Assembly (NCBI GenBank): GCA_963720545.1 | Contig: OY970399.1 | Coordinates: 3,040,001-3,104,000 of the forward strand | From: an uncultured Acidobacteriota bacterium | Lineage (GTDB): Bacteria; Acidobacteriota; Vicinamibacteria; Fen-336 | Direction: 5' to 3' | DNA: 64,000 nt | Position numbers and translations under genes: made by a program | The notes under the pieces: model-generated | Told to the model about the DNA's origin: nothing | Database searches by the model: none | Seen by the model: only the letters and a program-made list of their open reading frames with translations | Shown here: one piece after another, positions 1-64,000 of the stretch | How positions within the stretch are numbered: position 1 is the stretch's first letter | How the letters are laid out: each line of letters opens with the position of its first letter

Positions 1-1
1 G

Positions 2-283
2 CGCCTCGAGCAGCTCTATCCGTTCCCCGGGCCGGTCGTCGCCTCGCTGCTGCAGCGCTACGCCGCGGCGCGCGATGTCGTCTGGGCGCAGGAGGAGCCG
101 CGCAACACCGGCGCGTGGCGCTTCGTGCGCGAGCGCTTCCTCGACGGCGAGGTCCCGGGCAACGACGGCACGCGGCTGCGCTACGTCGGCCGCGACGCCT
201 CGGCGTCACCTGCGCCCGGCTCGTTGAAGCTGCACCAGGCCGAACAGGAGCAGATCGTCGCGGAGTGCCTCAGCCAGTCGTAG
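2..283 (+). CDS. sucA: 2-oxoglutarate dehydrogenase E1 component, C-terminal fragment (5' end outside window)
   Basis: Frame 2 reads RLEQLYPFP...VVWAQEEPRNTGAW...LRYVGRDASASPAPGS...HQAEQEQIV, ending TAG at 281-283; typical SucA C-terminus. Not in the ORF track because the start is outside the window. Confidence 0.9.
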   Translation, partial: RLEQLYPFPGPVVASLLQRYAAARDVVWAQEEPRNTGAWRFVRERFLDGEVPGNDGTRLRYVGRDASASPAPGSLKLHQAEQEQIVAECLSQS

Positions 284-1448
284 CCGGCTGCGGCAGCGCC
301 TGCGGCGCCACCACCCGGTTGCGGCCGCGGCCCTTCGCTTCGTAGAGCGCGCGGTCCGCTAGGATCACCAGCGAGTCGTCGCCGGTTGCCTGCATCGCGT
401 CCAGCATGGCGATCCCGATCGAAACCGTCAGGCGCAGCACCAGCCCCTTCGAGACGTAGACCTCGGCGGCGGCGGCGGCGCGCAGCCGCTCGGCGACGCC
501 GATCGCCTCCTGGAGGCTCGTCTCCGGCAGCACCACCAGGAACTCCTCGCCGCCGAATCGGCCCATCGAGTCCTGCGCGCGCAGGCACTGGGCCACGGTG
601 CCGACGAACTGGCGCAGGACGTCGTCGCCGGCATGATGGCCGTGGCGGTCGTTGATCCTCTTGAAGTGGTCGATGTCCACCATCAGCACGCCCATGCTGG
701 CACCGGAGCGCCGCGAGCGCGCTTCCTCCTTGCGCAGCAGCTCCTCGATGGTGCGGCGGTTGTAGGTTTCGGTGAGCGAGTCGAGGGTGGCGAGCCGGTG
801 CAGCTCGCCGTTGGCGCGCTCGTGCAGCATCAGCACGAAGCCGAAGCCCAGCAGCACCAGCACGTGATAGGTGAAGAACGAAAGGTCCTGCAGGTAGGTG
901 ACGGTGGTGGTCACGGGCGACGCCTGGTTGAGCGCGACGCCGAAGCCGCCGCGCGCGACTTCGGTGACGCCGGCGGCCAGGAAGCCGGCGCCGGTGAAGA
1001 AGTGCGCGATCGACGGCCGGCGGCGATCGGCGTAGAGGAGTTCGCCAGCGCTCGCGAGGTCCCAGGCGCCCTTGATCGCGACCATCAGGAAGCGGCCGCG
1101 TGAATTGGCGTCGTGCAGCAGTGCCAGGGTCGTGATCACCGGCACCGCGAACACCGTGAGGCCGCCCAGCCGCGACGGATACGACTTGCCCTTGAAGCGG
1201 CGGATCGCCTCGTAGAAGGACACCGAAGAGAAAACCATGAGCCCGTGCGCCACGGCGAGCCCCGGGAGCATCCAGCCTGGGCCACGCAGGAACAGGATGA
1301 TCGCGGCCGCCACCATGGCCCACAGTCCGCGCGTCCACTCGCGCGTGCCGAGGCCTGGGTGGGTGCGCTGCACCACTGTCATCCCGACGGCGCAGAACAG
1401 CAGCGTCAGCGCGGTGAAGAAGAACGCGGTGCGCAGGTCGAGGCTCAC
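270..1448 (-). CDS. Membrane-anchored diguanylate cyclase (GGDEF domain)
   Basis: Multi-TM N-terminus, then DSLTETYNRR, MVDIDHFKRINDRHGH, RxxD I-site (RAQD) and RFGGEEF. GTG at 1448 overlaps the upstream gene's TGA, so the true start is downstream of the track's 2210. Confidence 0.9.
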   Translation of the reverse strand: MSLDLRTAFFFTALTLLFCAVGMTVVQRTHPGLGTREWTRGLWAMVAAAIILFLRGPGWMLPGLAVAHGLMVFSSVSFYEAIRRFKGKSYPSRLGGLTVFAVPVITTLALLHDANSRGRFLMVAIKGAWDLASAGELLYADRRRPSIAHFFTGAGFLAAGVTEVARGGFGVALNQASPVTTTVTYLQDLSFFTYHVLVLLGFGFVLMLHERANGELHRLATLDSLTETYNRRTIEELLRKEEARSRRSGASMGVLMVDIDHFKRINDRHGHHAGDDVLRQFVGTVAQCLRAQDSMGRFGGEEFLVVLPETSLQEAIGVAERLRAAAAAEVYVSKGLVLRLTVSIGIAMLDAMQATGDDSLVILADRALYEAKGRGRNRVVAPQALPQPATTG

Positions 1449-2740
1449 CTCTCTCCCATGCCGTTGAGGTCGAGCAGCGTCAGCGCGATCACCTTGGTGG
1501 CCGCGACCAGGTCGTCGATGCCGCACCACTCGTCGGGCTGGTGGGCGAGGTCGAGGATTCCCGGCCCGTAGGCGACGCAGTGTTCCAGGCCGCCGATGCG
1601 CGCGACGTGCTTCTGGTCGTAGGTGCCCGGGCTCGCGATGTGGGTGGCGGAGCGGCCCAGGACGCTCATCACCGAACGCTCGAGCGCCTGCACCAGCGGC
1701 GAATCGGGAGGAGCCGCCGAGGGATGCACCACCATGCGGTCCTTCAGTTCGTACTCGAATTCCGGGAAGCGGCGGCGCATGTCTTCGAGCAGCGCAGCGA
1801 TCTCCGCGCGTGCGGCATCGAAGCCTTCCTCGACGAGGAAGCGCCGGTCGAAAATGGCATGGCAGCGGTCCACCACGCAGGGGCTCTGGACTTCGCTGTC
1901 CGCCTGTCCGCCCCAGAGAGCGTTGACGTTGATGGTCGCGTGCCGGGCGCCGTCGGGCACCACCGGCACCGCGGTGCGGCGCGCGAACAGCGCCGGCTTC
2001 AGCTCGTTGCGCACCACCTCGAGAAACGCGGCCATCGACTCGACGGCGCTGCGGCCGAGAAACGGCATCGAGCCGTGCGCGACGCGGCCGCGCGTCGTCA
2101 CCTCGAACCAGTAGACGCCGCGGTGGCCGAGGCAGATGCGGTCGACGTTGAGCGGCTCCGGGATGATGACGTAGTCGGTGCGGCCCTTGCGGATGCGGCC
2201 GATCTCGCACAGGTGGGCGACGCCGGCGAAGCCGCCGCTCTCCTCGTCCACGGTGCCGCTCAGCTCGACGCTCCCCGGCAGCTCGATGCCGGCGCGGCGC
2301 AGGGCCTCGGCGGCGAACAGGCCGGCGGCGATGCCGGCCTTCATGTCACCGGTGCCGCGGCCGTAGATCCTGCCGTCCTTGATGGTGCCGGCCCACGGGT
2401 CGACGGTCCAGCCCTCGCCGGCCGGGACCACGTCGAAATGGCCGTTGATGTGGACGAGCGGCCCGCGCCCGGTGCCGGCGCGCGCGCCCACCACGTTGAC
2501 GCGCGGGTGCTGCCGGGTGTGCTCCTTGTGGCCGTCCGCCTCGATGTATTCGACGCCGAAACCGCAGCGCGCGAGGTGCCGCCCGATCGCGAGCGCGCCG
2601 TCGCGGTAGTTCTCGCCCGGCGGGTTGACAGTGGGAATGCGCACCAACTCCACCGTCAGGGCGACGATCTCTTCGCGCAGGTCGTCCACGGCGCGCAGCG
2701 CGCGCTCGGCAAGGGCGTGCGGCAGGCTGGTCGTCGTCAT
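1445..2740 (-). CDS. M20 family metallo-amidohydrolase (ArgE/DapE-like)
   Basis: Motifs NGHFDVVP, YGRGTGDMKAG, DEESGG, PEP, AHGS and AHQPDEW. Confidence 0.9.
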   Translation of the reverse strand: MTTTSLPHALAERALRAVDDLREEIVALTVELVRIPTVNPPGENYRDGALAIGRHLARCGFGVEYIEADGHKEHTRQHPRVNVVGARAGTGRGPLVHINGHFDVVPAGEGWTVDPWAGTIKDGRIYGRGTGDMKAGIAAGLFAAEALRRAGIELPGSVELSGTVDEESGGFAGVAHLCEIGRIRKGRTDYVIIPEPLNVDRICLGHRGVYWFEVTTRGRVAHGSMPFLGRSAVESMAAFLEVVRNELKPALFARRTAVPVVPDGARHATINVNALWGGQADSEVQSPCVVDRCHAIFDRRFLVEEGFDAARAEIAALLEDMRRRFPEFEYELKDRMVVHPSAAPPDSPLVQALERSVMSVLGRSATHIASPGTYDQKHVARIGGLEHCVAYGPGILDLAHQPDEWCGIDDLVAATKVIALTLLDLNGMGER

Positions 2741-2764
2741 GATTCAGCCGCCATTCTATGGCGG

Positions 2765-4951
2765 TCAGACGAGCCGCTTCAGCGTCCTCGGGCGCGGCCA
2801 GGGGCTCGGCACCTCGCCGGGCACGGTGGCGGGCAGGCCACACAGGCCGCGTGCCGCCTGCATGCCGGACATCACCGCCGATTCGACGGCGCCGCCGAGG
2901 CCGGTGAACAACCAGTCCCCGGCGAGGGCCAGGTTGGTGAAGCCAGAGGTGTCGGCTTCGAGGCGGTAGCGGGCGGTGCCGGGAAGGTCGAGGACGTAGC
3001 GTTCCGAGGGCGTGTAGTTGGCCCGTACGTATTGCGCCGCGAAGCGGGCCTCGCCGGTCTGGTTCGCGATGTCGCAGAGGAGGTCGAAGCGCAGCGCGCG
3101 CGGATCGTCGGGCGCGACCGAGGCGGGGTAGAGGTGCGCCAGGTAGCTCTGGCACCACGCGTAGGCGTTCGCCTCGGCAAGCTGCGTCTGCCCGGCGCCG
3201 TACCCGGGATCGGGGCCTTGCGGCATCCCCGGCGGGTTCAGCATCGGGCCGCAGAAGTAGACGATTGCCTGCGGCTCTTCCCCGGCAGGCCAGTCCTCGC
3301 GCGGGATCACGCCCGACATGTCTGACCAGCTCTCGAACGGCTGGCCGTAGGCGGTGCCTGTGGTGTTGCCCATGGGCCAGCCGAGGCGCCCCACATCGGG
3401 CTTCCACCAAAGTTGCAGCGCCTGTGTCTGGATGGTCTGCAGGTTCGCGACCATCTCGCGCCAGTCGCTGCTCTTCGCGATCAGGTCCGAACAGATGCCA
3501 GGAAACGCGCCGATCGAGATGCCGAGCACCGCGGCGTCGAAGTCGACGCCGGCGTGCATCTCGAGCGTGCCCACCGGAGCCCAGTTCGTCCACGGATCCT
3601 CGAGGTTGGCGCCGCGCGCCTGTATCGCCGCGGCCTGCGCCGGATCGAGCTGTGCGAAGAGCGGCTCGGAAGGCCAGCTCGGCAGGCCGTTCACCACCTG
3701 CAGCGGGTCGTACTCGGCGCGGCCCGGCGCCAGGTCGGCCTGGCGGCCGATGCGGATCGTTTCGACGCGCGTGCCGTCCGCGGCCACAGCGAGGTCCAGG
3801 ACCTCGTGGAAGAAGCGGAAGGTGACGCCGTTGCGCTTGCACATTTCGTAGATCGGCCCGAAGCACGCATCGCCCATCCCCGACTGCATCTTCCAGAACA
3901 AGGCGCCCTTGTATTCGCCGACCACGCGCAGCAGGTGCAGCAGGCCCATGCCGGCGCTCATCCGCGGCCGGCTGCGGTCGCCGTTCTCGTAGGCGAAGAA
4001 ATAGTCGTAGAAGCCGCGCAGCGGCGCCGACTGCAGCGCCAGCTCGGTCGCGCCGTGGCGGCCGAGCCATTCGGTGAGGTCGTAGTCGTCGATCGCCATG
4101 AAGCCGTGCTGGTCGATGCCGTCGGCGATCATGCCGCGGGCCGCGGCGAAACCGAGGTCGGCGAGCACGAACAGCCGGCGCGCTTCGTTGTCCTCGGCGA
4201 CCGCGCGCTCGGCGGCGTGCGCCAGCCAGCGCGCGAGCGTGTCGAGCAGGATGAGGATCAGCGAGTGGTCGCTGGCGCGCAGCGCCGGCGCGCCGGTGCT
4301 GGCGGCGCTGCGCACTTCCGCGTGCACGCGCTCGAAGACGTCGGCCGGGGTCGGGGGCGCGGGGGGCGCGAGGCTTGCGCTGCCGCCGAAGATCGAGGCG
4401 AGATGCACGAAATGGTGGCGCTCGCCGACCGCGTCGGTGAGTGCCTGCAGCACGCTCGTGTGCGGGAATGCGAACACCGCCGCCTTGATCCAGCCGACCA
4501 GCATCTCGATGTATTCCCAGACACTCGGCAGGCGCGCGCCCTCTCCGGGCACGCCGTCGTTGGTGGCAGACGGTACCGGCCAGGTCGCGAACCTGCCGTC
4601 CACCTGCTCCTGCCAGGTGACGAACGGGTGCGGGCGGAACGCCTCGTCCCAGGTGCGCAGCGGCGCGCCTTCTGGGCGGCCGAGAGCACCGTAGCAGTCC
4701 TGCATGAGGCGGAACGCGTTGTAGTAGAAGCCCCCCCAGACGTGCAGGCCGTGCTCCTCGATGCGGTTCGCGACGGCGGCATTGCGCCCGCTCGCACCCT
4801 TGCCGCCGAGCCGCCAGCCGATCTGGTAGACGGTGACGTCGAGCGCCGCGCGCAGCTCTGCGGTCGAAGAGAGGTAATAGGCAGCGCTCATGGCGCCGGC
4901 GCCGCCGCCGAGGATCGCGACCTTCTTCTTCGCCGCCTGCGGTTCGTTCAT
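2765..4951 (-). CDS. FAD/NAD(P)-binding oxidoreductase, carotenoid-desaturase/amine-oxidase-like, paralog B
   Basis: Rossmann ILGGGAGAMSAA, GWRLGGKGASGR, EEHGLHVWGGFY and C-terminal LAGDW...GAVESAVMSGMQAA; ATGA overlap with upstream paralog. Confidence 0.8.
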   Translation of the reverse strand: MNEPQAAKKKVAILGGGAGAMSAAYYLSSTAELRAALDVTVYQIGWRLGGKGASGRNAAVANRIEEHGLHVWGGFYYNAFRLMQDCYGALGRPEGAPLRTWDEAFRPHPFVTWQEQVDGRFATWPVPSATNDGVPGEGARLPSVWEYIEMLVGWIKAAVFAFPHTSVLQALTDAVGERHHFVHLASIFGGSASLAPPAPPTPADVFERVHAEVRSAASTGAPALRASDHSLILILLDTLARWLAHAAERAVAEDNEARRLFVLADLGFAAARGMIADGIDQHGFMAIDDYDLTEWLGRHGATELALQSAPLRGFYDYFFAYENGDRSRPRMSAGMGLLHLLRVVGEYKGALFWKMQSGMGDACFGPIYEMCKRNGVTFRFFHEVLDLAVAADGTRVETIRIGRQADLAPGRAEYDPLQVVNGLPSWPSEPLFAQLDPAQAAAIQARGANLEDPWTNWAPVGTLEMHAGVDFDAAVLGISIGAFPGICSDLIAKSSDWREMVANLQTIQTQALQLWWKPDVGRLGWPMGNTTGTAYGQPFESWSDMSGVIPREDWPAGEEPQAIVYFCGPMLNPPGMPQGPDPGYGAGQTQLAEANAYAWCQSYLAHLYPASVAPDDPRALRFDLLCDIANQTGEARFAAQYVRANYTPSERYVLDLPGTARYRLEADTSGFTNLALAGDWLFTGLGGAVESAVMSGMQAARGLCGLPATVPGEVPSPWPRPRTLKRLV

Positions 4952-7173
4952 TTCAGCCCGCCGACGATCGGGATCGCGATGCCCGACAGCGCCGCCGCCG
5001 CGTCCATCCCCGCCATCACCGCCGACTCGACACAGCCGGCGTTGATCGAGGTGCGCACCCAGTCACCGGCCAGGTACACGTTGTCGAAACCCGATTCGCG
5101 GCCGTGCAGGCGGAACTTCGAGGTACCGGGCAGCGACAGCACGTAGCGCTCGGTGGGATCGATGTTGACGCGGAAGTATTGCGCCGCGAGCCGCTCGGCG
5201 CCACTGCCGCTGCCGTGCAGCAGCTCGAGGTTGAGGGCGTTCGGCGCGCCGGGCACGGTCGCCTGCGGCCAGATATGGCCGACGTTCTGCTGCAGCCACT
5301 GCGCCGCGATCTCCTGGTAGCGCGCGAGTTCCCGCGCCGGAAAGCCATGGTCGCTGAACGGCGGGATCACTTCGGCATCGGGGAACTCGGAGCAGAAGTA
5401 TGCGAGAAAACTTGGTCCTCCTTGTGCGGGCCACGATTCGCGCGGCAGCAGGAAGCTCATGTCCGCCCAGGTGTTGAGGAGTTCCGCGTAGGCCGAGACG
5501 ATGCGCGGCGGCACCGGCGCGCCGAGCGCCGCGGCATCCGGGTCGAGCCACAGCTGCATGCTCGCGGTCTGCACGGTGGCGACGTTCGCGCACATGTCGT
5601 GAAACGCCTGGCTCGCGTCGCGCAGCTCCTGCGCGACGTCCTTGAAGGCGCCGAGCGAGATGCCGAGCACCACGTCGTCGAAGTCGGTGCCGCGCGTGAG
5701 CGTCACCGGAACACCGACAGGTTCGGCCCACGCCGACTCGAGGTTGATGCCGCTCGCCTTCAGCTTCGCGCCGTCGTGCAGCTGCGCGTAGAGCGGCTCC
5801 GCCGGCCAGCAGGGCATGCCCTTCACGTCCACGAGCGGCGCGTAAACCCCGTCGGGGTCGAGGACCTCCGCCTGGAGCGTGAGCTCGATGCTCTCGACCG
5901 AAGGCACCTTGGCGCCAGGCGGCGGCGGCGCGACGTGCAACCGTTCCACCTTGTGGAAGAAGGCGAACTTCACGCCGCGACCGCGCAACGCGAGGAAGAG
6001 AGGCGCGAACACGATGTCGCCCATGCCGCCCTGCATCTCCCAGAAGAGCGCGCCCTTGAACGTCAGCACCAGCCGCATCACGCCGTTGGTGGCGGTGCCC
6101 GCTTCCACTTCCATCGCGTCCGAGCGGCCGCCGCGAAAGCCAAAGATGTAGTCGTAGATGCCGCGCACGAATGCCGAGCCCACGGTCGCCGGCGAGCCGC
6201 CGTGCCTGGCGAGCCAGGCGCGCCACTCGATGTCGTTGATCACCGTGAAGCCATGGAACAGCACGCCATCCGCGACCATGCCGCGCGCGGTGGCGAGCCC
6301 GAGGTCGCAGATGACGTAGAGGCGGCGCACCTCGTCGGGGAGGTCGAGCCGTCCCGCGCCCGCGCTGATGCGGGCGTGCGCCTCGCTGAGGAAGTTGACG
6401 AGCGAGGCGTGTTCGACGGCGAAATGCTCGGCCACGTCCTCCTCGAGCCAGCCGGCGAAGCGCAGCGTGGCGTGCAGGATGTCGTGGGTCGAATAGCCGC
6501 GCAGCGGCGAGGCCAGCGGCGCGCGCGCCGGCGGCGTGCCGCTGGTTCCCGGCGTGAGCGCCGCCCAGGCGTCGAGCGGTTCGGAAGCCGGCGCCTGCGC
6601 CAGCACGGTGTTCATCTGCGCCGCCAGCGGCACGGCGCTCGGCGGCCCGGGCGCTTCGATGTCGTGGTCGCCGATCTGGTGCACGATCCACTCGAGCACC
6701 AGCTTCACGTACTGCCACGGCGAAGGCACCTCGCCGCCGCGTCCCGGCCAGCCGCCGTCTTGCGGAAAGGTGAGGGGCCAGCTGCGCCAGCCGTTGTCGA
6801 TCCATTCCTGGAGCATCACCGCGCTGTGCTGCTTGAAGGCGCCGGCCTTGAACCAGGCGGGAGCCTCCCTGGCGGCGCCGCCTTCGGCGCGCTGCGCCGC
6901 CACCGCCGCGGCCGTCGCCGGCATCGCGGCGTAGCACTCGTCCATCACCTTGAAGGCGTTTTCGTAGAAGCCGCCCCAGACGTGCAGGCCGTGCTCCTGG
7001 ATGCGATCGCCGGAATCGGCGTTGCGGCCGCTGGCGCCCTTGCCGCCCAGCCGCCAGCCCATCTGGTACACCGTGATCTCGTAGTTGTCGGCCGCGCCGG
7101 GCAGGCCGCAGAGTGCCCAGGCGGCTGCCAGGCCGCCGGTGCCGCCGCCGAGCACCGCGATCTTCTTCTTCAT
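4948..7173 (-). CDS. FAD/NAD(P)-binding oxidoreductase, carotenoid-desaturase/amine-oxidase-like, paralog A
   Basis: MKKKIAVLGGGTGGLAAA, GWRLGGKGASGR, QEHGLHVWGGFY, YLAGDW...GCVESAVMAGMDAA; ATG at 7173 overlaps the stop of the upstream gene. Confidence 0.8.
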   Translation of the reverse strand: MKKKIAVLGGGTGGLAAAWALCGLPGAADNYEITVYQMGWRLGGKGASGRNADSGDRIQEHGLHVWGGFYENAFKVMDECYAAMPATAAAVAAQRAEGGAAREAPAWFKAGAFKQHSAVMLQEWIDNGWRSWPLTFPQDGGWPGRGGEVPSPWQYVKLVLEWIVHQIGDHDIEAPGPPSAVPLAAQMNTVLAQAPASEPLDAWAALTPGTSGTPPARAPLASPLRGYSTHDILHATLRFAGWLEEDVAEHFAVEHASLVNFLSEAHARISAGAGRLDLPDEVRRLYVICDLGLATARGMVADGVLFHGFTVINDIEWRAWLARHGGSPATVGSAFVRGIYDYIFGFRGGRSDAMEVEAGTATNGVMRLVLTFKGALFWEMQGGMGDIVFAPLFLALRGRGVKFAFFHKVERLHVAPPPPGAKVPSVESIELTLQAEVLDPDGVYAPLVDVKGMPCWPAEPLYAQLHDGAKLKASGINLESAWAEPVGVPVTLTRGTDFDDVVLGISLGAFKDVAQELRDASQAFHDMCANVATVQTASMQLWLDPDAAALGAPVPPRIVSAYAELLNTWADMSFLLPRESWPAQGGPSFLAYFCSEFPDAEVIPPFSDHGFPARELARYQEIAAQWLQQNVGHIWPQATVPGAPNALNLELLHGSGSGAERLAAQYFRVNIDPTERYVLSLPGTSKFRLHGRESGFDNVYLAGDWVRTSINAGCVESAVMAGMDAAAALSGIAIPIVGGLK

Positions 7174-7928
7174 GAGCGCGCTGCCCTCTCGCCGTGGCCT
7201 GCCCACGACGGCGGTCCCAGCGTCCACGGCACCTCGATGCGGTAGGCACCGTAAGGCGACTCGTCTACGCCGGGAAACTGGTGCTCCGCCACTGGTACGC
7301 CGGGGGCGAAGGAGTTCGCGATGCGGATGTCGAGCGACACCGGCTGAACGCGAGCTCGCTCCATGTGGAAGATGAGGTGCGAGTAGATGAACGAACCGAA
7401 GAGACCGGGGCCCATGAACGGCAGGTGGAAGACGGGGGTCGTGCGGCTCGTGTTGGGATAGTCGGCGAGCGAACCCCAGGGACCGCGGTCGCCGAAGCTC
7501 GCTGTCAGGAGCGGCGTGCCCGCGATGAGGCTCGCGATGTCGTACGCGGAGCTGCTGCTGCGCACGCGCGCCCGCCGCTTCGGGTAGCCATAGAACCAGC
7601 CGGCGACCACGAACAGCCAGCTGTCGAGAAAGAGTCGCGGCATGAAGACGAACGGCCCCGGCCAGGGCGCCTTGCCGGGAGCGCGCTCGACGAACGGCAC
7701 CGCCAGCAGGAACTCGAGGTAGGCGCGGTCGTCGAGGCGGAAGGGCCCGCTATGGACGTTCACGCCCCACTCGCGGCCGAGCATGAAGACGAGCGGGTGC
7801 TCGTCGGGACCGGTGACCTGCTGCTCGGCCAGCGCCATGCCCGGCAGCAGCATCGCGGCGGCCAGCGCCCGCGGCGCGGGCCACAATCCGAAAACGGCGG
7901 TGAAGGTTCCGGTCGCGTAGAGCGCCAC
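7170..7928 (-). CDS. Acetoacetate decarboxylase-like family protein
   Basis: Pattern YLEFLLAVPFV...FMPRLFLDS...GWFYGYPKR resembles the ADC-fold signature (Y.E...; G.PK Schiff-base Lys); 252 aa; GTG 3 nt after the receptor stop. Confidence 0.6.
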   Translation of the reverse strand: MALYATGTFTAVFGLWPAPRALAAAMLLPGMALAEQQVTGPDEHPLVFMLGREWGVNVHSGPFRLDDRAYLEFLLAVPFVERAPGKAPWPGPFVFMPRLFLDSWLFVVAGWFYGYPKRRARVRSSSSAYDIASLIAGTPLLTASFGDRGPWGSLADYPNTSRTTPVFHLPFMGPGLFGSFIYSHLIFHMERARVQPVSLDIRIANSFAPGVPVAEHQFPGVDESPYGAYRIEVPWTLGPPSWAGHGERAARS

Positions 7929-7931
7929 GGC

Positions 7932-10034
7932 TCAGAACTTCACGCGCACCTGCGCCGTGACCTTGCGGCGGATGATGTCGCCGAAGATGTGCTGCTGCAC
8001 GGCACGGTCGAACAGGTTGGTGGCGTTCAGCGCCACTTCCGCCTTCTGCCGCGGGAAGCGCCAGCCGAGCGCGGCATTGACGAGCGCATAGCCGGGGGTC
8101 GCGCCCCAGAAGCGGCTGTCGAGGACATCGGCCCAGAACGCCGGGCTGGTGGCGGTGATGCCGGCGGAGCCGAAAAAACGCGGCCGCTGCCACGCGATCG
8201 AGAGCCCCGCCTGGTGACGCGGTGGCTTGTTGAGCGTGAGCGGGATGAGCGAGTCGTTGGTGATCCGCGGCGGTGCCTGCAGCGTGTACGAGGCGCGCAC
8301 CGTGACACCAGCGGCCACGTCCATGTCGAGCGAGGTTTCGAGGCCGCGGTCGCGGACCCTGCCGACGTTGACGAAGCCGAACGTCTCGGGAAGCGTGAAG
8401 GGCGGCACCGTGAACGGCGGCAGCGGCCAGCCGGGCGGCGGATTCTCCGGGCCGAAGAACGCGGTCGGCACGAACGCGATGTTCTCGCTGATCTCGTTCT
8501 GGTAGGCGGACACGGTCGCGATTGCACGCGCGCCAAGCTCCGCGGTCCAGCCCACCTCCACCGAGTGCACGTACTCCTCGCGCAGGTCCGGGTTGCCGAG
8601 CGCCCTGCTGATGAACAGGAACGGCGTCGTGCCCAGCGGGATGACGTTCGGCACCGGCGTGTCGAGGAAGTTCTCGAGCAGCGATGGCGAGCGGTAGGCG
8701 CGGTTGTAGGCGAGGCGCAGCTGCTGCTTCGCGGTCGGCTTGAAGAGCACGCTGGTGCGCGGCGAGAAGGTGGCGCCGAGCGTGTCGAAGTAGTCGAGCC
8801 GGCCGCCGAACGTGAGGCTCACCTTCGGCGCCAGCGTGAACAGGTCCTCGGCGAAGACGCCGGCATCGTTGCGCGCGTTCTCGTTCGGCGCGAGGTTGAT
8901 GTCGAAGCGGTTGGCGCGCAGGTTGCCGCCGGTCACCAGCACGTGGCGCGTGCCGAACAGGTGGCGCGCGGTGAGGTCGAGCACGTAGGTGTCGTTGATG
9001 AAGGTGAAGTCGAGGCCGTTGATGAGGTTGGGCGCGTCGCCGCGCAGCCCGTTCCAGTAGGCCTTCGCCTCGAGGCCGCCGTGGCTGTAGCTCGCCTCCG
9101 CATACGAGACGTGCGCGCCCTGTTTGATGCCGAACGGACCGATCGTCGTGTGCACGATGCCGCTGGTGCCGCCGATGCCGGCGCGAAACGACCACGCCGT
9201 GCCCGGTTCCGGGTCGTAGTCGACACGCAGGTCGCCTTTCGGCTGCCGCGTGCCGAGGTTCGCGAAGTCGTAGCCGGCCGGCAGCGGATCGCCGTTCGGC
9301 AGCGTCTTCCTGCGTTGCCATTGATCCTGGCGGTAGTAGCTGGCGCCCGCCTTGTAGCTGAGCTTCTCGAAGGCGCGCGCGTAACGCCCCGAGACGGAGC
9401 GCGTGCCGAGCTCGCCGCCGCCGAGGCTCACGAGTCCGCCCTCGATCTCACGCGGCGGCTTGGTGCGCAGGTTGATGACGCCGGAGAGGGCGTTGGCGCC
9501 CCACACCGCGGAGCCGGGTCCGCGCGCCACCTCGATGTCCTTGATCTCGTCGAAGTCGAGCGGGATGTAGTCCCACAGCACGACGCCGTAGAAGTCGAGG
9601 TAGATCGAGCGGCCGTCGAGCAGCACCAGCTGGCTGTTCTCGGTGACGCCGGTTGCGCCGCGGGCGCGGATGCTGACGTCGCGTGCCGAGGTCTGGATGA
9701 CGTTCACGCCGGGGACGCCGCGCAGCAGGTCGCCGTAGTTGTCGGCGGGTGTGGTCTCGATCTGCCGCGGGCCGAGGACGCTGATGGCGACCGGCGAATC
9801 GAACAGCAACTGCTCGGTGCGCGAGGCGGTGACCACCACCGTTTCGGAGAGCCTGGCGATACCGGTGGTCGCGTCGGTGGTGGCGACTGCGGCCGGTTCG
9901 GGTGAAGGCGAGGGCGCGGGTGTTGGCGAAGACTGCGCGGTTGCGGCGGGGGCCTGGGCTCGCAGCGGCGCGCTCGCAAGCAGGAGGAGAACGCCACAGC
10001 CCACGACCGCTCGCAGCGCCGGCGGCATTTTCAT
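7932..10034 (-). CDS. TonB-dependent outer-membrane receptor
   Basis: Signal peptide, TonB box ETVVVTASR, plug (LRGVPGV, LVLLDGR, IEVARGPGSAVWGANALSGVINL), NLFD near the end and terminal Phe; start trimmed to MKMPP. Confidence 0.92.
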   Translation of the reverse strand: MKMPPALRAVVGCGVLLLLASAPLRAQAPAATAQSSPTPAPSPSPEPAAVATTDATTGIARLSETVVVTASRTEQLLFDSPVAISVLGPRQIETTPADNYGDLLRGVPGVNVIQTSARDVSIRARGATGVTENSQLVLLDGRSIYLDFYGVVLWDYIPLDFDEIKDIEVARGPGSAVWGANALSGVINLRTKPPREIEGGLVSLGGGELGTRSVSGRYARAFEKLSYKAGASYYRQDQWQRRKTLPNGDPLPAGYDFANLGTRQPKGDLRVDYDPEPGTAWSFRAGIGGTSGIVHTTIGPFGIKQGAHVSYAEASYSHGGLEAKAYWNGLRGDAPNLINGLDFTFINDTYVLDLTARHLFGTRHVLVTGGNLRANRFDINLAPNENARNDAGVFAEDLFTLAPKVSLTFGGRLDYFDTLGATFSPRTSVLFKPTAKQQLRLAYNRAYRSPSLLENFLDTPVPNVIPLGTTPFLFISRALGNPDLREEYVHSVEVGWTAELGARAIATVSAYQNEISENIAFVPTAFFGPENPPPGWPLPPFTVPPFTLPETFGFVNVGRVRDRGLETSLDMDVAAGVTVRASYTLQAPPRITNDSLIPLTLNKPPRHQAGLSIAWQRPRFFGSAGITATSPAFWADVLDSRFWGATPGYALVNAALGWRFPRQKAEVALNATNLFDRAVQQHIFGDIIRRKVTAQVRVKF

Positions 10035-10049
10035 GATGAGAAGGTGGCT

Positions 10050-10081
10050 GGAGGCTACTGTGGCCTCCGTTGCAGCGTCAA
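10050..10081 (-). promoter_or_regulatory. Putative sigma70 promoter of the TonB receptor operon with overlapping palindrome
   Basis: TTGACG (10081-10076), 18 nt, TAGCCT (10057-10052); inverted repeat GGAGGC-N7-GCCTCC at 10050-10068 covers the -10. Confidence 0.5.
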
Positions 10082-10089
10082 GGTTCGGT

Positions 10090-13000
10090 TCAGGCCTGAG
10101 GCACGTGCAGGTCGGCCATGCGCGCGGGGTTCGTGATTTCCTGGCTGCGCATCCAGGCCGTCGCCGAGGCGACGAGGGCCTCGCCTTGGGGTCCGCCTTG
10201 CCACTGCCCCCGCCGGTAGCGCGCCGCGGCCGCGAAGCCCGCCATCCCGGCCGCTTCCAGGGCGGTCTCCGCGCGCCCCAGGGTGGCGGCAGCATCCTGG
10301 CGGCTCCCGCGGCGCGCCGCGATGGCCGCGCGCACCACCGAGGCAAGCGCCGAGGCGAAGGCGGCACCCTCGCCCTCGAGCGCCGCCGCCGCGCGTTCGG
10401 CCGCGCGCAGTCCGGAGACGCTGTCGGTGCCGCGCCGCTCCAGCGCGCCGCGCGCGGTGAGGTAGTTGATGAAGCTGCGGATCACCAGGCTGCGCAGCAG
10501 GAACGAGCCGCGCAGCTTGCCCTTCTCCTTCTCGAGACGCGGCGCCACCTCGGCGCCGCTGCCTTCGTAGAAGTCGATGTAGGAGCGCATCCACAGCGCG
10601 TTCACGTGCTGCAGCTGGTAACCCTCGACCGAGAAGCGCGACAGCGCTTCGTCCACGTCGCGGCGCGCCGCGAACGGGTCGTCGGCCATCAGCCGGGCGT
10701 GCGAGCTCATGAAGCTCTGCATGTTGGTCGCGGCATTGCGATCGCCGCGCTCGTCCGCCTCCTTCCAAAGCGCCGCCGAGCGGCTCTTCATCAATGCGAA
10801 CTCGCCGCGATGCACGAGCCCCCACAGGGAGAACGAGTTCGCGGTGTTCAGTTCCCAGGTGACGCCGGTGCAGTGCGAGCGGAACGAGTCGGCCGCCTGG
10901 TCGAGGAGCGCGCACGCCGGCACCCAGTTGCCGAGCACGAACTCGGTGACGCCGCGGCCCAGCAGGCACATCGCGCGCGCGTACAACCCGCCGGTGTCCT
11001 CGGCCAGCGTTGTCGCCGCCTGCAGCAGTTCCAGCGAGCGCGGGCGCGCGGCCGGGCCGGCATTGCCGGTCACCACCGCCTCCCAGGCGAGCGCGCGCAC
11101 CACGCGCGTCGGCTCGCCGGCGTCGAGCGCGTCGATGACGTTGCGCGACTGGAAGGCGGTGCCGGCCACCGTGTCGAACATGCTGAGCCCTGCGGAGGCC
11201 ACCCAGGTGACGTCGACGCGCCGCAGCAGCGCCGGCGGCACGTCGGCCGCGGCGCGCCTGCGATAGCCAATGCCGCGCAGCTTCAGGCGCGCGCGGTTCA
11301 TGAGCAGCTGCGCGATGGTGGCGGCGCGGGTCGTCGGCATCCGCCGGCCGACGTGGCGCAGCAGCTGGCGCAACACCGCCCGGCCCTCGTCGAGATGGCC
11401 GGTGATGCAGTACTGCCACGCCGCGCGCTGGCGCAGCTCGAAGGTGCGTTCGAAGTCGAGGTCGCCGCTCGCGCGCTCGTACTCGCGCGCCGCCTCGAGG
11501 CCGTGGCCGGCGTTCGCGAGCGCGTCGGCGAGGCGGCCGCGCAGCTCCGAAAGTTCGTCGCCCTGCGGCGCTCGCAGGCTGAGCGAGCGGCGGAACAGCC
11601 GCGCGGCACGCTCGAACGCGAGCGCCTCGGCGGCGCGCTGGCCGGCGGCTTCGTAGTGGAGCGCCGCTTCGGCGGTTTCGCCGGCGCCCTCGAAGTGCGT
11701 GCCGATGGCCTCGGCATCGGCGCGCTCCGAGACGAGCAGCGTGGTGGCGAGCCGCAGGTGGCAGGCGCGCCGCTCGCCGGCCTCGAGGCGGGTCGTTACC
11801 AGCTCGCGGATGCGGTCGTGGTACGCCTCCACCAGGTCGCGGTCGCCCGGCCCGGTGGTCTTTACCAGATGGCCGACGCGCAGCGCCGCCAGCGCACGGC
11901 GCGGATCGGCCGGCAGCCCGGACGCCTTCACCGCGTCGCCCTGGCTGAGCGGCGACGCCGACACCGCGATCGTCTCGAGCAGCCGCCGCGACTCGGTGCT
12001 GAGCCGTGCGACGCGCGAGGAGAGCACGTCGTCGAGGGTCAGTGCGTCCCCGGCCGCGGCGCCGCCTTCGCCGAGGTGCTGTGCGAGTTCGTGGACGAAG
12101 TAGGGGACGCCGCGCGACTCGCGCGCCACCCGTTCGGCGAGCTCGCGGTCGCGCAGGCCATGGTGGGCGAGCAGCAGCGCGGCGAGTTCGACGGCCTGCT
12201 CGTGGTCGAGCGAGTCCACCACGATGTCGCGGCTCTTCAGCCCTGGCGCCGCCTGCACCGCGACGAAGTCCTTGAGCAGCGGGCTGGTGGTCGCGTGCTC
12301 GCTGCGGTAGAGGGCGGCGAGCAGCAGGCGCGGCGCGTCCGGCGGCCGCAGGATCTCGGCGAGCAGCGCGGCGCTGTCGGCGTCGCCCCACTGCATGTCG
12401 TCGATCGCGATCACCAGCGGGTGGCGGTCGCCGATGCGGGCGAGCAACTCGCGGAGCGCCGTGAACGCGCGGCGCCGCAGCTCCTGGCGGTCGGGAACCT
12501 CGTCGCCGCGCAGCGGCGCCTCCTGCACCGCGTCGGCGCGCTTCAGCACCGGGAAGATCCGCGCCAGCGCGTGGATGTCGCGCGGCATCAGCTGCAGCGC
12601 ATCGCCGATGCGCATGCTCGCGAGGAACGAGCCGAGGCCGTCCATCACCGAGTCGAGCGCCTTGAACGGCACGGTCTCGCCCTCGTAGCAGCGGCCCTCG
12701 AGCACCACCGCGCCGAGCGGCTTCAGAGAATCGATGAAGCGGCGCACCAGGAAGCTCTTGCCGGCACCCGACTGGCCGCGCACGTGCACCGTGATCGCCG
12801 AGCCCCTGGCCATCGCCGCGTAGGCGGCCTGCAGCTGGGCGAGGTGCGCGCCGCGGCCGACGATCACCGCCGAGTGGGGTGGTGCGGCGGCCGCAGCCGG
12901 CGCAGCGGCGGCGGCTCCCACGGCCGCCAGCACCTGCTGCGACGTGGGCCGAGCTTCCGGCTGTACGCGCAGCAGGCTCGCGCACAAGTCGTCGAGGTCT

Positions 13001-13872
13001 TGCGGCACGGCGCTCGCGAACATGGATGGGCGCGGGCCATCCTTCTCGCGCTTGGCGCGGCGCACGCGCTCTGCCGGCCCCTCGAACGGCAGGCGGCCGG
13101 TGAGGCACTCGAACAGCAGCGTGCCGACCGCATACCAGTCGGCCGCCGCGGTCAGGCGTCTTCCGCCCTCGGCCTGTTCGGGCGCCATGTAGGCGGCGGT
13201 GCCGGCGATCATCCGGCTGCTCTCCTTCTGACGCGGCGCGAGGTCGGTGGCGAGCCCGAAGTCGAGCAGCACCACGTGACCCTCCGCCGTGATGAGCGTG
13301 TTCGACGGCTTGATGTCGCAGTGCAGCTTGCCGGCGTCGTGCAGTGCCGCCGCCGCCTCGACCAGCTGGCGCAGGCACGGCCGCAGCCGCGCGACCACTT
13401 CCTCCGCCAGTTCGCCGCGCGTCTGCGCAGCAAGCAACTCCGTGTCAGCAGGCGACAGCGAGAGCGATGCGGAAGAAACGGCCGCGGGGGAGAGCGGTTG
13501 CGGGCTCGAGTACGTGCGCTCCATGGTGATCGCCGAGATCCCGCCCTCCGGCGGTGTGGCACGCGCTGCGATCGCCTCCGGCCCGAGGCGCACGTACTGG
13601 GTGAAATCGTGGCCGGCGACGAGCTCCATGGTGAAGAACCATTCGTCGCCGTCGGAGAAGAGCTCGTAGAGCGCCGCCAGGTTCGGATGGGTGACGTCGG
13701 CGAGCGAGCGGAACTCGTTCTTGAAGCGCGCGAGCGCATCGGCCTCGACCAGGGGCAGGGTCTTGAGGGCAACGCGCTCGGAACGCTCCTTGTCGAGCGC
13801 CTCATAGACCACGCCCATGCCGCCTGCGCCGAGGCGCTTCACGATCTCGAAGCGGCCGTGTGCGACTGACAA
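10090..13872 (-). CDS. Hanks-type Ser/Thr protein kinase fused to a P-loop ATPase and helical-repeat domain (PknK-like)
   Basis: LGAGGMGVVY, VALK, HCDIKPSN, DFGLA, GTAAYMAPE; Walker A GQSGAGKS; Walker B IAIDDMQWGD; Ala-rich TPR-like C-terminal half; no TM segment seen. Confidence 0.9.
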   Translation of the reverse strand: MSVAHGRFEIVKRLGAGGMGVVYEALDKERSERVALKTLPLVEADALARFKNEFRSLADVTHPNLAALYELFSDGDEWFFTMELVAGHDFTQYVRLGPEAIAARATPPEGGISAITMERTYSSPQPLSPAAVSSASLSLSPADTELLAAQTRGELAEEVVARLRPCLRQLVEAAAALHDAGKLHCDIKPSNTLITAEGHVVLLDFGLATDLAPRQKESSRMIAGTAAYMAPEQAEGGRRLTAAADWYAVGTLLFECLTGRLPFEGPAERVRRAKREKDGPRPSMFASAVPQDLDDLCASLLRVQPEARPTSQQVLAAVGAAAAAPAAAAAPPHSAVIVGRGAHLAQLQAAYAAMARGSAITVHVRGQSGAGKSFLVRRFIDSLKPLGAVVLEGRCYEGETVPFKALDSVMDGLGSFLASMRIGDALQLMPRDIHALARIFPVLKRADAVQEAPLRGDEVPDRQELRRRAFTALRELLARIGDRHPLVIAIDDMQWGDADSAALLAEILRPPDAPRLLLAALYRSEHATTSPLLKDFVAVQAAPGLKSRDIVVDSLDHEQAVELAALLLAHHGLRDRELAERVARESRGVPYFVHELAQHLGEGGAAAGDALTLDDVLSSRVARLSTESRRLLETIAVSASPLSQGDAVKASGLPADPRRALAALRVGHLVKTTGPGDRDLVEAYHDRIRELVTTRLEAGERRACHLRLATTLLVSERADAEAIGTHFEGAGETAEAALHYEAAGQRAAEALAFERAARLFRRSLSLRAPQGDELSELRGRLADALANAGHGLEAAREYERASGDLDFERTFELRQRAAWQYCITGHLDEGRAVLRQLLRHVGRRMPTTRAATIAQLLMNRARLKLRGIGYRRRAAADVPPALLRRVDVTWVASAGLSMFDTVAGTAFQSRNVIDALDAGEPTRVVRALAWEAVVTGNAGPAARPRSLELLQAATTLAEDTGGLYARAMCLLGRGVTEFVLGNWVPACALLDQAADSFRSHCTGVTWELNTANSFSLWGLVHRGEFALMKSRSAALWKEADERGDRNAATNMQSFMSSHARLMADDPFAARRDVDEALSRFSVEGYQLQHVNALWMRSYIDFYEGSGAEVAPRLEKEKGKLRGSFLLRSLVIRSFINYLTARGALERRGTDSVSGLRAAERAAAALEGEGAAFASALASVVRAAIAARRGSRQDAAATLGRAETALEAAGMAGFAAAARYRRGQWQGGPQGEALVASATAWMRSQEITNPARMADLHVPQA

Positions 13873-13924
13873 GTGGAGGCGATTCTAGCCGCCGGGCACT
13901 CATGCTAGGGTCGCGGTCGCTGCG

Positions 13925-15322
13925 ATGAACACCCACCTTGTGCTGCTCGCGGCGTACGCGTTGCTGCAGATCGGGCTGGGCCTGTGGATTGGCCGCCGGG
14001 TGCGCAGCGCCGGCGACTTCTTCGTTGCCGGGCGCAGCCTGCCGCCGGTGCTGCTGTTCGCGACCCTGGTCGCCGCCAACATCGGCGCGGGCTCCACCGT
14101 GGGCGCCACCGGCCTCGGCTTTCGCGATGGGCTGGCGGCCTGGTGGTGGGTCGGCTCCGCCGCGCTTGGCTCCGCCGTTCTCGGCCTCTGGGTCGGCCCG
14201 CGCATCTGGCGGCTCGCAAAGCAGCACGACCTGCAGACAACAGGCGACTTCCTCGCCTGGCGGTACGGCGAGTCGGTGCGCGGCATCGTCGCGGTGCTGC
14301 TGTGGTTCGGCACAATCGCCATCCTCGCCGGCCAGCTGATCGCGATGGGGCTCATCATCCAGACGGTCGCCGGCGTGCCGAAGGCGACGGCGTGCATCAT
14401 CGGCGGCATCGTCGCGACCTTGTACTTCACGGCCGGCGGCCTGCTGTCGTCGGCCTGGGTCAACATGGTGCAGGTGTGCGTCAAGCTGGTCGGCTTCGGC
14501 ATCGCGCTCGCGGTGCTGTTCACCCGCATAGGCGGCCTGTCCGGCCTGCACGCGGCCACCCCCGCCGGCAGCTACTGGAACTTCTGGTCGGGCGGCGCCT
14601 CGGGCATCGTGTACATCGGCTTGCTGGCACCCGCATTCGTGGTATCGCCGGGACTCATCCAGAAGATCTACGGCGCGCGCGACGAGCGCACCGTGCGCAT
14701 CGGCGTGCTCGGCAACGCGGCCGTGCTGTTCGCCTTTGCAATCGTGCCGGTTTTCCTCGGCATGATCGCGCGCGCGCTGCATCCCGGACTGGCGGCGCCC
14801 GAACTGGCGCTGCCGACGCTGTTCACCCAGGACCTGAGCCCGCTGCTCGGCACCCTCGGCCTCGCCGCCGTGGTCTCAGCCGAGCTCAGCACCATCGACG
14901 CGGTGCTGCTGATGCTCGCGACCTCGCTTTCGAAGGACCTCTATGGCCGCTACATCAACCGGCAGGCGACGAGTGCCCAATTGCTTTTGGTGTCGCGCTT
15001 CGCAGCCGCCGGCGGCGGAGTTCTCGGCGTGGTGCTCGCGATCGTCGGCGAGTCGGTCATCGGCCAGCTGAGCCTGTTCTACGCGGTGCTCGCCGTCTGC
15101 CTGTTCGTGCCGGTGGTCGCTGGCCTCTACGCGCGCCGCTTCGCGACTCCCGAGGCTCTGGCGGCGATCGCCGCCGGCGTCGCGGCGCTGTTCGCCGCCC
15201 GCCTCGGCGGCGGCATCCCGGGGTGGCCGTTCTTCTCGCCATCGCTCCTTGGCATCTGTGCCAGTGCTGTCGCGGGCGTCGCGCTGCTGTTGCTGCGCAA
15301 GCCGACCGTCAGCGCGCGATAA
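13925..15322 (+). CDS. Sodium:solute symporter family protein
   Basis: DFFVAGRSL, ANIGAGSTVG, GGLLSSAWVNMVQ, SAELSTID; about 13 hydrophobic segments. Confidence 0.9.
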   Translation: MNTHLVLLAAYALLQIGLGLWIGRRVRSAGDFFVAGRSLPPVLLFATLVAANIGAGSTVGATGLGFRDGLAAWWWVGSAALGSAVLGLWVGPRIWRLAKQHDLQTTGDFLAWRYGESVRGIVAVLLWFGTIAILAGQLIAMGLIIQTVAGVPKATACIIGGIVATLYFTAGGLLSSAWVNMVQVCVKLVGFGIALAVLFTRIGGLSGLHAATPAGSYWNFWSGGASGIVYIGLLAPAFVVSPGLIQKIYGARDERTVRIGVLGNAAVLFAFAIVPVFLGMIARALHPGLAAPELALPTLFTQDLSPLLGTLGLAAVVSAELSTIDAVLLMLATSLSKDLYGRYINRQATSAQLLLVSRFAAAGGGVLGVVLAIVGESVIGQLSLFYAVLAVCLFVPVVAGLYARRFATPEALAAIAAGVAALFAARLGGGIPGWPFFSPSLLGICASAVAGVALLLLRKPTVSAR

Positions 15323-15325
15323 TCG

Positions 15326-16180
15326 ATGCCGATACGCATGCCGGCCGACTCCCTGCCGCCGATTCTCACCGCGCACCTCTTCGCGAAGCTGGAGGCGCTG
15401 CTCATCGAACTGCTGCGCTCGCTGCGGCCCGACGAGTGGGAGCTGCAGACGGTGGCGCCGGCGTGGAAGGTGAAGGACGTTGCCGCGCACCTCCTCGACA
15501 CACAGCTGCGCAAGCTGTCGCTTGCTCGCGACGGGTACGTGCCCGAGTCGGCGTCGCGGGTTGCGTCGGCTGCCGACCTTGCGACCGTCATCAACCGCCT
15601 CAACCACGAGGGTGTCGCCACCTATCGCCGCTTCAGCCCGCAGGTGCTGACGTCGCTCATGGAAGCGGCATCGGCGCAGAGCGCCGCGTATCACAGCGGG
15701 CTCGACCCCTTCGCCGCGGCTGCGTTCGCGGTGAGCTGGGCCGGCGAGTCGCACTCGGCCAACTGGTTCGACACCGCCCGCGAGCTGACGGAGCGCTGGC
15801 ACCACCAGCAGCAGATCCGGCTCGCGGTGCGCAAGCCGGGGATCATGACGCCCGAGTTCTACCATCCGGTGCTCGACTGCTTCATGCGCGGCCTGCCGTT
15901 CGCGTACCGCGATCAGCTGGCTCCGGACGGCACCCTCGCGCAGTTCGACATCGCCGGCGACTGCGGTGGCAGCTGGTACCTGCTGCGCGAAGCATCGACC
16001 TGGCGACTGGTGCACTCACCGCCCGCGCCCCCCGTCTCCCACACCGAGATCCCGCAGGACATCGCCTGGCTGATCTTCACCAAGGGAATGGACCGCGAGG
16101 CCGCGCGCCGCCAGGTGAAGGTCACCGGCAACCCCAACGTCGGCCTCCACATCCTGCAAATGATCGCGATAGTGGGTTAA
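15326..16180 (+). CDS. Maleylpyruvate isomerase N-terminal-domain / DinB-superfamily protein
   Basis: W...TVAPAWKVKDVAAHL and ELTERWHHQQQIR metal-ligand motifs. Confidence 0.8.
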   Translation: MPIRMPADSLPPILTAHLFAKLEALLIELLRSLRPDEWELQTVAPAWKVKDVAAHLLDTQLRKLSLARDGYVPESASRVASAADLATVINRLNHEGVATYRRFSPQVLTSLMEAASAQSAAYHSGLDPFAAAAFAVSWAGESHSANWFDTARELTERWHHQQQIRLAVRKPGIMTPEFYHPVLDCFMRGLPFAYRDQLAPDGTLAQFDIAGDCGGSWYLLREASTWRLVHSPPAPPVSHTEIPQDIAWLIFTKGMDREAARRQVKVTGNPNVGLHILQMIAIVG

Positions 16181-16184
16181 CGCC

Positions 16185-16224
16185 ATCTCGAGTCGCACTT
16201 GTCGTTGTTGTTGCGACTCGAGAT
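16185..16224. repeat. 13-bp perfect inverted repeat between convergent genes
   Basis: ATCTCGAGTCGCA (16185-16197) and TGCGACTCGAGAT (16212-16224). Confidence 0.7.
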
Positions 16225-16363
16225 TGTCGTTGCGGGTGGTCGCTCCCCAGGAAGAGTTCGTTCCAGTCCTCTGTCCCCGTTAGCGGGCACGCATCCGTTC
16301 GTTCACGCCCTTCAGAACGCAGCCGCTGCTCAGACCCTCGGGAACACTCAGGACGTCGCGACG

Positions 16364-17926
16364 CTACGAGGGTTCCAGCACCTGGGTGTACAACACCTCG
16401 CCGGCGACGTTGTGCAGCGTTGCCGTCAGCGTGCGCGCCTTGCCGTCGAGGCGCAGCCCGCCGAAGAACTGCAACCCCTCCGATGGCGGGCGATTCGGCT
16501 TCATCCCCACCGGCACCGACACGAACTTCGCCTCCGGGCCGAACGTTGCATCGAGCGGGTTCGGGCCGAAGGTGCCCGCGTTCATCGGGCCGGCGACGAA
16601 CTCCCAGAACGGCGCGAACTCCTTGAACGTCGCGCGATCCGGATGGTAATGATGCGCCGCCGCGTAGTGCACGTCGCCCGTCACCCACACGACGTTGCGG
16701 ATGTTCTCGTCACGAATGAAACGCAGCAGGCTCGCGATCTCGAACTCACGGCCGAGCAGCGCCGAGTCGGCGTTCGCCACCCCCTCGTAGCGGTCCTTGC
16801 CGTCCGGCACGACGACGCCCAGCGGCACGCCGCACTGCACCACCTTCCAGGCCGCGGTCGTGGCCTTGAGGCGCGCCTTGAACCACGCCATCTGCGCGGG
16901 CCCGAACAGCCGCGTGCTGCCATCGGCCGTCGGCTGGCGGTTGTGGGAGTCGGGCGAGCGGTACGAGCGCAGGTCGAGCGAGAACACCTCGAGGAGCGGA
17001 CCGAACGCGTGGCTGCGGTGGATGCGGCGCAGGTCGGCCCGCGTGGTGCGGATGGGGAAGTGCTCGAGCAGCGCCTGACGAGCACGCGCGGAGAGCAGCG
17101 ACACCCGCTTCTCGGTGTAGCGCGGGTCGTCCAGCAACTGCACCGGGTTCCAGTTGTCGCGAACCTCGTGGTCGTCCCAGATCGCCACCTGCGGCACTTC
17201 CGCATTGCAGCGCAGCACATTCGCGTCCGTCAGGTTGTAGAGATGGTTGCCGCGAAACTGCTCGAGCGTCTCGGCCGGCGCCGACTTCGCTTCGCTGACG
17301 ACGTTTTGCCACAGTGAACCGTCGTCGAGCGTCACCGAAGCCTGCAGCGGCTGGTCGGCATAGACGGTATCGCCGCAATGCAGGAACAGGTCTGGCGACG
17401 CCTTGCGCATCGTCTCGTAGATGCGCATGCCGCCCCACTCCGGGTTGATGCCGAAGCCCTGTCCAGCAGTGTCGGCCGACCAGGTGACGAACAGGTCCGA
17501 GGGCTCGTTCGACGGCACGCGCAACTGCCCCGAAGACGGTTCCCCCAGCGTCCCGTCTTCGGCTTCGAAGCGCACGCGGTAGAAGATGGTCTGTCCCGCG
17601 GGCAGGTCGGTGAGGTCGGCTTTCGCCGTGAACCCCGACTCGATGCCGGCGAGCGAGCCCGCGACCTTGCGTGGCTCGGTGAACTTCTCGGTCGTCGCCC
17701 ACTCCACCTGCATGCGCGACGTGCGGTCGGCGCGGCTCCAGACCATGAAGCGCCCGTTCGCCGGATCGCCGCTCGCAACCCCGTGCGTGATCTCGGGCCG
17801 GGCGCTGCGCTTCGGCGCCAGCGCCGGCGCCTTGCCGAAGGCGCGCGCGGCGGAGGGGACGAGCGCCGCGGCGGCGCTGGCGCTGCCCAGACCGGCGAGA
17901 AAACGCCGGCGGCTTCCGCGGATCAC
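16364..17926 (-). CDS. phoD: Alkaline phosphatase D family phosphoesterase, Tat-exported
   Basis: SRRRFL Tat motif; HGVASGDP, LHCGDTVYAD, WDDHEV, LDLRSYR, TGDVHY. Confidence 0.92.
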   Translation of the reverse strand: MIRGSRRRFLAGLGSASAAAALVPSAARAFGKAPALAPKRSARPEITHGVASGDPANGRFMVWSRADRTSRMQVEWATTEKFTEPRKVAGSLAGIESGFTAKADLTDLPAGQTIFYRVRFEAEDGTLGEPSSGQLRVPSNEPSDLFVTWSADTAGQGFGINPEWGGMRIYETMRKASPDLFLHCGDTVYADQPLQASVTLDDGSLWQNVVSEAKSAPAETLEQFRGNHLYNLTDANVLRCNAEVPQVAIWDDHEVRDNWNPVQLLDDPRYTEKRVSLLSARARQALLEHFPIRTTRADLRRIHRSHAFGPLLEVFSLDLRSYRSPDSHNRQPTADGSTRLFGPAQMAWFKARLKATTAAWKVVQCGVPLGVVVPDGKDRYEGVANADSALLGREFEIASLLRFIRDENIRNVVWVTGDVHYAAAHHYHPDRATFKEFAPFWEFVAGPMNAGTFGPNPLDATFGPEAKFVSVPVGMKPNRPPSEGLQFFGGLRLDGKARTLTATLHNVAGEVLYTQVLEPS

Positions 17927-19017
17927 GGCTTGGCGAGGTCGCGCGCGGCCGGCACGCCCGCCGTGGTCGTCGCCTGGCGCGCCGCGCGCAGCACGGCGTC
18001 GGCCATCGCCTCGGCCGCGAGCGCGCCGATGCGGCTCAGCTGCACATCGGTCACTTCGCCGGCACGGACGCCGGTGGCAAGCGCGAAGATGGCGTCGCCA
18101 TCGAACGGCGTGTGCACCGGCGAGATGGTGCGTGCATAGCCGTCATGCGCCATCTGCGCCACCTTCGTGGCCTGCGCCTTGGTGAGCGCCGCGTTCGTCG
18201 CGACGACACCGATGGTTGTGTTCTCGCCCTTGCGCGAGCGGTCGGCGAAGACCCCGGAGCGGAGCAGCTGGCGCACGTCGGCGAACGACTTGCCATCGGG
18301 CGTGCGCACGCCGGCCACCACCTTGCCGGTCGCCGGATCGACGATGTCGCCCACCGCGTTCACCGCCACGATCGCCGCCACCACCAGGCCGTCCGGCTGC
18401 GCCAGCGCCGCACTGCCGATTCCCGACTTCGTCATGCTCGCGGGGCCGCCCATCTTGCCGACCGTGGCGCCGGCGCCCGCGCCGATGCTGCCCTCGGCCA
18501 CCGCCGCGTCGCTCGCCGCGGCCGCCGCCTTGTACCCGCACTCCGCATCCGGCCGCGGTTTGGCCGCGCCGCCGAAGCCGAGGTCGAAGAGGATCGCGGC
18601 CGGTACGATCGGCACCCGCGCGATGCCGACATCGAACCCGACGTTCTTCTCCTCGAGATAGCGCATGACGCCGGTGGCCGAATCGAGACCGAAGGCGCTG
18701 CCGCCCGCGAGCACGATCGCGTGCACTTTCTGCACCGTATTGGCCGGGTTCAGCAGGTCGGTCTCGCGCGTGCCCGGCGCGCCGCCGCGCACGTCCACTC
18801 CGGCAACCGCACCCGCTTCGGTGAGGATCACCGTGCAACCGGTGGGGCGCTCCGTGAGCGTGAAGTGTCCGACCTTGATGCCGCCCACCGCGGTGAGGCC
18901 CTTGGCGGTGTCCGGTGCAGCCGCAGCCGCTGGTGGGGCGGCAGGGGTCTGCGCGCGCGCAGCGCACGCGAGAACGGCGATCACGACAGCGGCGAGAGGC
19001 AGCAGGCGCTTGGTCAT
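17923..19017 (-). CDS. P1 family peptidase (DmpA-like L-aminopeptidase/D-esterase)
   Basis: GIKVGH, TGCTV, DVRGGAPGTRETDLL, GGSAFGL, ENTTIGVVAT, AHDG, HTPFDGD; signal peptide. Confidence 0.9.
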   Translation of the reverse strand: MTKRLLPLAAVVIAVLACAARAQTPAAPPAAAAAPDTAKGLTAVGGIKVGHFTLTERPTGCTVILTEAGAVAGVDVRGGAPGTRETDLLNPANTVQKVHAIVLAGGSAFGLDSATGVMRYLEEKNVGFDVGIARVPIVPAAILFDLGFGGAAKPRPDAECGYKAAAAASDAAVAEGSIGAGAGATVGKMGGPASMTKSGIGSAALAQPDGLVVAAIVAVNAVGDIVDPATGKVVAGVRTPDGKSFADVRQLLRSGVFADRSRKGENTTIGVVATNAALTKAQATKVAQMAHDGYARTISPVHTPFDGDAIFALATGVRAGEVTDVQLSRIGALAAEAMADAVLRAARQATTTAGVPAARDLAKP

Positions 19018-19078
19018 GTGCGAATGCTAGCGCCTCATGCGCCGCGAAGGGCGCAGCGGGCGGGCTAAGATCAGGCCC

Positions 19079-19882
19079 ATGGCCAACAGCAGCGATATCT
19101 TCCGGTTCGACGGCAAGACGGTGGCGGTGGTGGGCGCGGCATCCGGCATCGGCGAGGCCGTCGCCACCTTGTTCGCCGAGCGCGGCGCGCACGTCTCGTG
19201 TCTCGACGTCGAGGCGGCGAAGGCGACGGCGCTTGCGGAAGCTCTCGCCAGGCGCGGGCTGCAAGCGGAAGCGGCGGCGATCGACATCCGCGATGGCGCC
19301 TCGGTGCAGCAGGCGTTCGATTCGCTGAGGGAGCGCCAGGGCAGCCTCGACGCGGTGATCTGCACGCCGAGCATCAATGTGCGCAAGACCATCCTCAACT
19401 ACACCGAGGAAGAGTTCGACCGCGTGGTCACCGTCAACCTGCGCGGCAACTTCAACGTGCTGCGCGCCGCGGGCCGCATCATGACGAAAGACGGCAAGGG
19501 CAGCATCGTCCTGTTTTCGTCGATCCGTTCGCTGGTGGTCGAGCCGGGACAAGCGGTGTATGCAGCCACCAAGGCCGGCATCGCGCAGTTGGTGCGCACA
19601 GCCGCCGCCGAATTCGGCCCCTCCGGCGTGCGCGTCAACGCCGTGGGTCCCGGCATCACCGAGACACCGCTCACCGCGCCAATCAAGGCCAACAAGGAGT
19701 GGTACGAGGCCTACGCCAACAAGGCCATCCTGAAGCGCTGGTCGCAGCCGATCGAGATGGCGTATCCGACCTTGTTTCTCGCATCGGATGCCGCCAGCTA
19801 CGTCACCGGCACCGTGCTGTTCGTCGACGGCGGCTGGACCGCGGCCGACGGTCGCTTCCAGCCGCCGGGAATGGGGATGTAG
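19079..19882 (+). CDS. Short-chain dehydrogenase/reductase
   Basis: GAASGIG, YAATK catalytic motif, VRVNAVGPG, YVTGTVLFVDGG. Confidence 0.92.
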   Translation: MANSSDIFRFDGKTVAVVGAASGIGEAVATLFAERGAHVSCLDVEAAKATALAEALARRGLQAEAAAIDIRDGASVQQAFDSLRERQGSLDAVICTPSINVRKTILNYTEEEFDRVVTVNLRGNFNVLRAAGRIMTKDGKGSIVLFSSIRSLVVEPGQAVYAATKAGIAQLVRTAAAEFGPSGVRVNAVGPGITETPLTAPIKANKEWYEAYANKAILKRWSQPIEMAYPTLFLASDAASYVTGTVLFVDGGWTAADGRFQPPGMGM

Positions 19883-19884
19883 CG

Positions 19885-20268
19885 CTAGACCTCGGGCGCA
19901 GTGCCGATGGCGCGCACTTCGATCGGCATGTTGATGGGGCCGCCGGGCCCCGGAGCCGCCGACGCCCTGGCCGCGAGTTCGATGGCGCGGGCCTCGTCGC
20001 GCACGTCCACGATCCACCAGCCGGCCAGGAATTCCTTGGTCTCGGCGAACGGTCCGTCGAAGACCACCGGTGCGCCGCTCCTGGCGGTGACGATCTTGGC
20101 CTTGTCCGGCCATTCGAGCCCCTCGGCCACCACCCACTCGCCGTTCTTCTGCAGTTCCTTGTTGAACGTGTCCATGAACTCGATGTGCTTCTTCAGCACG
20201 TCGGGCGGCCAGGAGAGGAAGGTGTTCATGTCCTTTTGAGTGCCCTGCATCAGCAGCATGTACTTCAT
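19885..20268 (-). CDS. YciI/DGPF-domain protein
   Basis: MKYMLL...DGPFAETKEFLAGWWIV...IEVR. Confidence 0.9.
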   Translation of the reverse strand: MKYMLLMQGTQKDMNTFLSWPPDVLKKHIEFMDTFNKELQKNGEWVVAEGLEWPDKAKIVTARSGAPVVFDGPFAETKEFLAGWWIVDVRDEARAIELAARASAAPGPGGPINMPIEVRAIGTAPEV

Positions 20269-20293
20269 GTTGAATCGCTCCTTCTATGGACAC

Positions 20294-20320
20294 GTCGTTC
20301 GAGCGCCGGCGATTTCGACA
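20294..20320 (-). promoter_or_regulatory. Putative ECF42-type sigma promoter for the DGPF gene
   Basis: TGTCGA (20320-20315), 17 nt, CGAC (20297-20294), upstream of an AAGGAG SD; matches the motif reported for ECF42 targets, which are DGPF genes. Confidence 0.55.
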
Positions 20321-20421
20321 GCCAGTCGCAACGAATCCGCAACAAAGCCGCGACAAGACGGCCATCACACCGCCAAATCCTGTGAAAAGGGCTGCAAACG
20401 GCCGCAGAGTATAATGACGAT

Positions 20422-22278
20422 GTGGCGACAACCGAGGCGCCTGTCGAGGGCGCTCGCGTAAAACAGCAGCTCGACCAGGCGGTCATCCGCTTTTGCGGCG
20501 ATTCCGGCGACGGCATGCAGATCACCGGCAGCCAGTTCACCAACACCGCCGCCCTGTTCGGCAACGACATCGCGACCTTCCCCGATTTCCCCGCGGAAAT
20601 CCGCGCCCCCGCGGGCACGCTGCCGGGCGTCTCGGGCTTCCAGGTGCAATTCGGGTCCACCGACATCTACACCGCGGGCGATGCGGTAGACGTCCTGATT
20701 GCCATGAACCCGGCCGCGCTCAAGACCAACATCGCCGACCTCAAGACGAACGGCATCCTCATCGTCAACACCGATCACTTCCAGGATGTGGACCTGAAGA
20801 AGGCGCAGATGAGCGTCAGCCCGCTCGACGATCATTCGCTCGACGCCTATCGGCTCTTCCCGGTGGAGCTCACCAAGCTCACGCACGCAGCGCTCAAGGA
20901 CCTCGGCCTCGACCACAAGAGCATGGACCGGTGCAAGAACTTCTTCGCGCTCGGCATGTGCTACTGGCTCTACAACCGCTCGATGGACGCCACGCATCGC
21001 TGGCTCGAGGACAAGTTCAAGAGCAAGCCGGTGCTGGTCGAGGCCAACAAGCTTGCGATGAAGGCGGGCTACGCCTACTGCGACGCGACCGAAGCGTTCC
21101 AGGAGAGCTACGAAGTTCCCGCTGCGAAGCTGGCGCCCGGCACCTACCGCAACATCAGCGGCAACACGGCGCTGGCGCTCGGCTTCGTCGCCGCGTCCAC
21201 CCGCTCGGGCCTGCCGCTCTTCCAGGGCAGCTATCCCATCACGCCGGCCTCCGACATCCTGCACGAACTCTCCACCTACAAGGCATTCGGCGTGGTGACG
21301 TTCCAGGCGGAGGACGAGATCGCCGCGGTGACCTCGGCGATCGGCGCCGCGTACGCCGGTTCGCTCGCCATCACCACCACCTCGGGCCCGGGCATGGCGC
21401 TGAAGTCGGAGGCCATCGGCCTCGCCATCACCACCGAGCTGCCGCTCGTCATCTGCGACATCCAGCGCGGCGGGCCGTCCACCGGCCTGCCGACCAAGAC
21501 CGAACAGGCCGACCTGCTGCAGGCGCTGTTCGGCCGCAATTCCGAAGCGCCGCTGCCGGTGCTCGCCGCCGCCACGCCGGGAGACTGCTTCTGGGTGGCG
21601 TACGAGGCGAGCCGCATCGCGCTCAAGTACATGGTGCCGGTGATCGTGCTCTCCGACGGCTACCTGGCGAACGGCGCCGAGCCGTGGAAGATCCCCGAAG
21701 TTTCGGAGCTGCCCGAAATCCCGGTTTCGTATCGCGAGGATCCCGAGGGGTTCCTGCCGTACCTGCGCGACCCGCAAACGCTGGCGCGCCCGTGGGCGGT
21801 GCCCGGCACGCCCGGCCTCGAGCACCGCATCGGCGGCCTCGAGAAGCAGGACGTCAGCGGCAACATCAACTACGAACCGCTCAACCACGAGAAGATGGTG
21901 CGGCTGCGCCAGGCCAAGGTGGATGCGGTGGTGCAGGACGTTCCCGACGCGGTGCCGGCCGGGGCCCCCGACGGCGACCTGCTGATCGTCGCGTGGGGCT
22001 CGACCTACGGCGCCATCACCGCCGCCCTGCGCGCGCAGCGCGGCACCGGCCGGCGCATCGGCCATGTCCACCTGCGCCACCTCAACCCGCTGCCGCAGAA
22101 CCTCGGCGAAGTGCTGAAGCGCTACCGCAAGGTGCTGGTTCCGGAGATGAACCTCGGCCAGCTGCGCTTCGTGCTGCGCGGCCGCTATCTCGTGGATGCC
22201 ATCGGCTACAACAAGGTGCAGGGCAAGCCGTTCCTGCAGTCGGAGATCGAACAGAAGATCGACGAGGTGCTCGCGTGA
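20422..22278 (+). CDS. korA: 2-oxoacid:ferredoxin oxidoreductase alpha subunit
   Basis: IRFCGDSGDGMQ, PAEIRAP, YPITPASDIL, QAEDEIAA, TSGPG, QRGGPSTG, EMNLGQL. Confidence 0.93.
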   Translation: MATTEAPVEGARVKQQLDQAVIRFCGDSGDGMQITGSQFTNTAALFGNDIATFPDFPAEIRAPAGTLPGVSGFQVQFGSTDIYTAGDAVDVLIAMNPAALKTNIADLKTNGILIVNTDHFQDVDLKKAQMSVSPLDDHSLDAYRLFPVELTKLTHAALKDLGLDHKSMDRCKNFFALGMCYWLYNRSMDATHRWLEDKFKSKPVLVEANKLAMKAGYAYCDATEAFQESYEVPAAKLAPGTYRNISGNTALALGFVAASTRSGLPLFQGSYPITPASDILHELSTYKAFGVVTFQAEDEIAAVTSAIGAAYAGSLAITTTSGPGMALKSEAIGLAITTELPLVICDIQRGGPSTGLPTKTEQADLLQALFGRNSEAPLPVLAAATPGDCFWVAYEASRIALKYMVPVIVLSDGYLANGAEPWKIPEVSELPEIPVSYREDPEGFLPYLRDPQTLARPWAVPGTPGLEHRIGGLEKQDVSGNINYEPLNHEKMVRLRQAKVDAVVQDVPDAVPAGAPDGDLLIVAWGSTYGAITAALRAQRGTGRRIGHVHLRHLNPLPQNLGEVLKRYRKVLVPEMNLGQLRFVLRGRYLVDAIGYNKVQGKPFLQSEIEQKIDEVLA

Positions 22279-23318
22279 GCGTCGCCGAACCCCCGGTCCC
22301 GGAAGCGCCGCGCGCGCTGACCAAGAAGGATTTCCAGACCGACCAGGAAGTGCGCTGGTGCCCGGGCTGCGGCGACTACGCCATTCTCTCGGCGGTGCAG
22401 AGCGTCTTCCCCGAACTCGGCATTCCACGCGAGAAGTTCGTGGTCGTCTCGGGCATCGGCTGTTCCAGCCGATTTCCCTATTACATCAACACCTTCGGCT
22501 TCCACACGATCCACGGGCGCGCGCCCGCGATCGCGACCGGCATCAAGATCGCCCGGCCCGACCTGGACGTCTGGGTGGCAACCGGCGACGGCGACGCGCT
22601 TTCGATCGGCGGCAACCACACGATCCACATGCTGCGCCGCAACGTCGGGTTGAAGGTGTTGCTGTTCAACAACAAGATCTACGGCCTCACCAAGGGCCAG
22701 TACTCGCCGACTTCAGAGACCGGCAAGAAGGCGAAGTCGACGCCCTTCGGCTCCATCGACCGTCCGTTCCTGCCGCTGTCGCTGGCGCTCGGCGCCGAGG
22801 CCACTTTCGTCGCGCGTTCGGTGGACGTGTTCCAGCCGCACCTCAAGGGCGTGCTGAAGCGCGCCGCCGCGCACCAGGGTTCGGCGTTCATGGAGATCCT
22901 GCAGAACTGCAACATCTTCAACGACGGCGCCTGGGACGCGGTTGCCGAACGCACCGTGCGCGACGACCGCACCATCGCTCTCGAACACGGCAAGCCGCTC
23001 GTCTTCGGCAAGCAGCGCGACAAAGGCATCCGCATGAACGGCCTCGACCTCGAGGTGGTGACGCTCGGCGAGAACGGCGTCACCGCGAGCGACCTGATCG
23101 TCCATGACGAGGCGCATCCCAATCCCGCCTACGCATTCCTGCTGTCGCGGATGGACCAGCAGCCCGGCTTCCCGACGCCCATCGGCGTGCTGCGCTGCGT
23201 CGTGGAGCCGGCCTACGAGGCGGGCGTGAACGCGCAGATCCGCGAGGTCCAGGCAAAGCGCGGCAAGGGCGACCTGACGAAGCTGCTGCACATGGGCGAC
23301 GTCTGGGAGGTCCGTTAG
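22275..23318 (+). CDS. korB: 2-oxoacid:ferredoxin oxidoreductase beta subunit
   Basis: WCPGCGD, SGIGCSS, HGRA, GDGD, YGLTKGQYSPT; GTG overlaps the korA stop (GTGA). Confidence 0.93.
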   Translation: MSVAEPPVPEAPRALTKKDFQTDQEVRWCPGCGDYAILSAVQSVFPELGIPREKFVVVSGIGCSSRFPYYINTFGFHTIHGRAPAIATGIKIARPDLDVWVATGDGDALSIGGNHTIHMLRRNVGLKVLLFNNKIYGLTKGQYSPTSETGKKAKSTPFGSIDRPFLPLSLALGAEATFVARSVDVFQPHLKGVLKRAAAHQGSAFMEILQNCNIFNDGAWDAVAERTVRDDRTIALEHGKPLVFGKQRDKGIRMNGLDLEVVTLGENGVTASDLIVHDEAHPNPAYAFLLSRMDQQPGFPTPIGVLRCVVEPAYEAGVNAQIREVQAKRGKGDLTKLLHMGDVWEVR

Positions 23319-23333
23319 CGCCAGCCTCGATCT

Positions 23334-25139
23334 CTAGCGCAGCGCCTCGATCGTCCAGCTCGTGACGCGCAGGCAGTCGGGCTGCGCTTGCGGGCACGCG
23401 GGCCGGATGCCCAGCCGCACCCGGTTGCCGGCACCGCCGACGTCAGCTTGTGCCACGCGCAGGGTGGCGGCGCGGCCACGCACCCGAAGCCGCTGCCACG
23501 GCTCGCGATTGACGCGGTAGCGGCCGGCGAGGCCTCGCGCCTCCAGTTGCAACAGCAGCAGGAATCCCTGCTCGGGCGGCCGCAGCACTTCGATGCGGCT
23601 GACTGCGGAACTGCCGACCAGCAGCCCGTCCACGTCGCCGTCCCAGTCGATGAAACGCACGTAGGCACCGTCTTGTTCGGCGATTCCGACATCCCAGGTC
23701 TCGTCCCACATCGACAGGTCGCGCCAGCGCGGCTGCGGCAGGTTGAAAAGTCCCAGGGGAGTCATGCCGCCGCCCGACCACGCGGCACCGGTGCGTGCGA
23801 AACCCTTGCCATAGAGGCTCAGCACGTGCTTCCTCTTCCGCAGGTCGGCAGTCTCGACTTCGTTCTCCTCGACCACCCGCAAGCCCGCTCGCGAGCCGTA
23901 GTATTCGGCCTGGCGCAGCACCACGCGGTTGTCGCTCGGCACCACCACCAGCGTCTCGGCCGGGTCGTAGGTCGCGGCCGCGACACGGATCGCTTCGCCC
24001 ACAGGCGACGGACCAGCGTGCAGGCTGCGCAGCGTCGGCAGGATGAAGTCGGCCTGGCGCGAGATCCACAGGAACAAGGCGGCTGCAGAAAGAGCGTAGG
24101 CAAGACGCCGCCGGCCGCTGGCGCCGATCCGGGTGTGGAGCGCCTGCATGCGGCGGCCGGCATCGATCGCGGCGGCCACCACAAAAGCGAGCAGGAACGG
24201 CAGGTAGTAGATCGAGAAGCGCGGCCACTGGCCGAGTGCCAGCACGCGGATCAGGAGGATTGGCGCGAGCAGCCAGAAGAGGAAGCGCAGCGCCTTGCGT
24301 TCGCGCCACACAACGAAAGCGCCCCATGCAGCGGCCAGCCAGAGCCAGGCGAACGACGCGACGGCCCACGGAATTACCAGCACGGCGTGGACGCGATCGG
24401 CGAGTAGCGGGGCGTTGGTGACCAGCGCCTCGCGGTCGAGCCACAGCACCTGGCCCCAGCCCCACTCGAGATACTTGAGGAAGGAGCCGGTGTACCAGCA
24501 GAGCGGCAGCAGCCAGATCAGCGCGCCTGCGATGCTGGCGGCGACGGCACCGACAGCGAGGCGGCGGTCGCGACGCCACCATTCGAGGAGCGTGCGGCAG
24601 GCGAGCGGTAGCAGGTAGAGCGCCAGCAGCTGCTTCGCGCCGGGCACGAGCCCGGCGAGGAAGAAGGCGGGCAGCACCGCCGTCCGCCGCCCCAGCATCG
24701 CGAGGCCCAGGCCCAGCGTTGCAGCCAGCATGCAGGCGAATGCGAAGGAGTCTTCCAGCGGCCGCGTCTGCTGGAACCAGACCTGGGCCGAGCTGAGGCC
24801 GGCGACGCAAGCGATGAAAGACTCGCCGCGTGTCATGCCGAGGCGGAAGATCGCGAACAGCAGCACCGCCGAAAGGACCCCGCCGACGACATTCACGGTG
24901 GAGAGGGCGAGGATCGGGTCGGCCACGATGAGGTGCGCGAGCCGCGCGGCCCAGACGAACAGGATGTAACCCGGAGGATGCGGCCAATGCTGCTTGACGT
25001 CGATGCGCTCGAGGGCAAAAGCGTAGTTTGCCGAGTCGTACTCTTCGAGGATCGCCCCCCGCAGCGGCCAGCGCGTGGCGAAAACCAACGCCATGAGGGC
25101 GAGCGCGCACCAGACGTCGCGTCTGCGGAATGAAGACAT
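23334..25139 (-). CDS. Polytopic membrane protein, probable GT-C fold glycosyltransferase (DUF2723/PMT-like)
   Basis: First loop EEYDSANY...PHPPGY, about 10 TM helices, then an extracytoplasmic tail; start trimmed to MSSFRRR. Confidence 0.6.
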   Translation of the reverse strand: MSSFRRRDVWCALALMALVFATRWPLRGAILEEYDSANYAFALERIDVKQHWPHPPGYILFVWAARLAHLIVADPILALSTVNVVGGVLSAVLLFAIFRLGMTRGESFIACVAGLSSAQVWFQQTRPLEDSFAFACMLAATLGLGLAMLGRRTAVLPAFFLAGLVPGAKQLLALYLLPLACRTLLEWWRRDRRLAVGAVAASIAGALIWLLPLCWYTGSFLKYLEWGWGQVLWLDREALVTNAPLLADRVHAVLVIPWAVASFAWLWLAAAWGAFVVWRERKALRFLFWLLAPILLIRVLALGQWPRFSIYYLPFLLAFVVAAAIDAGRRMQALHTRIGASGRRRLAYALSAAALFLWISRQADFILPTLRSLHAGPSPVGEAIRVAAATYDPAETLVVVPSDNRVVLRQAEYYGSRAGLRVVEENEVETADLRKRKHVLSLYGKGFARTGAAWSGGGMTPLGLFNLPQPRWRDLSMWDETWDVGIAEQDGAYVRFIDWDGDVDGLLVGSSAVSRIEVLRPPEQGFLLLLQLEARGLAGRYRVNREPWQRLRVRGRAATLRVAQADVGGAGNRVRLGIRPACPQAQPDCLRVTSWTIEALR

Positions 25140-25184
25140 CAAATGAAACGTTTCTGAAACTAAACTAGCATCCTGACTCCGGAC

Positions 25185-26027
25185 ATGAAACCGCGCCCTG
25201 GCGTGCCGCTCGCCTCGACACCCGCCGGTCTGCCGTCGTTCGGCGGCGCCGTGCTGCGCTGGCGGCGCGTTGGCGGGCTGAGCCTGGCGGAGATCCAGCA
25301 CGACGGCCCGCGCGAGCTGCGTGTTCATGTCGTTGAAGAGGCGCGCTTCGTGCTGGTGCTGCGTGGCCGTGGGGACGTCGAATGCGGCGGCCAGCGCCTG
25401 CGGTTCCAGGCCTCGAGCGTCGTCTTCGAACCGGCGGGCTGCGCCTCCGTCTGGCGCTTCGACCAGGGCACCGTGTGCCTCGCGGTGTCGGTGAGCGATG
25501 CGGTGCTCGCGCGCGCCCGCGAGGCGAGCGCCGCCTTCACCCGGCCCGCGGTGTTCGCCGACGGCCTGCTGCTGCACCTCGCACGCAGGCTCTACGGCGA
25601 GTTCCGCCTGCGCGACGAGGCGTCGCGGCTCGCGGTGGAGAGCCTGGTGCTTGGTGTGCTCGCCGAGGCGGCGCGCCGCCAGTCGCGGCCGCGCACCCAG
25701 CCGGTCGCCCCCGAATGGCTGGCGCTGGTGCTCGAAATCCTGAACGCACGCTTCACCAGCGACCTTGGGCTCGCGCGCGTCGCCGCAGAAGTCGGCATCC
25801 ACCCGGTGCACCTCGCGCGCACCTTCCGCCGCCACCAGCAATGCACGGTCGCCGACTACGTGCGGCGGCTGCGCATCGACTACGCGTGCCAGCAGCTGAG
25901 CCAGTCGCGCTTATCGCTCACCGATGTGGCGCTCGCATCAGGGTTCTGCGACCACAGCCACCTGTGCCGCCACTTCAAGCGCGAAACCGGCCTCACCCCC
26001 GCCCGGTACCGCAGCCTCCACCGCTGA
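25185..26027 (+). CDS. AraC family transcriptional regulator
   Basis: C-terminal double HTH: VGIHPVHLARTFR...GFCDHSHLCRHFKRETGLTPARYR. Confidence 0.92.
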   Translation: MKPRPGVPLASTPAGLPSFGGAVLRWRRVGGLSLAEIQHDGPRELRVHVVEEARFVLVLRGRGDVECGGQRLRFQASSVVFEPAGCASVWRFDQGTVCLAVSVSDAVLARAREASAAFTRPAVFADGLLLHLARRLYGEFRLRDEASRLAVESLVLGVLAEAARRQSRPRTQPVAPEWLALVLEILNARFTSDLGLARVAAEVGIHPVHLARTFRRHQQCTVADYVRRLRIDYACQQLSQSRLSLTDVALASGFCDHSHLCRHFKRETGLTPARYRSLHR

Positions 26028-26136
26028 CACGTCGCCGTTCCCCGAGTGGCGACTTTGTCGCGGTTAGCCGCTCTGCCCATACCACCGCGCTTCAAGCGTC
26101 CAAGAACCGTTGCCGGGCCTTGCCCACACTTGCGCC

Positions 26137-27588
26137 ATGTCCCGACTGTTCGCGCGCAAGCCCATCGATGAGCTGATCGCCCAGGCCGGGGACGACGGCC
26201 ATGCCGCGCTGCGGCGCTCGCTCGGGCCGCTGAACCTGGTGGCGCTTGGCGTCGGCGCCATCATCGGCGCCGGGATCTTCGTGATCACCGGGACGGTCGC
26301 GGCGCAGAACGCAGGGCCGGCGGTGGTGCTCTCGTTCGTCCTCGCCGGCATCGGCTGTGTGTTCGCCGGCCTGTGCTACGCCGAGTTCGCGTCGATGATC
26401 CCGATCGCCGGCTCCGCGTACACCTATGGCTATGCGACGCTCGGCGAATTGGTCGCATGGATCATCGGCTGGGACCTGGTCATCGAGTACGCGTTCGGCG
26501 CCGCCACCGTGGCGGCCGGCTGGAGCGGCAACGTGGTGAGCCTGTTGCGCGAGTTCGGCATCCACCTGCCGCGCGCCATCAGCGCGACACCCGCCGACGG
26601 CGGCGTCTTCGACCTGCCGGCGTGCCTCGCCATCTTCGCGGTCACCGCGCTGCTGGTCGTCGGCATCCGCGAGTCGGCGAGCTTCAACGCGCTCATCGTC
26701 CTGGTGAAGGTCGGCACCATCCTCACCTTCATCGCAGTGGCGGGCGCGTACCTGCTGCAAAACCCCGAGACCGCGCGCGCCAACTGGACGCCGTTCCTCC
26801 CGCCCAACACCGGCAAGTTCGGGGCCTTCGGCTGGTCGGGCGTGGCACGCGGCGCGGCCGTGATCTTTTTCGCGTTCATCGGCTTCGACGCCGTATCGAC
26901 CGCGGCGCAGGAGGCGAAGAACCCGCAGAAGGACATGCCCATCGGCATTCTCGGCTCGCTCGCCATCTGCACGGTGCTGTACGTCGCGATGGGCGCCTTG
27001 CTCACCGGCGTACTGCCTTACGCGCAGCTCGGCGTCGCGGCCCCGGTGGCCGCCGGCATCGACGCCACGGGCGTCTCCTGGGGCCGGCTGATAGTGAAGA
27101 TCGGCACGTTCGCCGGGCTCGCCACCACCATGCTGGTGATGCTGCTTGGCCAGTCGCGGGTGCTCTACACGATGTCGCGCGACGGCCTGCTGCCGCCGTG
27201 GGTGGGTGCCGTGCACCCGAGGTTCCGCACGCCGTGGATTTCGTCGCTCGTGGTGGGCGCGTTCGTCGGCGTGTTCGCGGGCCTCGTGCCCATCGCGATC
27301 CTCGGGCAACTGGTCAGCATCGGCACGCTGTTCGCGTTCGTCATCGTCTGCGCCGGTGTGCTGCTCCTGCGGCGCACGCGGCCCGACCTGCATCGGCCGT
27401 TCCGCGCGCCGCTGGTCCCGGCTGTTCCGCTCCTCGGCATGGGCATCTCGCTGCTGCTGATGGCAGCTTTGCCGCTCGACACCTGGATCAGGCTCGTGGT
27501 CTGGCTCGCCATCGGCCTGGCGATCTACTTCTTCTACGGCCGCCACCACAGCCGGCTGAACGCTGGCGCCGCCGCCATTCCGCGCTGA
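26137..27588 (+). CDS. APC-family amino acid permease
   Basis: LGVGAIIGAGIF, GSAYTY, FAFIGFDAVST, MSRDGLLP. Confidence 0.93.
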   Translation: MSRLFARKPIDELIAQAGDDGHAALRRSLGPLNLVALGVGAIIGAGIFVITGTVAAQNAGPAVVLSFVLAGIGCVFAGLCYAEFASMIPIAGSAYTYGYATLGELVAWIIGWDLVIEYAFGAATVAAGWSGNVVSLLREFGIHLPRAISATPADGGVFDLPACLAIFAVTALLVVGIRESASFNALIVLVKVGTILTFIAVAGAYLLQNPETARANWTPFLPPNTGKFGAFGWSGVARGAAVIFFAFIGFDAVSTAAQEAKNPQKDMPIGILGSLAICTVLYVAMGALLTGVLPYAQLGVAAPVAAGIDATGVSWGRLIVKIGTFAGLATTMLVMLLGQSRVLYTMSRDGLLPPWVGAVHPRFRTPWISSLVVGAFVGVFAGLVPIAILGQLVSIGTLFAFVIVCAGVLLLRRTRPDLHRPFRAPLVPAVPLLGMGISLLLMAALPLDTWIRLVVWLAIGLAIYFFYGRHHSRLNAGAAAIPR

Positions 27589-27597
27589 GCCACCCGA

Positions 27598-27650
27598 CCT
27601 GTGGACACGCCACAGGAGAGTGTGCCACACTCCTGTGGCGTTACCACAGG
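27598..27650. promoter_or_regulatory. Tandem palindromic operators, putative PadR binding sites
   Basis: CCTGTGG-N5-CCACAGG at 27598-27616 and at 27632-27650, just upstream of padR. Confidence 0.65.
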
Positions 27651-27666
27651 GAGAGGCAGGAGCTGG

Positions 27667-28008
27667 ATGAAGATCGATCTGCTGCAGGGAACGCTCGACC
27701 TGCTGGTACTGCGCACGCTCGCGACACTTGGCGCATTGCACGGCTACGGCATCGCGCGCCGCATCGAACAAGTGAGCGGCGACGCCGTCCTGCTGAATCA
27801 GGGAACGATCTACGCCTCGCTGGTGCGGCTGCACGCCCGCGGGTTCGTCACTGCTTCGTGGGGGATGTCGGCGAACAACCGGCGCGCGCGGTACTACACG
27901 ATCACGCGGGCCGGGCACGCTGAGCTTGCCAGGGAGACCGCGAACTGGGAGCGCATGTCCGCCGTCATCGGCCGCGTGTTGTCTGCCGCGCCGCGTCCCG
28001 CGTCATGA
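27667..28008 (+). CDS. PadR family regulator, acidobacterial type
   Basis: LLQGTLDLLVL, HGYGIARRI, NQGTIY, NNRRARYY; ATGA coupling to the permease. Confidence 0.92.
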   Translation: MKIDLLQGTLDLLVLRTLATLGALHGYGIARRIEQVSGDAVLLNQGTIYASLVRLHARGFVTASWGMSANNRRARYYTITRAGHAELARETANWERMSAVIGRVLSAAPRPAS

Positions 28009-30683
28009 TCTCGCGGCTGCGCAGCCTTTGTGACCGCGTGCTCGCGCTCTTCCGCGCCCGCCGGCTCGACGACGACCTCGACGCCGAGATCGCCGCGCAC
28101 CTGCAGATGGCCGAGGACGAAGCGATGGCGGGTGGCCTGAGCCCGGACGCCGCGCGTCGCGCCGCGCGTATCGCCCTCGGCGGCATCGAGCCGACCAAGG
28201 AGCGCCATCGCGAGGCCCGTGGCCTGCCGCACGTCGAGAGCGTGGTGCAGGACCTGCGCGACGCGGTGCGGAGCCTGCGGCGCACGCCGTCGTTCACCGC
28301 GCTCGCGGTGTCGATCCTTGCGCTCGGTATCGGTGGCAACACCGCCGTCTTCAACCTGGTGAGCGCGGTGCTGCTGCGCCCTCTGCCGTTTCCCGACCCC
28401 GAGCGCCTGCTGGTCCTCTGGGAAGACTTCGCCGCGACCGGCGCGCGCGGCGGCACCAGCCGCGTCGAGCCGTCACCCGCGAATTATTCAGCGTGGCGCT
28501 CGCGAAGTCGCAGCGTCGCATCGATGGCGGCGCTCGAGCCGCGGATCTACAACCTCACCGACGGCGGCGAGCCGGAGAAGCTCGTCGGCATGCGCGCCAC
28601 CGGCAACCTGTTCGAGATCCTCGGCATGCGCGCTATCGTCGGCCGCTCCTTCTCCGCCGCGGACGAGGACCAGGGTGCGCCGGTGGTGGTCGTGGCCGAG
28701 CGCCTCTGGCGGCAGCGATTCGCCGCCGACCCTGGCCTCGTCGGCCGCTCGCTGCGTCTCAACGGCCTGGCCCACACCGTCGTTGGCGTGGTGCCGGACG
28801 ACTTTCGTTTTCCCGACGGCGAAGCGACGCTGTGGGTACCGGCTGCCTTCACGCCTGCGGAACTGCGCTCGCACGGCGCGCACTGGTACGTCGTCGGCAG
28901 GCTGGCCGCGAGCGCCACTCTGGCACAGGCGCGCGCCGAGATGGCCGCGATCGCGCAGCGCATGGTGGAGGAAAATCCCGCCGCCAACGCCGGCGTCTCG
29001 GTGAGCGTCACGACGCTCCACGAGCAGCTCGCCGGCGACTCCCGGCCGGCGCTGCGGATGCTGCTTGGCGCGGTGGCGCTCGTCCTGCTCATCGCCTGCG
29101 CCAACGTGGCAAGCCTGCTGTTCGCGCGCGGCGCCAACCGACGCAAGGAGCTGGCAGTGCGGCGTGCGCTCGGCGCCGACCGTGCCCGCATCTTCCGCCA
29201 GCTGTTCACCGAGAGCATGCTGCTCGGCATCCTCGGCCTGGCACTCGGCGTCGGCCTCGCCGTGTTGTCGCACGCCTACCTGGCGCGCCTGGTGCCTGGC
29301 GGGCTGCCGCCAGCCGTGTCGCCAACGCTCGACCTGCGCGTGCTCGCCGCTACCGTGCTCACGGCATTCGCTGCGGTGCTCTCGTTTGGCGCCTGGCCCG
29401 CGTTCACCGCGGCGCGGCCCGATGTCAATGAGGCCCTCAAGTCTGGTGGCGGCCGCGGCGCCAGCGCGAGCACCGCGCGCGTGCGCCACGCGCTGGTGGT
29501 CGCCGAGGTCGCGCTCACCGTCGTCCTGTTGTCGGCGGCCGGGCTCCTCATGCGCAGCTACTCGGAAGTGACGGCCGTACGTCCCGGGTTCGAGCCGCGC
29601 AACCTGCTCATCGCCGAGACCAACCTGCCCGCCGCGAAATACGGGACACGCACTCAGCGGACGGCGTTTTACCAGCAGGTCCTCGAGCGCGTGAACCAGC
29701 TGCCGGGCGTCGCCGCCGCGGGCTATGTGAACTATCCGCCGCTGACCCTGAAGGAGGGCCGCGGCTACCTCACTCTCGAAGGGCGTGACGCCCCGCCTTT
29801 CGAAGCCCGTGCGCGCCAGGTCGTCAGCTGGCGAGTGGTGAGCGTGCGTTACCTGCAGGCGCTCGGCGTCCCGCTGCTGCGCGGGCGCCATCTCGACGAG
29901 CGCGACGGCTCGGGTGTGCCACCCTCGGTCCTCGTCAACGAGGCGATGGCGCAGCTGCACTGGGCGGACGGCGACCCGGTGGGGCAGCGCCTGAAGCTGG
30001 GGCGCGAGCAAAGCGGGAATCCCTGGGCCACGATCGTGGGTGTCGTCGGCGACGTCCATCAGATGGGTCTCGAGGTTGCAGCCGAGCCCGAGGTCTACTT
30101 CTCGCTCGACCAGGACAGCGGCTCGACGCCTTTCTTCTGGCCGCAGCACCTCGTGGTGCGTGTCGTCGCCGAACGCGACCCGCTGGCGCTGGCGCCGGCA
30201 CTGCGCGGCGCGGTCGCTGCCGTCGACCGCGAGCAGCCGCTGTCGAACGTGCGCTCCATGGAGCAGGTGATCGCCGCCGAGATGCGCAATCGCGGAACGC
30301 AGGCGACGCTGATCGGCGCCTTTGCGCTGCTGGCGCTGTTCCTGTCCGCCGCCGGCCTCTACGCGGTCTTGTCCTTCGACGTGGCGCAGCGCAGCGCCGA
30401 GATCGCCGTGCGGATGGCGCTCGGCGCCGGCCGCGGCGCGGTCCTCGCGCTGGTGGTGCGCCAGGCGCTGCGGCCCGCGGTGATCGGAGTGGCGCTCGGC
30501 CTTGGCGGCACGCTGGCAAGCGCCAGCCTGTTGCAAGCGCTCCTCTTCGGCGTCGGCGCCGCGGACCCGCTGACGCTCTGCGCCGTGCCCGTCGTGCTGG
30601 TCGCCGTGGCGCTGCTCGCGAGCCTTGCGCCCGCGAGCCGGGCCGTACGTGTCGATCCGGTCGCCGCGCTGCGCGGCGAGTGA
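28005..30683 (+). CDS. ADOP-type duplicated ABC permease (MacB_PCD/FtsX x2)
   Basis: LDAEIAAHL prefix, LALGIGGNTAVF, LLIACANVASL, ELAVRRALGA, second EIAVRMALGA, DPVAALRGE. Confidence 0.92.
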   Translation: MISRLRSLCDRVLALFRARRLDDDLDAEIAAHLQMAEDEAMAGGLSPDAARRAARIALGGIEPTKERHREARGLPHVESVVQDLRDAVRSLRRTPSFTALAVSILALGIGGNTAVFNLVSAVLLRPLPFPDPERLLVLWEDFAATGARGGTSRVEPSPANYSAWRSRSRSVASMAALEPRIYNLTDGGEPEKLVGMRATGNLFEILGMRAIVGRSFSAADEDQGAPVVVVAERLWRQRFAADPGLVGRSLRLNGLAHTVVGVVPDDFRFPDGEATLWVPAAFTPAELRSHGAHWYVVGRLAASATLAQARAEMAAIAQRMVEENPAANAGVSVSVTTLHEQLAGDSRPALRMLLGAVALVLLIACANVASLLFARGANRRKELAVRRALGADRARIFRQLFTESMLLGILGLALGVGLAVLSHAYLARLVPGGLPPAVSPTLDLRVLAATVLTAFAAVLSFGAWPAFTAARPDVNEALKSGGGRGASASTARVRHALVVAEVALTVVLLSAAGLLMRSYSEVTAVRPGFEPRNLLIAETNLPAAKYGTRTQRTAFYQQVLERVNQLPGVAAAGYVNYPPLTLKEGRGYLTLEGRDAPPFEARARQVVSWRVVSVRYLQALGVPLLRGRHLDERDGSGVPPSVLVNEAMAQLHWADGDPVGQRLKLGREQSGNPWATIVGVVGDVHQMGLEVAAEPEVYFSLDQDSGSTPFFWPQHLVVRVVAERDPLALAPALRGAVAAVDREQPLSNVRSMEQVIAAEMRNRGTQATLIGAFALLALFLSAAGLYAVLSFDVAQRSAEIAVRMALGAGRGAVLALVVRQALRPAVIGVALGLGGTLASASLLQALLFGVGAADPLTLCAVPVVLVAVALLASLAPASRAVRVDPVAALRGE

Positions 30684-30690
30684 CGGCGCG

Positions 30691-31164
30691 CTAGAAGCGC
30701 AGCCCGAACGCCAGCGTGAAGTTGGTTTCGTCGGTGCGCACCACGCGGCCCTGCAGGTAGGGTATGAAGCGGCCGGAGCGGAAGCCGACCGCCCACATGA
30801 AGTTGGTGGCGAAGTCGGTGTGCGACGAATCGTCGTCCATCTTCGGGTCGGCGCGCACCACGCCGATGCCGGCGCCCAGCCAGATGACGAGCGACGAGCT
30901 GGTCGCGAAGTCGGTGTGCAGGTCGGCGTTGAGGGCGGTGTAGTTCACGTAGGTCGTGAACGTTTCCTCGGCGTTGGGATTGAACGTCAGGTGCTTCGCC
31001 AAGGGCGCTGCCACCTCGACGCCGACGAGCGGCCCTTCGCCGAGGGTGTGCCCGCCGCGCACACCGAACATCGTCCTGTCCTCGGCTCGCGCCGCGCCGG
31101 TCGTTCCCAGAAGGAAGAGGGCTGCGGCAACGCCCGCGCTTGCAAAACTCAAGCGTGCGTTCAT
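30691..31164 (-). CDS. Small outer-membrane beta-barrel protein
   Basis: Signal peptide, amphipathic beta strands, terminal GLRF; GGAGG SD. Confidence 0.65.
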   Translation of the reverse strand: MNARLSFASAGVAAALFLLGTTGAARAEDRTMFGVRGGHTLGEGPLVGVEVAAPLAKHLTFNPNAEETFTTYVNYTALNADLHTDFATSSSLVIWLGAGIGVVRADPKMDDDSSHTDFATNFMWAVGFRSGRFIPYLQGRVVRTDETNFTLAFGLRF

Positions 31165-31255
31165 CGGACCTCCATCGAAGACCCGAGCTTGGGCTTTGAT
31201 GGCGGCGCGGCCGTGTGACCGTGCACACAGCCGCGGGCGAAAGATTCGGGACGCG

Positions 31256-33013
31256 TTATCGAGCTTGCGTAGTGGCGGCCGCGTTACGATGTGAATCGAG
31301 GAAGGCGCGCGCCGTCGCGACCTCGCTGCGATCGCTGCCGGCCGCGACCATGCTCGTCAGTTCGGTGTAGTACTTCGCGGCCAGCGCCACCTGGCCGCTG
31401 CGCTCGGCCGCGCGGCCTGCGCCGAACAGGCTGTTGAAGCGGCGCGGCGTGAGCTTGAGGGTCGCCTCGTACTCCGCGAGCGCCTCGCGGTTCTGGCCGC
31501 GCTCGGCCAGGAAATCGGCGAGCACCTCGCGCGCCGGCAGCAGCGAGCCGGGGCTGACGGGATGCTTGCCCAGCAGCTCGTCGGCGTCCGCCGCTTCGCG
31601 CAGCGCCTTCTCCGCGACCTCCGGCTGGCCGACGGCGTACGCAAGCCAGCCGTCGACGATGCGCATCTGCATCTGCGCCTGTTTCTGGAAGTAGGCCTGG
31701 CGCGGGTCGGTCATGCCCTCGGCCAGCTTGCCGAGGTCGGCCTGCGCCGCGCGCGCTGCGTCGAGCTTGCCGGCCCGCGCCGCGCCGAACGCCCGTGCGA
31801 ACGCGAGATGCGCGCCGCCGAACGGGTAGAGCTCCCAGGACGTGGACGGCACACGGGTCAGCGCCGCGGCCTCACTCCACTGCCGCCGCTCCAGCGCGTA
31901 ACGCGCGGGGATGGCGCCGGTCGCGTACGCCACCGCGAAGTCCACCGCGGGGAAGGTGGTGCGCACCGAGGCGGCGGTGTCGACTACCGACCTGGCGAGC
32001 GCGTCCTGCCCGGTCTGCAGGTAGCCGTAGATCAGGTAGTCGAGCGCGTGCAGCTCGTCGAAGGAATGCACGCCCGGGTACTTCTCGGCCGCGTAGTCAC
32101 GGGCCGCGCCGGCCGAAGCCATGTTGGAGGCGACGACCTCCTGCCACATGCCAAGGCGGGTGAAGATGTGCGAGGGCATGTGCAGCGCATGCGGCACGCG
32201 CGGCGCGATGCGGGCGTAGGCGGTGGCTGCCGGCAGGCCCTTGGTCGCGACCGGCGGGGAGTCGTAGCCGTGGATCAGGTAATGGATGATCCCGGGATGG
32301 TTGGGATGCGCCTTATAGAGCGGCTCCAGCAGCGAGGTCGCGAGCGTCTGGTTCTTCAGCGTCTTGTCGGTGGGCGGTGCCGTCGCGAGCAGGGCGAGAG
32401 CGTAGAAGGCGGTGACTTCGACATCGTCGGGCAGGCTCGCGTGCAGCGCGCCCATCGCGCGCTCGTAGGCGATGGCCCGCGCCGGGTGATCGCCGCCGCC
32501 GGTGGGACCATGGCACGACACGCCTTCCTCGCCGCCCGCGCCCTTGGCAGGACGCGCATAGAACGCATCGAGGGCGCCGATCATGCCGCGCTCCACCTCG
32601 GTCTTGCCGCCGATCGTCTTCGCCTTCGCCATCGCCGCCGCACCCGCCTGCATCGCCTCCGCTTCCGGCGCGGCCCATAGCGGATGCCACAAGGTCATGG
32701 CGATGCCCCACTGCGCCATCGCGCAGCCGGGATCTTTCGCCGCGACCGCCTCGAACGTGCGGCGCGACTCCTCGTAGAAGAAAGAGTGGAGGAGCGCCAC
32801 GGCGCGCCTCCACTCGGGTTCGACTGCCTTGGCGCACGACGTGGCGAGCAGCACGTCACCCACCTGCGCGATGTCGCCGACCACGCGTGTGTCCGATTGC
32901 GGAGCCGCGGCCGGCGCCTGCTGTGGCGCCTGCGCTGCTGCCACTGAGGGGAAAACTGCAGCGACGAATGCGACCGGCCAGATGCCGGCGGTCCGCCGCG
33001 GATGAACGAACAT
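31256..33013 (-). CDS. Exported TPR-like repeat protein of unknown function
   Basis: Signal peptide; LLHSFFYE, CAMAQWG, HYLIH, PHALHMPSHIF; helical repeats. Confidence 0.75.
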   Translation of the reverse strand: MFVHPRRTAGIWPVAFVAAVFPSVAAAQAPQQAPAAAPQSDTRVVGDIAQVGDVLLATSCAKAVEPEWRRAVALLHSFFYEESRRTFEAVAAKDPGCAMAQWGIAMTLWHPLWAAPEAEAMQAGAAAMAKAKTIGGKTEVERGMIGALDAFYARPAKGAGGEEGVSCHGPTGGGDHPARAIAYERAMGALHASLPDDVEVTAFYALALLATAPPTDKTLKNQTLATSLLEPLYKAHPNHPGIIHYLIHGYDSPPVATKGLPAATAYARIAPRVPHALHMPSHIFTRLGMWQEVVASNMASAGAARDYAAEKYPGVHSFDELHALDYLIYGYLQTGQDALARSVVDTAASVRTTFPAVDFAVAYATGAIPARYALERRQWSEAAALTRVPSTSWELYPFGGAHLAFARAFGAARAGKLDAARAAQADLGKLAEGMTDPRQAYFQKQAQMQMRIVDGWLAYAVGQPEVAEKALREAADADELLGKHPVSPGSLLPAREVLADFLAERGQNREALAEYEATLKLTPRRFNSLFGAGRAAERSGQVALAAKYYTELTSMVAAGSDRSEVATARAFLDSHRNAAATTQAR

Positions 33014-33075
33014 GGGGCTACCTCTTTTCGCGCGGGGGGGGGTGCCTGACTTCTACCACCCCCACGGAAAGCGTG

Positions 33076-35361
33076 TCAATGCCCTGTTTTCGTCACCTCG
33101 AAGCTCGCCTGCAGGCCGCCGTCCGAGCTGGCGCCAGCCGTGACGCGGAACTCGCCGGGCTCCACCACCCACTTGAAGCCGCGGTCGTAGAGCCCGAGGT
33201 CGGCGGGGCCGAGCGTGAACTCGAGCGTGCGTGACTCGCCCGGGTTGAGCGTGACCCGCTCGAAGCCGCGCAGCTGCTTCACGTTGCGCGAGACGCTCGC
33301 CACCACGTCGCTCACGTAAACCTGCACCACCTCGTCGCCGGCGCGCTCGCCGGTGTTCTTCACGTTCACCGACACCCGGATCGTGCTGTCGGGGGCGATG
33401 CGTTCGGCGCTGAGCCGCAGCGCCTTCAGCTCGAACGTCGTGTAGCTGAGGCCGAAGCCGAAGGGGAACTGCGGCGTCGCCGGCAGGTCGAGATACTTGG
33501 AGGTCCACTTCTCGGCGCCGGGCGGGCGGCCGGTGTTCTTGTGCGCGTAGTAGATCGGGATCTGTCCGGCGCTGCGCGGAAACTCCATCGGCAGCTTGCC
33601 GCCGGGATTGACGTCGCCGAACAGCAGGTCGGCCGCGGCGCTGCCCGCCTCGGTGCCGCCTTGCCAGAGCTCGAGGATGGCGGGCACGTTGTCGGCGAGC
33701 CACGCAATGGTGAGCGGCCGCCCGTTGACCAGCATCACGACCGTCGGCTTGCCGACGGCGTGCACCGCCTTCACCAGGTCGAGCTGCCGTCCCGGCAGCG
33801 AGATGTCGGAGCGCGCCGCCGCCTCGCCGCTCATCGCGTCCGACTCGCCGACCACCAGCACCACCGCGTCCGCCGAGCGCGCCGCGTCCACCGCGGCCGC
33901 GAAGCCGTCGTCCGCGCCGCCCTCCACGTCGCAGCCGCGCGCATGCACCACTTTGGTGCCGGCGCCCACCGCGGCCTGGATGCCGGCGAGGATCGAGACC
34001 GCGTCTTCCTTGCGCCCGTCGCCGAGCCACGAGCCGAGGACGGATTGCGGGTCGTCGGCCAGCGGGCCGATGACCGCGAGCGTGCCGAGGTTCTTGCGCA
34101 GCGGCAACACGCCCCCGACATTGCGCAGCAGCACCGCGGAGCGCGCCGCGGCATCGCGCGCCAGCCGCCGCGACTGCACCGTCAGCCGCTCGTTGGCGCG
34201 CGACTCGTCCGCGTACGGGCTTTCGAAGAGGCCGGCGCGCATCTTGACACGCAGCACGCGGCGCACGGCTTCGTCCACCACCCGCAGCGGCAGCTTGCCG
34301 CTGCGCACCAGCGCCTGGCCGTGGCGGTTGTAGAACCGGCTCACCATTTCCATGTCGACGCCGGCGCCGAGTGCCAGCAGCGCCGCGTCGGCCTCGCCGG
34401 CGGCGACGCCATGCTTCAGCAGCTCCATCACCGACGTGTAATCGCTCACCACCAGGCCGTCGAAGCGCCATTCACCGCGCAGCACGGTGCCGAGAGTGAA
34501 GGCGTTGGCGGTGCCTGGCGTGCCATCGATGTCGTTGAAGGAGCTCATGAAGGTCGCCACTCCCGCATCGCGCGCCGCCTTGAACGGCGGGAAGTACAAC
34601 TCGCGCAACGCCCGTTCCGTGACGTCGGTGGTGTTGTAGTCGCGGCCGCCCTCGGCGGCGCCGTACGCCACCCAGTGCTTGGCGGTTGCCGCAACCCGGT
34701 CGCGCTGGGAGTAGTCGCCGCCCTGGAAGCCGCGCACACGCGCCGCGCCGAGCACGCTGCCGAGATAGGGATCGCTGCCGGCGCCTTCCGCCACCCGCCC
34801 CCAGCGCGGATCGCGGGTGACGTCGAGCATCGGCGCGAACGTCCACTTCACGCCGGCCGCGGCCGTCTCGTTGGCGGCCGCATGCGCGGTGGCTTCGGCG
34901 AGCACCGGGTCGAAGCTCGCCGCTTCGCCGAGCGGGATGGGGAAGATGGTGCGGTAGCCGTGGATCGTGTCGTAACCGAAGAGCAGCGGGATCTTGAGCC
35001 GCGAGCGCTCCACGGCGGCCTTCTGCAGCGGGTTGACATTGGCCGCGCCGCGCACGTTGAGCACCGAGCCCAGCAGGCCGCGCGCCGCGAGCGCGAGATG
35101 TTCCGGGCGGGAGCGGCCGTCGGCCTCGCCGTCGAGCTGCTGCAACTGGCCGAGCTTCTCCGCGAGCGTCATCTGCCGCAGCAGCTTCTCGATGCGCGGC
35201 GCCAGAGGATCGGCTGGCCGTGCCGCGACGGCGATGCGCTGCGGCGGCCGCCGTGCAGCCGGGCGCGCCGCGGCCTGAGCCGCCAGGGGCGCCGGTGCGG
35301 CCAGGGCCAGTGCCAGTGCCAGTGCCAATGCGGGTGCGGCCAACGAGCGCGTTGCCATCAT
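33076..35361 (-). CDS. bglX: GH3 periplasmic beta-glucosidase (BglX-like)
   Basis: MTLAEKLGQL, DTIHG, RDPRWGR, KHW, VVSDY nucleophile, SGE acid/base, FGFGLSYT and Fn3-like tail; signal peptide. Confidence 0.88.
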   Translation of the reverse strand: MMATRSLAAPALALALALALAAPAPLAAQAAARPAARRPPQRIAVAARPADPLAPRIEKLLRQMTLAEKLGQLQQLDGEADGRSRPEHLALAARGLLGSVLNVRGAANVNPLQKAAVERSRLKIPLLFGYDTIHGYRTIFPIPLGEAASFDPVLAEATAHAAANETAAAGVKWTFAPMLDVTRDPRWGRVAEGAGSDPYLGSVLGAARVRGFQGGDYSQRDRVAATAKHWVAYGAAEGGRDYNTTDVTERALRELYFPPFKAARDAGVATFMSSFNDIDGTPGTANAFTLGTVLRGEWRFDGLVVSDYTSVMELLKHGVAAGEADAALLALGAGVDMEMVSRFYNRHGQALVRSGKLPLRVVDEAVRRVLRVKMRAGLFESPYADESRANERLTVQSRRLARDAAARSAVLLRNVGGVLPLRKNLGTLAVIGPLADDPQSVLGSWLGDGRKEDAVSILAGIQAAVGAGTKVVHARGCDVEGGADDGFAAAVDAARSADAVVLVVGESDAMSGEAAARSDISLPGRQLDLVKAVHAVGKPTVVMLVNGRPLTIAWLADNVPAILELWQGGTEAGSAAADLLFGDVNPGGKLPMEFPRSAGQIPIYYAHKNTGRPPGAEKWTSKYLDLPATPQFPFGFGLSYTTFELKALRLSAERIAPDSTIRVSVNVKNTGERAGDEVVQVYVSDVVASVSRNVKQLRGFERVTLNPGESRTLEFTLGPADLGLYDRGFKWVVEPGEFRVTAGASSDGGLQASFEVTKTGH

Positions 35362-35368
35362 GATTGCC

Positions 35369-36847
35369 TCATGCCGCGGGCTCCATGCGGTAGGCGTCGA
35401 GCCAGCCGCCGCGAAAGCCCGCCCGCACGAGGCCTCGCTGGATGTGGGGATTGCGGCGCATGACGCGCCAGACGAAACCACTGCGGTAGTTCTCGATCAT
35501 GCCGAGGATCGGGCCCTGGTCGATGCCGAGGTAATCGGTGTCGAACCAGCCCGCGCCGGGCACGACGCGGCCCTGCTTCACCGGCGTGCCGTCGGGCACC
35601 GACGGGTTCCAGGCGTCGACGAAGCCGTAGTCGGAATAGAGATGCGCGCCGTAGCGCGCGCGAATCGCGAGCGCCGCGGCGATCACGGCCTCCGGCGCGA
35701 ACGGCAGCGAGCCGAGCGCCGCGGTGGGCGTGAGCGTGCCGTCGTCGCGCTCCTCGTCCTGGCCGGCGCCGCGCGCGGAGTAGCCCCAGAACGTCACGCG
35801 CCGGCCGTTCACCAGCGCCTCGGCGTCGGGGCCGTCGCACGCCGACAATCCCCATATGTCCTTGCCGTAGCCGCTCCAGCCCATGGGATTGGCGGCGGCG
35901 TACTCGCGCTGCGCGAGCGTCGCGCGCCGCGAGTTCTCGAAATAGTCGAAGCCGATGCGCGCCGTGACCGCGTCGGTGATGCCGCGCAAGTCGAGCCACA
36001 GGTGCGAGTACTGGTGGCCGAACAGCGGCGCGAACGAGATATGGCGCTGGCCGCGGTAATCGCTGACACGCCGCTCCTTCGTATACGCATCCCACGCGTC
36101 GGTGCGCAGCGGGTGCGTCGGCGACGCGAGGCCCAGCACATAGAGCAGCATCGACTCGTCGTAGATCTGCCACTCGGCATCGTAGAAGCCGACGTCGGGG
36201 CGCCAGCCCATGGTGACGACAGGCGGCCGCGGTGACGCCCAGTCCCACTCGACGCGCGTGTAGATGCGCTCGGCGAGGTCGCGCACCTCGCGCTCGGCGG
36301 CATTCGCGCCGTCGAAATACGACTGCGCGAACAGCACGCCGGCGAGCAGCAGCGTGGTGTCGATCGTGGACAGCTCCACGTTCGGCGAGGAGCGCACGCC
36401 AGTGCGCATGTCGAGGAAGTGGTAGAAGAAGCCGCGGTAGCCGGTGGTACCTTCGGGCGCATCGCCCTGCGGCGCGCGCGCGAAGAAGCGCAGCGTCGCG
36501 AGGGTGCGCGCGAGGCCCTCGCCGCGCGTGATGTAACCGCGCTCGATGCCGATGGGATAGGCGGTCAGCGCGAACCCGACCGCCGCGATGCTCGACGGCG
36601 AATCGCTCGGATAGCGGTCGGGCACCAGGCCGTTCACGGGATTGCCGCGCTCCCAGAAGAAGCGGAAGGTGCGCGCCTGCAGGTCGTCGAAAAAGGGCGG
36701 GAGCTCGCCGGGACCAGGCGCCGGCGCAGGCGTGGGGCGGCTCGCCGGGGGAATGGCGGCGGACCCCGGCCTCTGCGCCGCGCAGGCGCCGAAAACCAGG
36801 GCCGCGGCGAGCGCCGCGGCCCGGCGAAGGGACGTCGCCCCGTGCAC
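35369..36847 (-). CDS. Glucoamylase-like (GH144-type) glycoside hydrolase, predicted lipoprotein
   Basis: FFWE...GLVPDR, SIAAVGF, GFFYHF, ELSTIDT, LFGHQYSH, YFENSR, WGLSACDGP, YGFVDA, LGIDQGP..IENYR; lipobox-like FGAC. Confidence 0.82.
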   Translation of the reverse strand: MHGATSLRRAAALAAALVFGACAAQRPGSAAIPPASRPTPAPAPGPGELPPFFDDLQARTFRFFWERGNPVNGLVPDRYPSDSPSSIAAVGFALTAYPIGIERGYITRGEGLARTLATLRFFARAPQGDAPEGTTGYRGFFYHFLDMRTGVRSSPNVELSTIDTTLLLAGVLFAQSYFDGANAAEREVRDLAERIYTRVEWDWASPRPPVVTMGWRPDVGFYDAEWQIYDESMLLYVLGLASPTHPLRTDAWDAYTKERRVSDYRGQRHISFAPLFGHQYSHLWLDLRGITDAVTARIGFDYFENSRRATLAQREYAAANPMGWSGYGKDIWGLSACDGPDAEALVNGRRVTFWGYSARGAGQDEERDDGTLTPTAALGSLPFAPEAVIAAALAIRARYGAHLYSDYGFVDAWNPSVPDGTPVKQGRVVPGAGWFDTDYLGIDQGPILGMIENYRSGFVWRVMRRNPHIQRGLVRAGFRGGWLDAYRMEPAA

Positions 36848-36860
36848 GACCGCTATTTTG

Positions 36861-39683
36861 CTAGAAGCGGAACGATGCGCCGAACTGCAGGCGGCGCGCG
36901 GGGTCGGCGGTGTTCGGCGTGCCGAAGTTCGCGTTCACGTCCGGCAGCGTCGGGATGAAGCCGTCGTAGCCGGTGAAGTTGTCCGAGTTGAACAGGTTGA
37001 AGACCTGCGCCGACAACTCGAACGCGCGGCGTTCGCCGAGGCGGAATTCCTTGTCGAGGCGCAGGTCGATGCTCTTGTAGGCCAGGGTCGCGTCGGGCCG
37101 GCCGGCATAGAGCAGGATCCGCTTGTCGTTGATGCTGCCGCCACGGCTGAAGTCGGAGATCGTGTAGCCGACACCGGAGGCGAGCTGCACGAACGCGCTG
37201 GCGCGGAAGCCGGCGGGCAGCTGGTAGATGCCGGTGGCGACGATGCGATGGCGCTCGTCCTGCGCCGTCGGATGGCGGGGATAGTCCGCCACCGTGATGT
37301 AGTCGAGGCTGAAGTCGTCGCCACCGATTTCCTGGGCCTTGCCGAGCGTGTACGTGAGCTGGGCCCCCCACTTCGAGGCCGCCGTGAACGGCTTTTCGAG
37401 CTGCAGCGAGCCGGCGTTGTACCAGGCCTTCTTGGTGTCGCTCGACAGCAGGATGTTGGAAAAGCCGGGGACTGCCTGGCAGCACTCGCCGTCGGGCCGG
37501 CGGTTGCCGAAGATGAACGTGAAGCCGTTCTTGCTGCGCACGCCCAGGTAGGACAGCGAGGCCACCACGTTGCCGAACTGGTGGCGCACACCCACCGTGA
37601 ACTGGTCGGAGACGGGCGGCTCCGTGTCGTTGTCGATCAGGAACATCTCGGGGTTGCCGGCGGTGCCGCTCGCCACGAGCCCGTCGAGTCCGGCCTTGCT
37701 GAGGTAGCTGTCGTTCCAGACGAGCGTCGGGTTGCCGTCGCGCGGCGCGCCATCGGCCGAGAAGCGGAACTGCAGCCGCGTGAACTGCAGCCGATAGCGC
37801 TCGTCGAGCCCCTGGTTGTAGAGCACGCGGTCGTAGTAACGGCCGATGCCGCCGAACAACACGGTCTTGCCGTCGCCCCGCAGATCGTAGGAGAAGCCGA
37901 TCCGCGGCTGGAACGCCTTCTTGAAACCGGGTCGATCGCTGCCATCGGTGAAGTAGCTCTCGGGCACGCCGACGGTACGCGCCGCCGCGATCACGTTGGC
38001 GGGGGTCACATAGTCGTTGTTGAGCTGGTTCGTCTCGTAGTCCCAGCGGATACCGGCGTTGATCGTGAGCCGCTGCGTGGCCCGCCAGTCGTCCTGGAGG
38101 TACAGGCCGTACTGGGTGTTCTTTGCGTCGAGATCGGGATTGCCGAATCCGTAGAAGGCCTCGAACGGGAACGCGAAGCCTTCGTTGGAGCGGAAGTTGA
38201 AGATCGGGTTGAACACCTGGAACTTGGTGACGCCGTAGCTGAGGCGGCTGAGCACCACGCCGCCCTTCACGGAGTGTTTCTCGAAGAAGCGGGTGAAGTC
38301 GTTGCGCAGCGAAAGGCGTTTCTGCACGAACAGCTGCTGGGTGTCGGCGCCGCCGAGACGGATGACACCCTGATAGTCGCGGCCGACAAGGTCGGGGTTG
38401 GTCGGCACGGTGTTCCAGCGGAAGCGCTGCCAGGTCAGTTGTGCCTCGTTGATCCAGCTGGAGCGGGTGGTCACGTGGCGGCCGGTGACCGTGTCGACGT
38501 CGGAGCTGAAGTCCGTGGCGCCCTCGAAGGCGCGCTCGCCATCGCCGAAATCCTTGATCTCGTTCTCGCGCCGGATGCTGTAGCTGACGTCCATGGTCTG
38601 GCCGGCGCCGGGCTGGTAGGTGAGCTTGCCGAAGCCGAGGTTCGACTTGAAGGTGCTCGGGAAGACGCCGAGGAACGACTGGTACTGGACCGGCGGCTCG
38701 GTGGTCGAACCGCCGCGGCGCACCGTACGCTCACGATCCTGCTTGTTGATTTCGTAGGTGGCGAAGAACGTCATCTTGTCCTTGACGATCGGCCCGCCGA
38801 TGCTGGCGCCGCCCTGGAACCGCTCATACTCCGGCTTCTCTTCGTTGCGTTCGCGCGCGATCGGGTTGAGGCCGACGAGCGCCTTGTCCTGGTAGAGCAG
38901 GAACACATCGCCGGTGACGAGGTTGCCGCCGCTCTTGGTGACGGCCGTGATCGCAGCACTCGAGGCCTTTTCGAACTCGGCCTTGAAGTTCTGGGTGAGC
39001 ACGCGGAATTCCTGCACCGCGTTTTGCGGAAACGGGTTGCCGCGGCTGCTGTCCTGCCCGACGACCCCGCCCTTGAGGATGTCGTTCTTGTAGCTGACGC
39101 CGTCGATGTAGACGTTGGTGTTGAAGCCGGGGAGAGCGCCGGAGGTCACCTCTTTGGTGGTGTCGGAGCTGGCGTTCACTTTCACGCCGGGGGCGAGTGC
39201 CGCGAAGTTGAGGAAGTTGCGGTCGTTCTGCGGCAGGTTGCGGATCTGCTCCGAGGTGACGTTCGTGGAAATGGTCGAGGTCCTGATGTCCACCGCCTGG
39301 TCGCCGACGACCGTGATGTTCTCCGCGTAGACGAGATCCGCGGTGAGCCGGAAGTCGAGGTCGAGGTCCTGGCCGACGAGGACGGTGAGGCGGCGGGATG
39401 CCGGCTTGTACTGCGGCATCTCCACCGTGATGTCGTAGCTCGCGGGCCGCAGGCCGGCGAGCACGAACGAGCCGTCGCTGCCGGACACGGCGCTGAAGGT
39501 GAACCCGCCGGTGACCTCCTTCGCGGTGATGGTGGCGCCGGGCAGGCCGCCGGTGTCGTCGAGGACAGTGCCACGGATGATGGCGCTCGTCGACTGTGCA
39601 AAACCCGACGGAGCAGCAGACAGAAGGATGAGGCACACGACTGCCGCGAGGCGATGCGGCCGGGACCGTTCGAGAACCATCAT
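36861..39683 (-). CDS. TonB-dependent receptor with N-terminal carboxypeptidase-regulatory-like domain
   Basis: GTVLD..G.LPGATIT, LP...RNFLNFAALAPGV, AVQEFRV, TKSGGN, YLQDDWR, PRIGFSYD, terminal FRF. Confidence 0.9.
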   Translation of the reverse strand: MMVLERSRPHRLAAVVCLILLSAAPSGFAQSTSAIIRGTVLDDTGGLPGATITAKEVTGGFTFSAVSGSDGSFVLAGLRPASYDITVEMPQYKPASRRLTVLVGQDLDLDFRLTADLVYAENITVVGDQAVDIRTSTISTNVTSEQIRNLPQNDRNFLNFAALAPGVKVNASSDTTKEVTSGALPGFNTNVYIDGVSYKNDILKGGVVGQDSSRGNPFPQNAVQEFRVLTQNFKAEFEKASSAAITAVTKSGGNLVTGDVFLLYQDKALVGLNPIARERNEEKPEYERFQGGASIGGPIVKDKMTFFATYEINKQDRERTVRRGGSTTEPPVQYQSFLGVFPSTFKSNLGFGKLTYQPGAGQTMDVSYSIRRENEIKDFGDGERAFEGATDFSSDVDTVTGRHVTTRSSWINEAQLTWQRFRWNTVPTNPDLVGRDYQGVIRLGGADTQQLFVQKRLSLRNDFTRFFEKHSVKGGVVLSRLSYGVTKFQVFNPIFNFRSNEGFAFPFEAFYGFGNPDLDAKNTQYGLYLQDDWRATQRLTINAGIRWDYETNQLNNDYVTPANVIAAARTVGVPESYFTDGSDRPGFKKAFQPRIGFSYDLRGDGKTVLFGGIGRYYDRVLYNQGLDERYRLQFTRLQFRFSADGAPRDGNPTLVWNDSYLSKAGLDGLVASGTAGNPEMFLIDNDTEPPVSDQFTVGVRHQFGNVVASLSYLGVRSKNGFTFIFGNRRPDGECCQAVPGFSNILLSSDTKKAWYNAGSLQLEKPFTAASKWGAQLTYTLGKAQEIGGDDFSLDYITVADYPRHPTAQDERHRIVATGIYQLPAGFRASAFVQLASGVGYTISDFSRGGSINDKRILLYAGRPDATLAYKSIDLRLDKEFRLGERRAFELSAQVFNLFNSDNFTGYDGFIPTLPDVNANFGTPNTADPARRLQFGASFRF

Positions 39684-39716
39684 GGGAACCTCCCCGAGAG
39701 CTCGTCGGAAAAGGAC

Positions 39717-39772
39717 GGTAAAACGATTGATGCGCCGGAAAAAGCTTCGACTCAGGCAAGCGGCATTGTCAA
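39717..39772 (-). promoter_or_regulatory. Putative sigma70 promoter and LacI-type operator of the glucan locus
   Basis: TTGACA (39772-39767), 18 nt, GAAGCT; LacI-like site TAAAACGATTGA (39719-39730) between promoter and receptor start. Confidence 0.45.
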
Positions 39773-39807
39773 GGGAAAGGTGCATGCCGTGGTTTACACT
39801 TGCAGCC

Positions 39808-40836
39808 GTGGCCGCCAAGCCAGTCACGCTGAAATTCCTGGCGGAGCATCTCGACCTCTCGCCGGCGACGATCTCGCTCGTCATCAACCGCGCGCCGGCC
39901 GGCCGCTCGATACCCAGGGCCACTCACGACCGGGTGCTCGCCGCCGCGCGCGAATTCAACTACCGGCCGAACACGCTGGCGCGCTCGCTGCGGCAGCAGC
40001 GCAGCTTCACCATCGGCGTCATCGTTCCCGAGATCAGCGAGGGCTACACGGCGCTCGTCGTCGGCGGCATCGAGGACCACCTGCTGAACGAGGGGTTCCT
40101 CTACTTCATCGCGAGCCACCGCCACCGCGCCGACCTCATCGCCGAGTCGCCGAGCCTGATGATGGGACGCTCGGTCGAGGGCCTGATCGTCGTCGACACG
40201 CTGGTGAGCGAAGTGCAGCCGGTGCCGGTCGTCGCAGTCTCGGGCCACGGCGGCGCCGACGGCGTCACCAACATCGTGCTCGACCATGCGCTGGCCGCGA
40301 CGCTGGCCCTCGAGCACCTTCACGGCCTCGGCCACCGGCGCATCGCGTTCATCAAGGGCCAGGAGTTCAGCTCCGACACCGAGGAACGCTGGCAGGCGAT
40401 CGCCGCCGCCGCCGCCGCCCGCGGGCTGGCGGTCGACCCGCGCCTGGTCCAGCAGCTGGTCGGCAATTCGCCCTCGCCGGAACTCGGTGAGATCGCAACC
40501 GCGCAGCTGCTCGCGGAGCGCGTCCCGTTCACGGCGCTCTTCGCCTTCAACGACATCTCCGCGATCGGCGCCATCCGCGCGCTGCGTTTGGCCGGGCTGC
40601 GCGTGCCGCAGGACGTGTCGGTGGTGGGCTTCGACGACATCGCGAGCGCCGCCTTCCAGAACCCGAGCCTCACCACCGTCCGCCAGCCGCTGCGGCACAT
40701 GGGAATGGTGGCCGCGCAGACGTTGCTGCAGCGCATCGCGGCGCCGGCCCCGGCGCCTTATCCACGGCTGCTGACGGTCGAACCCGAGCTGGTGGCGCGC
40801 GAGTCGACCGGCCCGGCCGCGAGCGCGTCACGCTGA
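39808..40836 (+). CDS. LacI family transcriptional regulator
   Basis: TLKFLAEHLDLSPATISLVIN HTH, YRPNTLARSL, FNDISAIG, VPQDVSVVGFDD, LTTVRQP. Confidence 0.93.
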   Translation: MAAKPVTLKFLAEHLDLSPATISLVINRAPAGRSIPRATHDRVLAAAREFNYRPNTLARSLRQQRSFTIGVIVPEISEGYTALVVGGIEDHLLNEGFLYFIASHRHRADLIAESPSLMMGRSVEGLIVVDTLVSEVQPVPVVAVSGHGGADGVTNIVLDHALAATLALEHLHGLGHRRIAFIKGQEFSSDTEERWQAIAAAAAARGLAVDPRLVQQLVGNSPSPELGEIATAQLLAERVPFTALFAFNDISAIGAIRALRLAGLRVPQDVSVVGFDDIASAAFQNPSLTTVRQPLRHMGMVAAQTLLQRIAAPAPAPYPRLLTVEPELVARESTGPAASASR

Positions 40837-40862
40837 GCGCGAGCCAGACGCCGGGAGCGTCC

Positions 40863-41999
40863 TTGCCGCTGCCGTGGTCGCTTCTCGTGCACGCCGCCTT
40901 CATCCTCTCCGGTGTGCTCACCACGTTCCTCGGCCCCGCGCTGCCGACGCTGCAGGCGCGCTTCGCCCTGGACGACGCGCAGTCGGGGTCGCTGTTCGGC
41001 GCGCAGTTCGCCGGCGCCACCCTTGCCACCAGCGCCGCCGGCGCCTTGATGGCGCGCTTCGGCGGCGGCGCCGCCATCGCCTGCGGTCTCACGCTCGTGG
41101 CCGCGGCGCTCGGCGCCTTGCAGCTTGGCACGCTCGCGGTCGCACGCCCGGCGCTGTTCCTGCTGGGGGCCGGCCTCGGCTTCGCCACGCCCACCGTCAA
41201 CCTGTGGGCGGCGGCGCAGGTGAGCGGCCGCGAGAAGGTGGCGGTGCTCAACAGCATCAATCTCGCCTGGGGACTCGGCGCCGCGCTGTGCCCGCTCGTG
41301 GTGCGCGCGAGCCAGGCGGCAGCGGGCGGCTTCAGCCTGTTCCTCATCGTTTTCGCCACGGCCAGCCTCGGCCTTGCCGCCGCCGCGCTTGTTGTCCTGC
41401 CGAAAGGCCGCATGGTCGAGCCGCAGAGCAGCGGCACCCGCGCATCGGTGCTGGCGGTGGTCGTGCCATTCGCGCTCTTCCTTTTCCTGTACGTCGGCGT
41501 AGAGACTTCGGTCGGCGGCTGGGCCGCGACCTACGCGAAGCGCGACTGGGGCGGCGCCTGGTTCCTGGCGCCGGTCGTCTTCTGGATCGGCATGCTCGGC
41601 GGCCGCGGCATGGCGGCGCGGTGGGGGCGCCGCTTCGAGGAGCGCCGCATACTCCGCAGCGGTGCGCTGCTGGCCGCAGCCGGTATCGCAGCGTGGGCGG
41701 CGCTCCCGGCCGCATGGACGCTGCCGCTCGTTCTTGTCATCGGCCTCGGCCTGGCGCCGCTCTATCCCACGGGAGTCGCGGTGTTCGCGGAACGCCTCGG
41801 CGCCGCCGGCATGGCTGCCGCCGGTCCGGTGTTCGCCCTCTCCGGACTCGGCGGCGCGGCCATCCCGTGGCTCGTCGGCATCGCCTCGGCCCACTTCGGC
41901 GCGCTGCAGGCAGGACTTTGCGTGGTCCTCGCCGCCGCCCTCGCCGTGCTGGCGCTCACCTGGGCGGCGTTCAACGTCGCCGGCGCCGCGAAGCGCTAA
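40863..41999 (+). CDS. MFS transporter (TsgA/fucose-permease-like, probable sugar)
   Basis: About 12 TM segments; GPALPTL, FLYVGVE...GGW, GLAPLYP. Confidence 0.75.
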   Translation: MPLPWSLLVHAAFILSGVLTTFLGPALPTLQARFALDDAQSGSLFGAQFAGATLATSAAGALMARFGGGAAIACGLTLVAAALGALQLGTLAVARPALFLLGAGLGFATPTVNLWAAAQVSGREKVAVLNSINLAWGLGAALCPLVVRASQAAAGGFSLFLIVFATASLGLAAAALVVLPKGRMVEPQSSGTRASVLAVVVPFALFLFLYVGVETSVGGWAATYAKRDWGGAWFLAPVVFWIGMLGGRGMAARWGRRFEERRILRSGALLAAAGIAAWAALPAAWTLPLVLVIGLGLAPLYPTGVAVFAERLGAAGMAAAGPVFALSGLGGAAIPWLVGIASAHFGALQAGLCVVLAAALAVLALTWAAFNVAGAAKR

Positions 42000-42003
42000 C
42001 GAT

Positions 42004-42555
42004 TCAGGACCGCGGGGTTTCGCGGTCGGTCAGGACTGGCAGGAACGGCACCCACGGACCGACTTCCTCCTTGTACTGCTTCGCCATGACGCGCGCCGCC
42101 TGGGCGAGGTGGCCGAGGTCGTGGACCACCCAGGCACTGAGCAGCTGCCGCAGGTTCACGCGGCCGAGGCTCGGATGGTCGGCGGGACGTTCGAGGTCGG
42201 CGTCGCCGAGCTGCCATGAGGCGAGCACTTCCAGGTTCGCCGTGCGCAGCTCCGCGAATTCGGCGAGCAGGGAAGCGAGCGAGCGTTCGCGGTTGCGCTG
42301 GCGGTGGCGGAAGCGGTCGTAGGGTTCGAAGCGCGGCGGCTCTCGGCCGGCGACGGCCTCACGAATGAGCCGCGCGCGCGGGAGCCAGTCGGTCTCTTCA
42401 CCGTCGATCAGGTGGCCGACGACGTCGAAGGCGCTGAAGGTGTCGGGGCCTTCGCAGCCGCGAACCCATTCCCCGCCGAGCCCGCCGAGCAGCGCCTGCA
42501 GGCTGGCGGGCGTACGCTGCAGCAGCGCAACGGCTTCGGCCACGACGAACCTCAC
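42004..42555 (-). CDS. DinB family protein
   Basis: LQRTPASL, FSAFDVVGHLIDGEETDW, WVVHDLGHLAQ; GTG overlaps the upstream TGA. Confidence 0.85.
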   Translation of the reverse strand: MRFVVAEAVALLQRTPASLQALLGGLGGEWVRGCEGPDTFSAFDVVGHLIDGEETDWLPRARLIREAVAGREPPRFEPYDRFRHRQRNRERSLASLLAEFAELRTANLEVLASWQLGDADLERPADHPSLGRVNLRQLLSAWVVHDLGHLAQAARVMAKQYKEEVGPWVPFLPVLTDRETPRS

Positions 42556-42887
42556 TGGAGCGGCTTCAGCAAGCGCTGTGGCGCGACGTTGCGCCAGGCC
42601 GCGGTCAGCGCCACGCGCACGCTCGCCGCCTTCGCGCGCTTCAGCAGCACGACAGTGAAGCCGGATGCGCCCCACTTGCCGGCGGCGGGCGAGTACACGT
42701 CCGGCTCCTCGGCCATCACCGCTTCCTGCTGATCCGGCGTCAGCTTGAGGCCGCCGTAGCCGGGCCGCGGATAGCCGAGGCTTGCGAACACCTTGCCGCC
42801 GACGCGAAAGTCGGGGTGTCCCTGGTGCGCCGCGCCGGTTGTCTCGGGCAGGCTGAGCGCCAGTCGGCGAAAGGCATCGGCGGTCAT
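42552..42887 (-). CDS. MmcQ/YjbR family protein
   Basis: FRRLALSLPET...HPDFRVGGKVFA...WGASGFT. Confidence 0.85.
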   Translation of the reverse strand: MTADAFRRLALSLPETTGAAHQGHPDFRVGGKVFASLGYPRPGYGGLKLTPDQQEAVMAEEPDVYSPAAGKWGASGFTVVLLKRAKAASVRVALTAAWRNVAPQRLLKPLQ

Positions 42888-42965
42888 GTCGGGTTGGTGG
42901 CAGTGTAGCCCGAGACGCCATAACATCCCGCCTGTTCCCACATGCAGCCGAAGGAGATTGTTCAC

Positions 42966-44357
42966 ATGACGATCCGCAAGCGCACCCGCGCGCTCAGTGC
43001 CCTGCTGCTCCTGGCGATGGCGCCACTGGTCTTCCCGGCGGCGCCGAAGAAGGCCGCGGCGACGGCACCGAGCGGGCCCGAGATGCTGCCGCCGCTGCGC
43101 GAGCAGACCGAGATGCGCCAGGAATGGCTGAAGCTGCGGCTCGAGCGGGTGCTGCCGGCGCTGATGCGCAAGCACGGCGTCGCCATGTGGATTGTCGTCT
43201 GCCGCGAGTACAACGAGGATCCCGCGTGGTTCTCGCTCGCCTCGCCGTGGGTGATGCACGCGCGCCGCCGCACCATCCTGTTGTTCTACGACCGCGGCGG
43301 CGACCAGGGCATCGAGCGGCTGGCGCTCGGCGGCGGCTCGAACGGCGGCCTCTACGAGATCTACCGCGATCCCGAAGCGTCGGGCCGCGAGCTCTATGGC
43401 CAGGGCCAGTGGCAGACGCTGCGCAAGGTGGTCGACGAGCGCAAGCCGAAGAACATCGCGCTCGACATCTCGCAGACGCATGCGTTCTCCGACGGTCTAT
43501 CGGTGGGCGAGTGGGAGCAGCTCGCGGCGGCGCTCGGCCCGTGGACCGCGAAGGTGGTGCGCGCCGAGGAACTGCCGCTCGAGTACATCGAAACGCGCAT
43601 CCCGGAAATGCTGCCGACCTACAAGAAGATGATGGCGATCGTGCATGCGCTGATCGCGCGCGCGTTCTCGAACGAGGTCATCACTCCGGGCAAGACAACG
43701 AACGTGGACGTCGAGTGGTGGCTGCGCCAGCACGTCAACGACCTGGGCCTCGGCGAGTGGTTCCCGCCGTCCGTCAACATCCAGCGTCCCGCGAAGGGCG
43801 CCGGCGCGTTCGGCGCGACCGCCGAGCACCAGGCGACCGTGATCGAGCGCGGCGACCACCTGCACACCGACTTCGGGATCTACCAGATGGGCCTCGCGAC
43901 CGACACGCAGCACGTGGGCTACGTGCTGAAGGCGGGCGAGACCGACGCGCCGGCGGGCCTGAAGCAGGCCTTGCTCAATTCGAACAGGATGCAGGACATG
44001 GCGGTGGCGCGGCTCAAGCCCGGCCTCTCGGGCAACGACGTGCTGCTCGCGGTGCTCGCCGACATGAAGGCTGCCGGCATCGAGGGCAGCATGTATTCGC
44101 ATCCCATCGGCGACCACGGCCACGGCGCCGGGCCGATGATCGGCTTGTGGGACCGGCAGGAACCGATTCCCGGACGCGGCGAAGTGGCGGTGCTGCCGAA
44201 CTCCTGGTACTCGATCGAACTGCAGGCGACCACCGCGGTGCCGGAGTGGAACGGCCAGCGTGTGTCGTCGCAGCAGGAAGAGGACGTCTCGATCGATGCG
44301 GACGGCAAGGTCTCGTGGGTCCTGGAGCGGCAGACCAGATACCACCTGGTCAAATAG
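42966..44357 (+). CDS. Exported M24 family metallopeptidase (Xaa-Pro aminopeptidase-like)
   Basis: Signal peptide; GDHLHTDFG, TDTQ, HPIG.HGHGAG, SIEL, EED; AAGGAG SD. Confidence 0.85.
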   Translation: MTIRKRTRALSALLLLAMAPLVFPAAPKKAAATAPSGPEMLPPLREQTEMRQEWLKLRLERVLPALMRKHGVAMWIVVCREYNEDPAWFSLASPWVMHARRRTILLFYDRGGDQGIERLALGGGSNGGLYEIYRDPEASGRELYGQGQWQTLRKVVDERKPKNIALDISQTHAFSDGLSVGEWEQLAAALGPWTAKVVRAEELPLEYIETRIPEMLPTYKKMMAIVHALIARAFSNEVITPGKTTNVDVEWWLRQHVNDLGLGEWFPPSVNIQRPAKGAGAFGATAEHQATVIERGDHLHTDFGIYQMGLATDTQHVGYVLKAGETDAPAGLKQALLNSNRMQDMAVARLKPGLSGNDVLLAVLADMKAAGIEGSMYSHPIGDHGHGAGPMIGLWDRQEPIPGRGEVAVLPNSWYSIELQATTAVPEWNGQRVSSQQEEDVSIDADGKVSWVLERQTRYHLVK

Positions 44358-44402
44358 CGAAAGAGTCGTGAGTTGTTAAAGGCGACACGCTGCATTTTCG
44401 CC

Positions 44403-44431
44403 TTGACGCGCGGGAGGGTGCGGCCGATATT
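44403..44431 (+). promoter_or_regulatory. Putative sigma70 promoter for an intergenic RNA
   Basis: TTGACG (44403-44408), 17 nt, GATATT (44426-44431). Confidence 0.6.
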
Positions 44432-44437
44432 GAACTG

Positions 44438-44645
44438 ACGGCGCCGCATCGTACGGAAGTGAGGTTTGATGGAGGGTACTCCGCCGGGCCGTAACTAGCG
44501 GCGAGCGATCGCCGCACCGCACAAACCGTCGATACAGGGAAGCGAACAAAGGACGCGCGTGCAACGCGCGCCGGCCCACCGCGTCTGAGGTTCGGGCCAA
44601 AACAAGACGTGAAAAGGCCAGGTCTTTTCGACCTGGCCTTTTTTT
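44438..44645 (+). ncRNA. Candidate structured non-coding RNA (~205 nt), family not recognised
   Basis: No credible ORF; bounded by promoter and intrinsic terminator; several hairpins (one with a GCGA GNRA loop), a long-range helix and a predicted H-type pseudoknot at 44573-44610. Confidence 0.6.
44612..44645 (+). terminator. Rho-independent terminator, probably bidirectional
   Basis: AAAA-GGCCAGGTC-TTTTC-GACCTGGCC-TTTTTTT. Confidence 0.88.
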
Positions 44646-44650
44646 AGCTG

Positions 44651-44707
44651 TCGACGGATGGGTAGCCATCGACGGATGGGCTGTCTCGTCCCCGTCCCAT
44701 CCGTCGA
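44651..44707. repeat. 12-mer present twice in direct and once in inverted orientation
   Basis: TCGACGGATGGG at 44651-44662 and 44669-44680; CCCATCCGTCGA at 44696-44707. Confidence 0.8.
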
Positions 44708-44718
44708 ATTCCGTTGTC

Positions 44719-44818
44719 CGTTCCCCGAGCGCTTGCGACAACGTTCGGTCGTTTCGTTCTCCGAGCGCTTGCGACAAGGTTCGTTAGGTTCGTTCCCCAG
44801 GCGCTTGCGACAACGTTA
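44719..44818. repeat. Three tandem 36-nt repeats immediately downstream of the RRM gene stop
   Basis: Units start at 44719, 44755 and 44791; invariant core GCGCTTGCGACAA within a ~28-nt conserved block, plus 8 variable nt. Confidence 0.88.
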
Positions 44819-45508
44819 TTCGTCGTAATCGTCGGTATCGTCTTCGACGGCCGCCTTGGGACGCTTGCGATCGAAGGTGCGGCCGCCCTCGTCGCGCTTG
44901 CGCTTCTCGAAGTCGCGGCCGGTCTTGTTGCCGCCGCCGCTCGAGCGGCGCTTCTGGCTGGCAGCGGTGCGCGCGTTGAAGTCGGGCGCGTCGGACGCCG
45001 AGGGTCCGGTGCCGAAGGGCCGCGGCGAGAACGGACGCTGGCCATAACCGGCGCCGCCACCGCCGCCACCAGGACGCTGGCCGTAACCACCGCCCCCACC
45101 GCCCGGCCGCTGTCCATATCCACCGGCACCGCCACCGCCGCCAGGGCGCTGACCGTAGCCGCCGCCGCCACCGCCGCCGGGACGCGGACCGCGGTCGCGC
45201 GCACCGCCGAAGTCGCCGCGCGGTGCGAAGCTGCCAGGGGCTCCGCCCTCGGGACGCGGCGGGCGGTTCTCGGCGAGGTTGACGCGCAGCGGACGACCGC
45301 GCAGGTCGGTGCCGTTCAGCATGTCGATGCTCTTCTCGGCCGCTTCGCGCTCCTGGAATTCGACGAACGCGAATCCGCGCGGACGCCCCGTTGCGCGATC
45401 GGTGGGAATCTTCGCGTCGAGGACTGTCCCTGCGGCACCGAAAGCCGTGAGCAGCTCCTCACGGGTTACTTCGTAGCTGAGGTTTCCGACGAAAACCTTG
45501 TTCGAAAT
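44816..45508 (-). CDS. RRM-domain RNA-binding protein with Gly-rich GYGQRP repeats; probable AUU start
   Basis: RNP2 VFVGNL, RNP1 RGFAFVEF, LNGTDLRGRPLRVNLA; four GYGQRP repeats in poly-Gly; ATT codon 6 nt after a GAGAGG SD. Confidence 0.88.
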   Translation of the reverse strand: MSNKVFVGNLSYEVTREELLTAFGAAGTVLDAKIPTDRATGRPRGFAFVEFQEREAAEKSIDMLNGTDLRGRPLRVNLAENRPPRPEGGAPGSFAPRGDFGGARDRGPRPGGGGGGGYGQRPGGGGGAGGYGQRPGGGGGGYGQRPGGGGGGAGYGQRPFSPRPFGTGPSASDAPDFNARTAASQKRRSSGGGNKTGRDFEKRKRDEGGRTFDRKRPKAAVEDDTDDYDE

Positions 45509-45580
45509 GGCATGCCTCTCTAGGCTGGGCGCGACTCTAACAGAAACGAATGACTGTGCAAGCTTAGACTTACAGCCACA

Positions 45581-46222
45581 ATGCTCACTCGTACCATCCC
45601 CGTAGGGCTGTTGAAATGCAACTGCACGATTGTCGCCGACCCTGCGAAAAAAGAGGCCATCGTCATCGATCCCGGCGACGAGCCGGAGCGGATCCTGGAG
45701 CTGCTGCAGGCCGAAGGACTGGCGCTTCGGGCGATCGTCAACACCCATACCCACATCGACCATGTCGGCGGCAACGCGCGGGTGCGCGCCGACACCGGCG
45801 CACGGCTGCTGCTGCATGCGGCCGACGTGCCGCTTTACGACATGCTCGAGGAACAGGCGGCCTGGCTCGGCGGAATGCTGGGCGTGCCGGTGCGCGCGGA
45901 GGTGGACGCGTGCGTCGACCACGGTGACAGCATCGAGTTCGGCGGGATGCACGCCGAGATCATCCACACTCCGGGACACACGCCCGGCAGCATCTGCGTC
46001 CTGGTGCCCGGCGACGAGCCGCTGCTCCTCTCCGGCGACACCTTGTTCGCCGGCAGCATCGGGCGCACCGACCTGTGGGGCGGTGATCACGAGCAGGAGC
46101 TCGATTCGATCCATTCGCGGCTGCTGACGCTGGCCGATGCCACGCTGGTGGTGCCGGGCCACGGACCCGCGACCACCATTGGCCGCGAGAAGCGCCAGAA
46201 CCCGTTCCTGAGGGGCCTGTGA
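45581..46222 (+). CDS. MBL-fold metallo-hydrolase (glyoxalase II-like)
   Basis: THTHIDHVG, HTPGHTPG, SGDTLF, PGHG. Confidence 0.92.
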   Translation: MLTRTIPVGLLKCNCTIVADPAKKEAIVIDPGDEPERILELLQAEGLALRAIVNTHTHIDHVGGNARVRADTGARLLLHAADVPLYDMLEEQAAWLGGMLGVPVRAEVDACVDHGDSIEFGGMHAEIIHTPGHTPGSICVLVPGDEPLLLSGDTLFAGSIGRTDLWGGDHEQELDSIHSRLLTLADATLVVPGHGPATTIGREKRQNPFLRGL

Positions 46223-46605
46223 GCGGCGAAACGGTCCCGGCCATCAAGGTCCTGCTGTTGCCGAAGGACACGAACGCATACGGCACCATCTTCGGCGGCG
46301 TGATCCTCTCGAACATCGACCTCGCCTCGGCGGTGGCCGCGCGCAAGGTGGCGCCGCGGCGTTACGTCACCAAGGCGATGCGCGAGGTGGTGTTCCTGCA
46401 GCCGGTGTTTCTCGGCGACGTCGTCAACTTCTTCACCGAGATCGTGCGCGTCGGCCGGACCTCGGTGACGGTGCGCGTGAGTGTCGAGGTGGAGCGCTGG
46501 GGCGCCGGCCGCGGCGAGCGGGTGAAGGTGACCGAAGCCGAGGTGGTGCTGGTGGCGGTGGACCAGCACGGCAACGCGACGCCGGTGCTCGAAGGCGCGC
46601 AATGA
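46219..46605 (+). CDS. Hotdog-fold acyl-CoA thioesterase (YciA-like)
   Basis: PKDTNAYGTIFGG...ID, F.QPV..GD, VGRTSV. Confidence 0.88.
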   Translation: MSGETVPAIKVLLLPKDTNAYGTIFGGVILSNIDLASAVAARKVAPRRYVTKAMREVVFLQPVFLGDVVNFFTEIVRVGRTSVTVRVSVEVERWGAGRGERVKVTEAEVVLVAVDQHGNATPVLEGAQ

Positions 46606-47726
46606 ACGGCGTGCCGCGCCGCATCCGTGTCGGCGTCCTGATGGGCGGCGCTTCCAGCGAGCGCGACATTTCGCTCCTCTCCGGCAAGATGATCGCCGAC
46701 AACCTGCCCAAGGACCGCTACGACGTCGTCATGCTCGACACGCTCGCGCTGATGGCGCACAACGCCCGCATCGCGCCCGCGCTGCAGCTGCGCGCCCAGG
46801 CGCTCGTCACCGGCCGCAGGTCGCTGGCCGGCGCGGCGCCCGGCGACCAGGCGCTCACCGCCGAGTTCCGCGACCAGGCGCAAAAGGCCGGCGAGGCGGT
46901 GGCGCCCGCCACCGACGCGCTCTCCATCGACAACCGCGAATCGCCGATCGACGTCGCGTTCCTTGCGCTCCACGGACCCTACGGCGAGGACGGCACGCTG
47001 CAGGGCATGCTCGACCTCATCGGCATGCCGTACGTCGGCTCGGGCTGCCTCGCCTCGGCGCTGGCGATGGACAAGGCGATGGCGAAAAAGGTGTTCGCCG
47101 CCGACGGCATCGCGACGCCGCGCGGTGTCGTCGTCGCCAGGGCGGCGTTTCTCGACGACCCCGTCGGCGCGGTCAGCGAAGCTGCGAAACTGGTGCCCGC
47201 GGTCGTCAAGCCGTCGCGCCAGGGCTCGAGCATCGGCATGACCATGGTCAACCACATGGCGGGCCTCGAGCCGGCGCTGACAACGGCGTTTGGCTTCGAC
47301 GACGTGGTGCTCGTGGAAGAGCGGCTGCGCGGCACCGAGATCACGGTCGGCGTGCTCGGCAACCGCGAGCTGCAGGCGCTGCCGGTGGTCGAGATCCTGC
47401 CGAAGCGCGACTTCTTCGACTACAAGGCCAAGTACGACCCGGCGCTCACCGACGAGATCTGCCCGGCGCACCTGCCGCCCGAGGTCGCTGCCGAGGCGCA
47501 GTCGCTGGCGCTGCGCGCGCATCGCTCGCTCGGCTGCCGCGGCTTGTCGCGCACCGACATGATCGTCACCCGCGACCGCGGCATCGTGGTGCTCGAGGTC
47601 AACACCATGCCGGGCATGACCCGGAACAGCCTGCTGCCCAAGGCGGCGGCCGCGGCTGGCATCGCCTTTCCCGAGCTGCTCGACCGCCTCGTGCATCTCG
47701 CCCTCGATCCCGACCAACAGGTCTAA
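46602..47726 (+). CDS. ddl: D-alanine--D-alanine ligase
   Basis: GGASSERDISLLSG, LHGPYGEDGTLQG, MDK, KP..QGSSIG, FFDYKAKY, LEVNTMPGMT..SL.P. Confidence 0.92.
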   Translation: MNGVPRRIRVGVLMGGASSERDISLLSGKMIADNLPKDRYDVVMLDTLALMAHNARIAPALQLRAQALVTGRRSLAGAAPGDQALTAEFRDQAQKAGEAVAPATDALSIDNRESPIDVAFLALHGPYGEDGTLQGMLDLIGMPYVGSGCLASALAMDKAMAKKVFAADGIATPRGVVVARAAFLDDPVGAVSEAAKLVPAVVKPSRQGSSIGMTMVNHMAGLEPALTTAFGFDDVVLVEERLRGTEITVGVLGNRELQALPVVEILPKRDFFDYKAKYDPALTDEICPAHLPPEVAAEAQSLALRAHRSLGCRGLSRTDMIVTRDRGIVVLEVNTMPGMTRNSLLPKAAAAAGIAFPELLDRLVHLALDPDQQV

Positions 47727-47737
47727 ATTAGGTGGCG

Positions 47738-49792
47738 ATGCAAACACTCAAGGTGGTTTGTCCGCACGACTGCCCGGACACCTGCGTCATGAACGTCGCG
47801 GTCGAGAACGGCCGCGCCGTCTCGATCGGCGGCGATCCGTCGCACCCGTTCACGCGCGGCTTCCTCTGCGCCAAGGTGAACCAGTACCTCGACCGCGTGT
47901 ACAGCCCCGAGCGGCTGCTGCACCCGCTGCGGCGGGTCGGCAAGAAGGGCGAGGGCCGCTTCGAGCGCATCTCCTGGGACCAGGCGCTCGACACCATCGC
48001 GAACCGCTTCCGCTCCGTGATCGACGAACACGGCGCCGAGGCGATTCTTCCTTATTCATACGCGGGCAACATGGGGCTGCTCGGTTACGGCAGCATCGAC
48101 CGGCGCTTCTTCGCCCTGCTCGGCGCGAGCCTGCTGGAGCGCACCATCTGCTCGAGCGCCGGCGGCGCCGGCTTGAAGCTGGCGCTCGGCCGCTCGCTCG
48201 GCTTCGATCCCGAAGCCATCGTGCACTCGCGCTTCATCGTCGCCTGGGGCGCCAACATCGTGAGCTCCAACGTGCACCTCTGGCCGTTCATCGAGGAGGC
48301 GCGCCGGCGCGGCGCGCGCCTCGTCACGGTGGACCCGTATCGCTCGCGCACCGCGGCGAAATCGGACGAGCACCTGGCGCTCCTGCCGGGCACCGACGGC
48401 GCGCTCGCGCTGGGCGTGGCGCACGTCATCTTCCGCGACGGCCACGCCGATCGCGACTATATCGACAAGTACACGCAGGGCGCCGACAAGTTCGCGGCGC
48501 GCGCCGCGGAGTGGACGCCGCAGCGCACCGCGGAGGTCACCGGGCTGAGCGTGGCGCAGGTCGAGAAGTTCGCGACCGACTACGCCACCATCGCACCCTC
48601 GGCGCTGCGCCTCAACTACGGGCTCAACCGCCATGCCGGCGGCGGCACCGCGGTGCGCACCATCGTCTGCCTGCCGGCGCTGATCGGCGCGTGGCGCCAT
48701 CCGGGCGGCGGCGCGCTGTTGTCGTGCTCGGGCACGTTCCCGCTCAACGTGCCGGCGCTCGAGCGGCCGGACCTGGTGAAGCCGGGCACGCGCACGCTCA
48801 ACATGAGCCAGCTCGGCCGCATCCTCCTCGACACGAAACTGGCACCGCCGGTGCACGCGCTGTTCGTCTACAACAGCAACCCCGGCGCCGTGGCGCCCGA
48901 GCAGGAGCGCGTCCTCGAAGGATTGCGGCGCGAAGACCTGTTCACGGTGGTGCACGAGCAGTTCCAGACCGACACCGCCGACTACGCCGACATCGTGCTG
49001 CCGGCGACCACGACGCTCGAGAACTACGACATCTATCGTGCCTACGGCCACCTCTACCTGAGCCTCAGCAAGCCGGCGATTGCGCCGGTGGGCGAGTCGA
49101 AGCCGAACACCGAAGTGTTTCGCCTGCTCGCGGCGCGCATGGGGATCGATCATCCGGCCGTGCGCGAGAGCGACGAGGAGCTGGCGCGCCAGGCGCTCGA
49201 CTGGTCGCATCCGAACCTGCGCGGCACCGACTTCGCGCGGCTGGAACGCGAGGGCAGCGTGCGCCTCAGCGTGCCGCAGGACTACGCGCCCTTCGCGAAC
49301 GGCGGCTTCCCGACGCCGTCGGGCAAGTGCGAGATGTACGCGCCGGCGCTCGAGGGCACCGGCGTCGATCCGCTCACCGGCTACGTGCCGCCGCGCGAGA
49401 ACGTCCTCGCCAACCCCGAGCTGGCGCGCCGTTATCCGCTGGCGTTCATCTCGCCGCCCGCGCACCACTTCCTCAACTCGACGTTCTCGGCGCAGCCCGT
49501 GTTCGTGCGCCGCGAGGGCGAGCCGTCGCTCACCATCCATCCCGACGATGCCAGCGCACGCGGCATCGCGGACGGCGATCGCGTGCGCACCTGGAACGAC
49601 CGCGGCTCGTTCGAGACGCGGGCGCACGTCTCCGACGCGGCGCGTCCCGGCGTCGTCGTCGGCCTGTCGATCTGGTGGGCGAAGATGTGCCCCGGCGGGC
49701 GCAACGCGAATGCGGTGACCGGCCAGGAGCTGAGCGACGTCGGCGGCGGCGCCACTTTCTACGATGCGCTCGTCGACGTGGCGCGCATTTGA
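47738..49792 (+). CDS. Molybdopterin oxidoreductase family protein with N-terminal 4Fe-4S motif
   Basis: CPHDCPDTC...GFLCAK, RLLHPL, FERISWD, TDTADYADIVLPA, C-terminal dinucleotide-binding domain; no signal peptide. Confidence 0.88.
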   Translation: MQTLKVVCPHDCPDTCVMNVAVENGRAVSIGGDPSHPFTRGFLCAKVNQYLDRVYSPERLLHPLRRVGKKGEGRFERISWDQALDTIANRFRSVIDEHGAEAILPYSYAGNMGLLGYGSIDRRFFALLGASLLERTICSSAGGAGLKLALGRSLGFDPEAIVHSRFIVAWGANIVSSNVHLWPFIEEARRRGARLVTVDPYRSRTAAKSDEHLALLPGTDGALALGVAHVIFRDGHADRDYIDKYTQGADKFAARAAEWTPQRTAEVTGLSVAQVEKFATDYATIAPSALRLNYGLNRHAGGGTAVRTIVCLPALIGAWRHPGGGALLSCSGTFPLNVPALERPDLVKPGTRTLNMSQLGRILLDTKLAPPVHALFVYNSNPGAVAPEQERVLEGLRREDLFTVVHEQFQTDTADYADIVLPATTTLENYDIYRAYGHLYLSLSKPAIAPVGESKPNTEVFRLLAARMGIDHPAVRESDEELARQALDWSHPNLRGTDFARLEREGSVRLSVPQDYAPFANGGFPTPSGKCEMYAPALEGTGVDPLTGYVPPRENVLANPELARRYPLAFISPPAHHFLNSTFSAQPVFVRREGEPSLTIHPDDASARGIADGDRVRTWNDRGSFETRAHVSDAARPGVVVGLSIWWAKMCPGGRNANAVTGQELSDVGGGATFYDALVDVARI

Positions 49793-50928
49793 AGGCGGTC
49801 GCGGCGTCGCGCCCACGCCTCCTTTTCGCCGCCTCCGAACAGGACGCGGACATTCTCTATGCCACCGGCTTCTTCGCGCCTGACCCGTTCCTTTTCGTAC
49901 AGCGCGGCTCAACGCGCGTGCTGGTGATGAGCGACCTCGAGATGGACCGCGCGAAGCAGCAGGCGAGTGTTGACCGCGTCTTGTCGTGGTCGCGGATCGC
50001 GCGCGCCGCGAGCGCAACGCTCGGGCGCGAGGCGGGCGAGGCCGACGTGATCGCGGCGGCACTGCGGCAGCTGCGGGTGCGCAGCGCCGAGGTGCCGCGC
50101 TCCTTTCCGCTGGGGCTCGCCGCAGACCTGCGCGCGCGCGGCATTCGCCTGCACCTCGGCCCTGAGCCTTTCTGGCCGCAGCGTGAGGTGAAGCGGCGCG
50201 ACGAGGTGCGGGCGATCGTGACAGCACTGCGCGCCGCGGAAGCCGGACTGGCGGCCGGCATCGAGGCGCTGCGCGGCTGCAGCATCGGCAAGGACGGCTG
50301 GCTGCGCCGCGACCGCCGCCGGTTCACAGCCGAAGACCTGCGCCGCGCCGTCAACACCCGCATCATGGCGGAGGCCTGCGTGCCCGCGCACACCATCTGC
50401 GCGCCCGGCGACCAGGCGGTCGATCCGCACGAGGAAGGCCGCGGTCCGATCCGCGCGCACACGCCGGTGGTGATGGATATTTTTCCGCGTTCCGAGCGCA
50501 CCGGCTACTTCGGCGACCTGACCCGCACCGTGGTGCGCGGCCGCGCCAGCGAGCGGCTGAAGGCGATGTACGCGCTCGTCGAGGAGGGCGTGCTGCTGGG
50601 CCACCGCCGCGTCCGCCCCGGGGCCGACGGCCGCCGCATCCATCAGGAAATCCTCGACCTGTTCACCGCGCGCGGTTACCAGACGGGGATGAAGGGCGGC
50701 CGCATGCAGGGCTTCTTCCACGGCACCGGCCACGGCCTGGGCCTGCAGATCCACGAGGCGCCGTCGATCGGCAAGCGCGCCTCGGTGCTGCGCGCCGGCC
50801 ATGTCGTCACCGTCGAGCCGGGTCTCTACTACCTCGGCATCGGCGGCGTCCGCATCGAGGACGTCGCGCTGGTGACCGCGGGCGGCTCGCGCAACCTCAC
50901 CTCGGTGCCGCGCCAGCTCGAGATCTGA
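49789..50928 (+). CDS. M24 family Xaa-Pro peptidase
   Basis: MDIFP, DLTRT, HGTGHGLGLQIHE, TVEPGLY, GVRIED; TTG overlaps the upstream TGA. Confidence 0.88.
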   Translation: MKAVAASRPRLLFAASEQDADILYATGFFAPDPFLFVQRGSTRVLVMSDLEMDRAKQQASVDRVLSWSRIARAASATLGREAGEADVIAAALRQLRVRSAEVPRSFPLGLAADLRARGIRLHLGPEPFWPQREVKRRDEVRAIVTALRAAEAGLAAGIEALRGCSIGKDGWLRRDRRRFTAEDLRRAVNTRIMAEACVPAHTICAPGDQAVDPHEEGRGPIRAHTPVVMDIFPRSERTGYFGDLTRTVVRGRASERLKAMYALVEEGVLLGHRRVRPGADGRRIHQEILDLFTARGYQTGMKGGRMQGFFHGTGHGLGLQIHEAPSIGKRASVLRAGHVVTVEPGLYYLGIGGVRIEDVALVTAGGSRNLTSVPRQLEI

Positions 50929-51023
50929 CAGGGTCCCACAAATCTGGCGGGCCGCGCCTGGCACGGGCCCGCTGTCCTGCTGCGTCGGTTGCCGCGACAC
51001 CGCAAATCTTCGGCGAAACCGCC

Positions 51024-51039
51024 TGGCACGCGGCGTGCG
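51024..51039 (+). promoter_or_regulatory. Putative sigma54 -24/-12 promoter
   Basis: TGGCACGCGGCGTGCG = GG-N10-GC with a perfect TGGCAC, upstream of the GntR gene. Confidence 0.5.
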
Positions 51040-51054
51040 AAACCAACCGTCGCA

Positions 51055-52002
51055 ATGGAGTTCGCTCTCAATCGCAGCGGCGGCGTGCCGGTGCGCGTGC
51101 AGTTGGCACGGCAGGTGGAGATGCAGATCCTCGGCGGCCGGCTCCGCTCCGGTGCGCGCCTGCCGAGCGTGCGCGCCCTCGCGCGGCGCCTCGGCATTCA
51201 CCCGAACACCGTGTCGCAGGCATACCAGGAGCTGCAAGCGACCGGCCACGTCCTGCTGCAGCCCGGCGCCGGCGTCTACGTGCGCGGCGCCGGCCCCACC
51301 GACCCGGCGCAGGCGCGCGGCGTGGACGAGATGATCCGGCTCAGCCTCGATGCTGCCGGGCGCAAGGGCTTTTCCGGTGCGCAGGTGCGGACGGCGGTGG
51401 CGCGCTGGCTCGCCGCCGCCCCGGCGCAACGCATCGAGGTAGTGGACCCGTGCCGCGAACTGGCCGAGCTGCTGGTGCACGAGCTGCGGCCGCTGGTGCC
51501 GGTCGCCGTCAACGCCTCCTCGTTGGCGGCGCTCGCAGCGGAACCCGCTGCAGCGAGCGATGCGCTCATCGTCTGCGTGCCCTATCACGTCGAACGCGTG
51601 CGCACGCTGGTGCCCGGCGCCCTGGTGGCGCCGGTGACGCTCGAAATTGCCAGCAGTGAACACGCGGCGATCGCGCGCCTGCCCTCCGGGTCGCTGGTGC
51701 TGGTCGTCTCGCACGCGGCCATCGTCCTGCCGTTCGCCGAAGTCCTGCTGAAGAGCCTGCGCGGCGACGAACTGCTTGTCGAGGTGCATGCGCTGGCCGC
51801 ACGCGCCGCCTGGACGCGCCTCGCGACGGCCGCGGACGTCGTGTTTGCCGACGGCCTGGCTGCCACCTCGGTGCGCGCCTTTGGCCCGCGCCGCCTGCAC
51901 GAGTTCCGCATGGTGGGGGCGACGGCCGTCGCGCGCATCTGCAGGCGCCTGGCGGCCCCGGTTCCGGCGTATGCTCAGGCGCCCCAATTCCCGCGTACAT
52001 GA
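51055..52002 (+). CDS. GntR family regulator with long atypical C-terminal domain
   Basis: VPVRVQL...GARLPSVRALARRLGIHPNTVSQAYQEL...GAGVYV wHTH. Confidence 0.85.
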   Translation: MEFALNRSGGVPVRVQLARQVEMQILGGRLRSGARLPSVRALARRLGIHPNTVSQAYQELQATGHVLLQPGAGVYVRGAGPTDPAQARGVDEMIRLSLDAAGRKGFSGAQVRTAVARWLAAAPAQRIEVVDPCRELAELLVHELRPLVPVAVNASSLAALAAEPAAASDALIVCVPYHVERVRTLVPGALVAPVTLEIASSEHAAIARLPSGSLVLVVSHAAIVLPFAEVLLKSLRGDELLVEVHALAARAAWTRLATAADVVFADGLAATSVRAFGPRRLHEFRMVGATAVARICRRLAAPVPAYAQAPQFPRT

Positions 52003-52014
52003 AGGAGATGACCC

Positions 52015-52461
52015 ATGCGAAACATCCTGGTCTGCGCCACGCTCTTGTTCCTCGCCACCGGCTTTGCGTCTGCCGCCGACTCGAAGGGCACGCCCGCCGA
52101 AGCGCAGGCGATGCTGGCGAGGGCCGTGAAACTGGTCGAGACCGACGGCGAGCAGAAGGCGCTCGCCGCGTTCAACGATCCCAAGGGCGCCTTCCGCGAC
52201 CGCGACCTCTACGTGTTCTGCTCCGGTCCCGACCGCAAGATCACCGCGCACTACAGCGCCGAGATGATTGGCGTCGACATGACGACCCTCAAGGATACGG
52301 ACGGCAAGCCGCTCGGACCGCGGATCGCTGAGGTGGCGCAGAACGGCGGCGGCAGCCTCGAATACACCTACAAGAATCCAGTGACCGGCAAGACGCAAAC
52401 CAAGCAGAGCTTCGTGCAGAAGGCCGGCACCCAGGTCTGCGGAGTCGGCGCCTACAAGTAA
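52015..52461 (+). CDS. Stand-alone exported Cache-domain protein
   Basis: Signal peptide; F.DRDLYVF, LKDTDGK, GSLEYTYKNPVTGK...K.SFV...GVGAY; AAGGAG SD. Confidence 0.85.
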   Translation: MRNILVCATLLFLATGFASAADSKGTPAEAQAMLARAVKLVETDGEQKALAAFNDPKGAFRDRDLYVFCSGPDRKITAHYSAEMIGVDMTTLKDTDGKPLGPRIAEVAQNGGGSLEYTYKNPVTGKTQTKQSFVQKAGTQVCGVGAYK

Positions 52462-52482
52462 GCCGCTACAATCGCCGCGCCC

Positions 52483-53784
52483 ATGCTGCTTCCCGGCCAG
52501 CCGCGACGCCCGGCCTTGCTGGCGCTCGCGCTGCTGATGGGCGTGAACTTCCTCAACTACATCGACCGCTACATCATTGCGGCGGTGGCGCCGCTCATCC
52601 AGGCCGACTTCCGGCTGACCGACAACCAGCTGGGCGTGGCGATGTCGATGTTCATGGTCGCCTACGTCGTGGTTTCGCCGTTCTCCGGCGTGCTCGGCGA
52701 CGCCTGGCCGCGCCGGTATCTCGTGGGTGTCGGCGTGTTGCTGTGGAGCCTGGCCACGGCAGCCTCCGGGATGGCAACTGGTTACGCGTCGCTGCTGGTG
52801 GCGCGCTCCTTCATCGGCGTGGGGGAGGCCGGCTTCGGCGTGGTGGCGCCGACCTACATCAGCGACCTGTTCACGCGCGCCACCCGCGGCCGCATGCTGG
52901 CGTTCTTCTACGTCGCGATCCCGGTGGGCAGCGCGCTCGGCTACCTGCTCGGCGGCACACTCGGCACGCACTTCGGCTGGCGCTCCGCGTTCCTGTTCGC
53001 GGGCGCGCCCGGCCTGCTGCTCGGCCTGCTGGCGTTCTGGATGTACGAACCGGCGCGCGGCGCCGGCGACGGTGTCAGCCACGCGGTCCGCGGGTTCGAT
53101 GCCCGCACCGCGCTGGGCCTGGCGCGCAACCGCACGTTCCTGTTCACCTGCCTCGGGTTCACCGCAATGACGTTCGGCCTCGGCGCGCTGGCCTCGTGGA
53201 TGCCCACGCTCTTCTACCGGCTGCGCGGCGTGCCGCTCGCGCGCGCCACGTTCCTGTTCGGCGCTATCACCGCGGCCGCCGGCCTCATCGGCACGTTCCT
53301 CGGCGGCTTCCTGGGAGACGCGCTCGCGAAGCGCACCGACAAGGCGTACCTGCTGGTGTCCGGGGTCGGCATGATCGCGGCGGCACCGTTCGCGTGGCTC
53401 GGGCTGACGCAGCACGACGTCAGCACCGCGCTCGCCTGCATATTCGTCGCCGAGGTCCTGGTCTTCCTCAACACCGGTCCGGCAAACGCAGTGCTCGTGA
53501 ACGTGGCGCTGCCCGAGGTGCGCGCTACTGCGATCGCGGCTTCGATCTTCGTTTATCACGTCCTCGGCGACGTGCCTTCGCCGATCCTCGTCGGACGGCT
53601 CTCGGATGCCTCGGGCAACCTCGAGAAGGCGCTGCTCATCACGGTCGCGGCGATGGTGGTATCGGGCATCTTGTATCTCATCGGCTCGCTGACGCTCGGC
53701 GCGGACACGCGGCGCGTTATTGCCACGGTGGCGGCGCGCGAAGGTGGGTTCCAGGACGATGGCGGTGCGCTTGCGCCTCGTTAA
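52483..53784 (+). CDS. MFS transporter, Spinster-like
   Basis: NFLNYIDRY, ARSFIGVGEA, APTYISDLF...RGRML..FY.AIPVGSALGY, HVLGDVPSP. Confidence 0.85.
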   Translation: MLLPGQPRRPALLALALLMGVNFLNYIDRYIIAAVAPLIQADFRLTDNQLGVAMSMFMVAYVVVSPFSGVLGDAWPRRYLVGVGVLLWSLATAASGMATGYASLLVARSFIGVGEAGFGVVAPTYISDLFTRATRGRMLAFFYVAIPVGSALGYLLGGTLGTHFGWRSAFLFAGAPGLLLGLLAFWMYEPARGAGDGVSHAVRGFDARTALGLARNRTFLFTCLGFTAMTFGLGALASWMPTLFYRLRGVPLARATFLFGAITAAAGLIGTFLGGFLGDALAKRTDKAYLLVSGVGMIAAAPFAWLGLTQHDVSTALACIFVAEVLVFLNTGPANAVLVNVALPEVRATAIAASIFVYHVLGDVPSPILVGRLSDASGNLEKALLITVAAMVVSGILYLIGSLTLGADTRRVIATVAAREGGFQDDGGALAPR

Positions 53785-55015
53785 AACGTTCATCGAGGCG
53801 CTCTTCCGGCTGCTGTTCACCTACGACGCCGCGGGTGAGGAGAACGTGCCGCTGCGCGGCGGCGCGGTGCTCGCCGCCAACCATCCTTCCTACCTCGACC
53901 CGGTGCTGCTGTCGCTGCAACTCGACCGGCCGATCCGCTTCATGGCCTGGGAGCGCCTCTTCTCGGTGCCGTTCCTCGGCACGGCGCTGCATGCCTTCGG
54001 AGCTTTTCCGGTGGACATCCGCCCCGGGCAGGGCCGGCTCGCTTACGACAAGGCGAAGGAGCTGGTCGCCACGGGCGAGCTCGTCGGGATCTTTCCTGAA
54101 GGCCGCCGCTCGCAGGCCGGGACCATGGAGGAGGGTCTGCGCGAGGGGGCCGCCCGGCTGGCGTGGGAGCTGGGCGTGCCGCTCGTCCCGGCAACCATCA
54201 CCGGCGCCTTTCGGGCGTGGCCGGCTTTCCGCATGCTGCCGCGCGCGGCGCGCATCCGCGTTCGCTTCCACGAACCCATCGAGCCGCGGGCGCTGGTCTT
54301 GTCCGGGGCAGGCGAAGACGCGGCGCTCGCCGCGCTCACCGCCGAGTTTCGCCGCCGGGTCGATCGTTCCCTGGTGCCGGGAGTCAAGGCCGACGAAAAG
54401 ATCGAGAACCTGTACCGGGACTCGGCGCCGCCGCCCAGGCTCATCGAGATCCTGCCGTCCACCGCCGTCACGCTGGTCGCCTTGTGGAGCAAGGCGTTCG
54501 TGACGTTCGCGCCGATCGTCTACTTCGGCTACATCGTCCTCGACTGGCTCGCGATCCCGCAGGTGCGCTTCACCAAGCGGCTGCGCAACATCTCGCCCGT
54601 GCTGTTCGCGCTCGCGGTGGCGCCGGTGATACTCGCGGGCATCGGGCGCAAGCCGCCGGTGGCGCCCGAGGCACTGCTGGCACTGATGGCCGGGGCCACC
54701 TTCGCGTACCTCTACGAACGCGGCGCGCTGGTGCGCGCCTACGTTGCGGGCTTGGTCGGCGCCATCGGCTTCGCCATCGCGGCGCAGCATTTCTTTCCTT
54801 CGGACGTCGGCGCGCACGTGACGCTGCCGGTGTTCGCCGCGGCGTTCGCCTTCGACCGCGGGTCGGTCTTCTGGCGCTGGGCGTCGCCCATCCTCCTCCT
54901 CTATGCGGTGCTCGCCTGGGTGCTGCTCGCGGGCGGGCTGCAGCCGTGGCCGCACGCCGCCGCCGGCCTTGCCGGCTGGCTGCTTTCCAGGCTTCCGTGG
55001 GGGCGAATCAGCTAA
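53759..55015 (+). CDS. PlsC-type lysophospholipid acyltransferase fused to a C-terminal membrane domain
   Basis: NHPSYLD (HX4D), IFPEGRRS, VPLVP; about 6-7 TM helices C-terminally. Confidence 0.82.
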   Translation: MAVRLRLVKTFIEALFRLLFTYDAAGEENVPLRGGAVLAANHPSYLDPVLLSLQLDRPIRFMAWERLFSVPFLGTALHAFGAFPVDIRPGQGRLAYDKAKELVATGELVGIFPEGRRSQAGTMEEGLREGAARLAWELGVPLVPATITGAFRAWPAFRMLPRAARIRVRFHEPIEPRALVLSGAGEDAALAALTAEFRRRVDRSLVPGVKADEKIENLYRDSAPPPRLIEILPSTAVTLVALWSKAFVTFAPIVYFGYIVLDWLAIPQVRFTKRLRNISPVLFALAVAPVILAGIGRKPPVAPEALLALMAGATFAYLYERGALVRAYVAGLVGAIGFAIAAQHFFPSDVGAHVTLPVFAAAFAFDRGSVFWRWASPILLLYAVLAWVLLAGGLQPWPHAAAGLAGWLLSRLPWGRIS

Positions 55016-55101
55016 GTAACACTCACAAAAGACCTTAACAGGCCTGACCGGACCACGGTCGAGCAGGCCTCGGAGCCAGGATGTAGCATTGCGCCCTTCT
55101 A

Positions 55102-57027
55102 ATGAGTGACGCACCCGCACCCTCGCCGGCCGTTCGCCGGCCGTCTTCTTTCGGCAAGTGGCTCACCTCGAGCACGCACACCGGCGGGGTCACGATCCAC
55201 CACCGGGAACCCTGGTGGAAGGTCATGTGCCTGACGGGGGTCGATTACTTCTCGACCCTCGGGTATCAGCCCGGCATCGCGTTCCTCGCCGCCGGCGCGC
55301 TGTCGCCGATCGCCACGTTCGTGCTGATCCTGGTCACGCTGTTCGTCGCGTTGCCGGTCTATGCGCAGGTGGCGGCCCGCAGCCCGCACGGCCAGGGCAG
55401 CATCCTGATGATCGAGGAGCTGCTGCCGCGCTGGCGGGGCAAGGCGTTCGTGCTGGTGCTGCTCGGCTTCGCGTTCACCGACTTCATCATCACCATCACG
55501 CTGTCGGCGGCCGACGCCACGGCGCACATAATCGACAACCCGTTCGTGCCCGACAGCCTCGACCGCCATCCGGTGCTGCTGACGCTGCTGCTCGTCACCT
55601 TGCTGGCGGCGGTCTTCATCAAGGGTTTCCGCGAGGCGATCGGCCTCGCGGTCGGCATCGTCGCGATCTATCTGCTGCTGAACGTCGTGGTGCTCGGCGT
55701 CGGGTTCTATGAAGTCGCGACCCATCCGGAGCTGCTGCCCAACTGGAAGGCGTCGCTCTTCCATGCGCACGGCAGCCCGCTTGCCATGCTGGGCTTGTCG
55801 CTGTTCCTGTTCCCGAAACTGGCGCTCGGCCTGTCGGGGTTCGAGACCGGCGTCGCCGTCATGCCGCTCGTCAAGGGCGACCACAGCGACACGCACGACG
55901 CGCCGCTGGGCCAGATCCGCAACACCACCAAGCTGCTGGTGACCGCCGCGCTCATCATGAGCGTCGGCCTGATGGGCAGCAGCATCGTGACGACACTGCT
56001 GATTCCGCCCGAGGCGTTCGCCGCCGGTGGCGCCGCCAACGGCCGCGCGCTTGCCTGGGTCGCGCACAAATACCTGGGCGAGGTGTTCGGCAGCGTCTAC
56101 GACGTCTCCACCATCGCGATCCTGTGGTTCGCCGGCGCTTCCGCCATGGCGGGGCTGCTCAACCTGGTGCCGCGCTACCTGCCGCCTTACGGCATGGCAC
56201 CCGACTGGGCGCGCGCCACCCGGCCGCTGGTGCTGGTGTTCACCGCGATCGCGTTCTTCGTCACCTGGTACTTCGACGCCAATGTGGACGCGCAGGGCGG
56301 CGCCTACGCCACCGGCGTCTTGTTCCTCATGACCACGGCCGCCGTGGCGGTGACGATCGCCAGCTGGGAGTCGCCGCGGCGCTGGATGTATGGGGTGATG
56401 AGCGCGATCTTCCTGTACACCACCGTCACCAACATCTACGAGCGGCCGGAAGGCATCAAGATCGCGTCCTTCTTCATCGCCACGATCGTGATCGTGTCGC
56501 TGTCGTCGCGCGCAGTCCGCTCGACCGAGCTGGCGCGCATTCGCAACGTGGCGCTGAGCGAAAAGGCTCGCGACTTCCTCGCGAGCATCGCGCCGCGCGG
56601 CGTGCGCATCATCGCGCACCGCCCCGACAAGCGCACGGTGGCGGAGTACGACCGCAAGGAAAACCAGGCGCGCGAGGACCACAGCCTCGACGACGGCGAG
56701 CCGCTGGTGTTCCTCGAGGTGGTGCAAGGCGACGCTTCGGGCTTCAGCGAGGACCTCAACGTGCGCGGCTTCCAGGTGGGCCGGCACAACATCCTGCGCT
56801 GCGCGAGCCCGGCGGTGCCCAACGCCATCGCGGCGCTGCTGATCCACATCCGCGACCGCTTCAACACCATGCCCGAGGCCTATTTCGGCTGGACCGAAGG
56901 CAATCCGTTCGCGTACATGCTGCGCTACCTGATCCTCGGCGAGGGCGACACCGCGCCGGTGACGCGCGAGATCCTGCGCCGCGCCATCAAGGATCCGCGG
57001 CAGCGGCCGAAGATCCACGTCGGCTAG
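55102..57027 (+). CDS. APC-superfamily transporter with cytoplasmic C-terminal domain
   Basis: [38 protein letters not shown]; about 12 TM plus soluble tail. Confidence 0.8.
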
Positions 57028-57030
57028 CGG

Positions 57031-58320
57031 CTACTTCGCGCGCAGCTTCGGCCGGTACGCCTCGACGATGCCGAACCCGAGCTTGCCGAGTTCCTGTTTG
57101 GCGCGCGGCGACAGCCGGCCGGTGACGCGCACCTCGCGCGAGCGCGCGGCCATCTCCTTGCCGGCACGCGCCGCGATTTCCGGCGCGCTCATCGCGAGCT
57201 GCTCGTTCCAGGTGAGGTAGTCGGCCGGCAGCAGCACCACCGCGCGGCCGTCACGGGCGCGCGCCACCAGCAGGTCGGAATCGTCGAGCAGCCCCGCCAC
57301 CGGGGTTTCGGCCGCGAGCCGCTGCAGCTGCTGCGCGCTCGTCGCATAGAACCACGCGGCGGCCTCGTCCTTCGCGTTGGCGGCCGACTCGACGAAGTCG
57401 GCGCGGCCCGCGACACCGGGGGACGCGTACAGCGCTTCGACGATGATGGTGCAGGTGGTGAGCGTGAGGGCGTCGTTGCGATAGAGGAAGTCCTTGACGC
57501 CTTCGTCGCCGACGCCCAGCTCGCGCAGCCGCGTTTCGTTCTGCTTCAGCAGCTCTTCGGGGTCCTTGCTCCACACCAGGCCGCTGATGGTGGCGGTGGC
57601 GCCGACCGCGACCGGAATGGGGATTGCGATGCGCGCGACGATCGAGCCCGCCGCATCCACCCTGGCGATCTCCTCGAGCGTGCGCTGCATGAGGTCGTTG
57701 GTGGTGTAAGGATCCACGCCCACCTTGGCCGCCCAGCGGCGGCGCGCGGCGTTGACGCCGAGGATGGCCTTGGCGGCGCCGCCCGCGGCACCGCCGACCT
57801 TGGAGCCGGTGGAGCGCTCGTCCTTGTCCTTGGGAGCGTCGGGATCGTCGTCATCATCATGCGTGACCTTGTCGGCGCCGCGCTTCGCCTTGCGGCCGAG
57901 GTTGACGCCGAAACGCTTGATGCCGCCGCCGATGCCCTTCACGGTTTCCACGGGGCTGGTGACGAACCGGACGACGCCGCGGCCGGTGTCTACCACCGAA
58001 CGGCCGAGCGCCTTGGCGAGGACTCCTGTCTTGCTGACCTTTTCGAGCTCGGACAGCGCCACGGCCTCCTGCAGCCGCATGTCGAGGAGCACGTTGCCGT
58101 GCGCTTCGAAGGCGCCAAACGGCGTCTGGATCGTATAGATGTTGAGGAAGCCGTCGTTGCGCACCACGCTGCCGATCGTGTACGCCGGGTTCTTGAGGCG
58201 CGACGCGGCTACCGCCTCTTTCGGCGTGAATTGCCGCGCCGGCTCGTAGTCGCCCGGGCTCGCGGCCGCCAGCAGCAGAGGCGCCATCAGCAGCGCGGCG
58301 CGCGTGGTGCGAGATCTCAA
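57031..58320 (-). CDS. Exported hypothetical protein
   Basis: Long ORF with genome-typical codon usage and signal peptide; TTG overlaps the upstream stop and follows GGAGG. Confidence 0.7.
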   Translation of the reverse strand: MRSRTTRAALLMAPLLLAAASPGDYEPARQFTPKEAVAASRLKNPAYTIGSVVRNDGFLNIYTIQTPFGAFEAHGNVLLDMRLQEAVALSELEKVSKTGVLAKALGRSVVDTGRGVVRFVTSPVETVKGIGGGIKRFGVNLGRKAKRGADKVTHDDDDDPDAPKDKDERSTGSKVGGAAGGAAKAILGVNAARRRWAAKVGVDPYTTNDLMQRTLEEIARVDAAGSIVARIAIPIPVAVGATATISGLVWSKDPEELLKQNETRLRELGVGDEGVKDFLYRNDALTLTTCTIIVEALYASPGVAGRADFVESAANAKDEAAAWFYATSAQQLQRLAAETPVAGLLDDSDLLVARARDGRAVVLLPADYLTWNEQLAMSAPEIAARAGKEMAARSREVRVTGRLSPRAKQELGKLGFGIVEAYRPKLRAK

Positions 58321-58970
58321 TTGCCCTCCCACGGCCGCTGCGCGGCCCAGTCATACACCGCCGATTGCAGCGCGTCGAGCTTGTCGGTGAAGAAGTGATC
58401 GGCGCCGTCGACCACCACCAGCTGCGTCGGCGGGGGAAACGAGGCCACGGCGTGTTCAAGGTCGGCGCGGCCGCCGAAACGGTCGGAGTCGCCCTGGACG
58501 AAGAGACGCGGCACCGCGCGCGCCGCCAACGCGGGTAACCGCGCGGTCATCGAGTCGATGCGCGCCGGGAAGCCGAGCGCGAACAACGCCGCGGCCCGCG
58601 CGTCGCTGGCGCCGACGGCCATCGCCATCACCGAGCCGAACGAAAAGCCGCCGAGCACCTGCTTCCGGCCGGGGAAGCGCCGCCCCATCTCGTCGAGTGC
58701 CGCCTTCACGTCGTCCTGTTCGCCACGGCCCTGGTCATGGGCCCCCTGAGACGAACCCACGCCGCGAAAGTTGAAGCGCAGCACGGCGGCACCCGCGGCC
58801 TGCAGCGCCTTGGCCGCGCGGAACACCACCTTGAAGTGCATCATCCCGCCTTCCTCGGGGTTCGCGTGGCAGACGATTGCCGCGGCCAGCGGCTCGGCGG
58901 CCGGCATCATCAGCAGCGCCTCCAGGCTCCCCGCGGGACCCGGGAACAAGAACGACTCGTTGTGCGCCAT
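58317..58970 (-). CDS. Alpha/beta hydrolase
   Basis: GPAGSLEA, LRFNFRGVG.SQG..DQGRGEQDD, GFSFG nucleophile elbow, GADHFF. Confidence 0.88.
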   Translation of the reverse strand: MAHNESFLFPGPAGSLEALLMMPAAEPLAAAIVCHANPEEGGMMHFKVVFRAAKALQAAGAAVLRFNFRGVGSSQGAHDQGRGEQDDVKAALDEMGRRFPGRKQVLGGFSFGSVMAMAVGASDARAAALFALGFPARIDSMTARLPALAARAVPRLFVQGDSDRFGGRADLEHAVASFPPPTQLVVVDGADHFFTDKLDALQSAVYDWAAQRPWEGN

Positions 58971-59015
58971 CCCCCGAATTATAGGAGTTAGGATGGAAGC
59001 AAGGAGGCGTTGCGC

Positions 59016-59426
59016 GTGAGGCTTGCGAAGACACTGGCGACGATTGCGTTGTGCGCCGCGGCCGTCGCCTGCGGCCGCGACTACGGAACCGGCCCGGGCA
59101 AGGCGCCGCTTGGCCAGTTTGCCGGCGGCAATGCTGCGAACGACATCGACTTCATCATCTTCAGTGTCGAGGCCGATGGCGCAAGCTTCCGCGACAACGC
59201 CGCCTGCATCTTCGGCGAGATCGAGCAACCGCTCACCATCGACGCTGCGGGCAAGTTCAGCGCCAGCGCGGCGCTGCGCCGCATGACCGGCGACGTTGCG
59301 CCCGCGAAAGTCGACGGCACCTTCCGCGGCGATCAGCTCTTGCTACGCCTCGACATCGGCGGCACCGTCCGCCAATTCGACCTCCGCCTCAACGCCCCGA
59401 TCCCCCAGCCCCGCATCCAGTGTTAG
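59016..59426 (+). CDS. Hypothetical lipoprotein
   Basis: AAGGAGG SD 8 nt before GTG; lipobox-like AVAC. Confidence 0.65.
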   Translation: MRLAKTLATIALCAAAVACGRDYGTGPGKAPLGQFAGGNAANDIDFIIFSVEADGASFRDNAACIFGEIEQPLTIDAAGKFSASAALRRMTGDVAPAKVDGTFRGDQLLLRLDIGGTVRQFDLRLNAPIPQPRIQC

Positions 59427-59460
59427 CGAATCTCTCGCGCCGCAGGCGCGAGAGATTCGC
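59426..59460. terminator. 16-bp perfect hairpin between convergent genes
   Basis: GCGAATCTCTCGCGCC-GCA-GGCGCGAGAGATTCGC; no U-tract, so a terminator role is uncertain. Confidence 0.5.
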
Positions 59461-59519
59461 GTGTCCCGAGCGCTACTGATCGTTTCCGGGCGCGAGGGAT
59501 CCCCTCGCCCAAGAGTGAC

Positions 59520-59951
59520 CTACGCCGCCGACACCTGTAACGCCTGCATGGCCCGCAGCTGCGCCGCGCGCGGCGGCGGCGTGCCCTCGTTGACGCGCTG
59601 CACCACGCGGCGCGCGCCGAGCGAACGCGCGCGGCCCACCGTGGCCTGTTTCAGCAGCTTCTCTGCGCGCACGGCGTGCGCTCCGGGAGCGATCGCGAGC
59701 TCGTCGAGGCAGGCGACCAGCCCGCCGATGCCGAGCTGGAAACGCAGCGACAACGACGCCACCCCCACGACCTTGCCGTCGAGCTCGGCAACGCGCACCA
59801 GGAAGTGCGGGTTGCACAGGGTCTGGCGGTAGGTCTTGGCGAAGGACAGCGGCTCGGGGTAGTACCCGACCCGTTCGAGAAGCTCGAGGACCAGCACGCC
59901 GTCCTGGAGCGACGCCGGACGAACTTGAACGCCCATCTTCTTGATCTCCAC
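59520..59951 (-). CDS. GNAT-like protein with degenerate acetyl-CoA motif
   Basis: QVRPASLQD...LL..VGY, VAELDGKVVG, LDELAIAP, ARSLGARRV. Confidence 0.65.
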   Translation of the reverse strand: MEIKKMGVQVRPASLQDGVLVLELLERVGYYPEPLSFAKTYRQTLCNPHFLVRVAELDGKVVGVASLSLRFQLGIGGLVACLDELAIAPGAHAVRAEKLLKQATVGRARSLGARRVVQRVNEGTPPPRAAQLRAMQALQVSAA

Positions 59952-60080
59952 TAGGTGCGTGGCGAGAGCGCCACGCTCCGTGTCGGAATCGCCACGGCCG
60001 CCCGAAGGAGTCCCAGTGTGAGAAACCCTTTGTTGTCAGCGGTTTGCGGGGAAGGCGCCACGGTCATGCCGCCCAGTAGG

Positions 60081-60097
60081 TGCAAGCCGAAGGCCAG
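60081..60097 (-). promoter_or_regulatory. Putative sigma54 -24/-12 promoter
   Basis: Minus strand CTGGCCTTCGGCTTGCA = GG-N10-GC with perfect TTGCA. Confidence 0.6.
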
Positions 60098-60108
60098 CCT
60101 GCGATGTC

Positions 60109-60456
60109 TCAGAAGCGATAGGTGCTGAGCCCCACACGATGGCCGTCGGGATCGTTCACGTAGAGCGTGTAGGAGGTGCGATCGGCGACCTTCACGCCGG
60201 CTTCGTTGAGGCGGCGTTCGGCCTCGGCAAGATCGTCTACGGCGAATGCGAGCAGGTGGCCCGAACCGACGGCGGCACCCGTGCCGCGCACGTCCTTTTC
60301 GAGCATCAGCACAGCGTCGCCTGCGCGCAGCCAGATGGAGCGCAGCACGCCGCCCGGTTCGTCGCGCTTCAGCACCTCGAGGCGGAGGACCCCGGCGTAG
60401 AACGCCGCCGAGCTTTCGACGTCGCGAACGCGCAATGCAATGTGGTGCAGCTGCAT
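60109..60456 (-). CDS. VOC/glyoxalase family protein
   Basis: LHHIALRVRDVE.SAAFY..VL, HLLAFAV, YVNDPDGHRV. Confidence 0.85.
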   Translation of the reverse strand: MQLHHIALRVRDVESSAAFYAGVLRLEVLKRDEPGGVLRSIWLRAGDAVLMLEKDVRGTGAAVGSGHLLAFAVDDLAEAERRLNEAGVKVADRTSYTLYVNDPDGHRVGLSTYRF

Positions 60457-60467
60457 GGCCGCGGCCG

Positions 60468-61022
60468 CTAAGCCTGCAACTCGCCGCGCAGCAGGCCCAT
60501 GACCAGCGTGTCCGAGTGCTTGCCGTCGTGGAACCGGTCCTGCCGCAGCCGGCCCTCGACCACGAAGCCGAGCTTCTCGTACGAGCGGATGGCGCGCGCG
60601 TTGTCGTCGAACACCCGCAGCCAGACGCGGTTCAGGTTCAGTTCGAGGAAGCCCCAGCTGATGAGCGTGCGCGCGGCGTCGGTGCCGAGCCCCTGGTCCC
60701 AGAGCGTGCGCACGCCGATGAGGATGCCGAACTCGGCGCAACGCGTGCGCCAGGACAGCTCGTGAAAGCCGAGGACGCCGATGGGCCGCCACTCCTTCCT
60801 GCCGACCGGCGCTTCGGCCTCGGCCTGCATTTCGATGATGAAGGGCTGGCAGGCGGGATCGCGCCGCAGCTGCGCCTGGAACCATTCGTTCTCGTGCTCG
60901 AGGCTCAGCGGATAGACGATGAGAAGGCCGTCGCGCACTTCGGGATCGTTGGCCCACGCCGCGGCCATCGGCAGGTCGTCGCGCTCCAGCCGCCGCAGCC
61001 GCGTCCTTTTCCCAAACAGCAT
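60468..61022 (-). CDS. RimJ/RimL-type GNAT acetyltransferase
   Basis: AEFGILIG...WDQGLGT, LNLNRVWL.VF..N.RAIRSYEKLGF..EG.LR. Confidence 0.88.
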   Translation of the reverse strand: MLFGKRTRLRRLERDDLPMAAAWANDPEVRDGLLIVYPLSLEHENEWFQAQLRRDPACQPFIIEMQAEAEAPVGRKEWRPIGVLGFHELSWRTRCAEFGILIGVRTLWDQGLGTDAARTLISWGFLELNLNRVWLRVFDDNARAIRSYEKLGFVVEGRLRQDRFHDGKHSDTLVMGLLRGELQA

Positions 61023-61054
61023 GGCGTTCCGGCCAGAGCCTACAATGGTGAACC

Positions 61055-61924
61055 ATGTGGGCGCGACAGCGAACCGGCTCCGTCCTTTGCCCGTCGTGCC
61101 GTCAGCTCGTCGGTGTGAACGACGCCGCCTGCCTCAACTGCGGCCGGCGCAACCCCGGCATGATGGGCCTGACGGCCATGCTGCGCGGCGTTGCGGGCCT
61201 GGAGGACAGCCTCGGCCCGATGGTGATGATCGCCTGCGGCATCCTCTACGTAGCGTCGGCCGCCCTCACCAGCACGATTGCCGGAGAGGGCGGCACGTTC
61301 GCCGGTATCGCCGCTCCCAGCAGCCAGGCGCTTGTGATCCTGGGTGCGAGCGGCGCCATCCCGGTCTTCGGCCTCGATCGCTGGTGGACGGTGTTGTCCG
61401 CCGGCTGGCTGCACGGCAGCCTGATCCACATCCTCTTCAACATGATGTCCGCCCGCGTGCTCGTCCCCCTGACCGCGGAGCTCTACGGAGGCGCTCGCAC
61501 CGTCATCATCTATGTGATTGCCTCGGCCTGTGGCTTTGCGGCGAGTTCCCTGGCCGGCGCATACCTCACGTTCCTGCCGCGCATGCTGAGCGGATCGCAC
61601 CTGACGATCGGCGCCTCGGCGGCGCTCTTTGGCCTGATCGGCGCGGCACTCCACTACGGCCGCCGCGGCGGCAGCTCCATGCTGCTTGCGCAGGCGAAGC
61701 AGTGGGCGGTCGGCGGCCTGTTGTTCGGCTTCCTCATGCCCGGCATCGACAACTGGGCCCACCTGGGCGGCCTGGCTGGCGGCTACCTCATGTCGCGCTG
61801 GCTCGATCCACTGATGCCTGAGCAGGGCAACCATGTGCTCGTCGCTTTGGTGCTGCTGGCAGCGAGCGCCGCCGCGATTGCTGCCTCGTTCGTCACGCCC
61901 CTGCCTCGGGGACTGTTTCGCTAG
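61055..61924 (+). CDS. Rhomboid intramembrane serine protease with N-terminal zinc ribbon
   Basis: CPSC..CLNC; WW...LHGSLIHILFNM, GAS catalytic Ser, DNWAHLGG. Confidence 0.9.
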   Translation: MWARQRTGSVLCPSCRQLVGVNDAACLNCGRRNPGMMGLTAMLRGVAGLEDSLGPMVMIACGILYVASAALTSTIAGEGGTFAGIAAPSSQALVILGASGAIPVFGLDRWWTVLSAGWLHGSLIHILFNMMSARVLVPLTAELYGGARTVIIYVIASACGFAASSLAGAYLTFLPRMLSGSHLTIGASAALFGLIGAALHYGRRGGSSMLLAQAKQWAVGGLLFGFLMPGIDNWAHLGGLAGGYLMSRWLDPLMPEQGNHVLVALVLLAASAAAIAASFVTPLPRGLFR

Positions 61925-61933
61925 GCCTGCGCC

Positions 61934-63120
61934 GTGGACGCCCGATACCAGAGCGACCTCAACCGCGACGTGCCGCCCGCCAGCCCCGGCGAGTTCGCGC
62001 CGCTGCGCATCGGGCCGCTTGCCGTCTCGCCGCCGGTGGTGCTGGCGCCGATGGCCGGCGTCACCAACCCGCCGTTCCGCACGCTGTGCCGGCGCTTCGG
62101 CGCGGGACTCTACGTCAGCGAGATGATCACGGCGCGCGCGCTCGTGGAGGGCAACCGCAAGACCATCCTGCTCGCCAGCTTCGACGCGGCCGAGACCACC
62201 CGCAGCCTGCAGCTCTACGGCGTCGATCCGCACTATGTCGGCGAGGCGGTGCGCATCCTGGTGGGCGAGGGCCGCATCGACCACCTCGACATGAACTTCG
62301 GCTGCCCGGTGCGCAAGGTGACGAGCAAGGGCGGCGGCGCCGCCATCCCGGTGAAGCCGCGGCTGCTGCGCAACATCGTGCGCGCCGCGGTGCGCGAATG
62401 CCGGCGCGCGTGCCGGTGACGATCAAGTTCCGCATCGGCATCGACGACGACATCGAGACGTACCTGGATGCCGGCCGCATCGCCGAGGAGGAGGGCTGCA
62501 CGGCGGTGGCGCTGCACGCGCGCACCGCGGCGCAGCTCTACGACGGGGAGGCGCGCTGGGAAGCCATCGCCTTGCTGAAGCAGGCCGTCACGCTCGATCC
62601 CGGTGCTCGGCAACGGCGACATCTGGGAGGCTCAGGACGCGCTGCGCATGATGCGCATCACCGGCTGCGACGGCGTCGTCGTCGGCCGCGGCTGCCTGGG
62701 CCGGCCGTGGCTCTTTCGCGACCTCGCCGACGTGTTCGCCGGCCGCGAGCCGGAGGATCCGCCTGCACTTCGGTGGCGTCGCCGACGGTGATGCTCGAGC
62801 ACGCGCAGCTGCTTGCCGCCTGGCTCGGTGAGGCGCCCGCCATGCGCTCCTTCCGCAAGCACGCCGCCTGGTACACGAAGGGCTTTGCCGGCGGCGCAGC
62901 ACTGCGCGAGCGCCTGATGCGCGTCACCGGCCTGGCCGAACTGCCGGCAATCCTCGCGAGCGTCGATGCCACGCTGCCGTTCCCGCCCGAGGCCATGCGC
63001 GTGAACCGCGGCAAGCGCGGCGGAACGCAGAAGGTCGCGCTGCCCGAGGGCTACCTCGACGAGCGCGACAGCGACGTCCCGCCCGGCGTCGAAGCCGAGC
63101 TCGCCGAATCGGGCGGCTAG
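61934..63120 (+). pseudogene. dusB: tRNA-dihydrouridine synthase with apparent frameshifts (possibly sequencing indels)
   Basis: LAPMAGVT, SEMI, DMNFGCP, PVTIKFRIG, HART, GNGDI, GRG.LG.PW and RKH..WY are spread across frames, with shifts near 62396-62410, 62593 and 62765-62787. Confidence 0.75.
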
Positions 63121-63125
63121 CTTCG

Positions 63126-63971
63126 TTAGGGTTCCGGCTCGCGGTGCGCCGCGAGCCAGGCGACGCCGACGATCACGAACGTCTCGAAGTAGACGAGCAG
63201 CACGAAGCTCGCCGAGACGTAGAACGGCCCGTGCTCGGCCTGCAGCTGGGCGAACGGCAGCGCACGCTGGTAGCCGGTGCGGACCAGCTCGGCGAGCGGG
63301 CCGGCCATGAGCGCCGCCAGCAAGGCGCGCTTCGTTGGCACTTTGGTGTTGGGCAGGAACTTGTAGAAGAGGAACACGACCACCGCGAGGAAGGCGACAG
63401 CGAGCAGGCGCAACGCGATGGTGTTGCCGCCGCGCAGCAGGAACGACCCCGACATTTGCGGCCCCAGGCGCTGCACTCCGGCAGTCGCCAGCACGAACAG
63501 GATCGCGAGCAACCCGCACACGGCGGTGAGCATGAAGCCGACGGCCTGGTTGCGCCAGTACGGGCGGTGCTCTTTGGCGCCCCAGATTTCGTTGAACGCG
63601 GTCTCGAGCGGGATGAAGACGCCGGCGGCGCCGAGCAGCACCCAGAAGAACGACCAGGGCGGCCACGCCGAACCGTGCGCGTCCACGGTGAGCGACAGGT
63701 TGCGCAGCAGGAAGTCGGGCGCTTCGGGGTAGTAGGTCCAGAGCGTCTGCTCGATGACGCGCTCGACTTCGGAGGAGTGCAGCAAGTAGCGGGCGGTCCA
63801 GAGGAGCAGGGAACAGAAAGGATAGAAGCCGAGCAGCGCGAAGAACGCCAGCGCACCGCAATAGGCGTGGGTTTCGGTGCGGGCGACGAGATACCGCAAG
63901 AGACGCGCAGCGCGCAAAAAGAAGGCGCGCATGCGGCTCACGGGCTTTGGCCGGGTCGCGAGGAGGGTCAT
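63126..63971 (-). CDS. YihY/virulence factor BrkB family membrane protein
   Basis: ALAFFALL.FYP, LETAFNEIW, YKFLPN; about 6 TM helices. Confidence 0.8.
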   Translation of the reverse strand: MTLLATRPKPVSRMRAFFLRAARLLRYLVARTETHAYCGALAFFALLGFYPFCSLLLWTARYLLHSSEVERVIEQTLWTYYPEAPDFLLRNLSLTVDAHGSAWPPWSFFWVLLGAAGVFIPLETAFNEIWGAKEHRPYWRNQAVGFMLTAVCGLLAILFVLATAGVQRLGPQMSGSFLLRGGNTIALRLLAVAFLAVVVFLFYKFLPNTKVPTKRALLAALMAGPLAELVRTGYQRALPFAQLQAEHGPFYVSASFVLLVYFETFVIVGVAWLAAHREPEP

Positions 63972-64000
63972 AAAGGACGAGGCAAAAGCCTCTCACGAAG

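Follow-up and report, generated by a model that had tools for sequence, protein, structure and literature searches.

The window, that is, the whole 64,000-nt stretch of DNA analysed here, contains a short, strongly structured transcription unit with a promoter and a terminator of its own, and no gene follows it on the same strand. The question raised by this locus is what such an RNA does. A preliminary description proposed an independently transcribed non-coding RNA, possibly of an undescribed class, with long-range helices and a 3′ pseudoknot. Part of that proposal is upheld below: the RNA is a structured transcript of its own of ~208 nt, it is not a cis riboswitch, and it has no Rfam match. 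The non-coding part is not upheld, nor are the pseudoknot and the long-range helices as defining features. Comparison of homologous sequences indicates that the RNA is probably not non-coding and that its conserved core is a Shine-Dalgarno (SD) site plus a micro-ORF of nine codons under codon-level constraint. The features are collected in Table 1.

Table 1. Coordinates of the features of the locus (positions in the window) and of the related Myxococcota loci.
Feature	Position	Strand	Basis or remark
M24 (Xaa-Pro-type) metallopeptidase gene, upstream neighbour	42942..44357	+	Pfam PF00557
Sigma70-type promoter, -35 TTGACG / 17 nt / -10 GATATT	44403..44431	+	sequence scan
Stand-alone transcript, ~208 nt	44437..44645	+	metatranscriptome contigs; strand inferred from promoter and terminator
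Long-range helix 44448-55/44527-33	44448..44533	+	probability 0.80-0.88
SD-like site GAGGT	44461..44465	+	GGAGGT in most homologues
Hairpin pairing part of the SD and start codon with the Thr-Pro-Pro codons when untranslated	44463..44490	+	probability 0.98-1.0
Micro-ORF MEGTPPGRN-stop, nine codons	44469..44498	+	SD-led; codon-level conservation
Motif E-x-T-P-P-G, Pro codons 44481-44486; putative pause/abort site	44472..44489	+	87 copies
Hairpin H2, GNRA loop	44498..44515	+	starts +15 from first base of second Pro codon
GCGC-type hairpin	44554..44570	+	conserved in Acidobacteriota copies
Last hairpin before the terminator; loop could pair with 44605-44610, this copy only	44573..44598	+	
Intrinsic terminator, stem 44612-42 and U tract	44612..44645	+	minimum-energy fold
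RRM protein gene with Gly-rich tail, convergent neighbour	44816..45571, start approximate	-	Pfam PF00076, ORF end
Micro-ORF leading a 50-residue protein, Myxococcota	L344, L345, L354, L355 (1634-1783), L357, L362, L368	+ (L355)	

The transcription signals proposed in the preliminary description are borne out, and all the sequences that it quoted lie where it placed them. The promoter is the sole sigma70-like site in 43500-45500 (shuffled sequences: 0.2 ± 0.5). TTGAC occurs within 300 nt upstream in 135 of 146 copies of the family, and GATATT at the -10 spacing is retained in the Acidobacteriota consensus. The terminator stem with its U tract is present in the minimum-energy fold, yet it is missed by a simple terminator scan. 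As A and U tracts flank the stem, the terminator is probably bidirectional.

A discrete RNA of ~200 nt had been predicted, and contigs of that length are found. Metatranscriptome contigs of 209 and 210 nt, from two runs of one study (X1 and X3), cover 44437-44644/5 with zero differences, from 6 nt past the -10 box to the U tract; contigs as such cannot prove the ends, strand or level of a transcript. They closely match the predicted transcription unit. The RNA is real and expressed. Runs X5 and X6, from two other studies, have near-identical contigs across 44454-44600, and words of the stretch are present in 14 public runs, 13 of them recorded as RNA. Contigs were compared in four runs, all chosen by means of this stretch itself; across the 3.3 kb compared, near-identical contigs are confined to the element in all four. 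The flanking genes have no near-identical contig in these RNA runs, which says nothing on their expression.

As had been proposed, no same-strand gene follows, the next gene being the convergent RRM gene. The M24 gene is syntenic upstream in some relatives, and other copies have different upstream genes. The interval from the terminator to the end of the RRM gene contains a 36-nt unit repeated 2.8 times (44719-44817). It is REP-like, and an inverted-repeat-like stretch (~44650-44707) precedes it.

The extensive pairing claimed for the RNA is confirmed: 44438-44645 folds with -94.9 kcal/mol (z -4.4), and 0 of 200 shuffled sequences are as stable. The three hairpins that had been put forward (44471-82, 44498-515 and 44554-70) have pair probabilities of 0.88-1.0. 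The long-range helices fared unevenly. The helix 44448-55/44527-33 is predicted in this copy, where it is apparently a particular feature: the consensus fold has no equivalent, and the length of the 5′ UTR ranges from 18 to 224 nt among Acidobacteriota copies. The proposed GGTTTG/CAAACC helix has a probability of 0.00 and does not form, because GGTTTG pairs with 44485-90 (0.98). The H-type pseudoknot is possible by sequence in this copy, which has 7 nt of loop-linker complementarity. The 25 other parsed Acidobacteriota copies have at most 5 nt (8 more are unparsed), and the loops of their last hairpins are mostly 3-9 nt. As a family feature the pseudoknot is rejected, since the pairing is not conserved and most other loops are short. 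The general layout of the family is the motif, then a chain of hairpins, then the terminator.

The suggestion that the RNA may belong to no known class holds in the databases searched. At the gathering threshold, no Rfam family matches the window, and the best match by E-value (0.029) is terminator-driven and far below that threshold. Among 20 homologous loci, Rfam 15 gives 2 matches at E ≤ 0.5, both below the gathering threshold. The host has its 6S RNA (C1:458564-458741) and tmRNA (C1:660282-660641) genes elsewhere, and neither class is found in the window. A sponge of the CsrB/RsmZ type was rejected: the host has no CsrA match, and the folds have no array of GGA loops. No description of the family was found in Rfam or in the literature searched. 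The motif is absent by word search from the main text of two motif-discovery papers (PMC8632094, PMC11109978), the supplements of which could list it. The element apparently represents an undescribed RNA family of soil bacteria.

Homologues were sought in the Acidobacteriota, as the preliminary description had advised, and beyond, and were found in both. BLAST of the whole element against 61 genomes gave matches in 13, with just 2 homologues besides the window's own genome; the remaining matches were rRNA-like or chance. These two are distant and have the promoter, a 30-nt core and the terminator in common with the window's copy. A first narrow pattern found the element in 3 of 401 genomes of the class, and in relatives the region following the M24 orthologue yielded more copies. 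When all genome contigs were scanned with a pattern, 61 loci were obtained, of which 18 were real by inspection (by title, 8 Vicinamibacteria/Acidobacteriota, 9 Rhizomicrobium/Alphaproteobacteria/Proteobacteria and 1 Rokubacteria), and a scan of metagenomes gave 66, of which 57 were real and many redundant.

Sequence-only models, in which the codons were not fixed, were then used. In the window's order, 40 of 78 genomes scored, and 25 of the best 30 loci were real; the element is present in 28 of 59 genomes of the window's family, three of them added from synteny or a later search. In the order of the alphaproteobacterium G401, 52 of 101 genomes scored, with 47 of 50 inspected loci real, in 46 genomes. 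In the Rokubacteria-type phylum of G402, 48 of 101 genomes scored, and the motif is present in all of the best 30 loci (26 parsed by script, 4 by eye). In one Myxococcota class, 8 of 151 genomes carry the element. Wider samples, taken with strict filters and a short model and so to be read as ‘not found’ rather than ‘absent’, gave matches in 9 of 151 genomes for the Acidobacteriota phylum, only two family members being real, and in 7 of 151 for the Alphaproteobacteria class, only the seed genome being real. The models were trained on copies containing the proline pair (PP), and copies lacking it would be missed. In viral contigs, 4 and 8 pattern matches were obtained, none with the architecture of the element on inspection. 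As far as these samples go, the distribution is patchy. One gene copy per genome is the rule. One copy from another order of the window's class (L332, genome G126) resembles Rokubacteria copies in its 3′ part, a hint of transfer or of an earlier origin.

Across Vicinamibacteria, Rhizomicrobium-type Alphaproteobacteria and Rokubacteria, 146 distinct copies show the motif [E/D]-x-[T/S/G/A/C]-P-P-[G/D/E/A/N/K]; they are kin to one another, so that copy counts overstate independence. A micro-ORF is the favored reading of this core because synonymous changes occur, first bases are those of start codons only, length changes are in frame only, and stops come early. In the 4.09 Mb host genome, the sole short SD-led ORF carrying the family motif is the one at 44469-44498. 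The spacing from GGAG to the start is 5-10 nt in 119 of 121 copies, and the start codons of 121 copies are ATG (114), TTG (5) and GTG (2). An ATG at SD distance was also sought regardless of frame. Of 146 copies, 135 have it in the frame of PP, 3 are mixed, 8 lack an ATG, and 0 have it solely out of frame. Ten copies have another spacing between start and PP (9, 15, 18 or 21 nt), all differing by multiples of 3; the PP position in this test came from an in-frame search, and the copies are related, so that the evidence is strong yet does not amount to ten independent events. A copy found later (L338) has an in-frame insertion of two codons. An in-frame stop within 15 codons is present in 33 of 34 Acidobacteriota copies, versus 12 and 10 in the other frames, and in 28 of 30 Rokubacteria-type copies, versus 16 and 5. 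In Alphaproteobacteria, the stop test cannot tell the frames apart: of 82 copies, 56 have such a stop in frame, 53 in +1 and 25 in the third frame.

Codon usage was examined in the 87 copies found by model or synteny, the codons of which were not pre-set by a search pattern. Counting from the prolines, residue -3 is E/D in 83 of 87 and residue -1 is T/S/G/A/C in 87 of 87. Residue +1 is G in 39, D in 25, E in 11, A in 9, K in 2 and I in 1, and N follows PP in three copies of the pattern-search set. All four Thr codons (ACT, ACG, ACA and ACC) are used, or Ser, Gly, Ala or Cys instead, and Glu is GAA or GAG. The second Pro codon is CCG in 79, CCT in 4 and CCC in 4. The first is only CCA or CCG (60 and 27), although CCA accounts for 8% of the first prolines in PP pairs of the host genome. 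ACT is the commonest Thr codon of the motif, yet it makes up 4% of Thr codons in the host. The core is thus also constrained in part at the RNA or codon level, and pairing with the start region would explain both the CCA/CCG and the ACT bias. When the copies are folded as free RNA, the SD is largely paired, frequently to the Thr-Pro codons. In Alphaproteobacteria, this core helix (SD/start against Thr-Pro-Pro) is invariant or changed on one side, never on two, and covariation therefore says nothing for it.

Taken together, we regard it as very likely that the micro-ORF is translated and under selection. That the PP motif was selected to slow or abort the ribosome is likely. The motif falls among the first 5-10 codons, PP being reached after 3-7, and what follows is free: the peptides have 7-60 residues, several end 1-2 residues past PP, and two near-identical copies (L134 and L146) differ by a frameshift directly after PPG. 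In 47 of 121 copies, in Alphaproteobacteria, the codon next to PPX is ATA, a rare Ile codon, and it often makes a stop in the +1 frame; it is possibly a second slow codon or a frameshift trap. One alphaproteobacterial genome (G479) has two copies (L232 and L250), the second of which has PPI and is not expected to pause. In Rokubacteria-type copies (L275-L304), the stop codon usually lies inside a self-complementary GCTAGC loop, and an ACTCC anti-SD is present just upstream of the SD.

Behind the motif, the hairpins are conserved as structure. The covariation that the preliminary description called for is present there and lacking for the pseudoknot pairing. In 36 Alphaproteobacteria copies, the helix equivalent to H2 has two-sided changes at 7 of 8 pairs, and the first two hairpins behind the motif at 14 of 15, above all 500 shuffles and the slid controls. 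The H2 loop is GCGA here and GCAA in a near relative, the GNRA type being kept. With the first base of the second Pro codon as reference, the onset of the first helix falls between +13 and +18 in 104 of 146 copies, versus 177 of 723 shuffles; in general, the covarying hairpin begins 13-17 nt from that codon. The median is +14 in Acidobacteriota and +17 in Alphaproteobacteria; Rokubacteria have a median of +13 and a mode of +16. Where 5-7 codons precede PP, the helix stays at +12 to +15, so that the hairpin follows the prolines and not the start codon. The sole feature common to the four phyla is a micro-ORF, by the codon evidence, that carries a diproline motif and is followed by a hairpin, the distance between motif and hairpin being fixed.

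These features suggest a mechanism akin to that of MgtL. A ribosome would initiate at the strong SD and, 3-7 codons later, meet Pro-Pro. If short of EF-P activity, prolyl-tRNA or stability (Mg2+, ABC-F factors), it would pause or abort there, as on MgtL-type leaders. Each RNA would hold one ribosome, because a paused ribosome still covers the initiation region. PMC7282821 places the mRNA channel up to 11 nt past the first base of the P site, and with the second Pro in the P site H2 would therefore lie just ahead of the ribosome. A paused ribosome would stop just short of H2, whereas fast read-through would melt H2 and end at the nearby stop. The state of translation would then set the fold, stability or availability of the RNA, and the micro-ORF would serve as a sensor of elongation capacity. 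In Vicinamibacteria and Alphaproteobacteria, with no target gene behind, the output would be the RNA itself or the RNA-ribosome complex. We give a probability of about 0.45 to this reading of the sequence, i.e., an EF-P-sensitive, MgtL-like pause/abort micro-ORF on a stand-alone structured RNA, with regulation through the RNA as its output.

Work on pausing in E. coli bears on this proposal. PP is mostly followed by G, D or E, which are pausing types. PMC4140641 lists PPD and PPN among EF-P-dependent pauses only; acidic A-site residues stall whatever precedes them, PPG pausing depends on context, upstream residues modulate PP pauses, and PPA, PPK and PPI pause weakly or not at all. Against the pause model, some copies carry PPA, PPK or PPI. 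Such pause motifs normally lie inside long proteins, whereas here a dedicated micro-gene conserves the motif and nothing else. Of 5 carriers tested, all 5 have EF-P. Its loop type differs between carriers, so no link to one EF-P class can be drawn. The host genome has two EF-P paralogues (C1:133117-133284 and C1:2473773-2473949; L308 and L311); we take one to have a PGN-type loop and the other an extended Arg-containing loop like that of EfpL (names partly after PMC12856214).

The comparison with MgtL of mgtA (E. coli and Salmonella) is the closest. Both ORFs are very short, with acidic residues and prolines directly after the start, and trouble in translation is the likely signal in both. PMC11162784 and PMC12856214 describe an N-terminal EPDP destabilization motif in MgtL (residues 2-5), and the former also reports that at least three D/E/P in a six-residue N-terminal window destabilize E. 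coli ribosomes. By that MgtL-type count, 145 of 146 peptides have at least three D/E/P among six N-terminal residues; the test is weak, because PP and one Glu already suffice. MgtL differs in that it controls a downstream transporter gene, whereas most copies here have no same-strand target and the RNA ends at its own terminator; furthermore, the motif here is E-x-T-P-P-X, and a hairpin keeps a constant spacing to the prolines. A candidate target gene on the transcript itself, as in MgtL, is seen in the 7 Myxococcota copies and may exist in Rokubacteria. To summarize, the element is probably a variant of the proline/acidic leader kind, in an apparently undescribed stand-alone form.

In RAPP/RAGP arrest peptides (SecM, ApdA, ApdP), a long nascent chain ends in the proline pair, with an Arg two positions ahead of it. 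They resemble the present motif in that prolines come after a small residue where arrest occurs. Here, in contrast, residue -2 is D/E/N/S/G/V and others, never R (0 of 87), no long tunnel-spanning segment is present, and no secretion gene lies downstream. A RAPP-type arrest peptide was rejected on the lack of Arg and on the 3-7 codons before PP. Pausing stem-loops such as the dnaX and HIV frameshift hairpins likewise place a hairpin at the mRNA entry channel, and inhibit at 11-12 nt past the first base of the P site (PMC7282821). H2 lies at 12-16 nt with the second Pro in the P site and would therefore be met one or two codons later. Unlike the dnaX and HIV sites, the family has no conserved slippery site or shifted ORF that could be seen.

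Four other explanations were weighed. In the first, the RNA acts on the ribosome pool: an abundant, nuclease-resistant RNA would keep one 70S ribosome paused at Pro-Pro, or would drain EF-P or prolyl-tRNA by repeated drop-off. Ribosome rescue requires trimming of the mRNA to the ribosome edge, and a hairpin at the leading edge would block both 3′ trimming and rescue, so altering translation globally without any target mRNA or protein product. In favor of such a decoy or trap, conservation is limited to the promoter, the SD, the motif, the hairpin distance and the terminator; the promoter is near consensus, and PP near the start permits one ribosome and makes a peptide too short to be retained. 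In favor too are the restriction of near-identical contigs to the element across 3.3 kb in four runs (themselves chosen by the stretch), the convergent next gene in 30 of 34 Acidobacteriota copies (by a rough heuristic), and the peptidyl-tRNA drop-off at N-terminal prolines without EF-P that is described in PMC8934632. On the other hand, 4 of 5 carriers have HPF, a hibernation factor, which speaks against the RNA as an HPF replacement; one gene copy per genome is the rule; and the Myxococcota form resembles a regulatory leader. We consider this explanation unlikely. If true, it would mean a stable RNA dedicated to capturing one ribosome and tuning global translation, which would be a categorically new kind.

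The peptide itself could be the product, a chain of 7-30 residues acting through E-x-T-P-P-G/D on a protein or on the ribosome, with hairpins that merely stabilize the mRNA. Conservation at the amino acid level fits, as do the Rokubacteria peptides, nearly all of 15-16 residues, and leader peptides can work in trans, as peTrpL does (PMC12612679). The tail, however, is free in length, sequence and frame, several peptides ending 1-2 residues past PP, and a free peptide does not account for a hairpin distance that tracks the prolines. This explanation is doubtful as well.

Less probable still is a cis attenuator or an orphaned leader, in which pausing controls read-through into, or translation of, the next gene, the target being mostly lost or hit antisense. 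The gene behind the element matters here. By the same rough heuristic, the next gene of Alphaproteobacteria copies is convergent in 27, on the same strand in 15, unresolved in 12 and beyond the available flank in 28; in Rokubacteria-type loci, it is on the same strand in 14, convergent in 3, unresolved in 11 and short of flank in 2. A C39-like peptidase gene lies on the same strand behind 20 of 30 Rokubacteria-type loci, where the last hairpin often has no U tract, and this agrees with attenuation. Against it, in about half of these peptidase loci the peptidase frame starts far downstream, with a small convergent gene between. The convergent neighbors differ between clades; one of them, found in about 25 Acidobacteriota loci, encodes a 568-residue protein with no Pfam match (L070:638-2341, + strand). 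In addition, the window's copy has no competing antiterminator by inspection, its contigs stop at the terminator, and the strong conservation is not what is expected of a relic.

An argument for a leader comes from the Myxococcota. In 7 of 151 genomes of one class, a true uORF arrangement is found: an SD, an 8-codon ORF and a hairpin lie 121-148 nt before the gene of a conserved protein of 50 residues, which has a hydrophobic stretch near its N terminus and a tail rich in His. That gene is followed by a long hairpin, a terminator-like stem and, in several loci, a tRNA-like gene. The protein belongs to no Pfam family; it has 16 unnamed relatives, the Atlas leads are weak (0.76), and it was not found with this query in 5 other carriers of the element. 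When the copies were folded with the ribosome footprint blocked, the downstream SD opened in 0 of 7. The Myxococcota copies support a leader-type role, the output there probably being the downstream 50-residue membrane protein.

The weakest alternative, a purely non-coding RNA in which the SD/AUG/CCRCC core is an RNA motif (an anti-SD seed, a sponge or a protein site) and the ORF is accidental, draws on the first Pro codon restricted to CCA/CCG with ACT favored, compatible with a UGGA/UCCR helix, and on the strong covariation of the downstream helices, and is nonetheless very improbable given length changes in frame only, first bases of start codons only, third-position variation, early stops and the lack of a CsrA or Hfq match in the host genome.

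That last point also bears on how the RNA could act. CsrA (PF02599) and Hfq have no match in the host genome, which is 94.8% complete, and the standard sRNA routes are thereby weakened. No single-stranded 3′ seed common to the clades was found either, so that an output by base pairing is unsupported. SgrS, SR1, AzuCR and Spot42 are dual-function sRNAs, a class that the present family may resemble: a transcript of its own is supported and the ORF is under selection, so that a translated small ORF is probable. The attenuator sRNA rnTrpL, with its peptide peTrpL, is similar in being a short terminated RNA with a small ORF, where RNA or peptide may act in trans; it differs in that it comes from the leader of a biosynthetic operon and base-pairs with mRNAs, with Hfq in E. 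coli (PMC12612679), whereas the RNA described here has no operon behind it, no conserved seed and no Hfq match in the genome.

What sets the pause/abort reading apart from precedent is the setting. The proline/acidic leader peptides known so far act on the gene that follows them. In this family, a signal of that kind would form the core of an RNA that stands by itself, in soil bacteria of four phyla, most of them uncultured, with a conventional uORF in one lineage only, which offers a natural test of what a paused ribosome does when no gene lies downstream. Candidate outputs are sRNA control, release of a micropeptide, and a sink for ribosomes, EF-P or tRNA-Pro. The locus also carries a caution: a clean-looking ncRNA can be built round a nine-codon ORF.

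Finally, the long 5′ UTRs of four Acidobacteriota copies (L022, L042, L044 and L338) carry many short CGT/ACGT repeats, like a multi-site protein sponge, and CGTA is enriched 4.8-fold there over the flanks. The convergent RRM protein may be a partner of these repeats.
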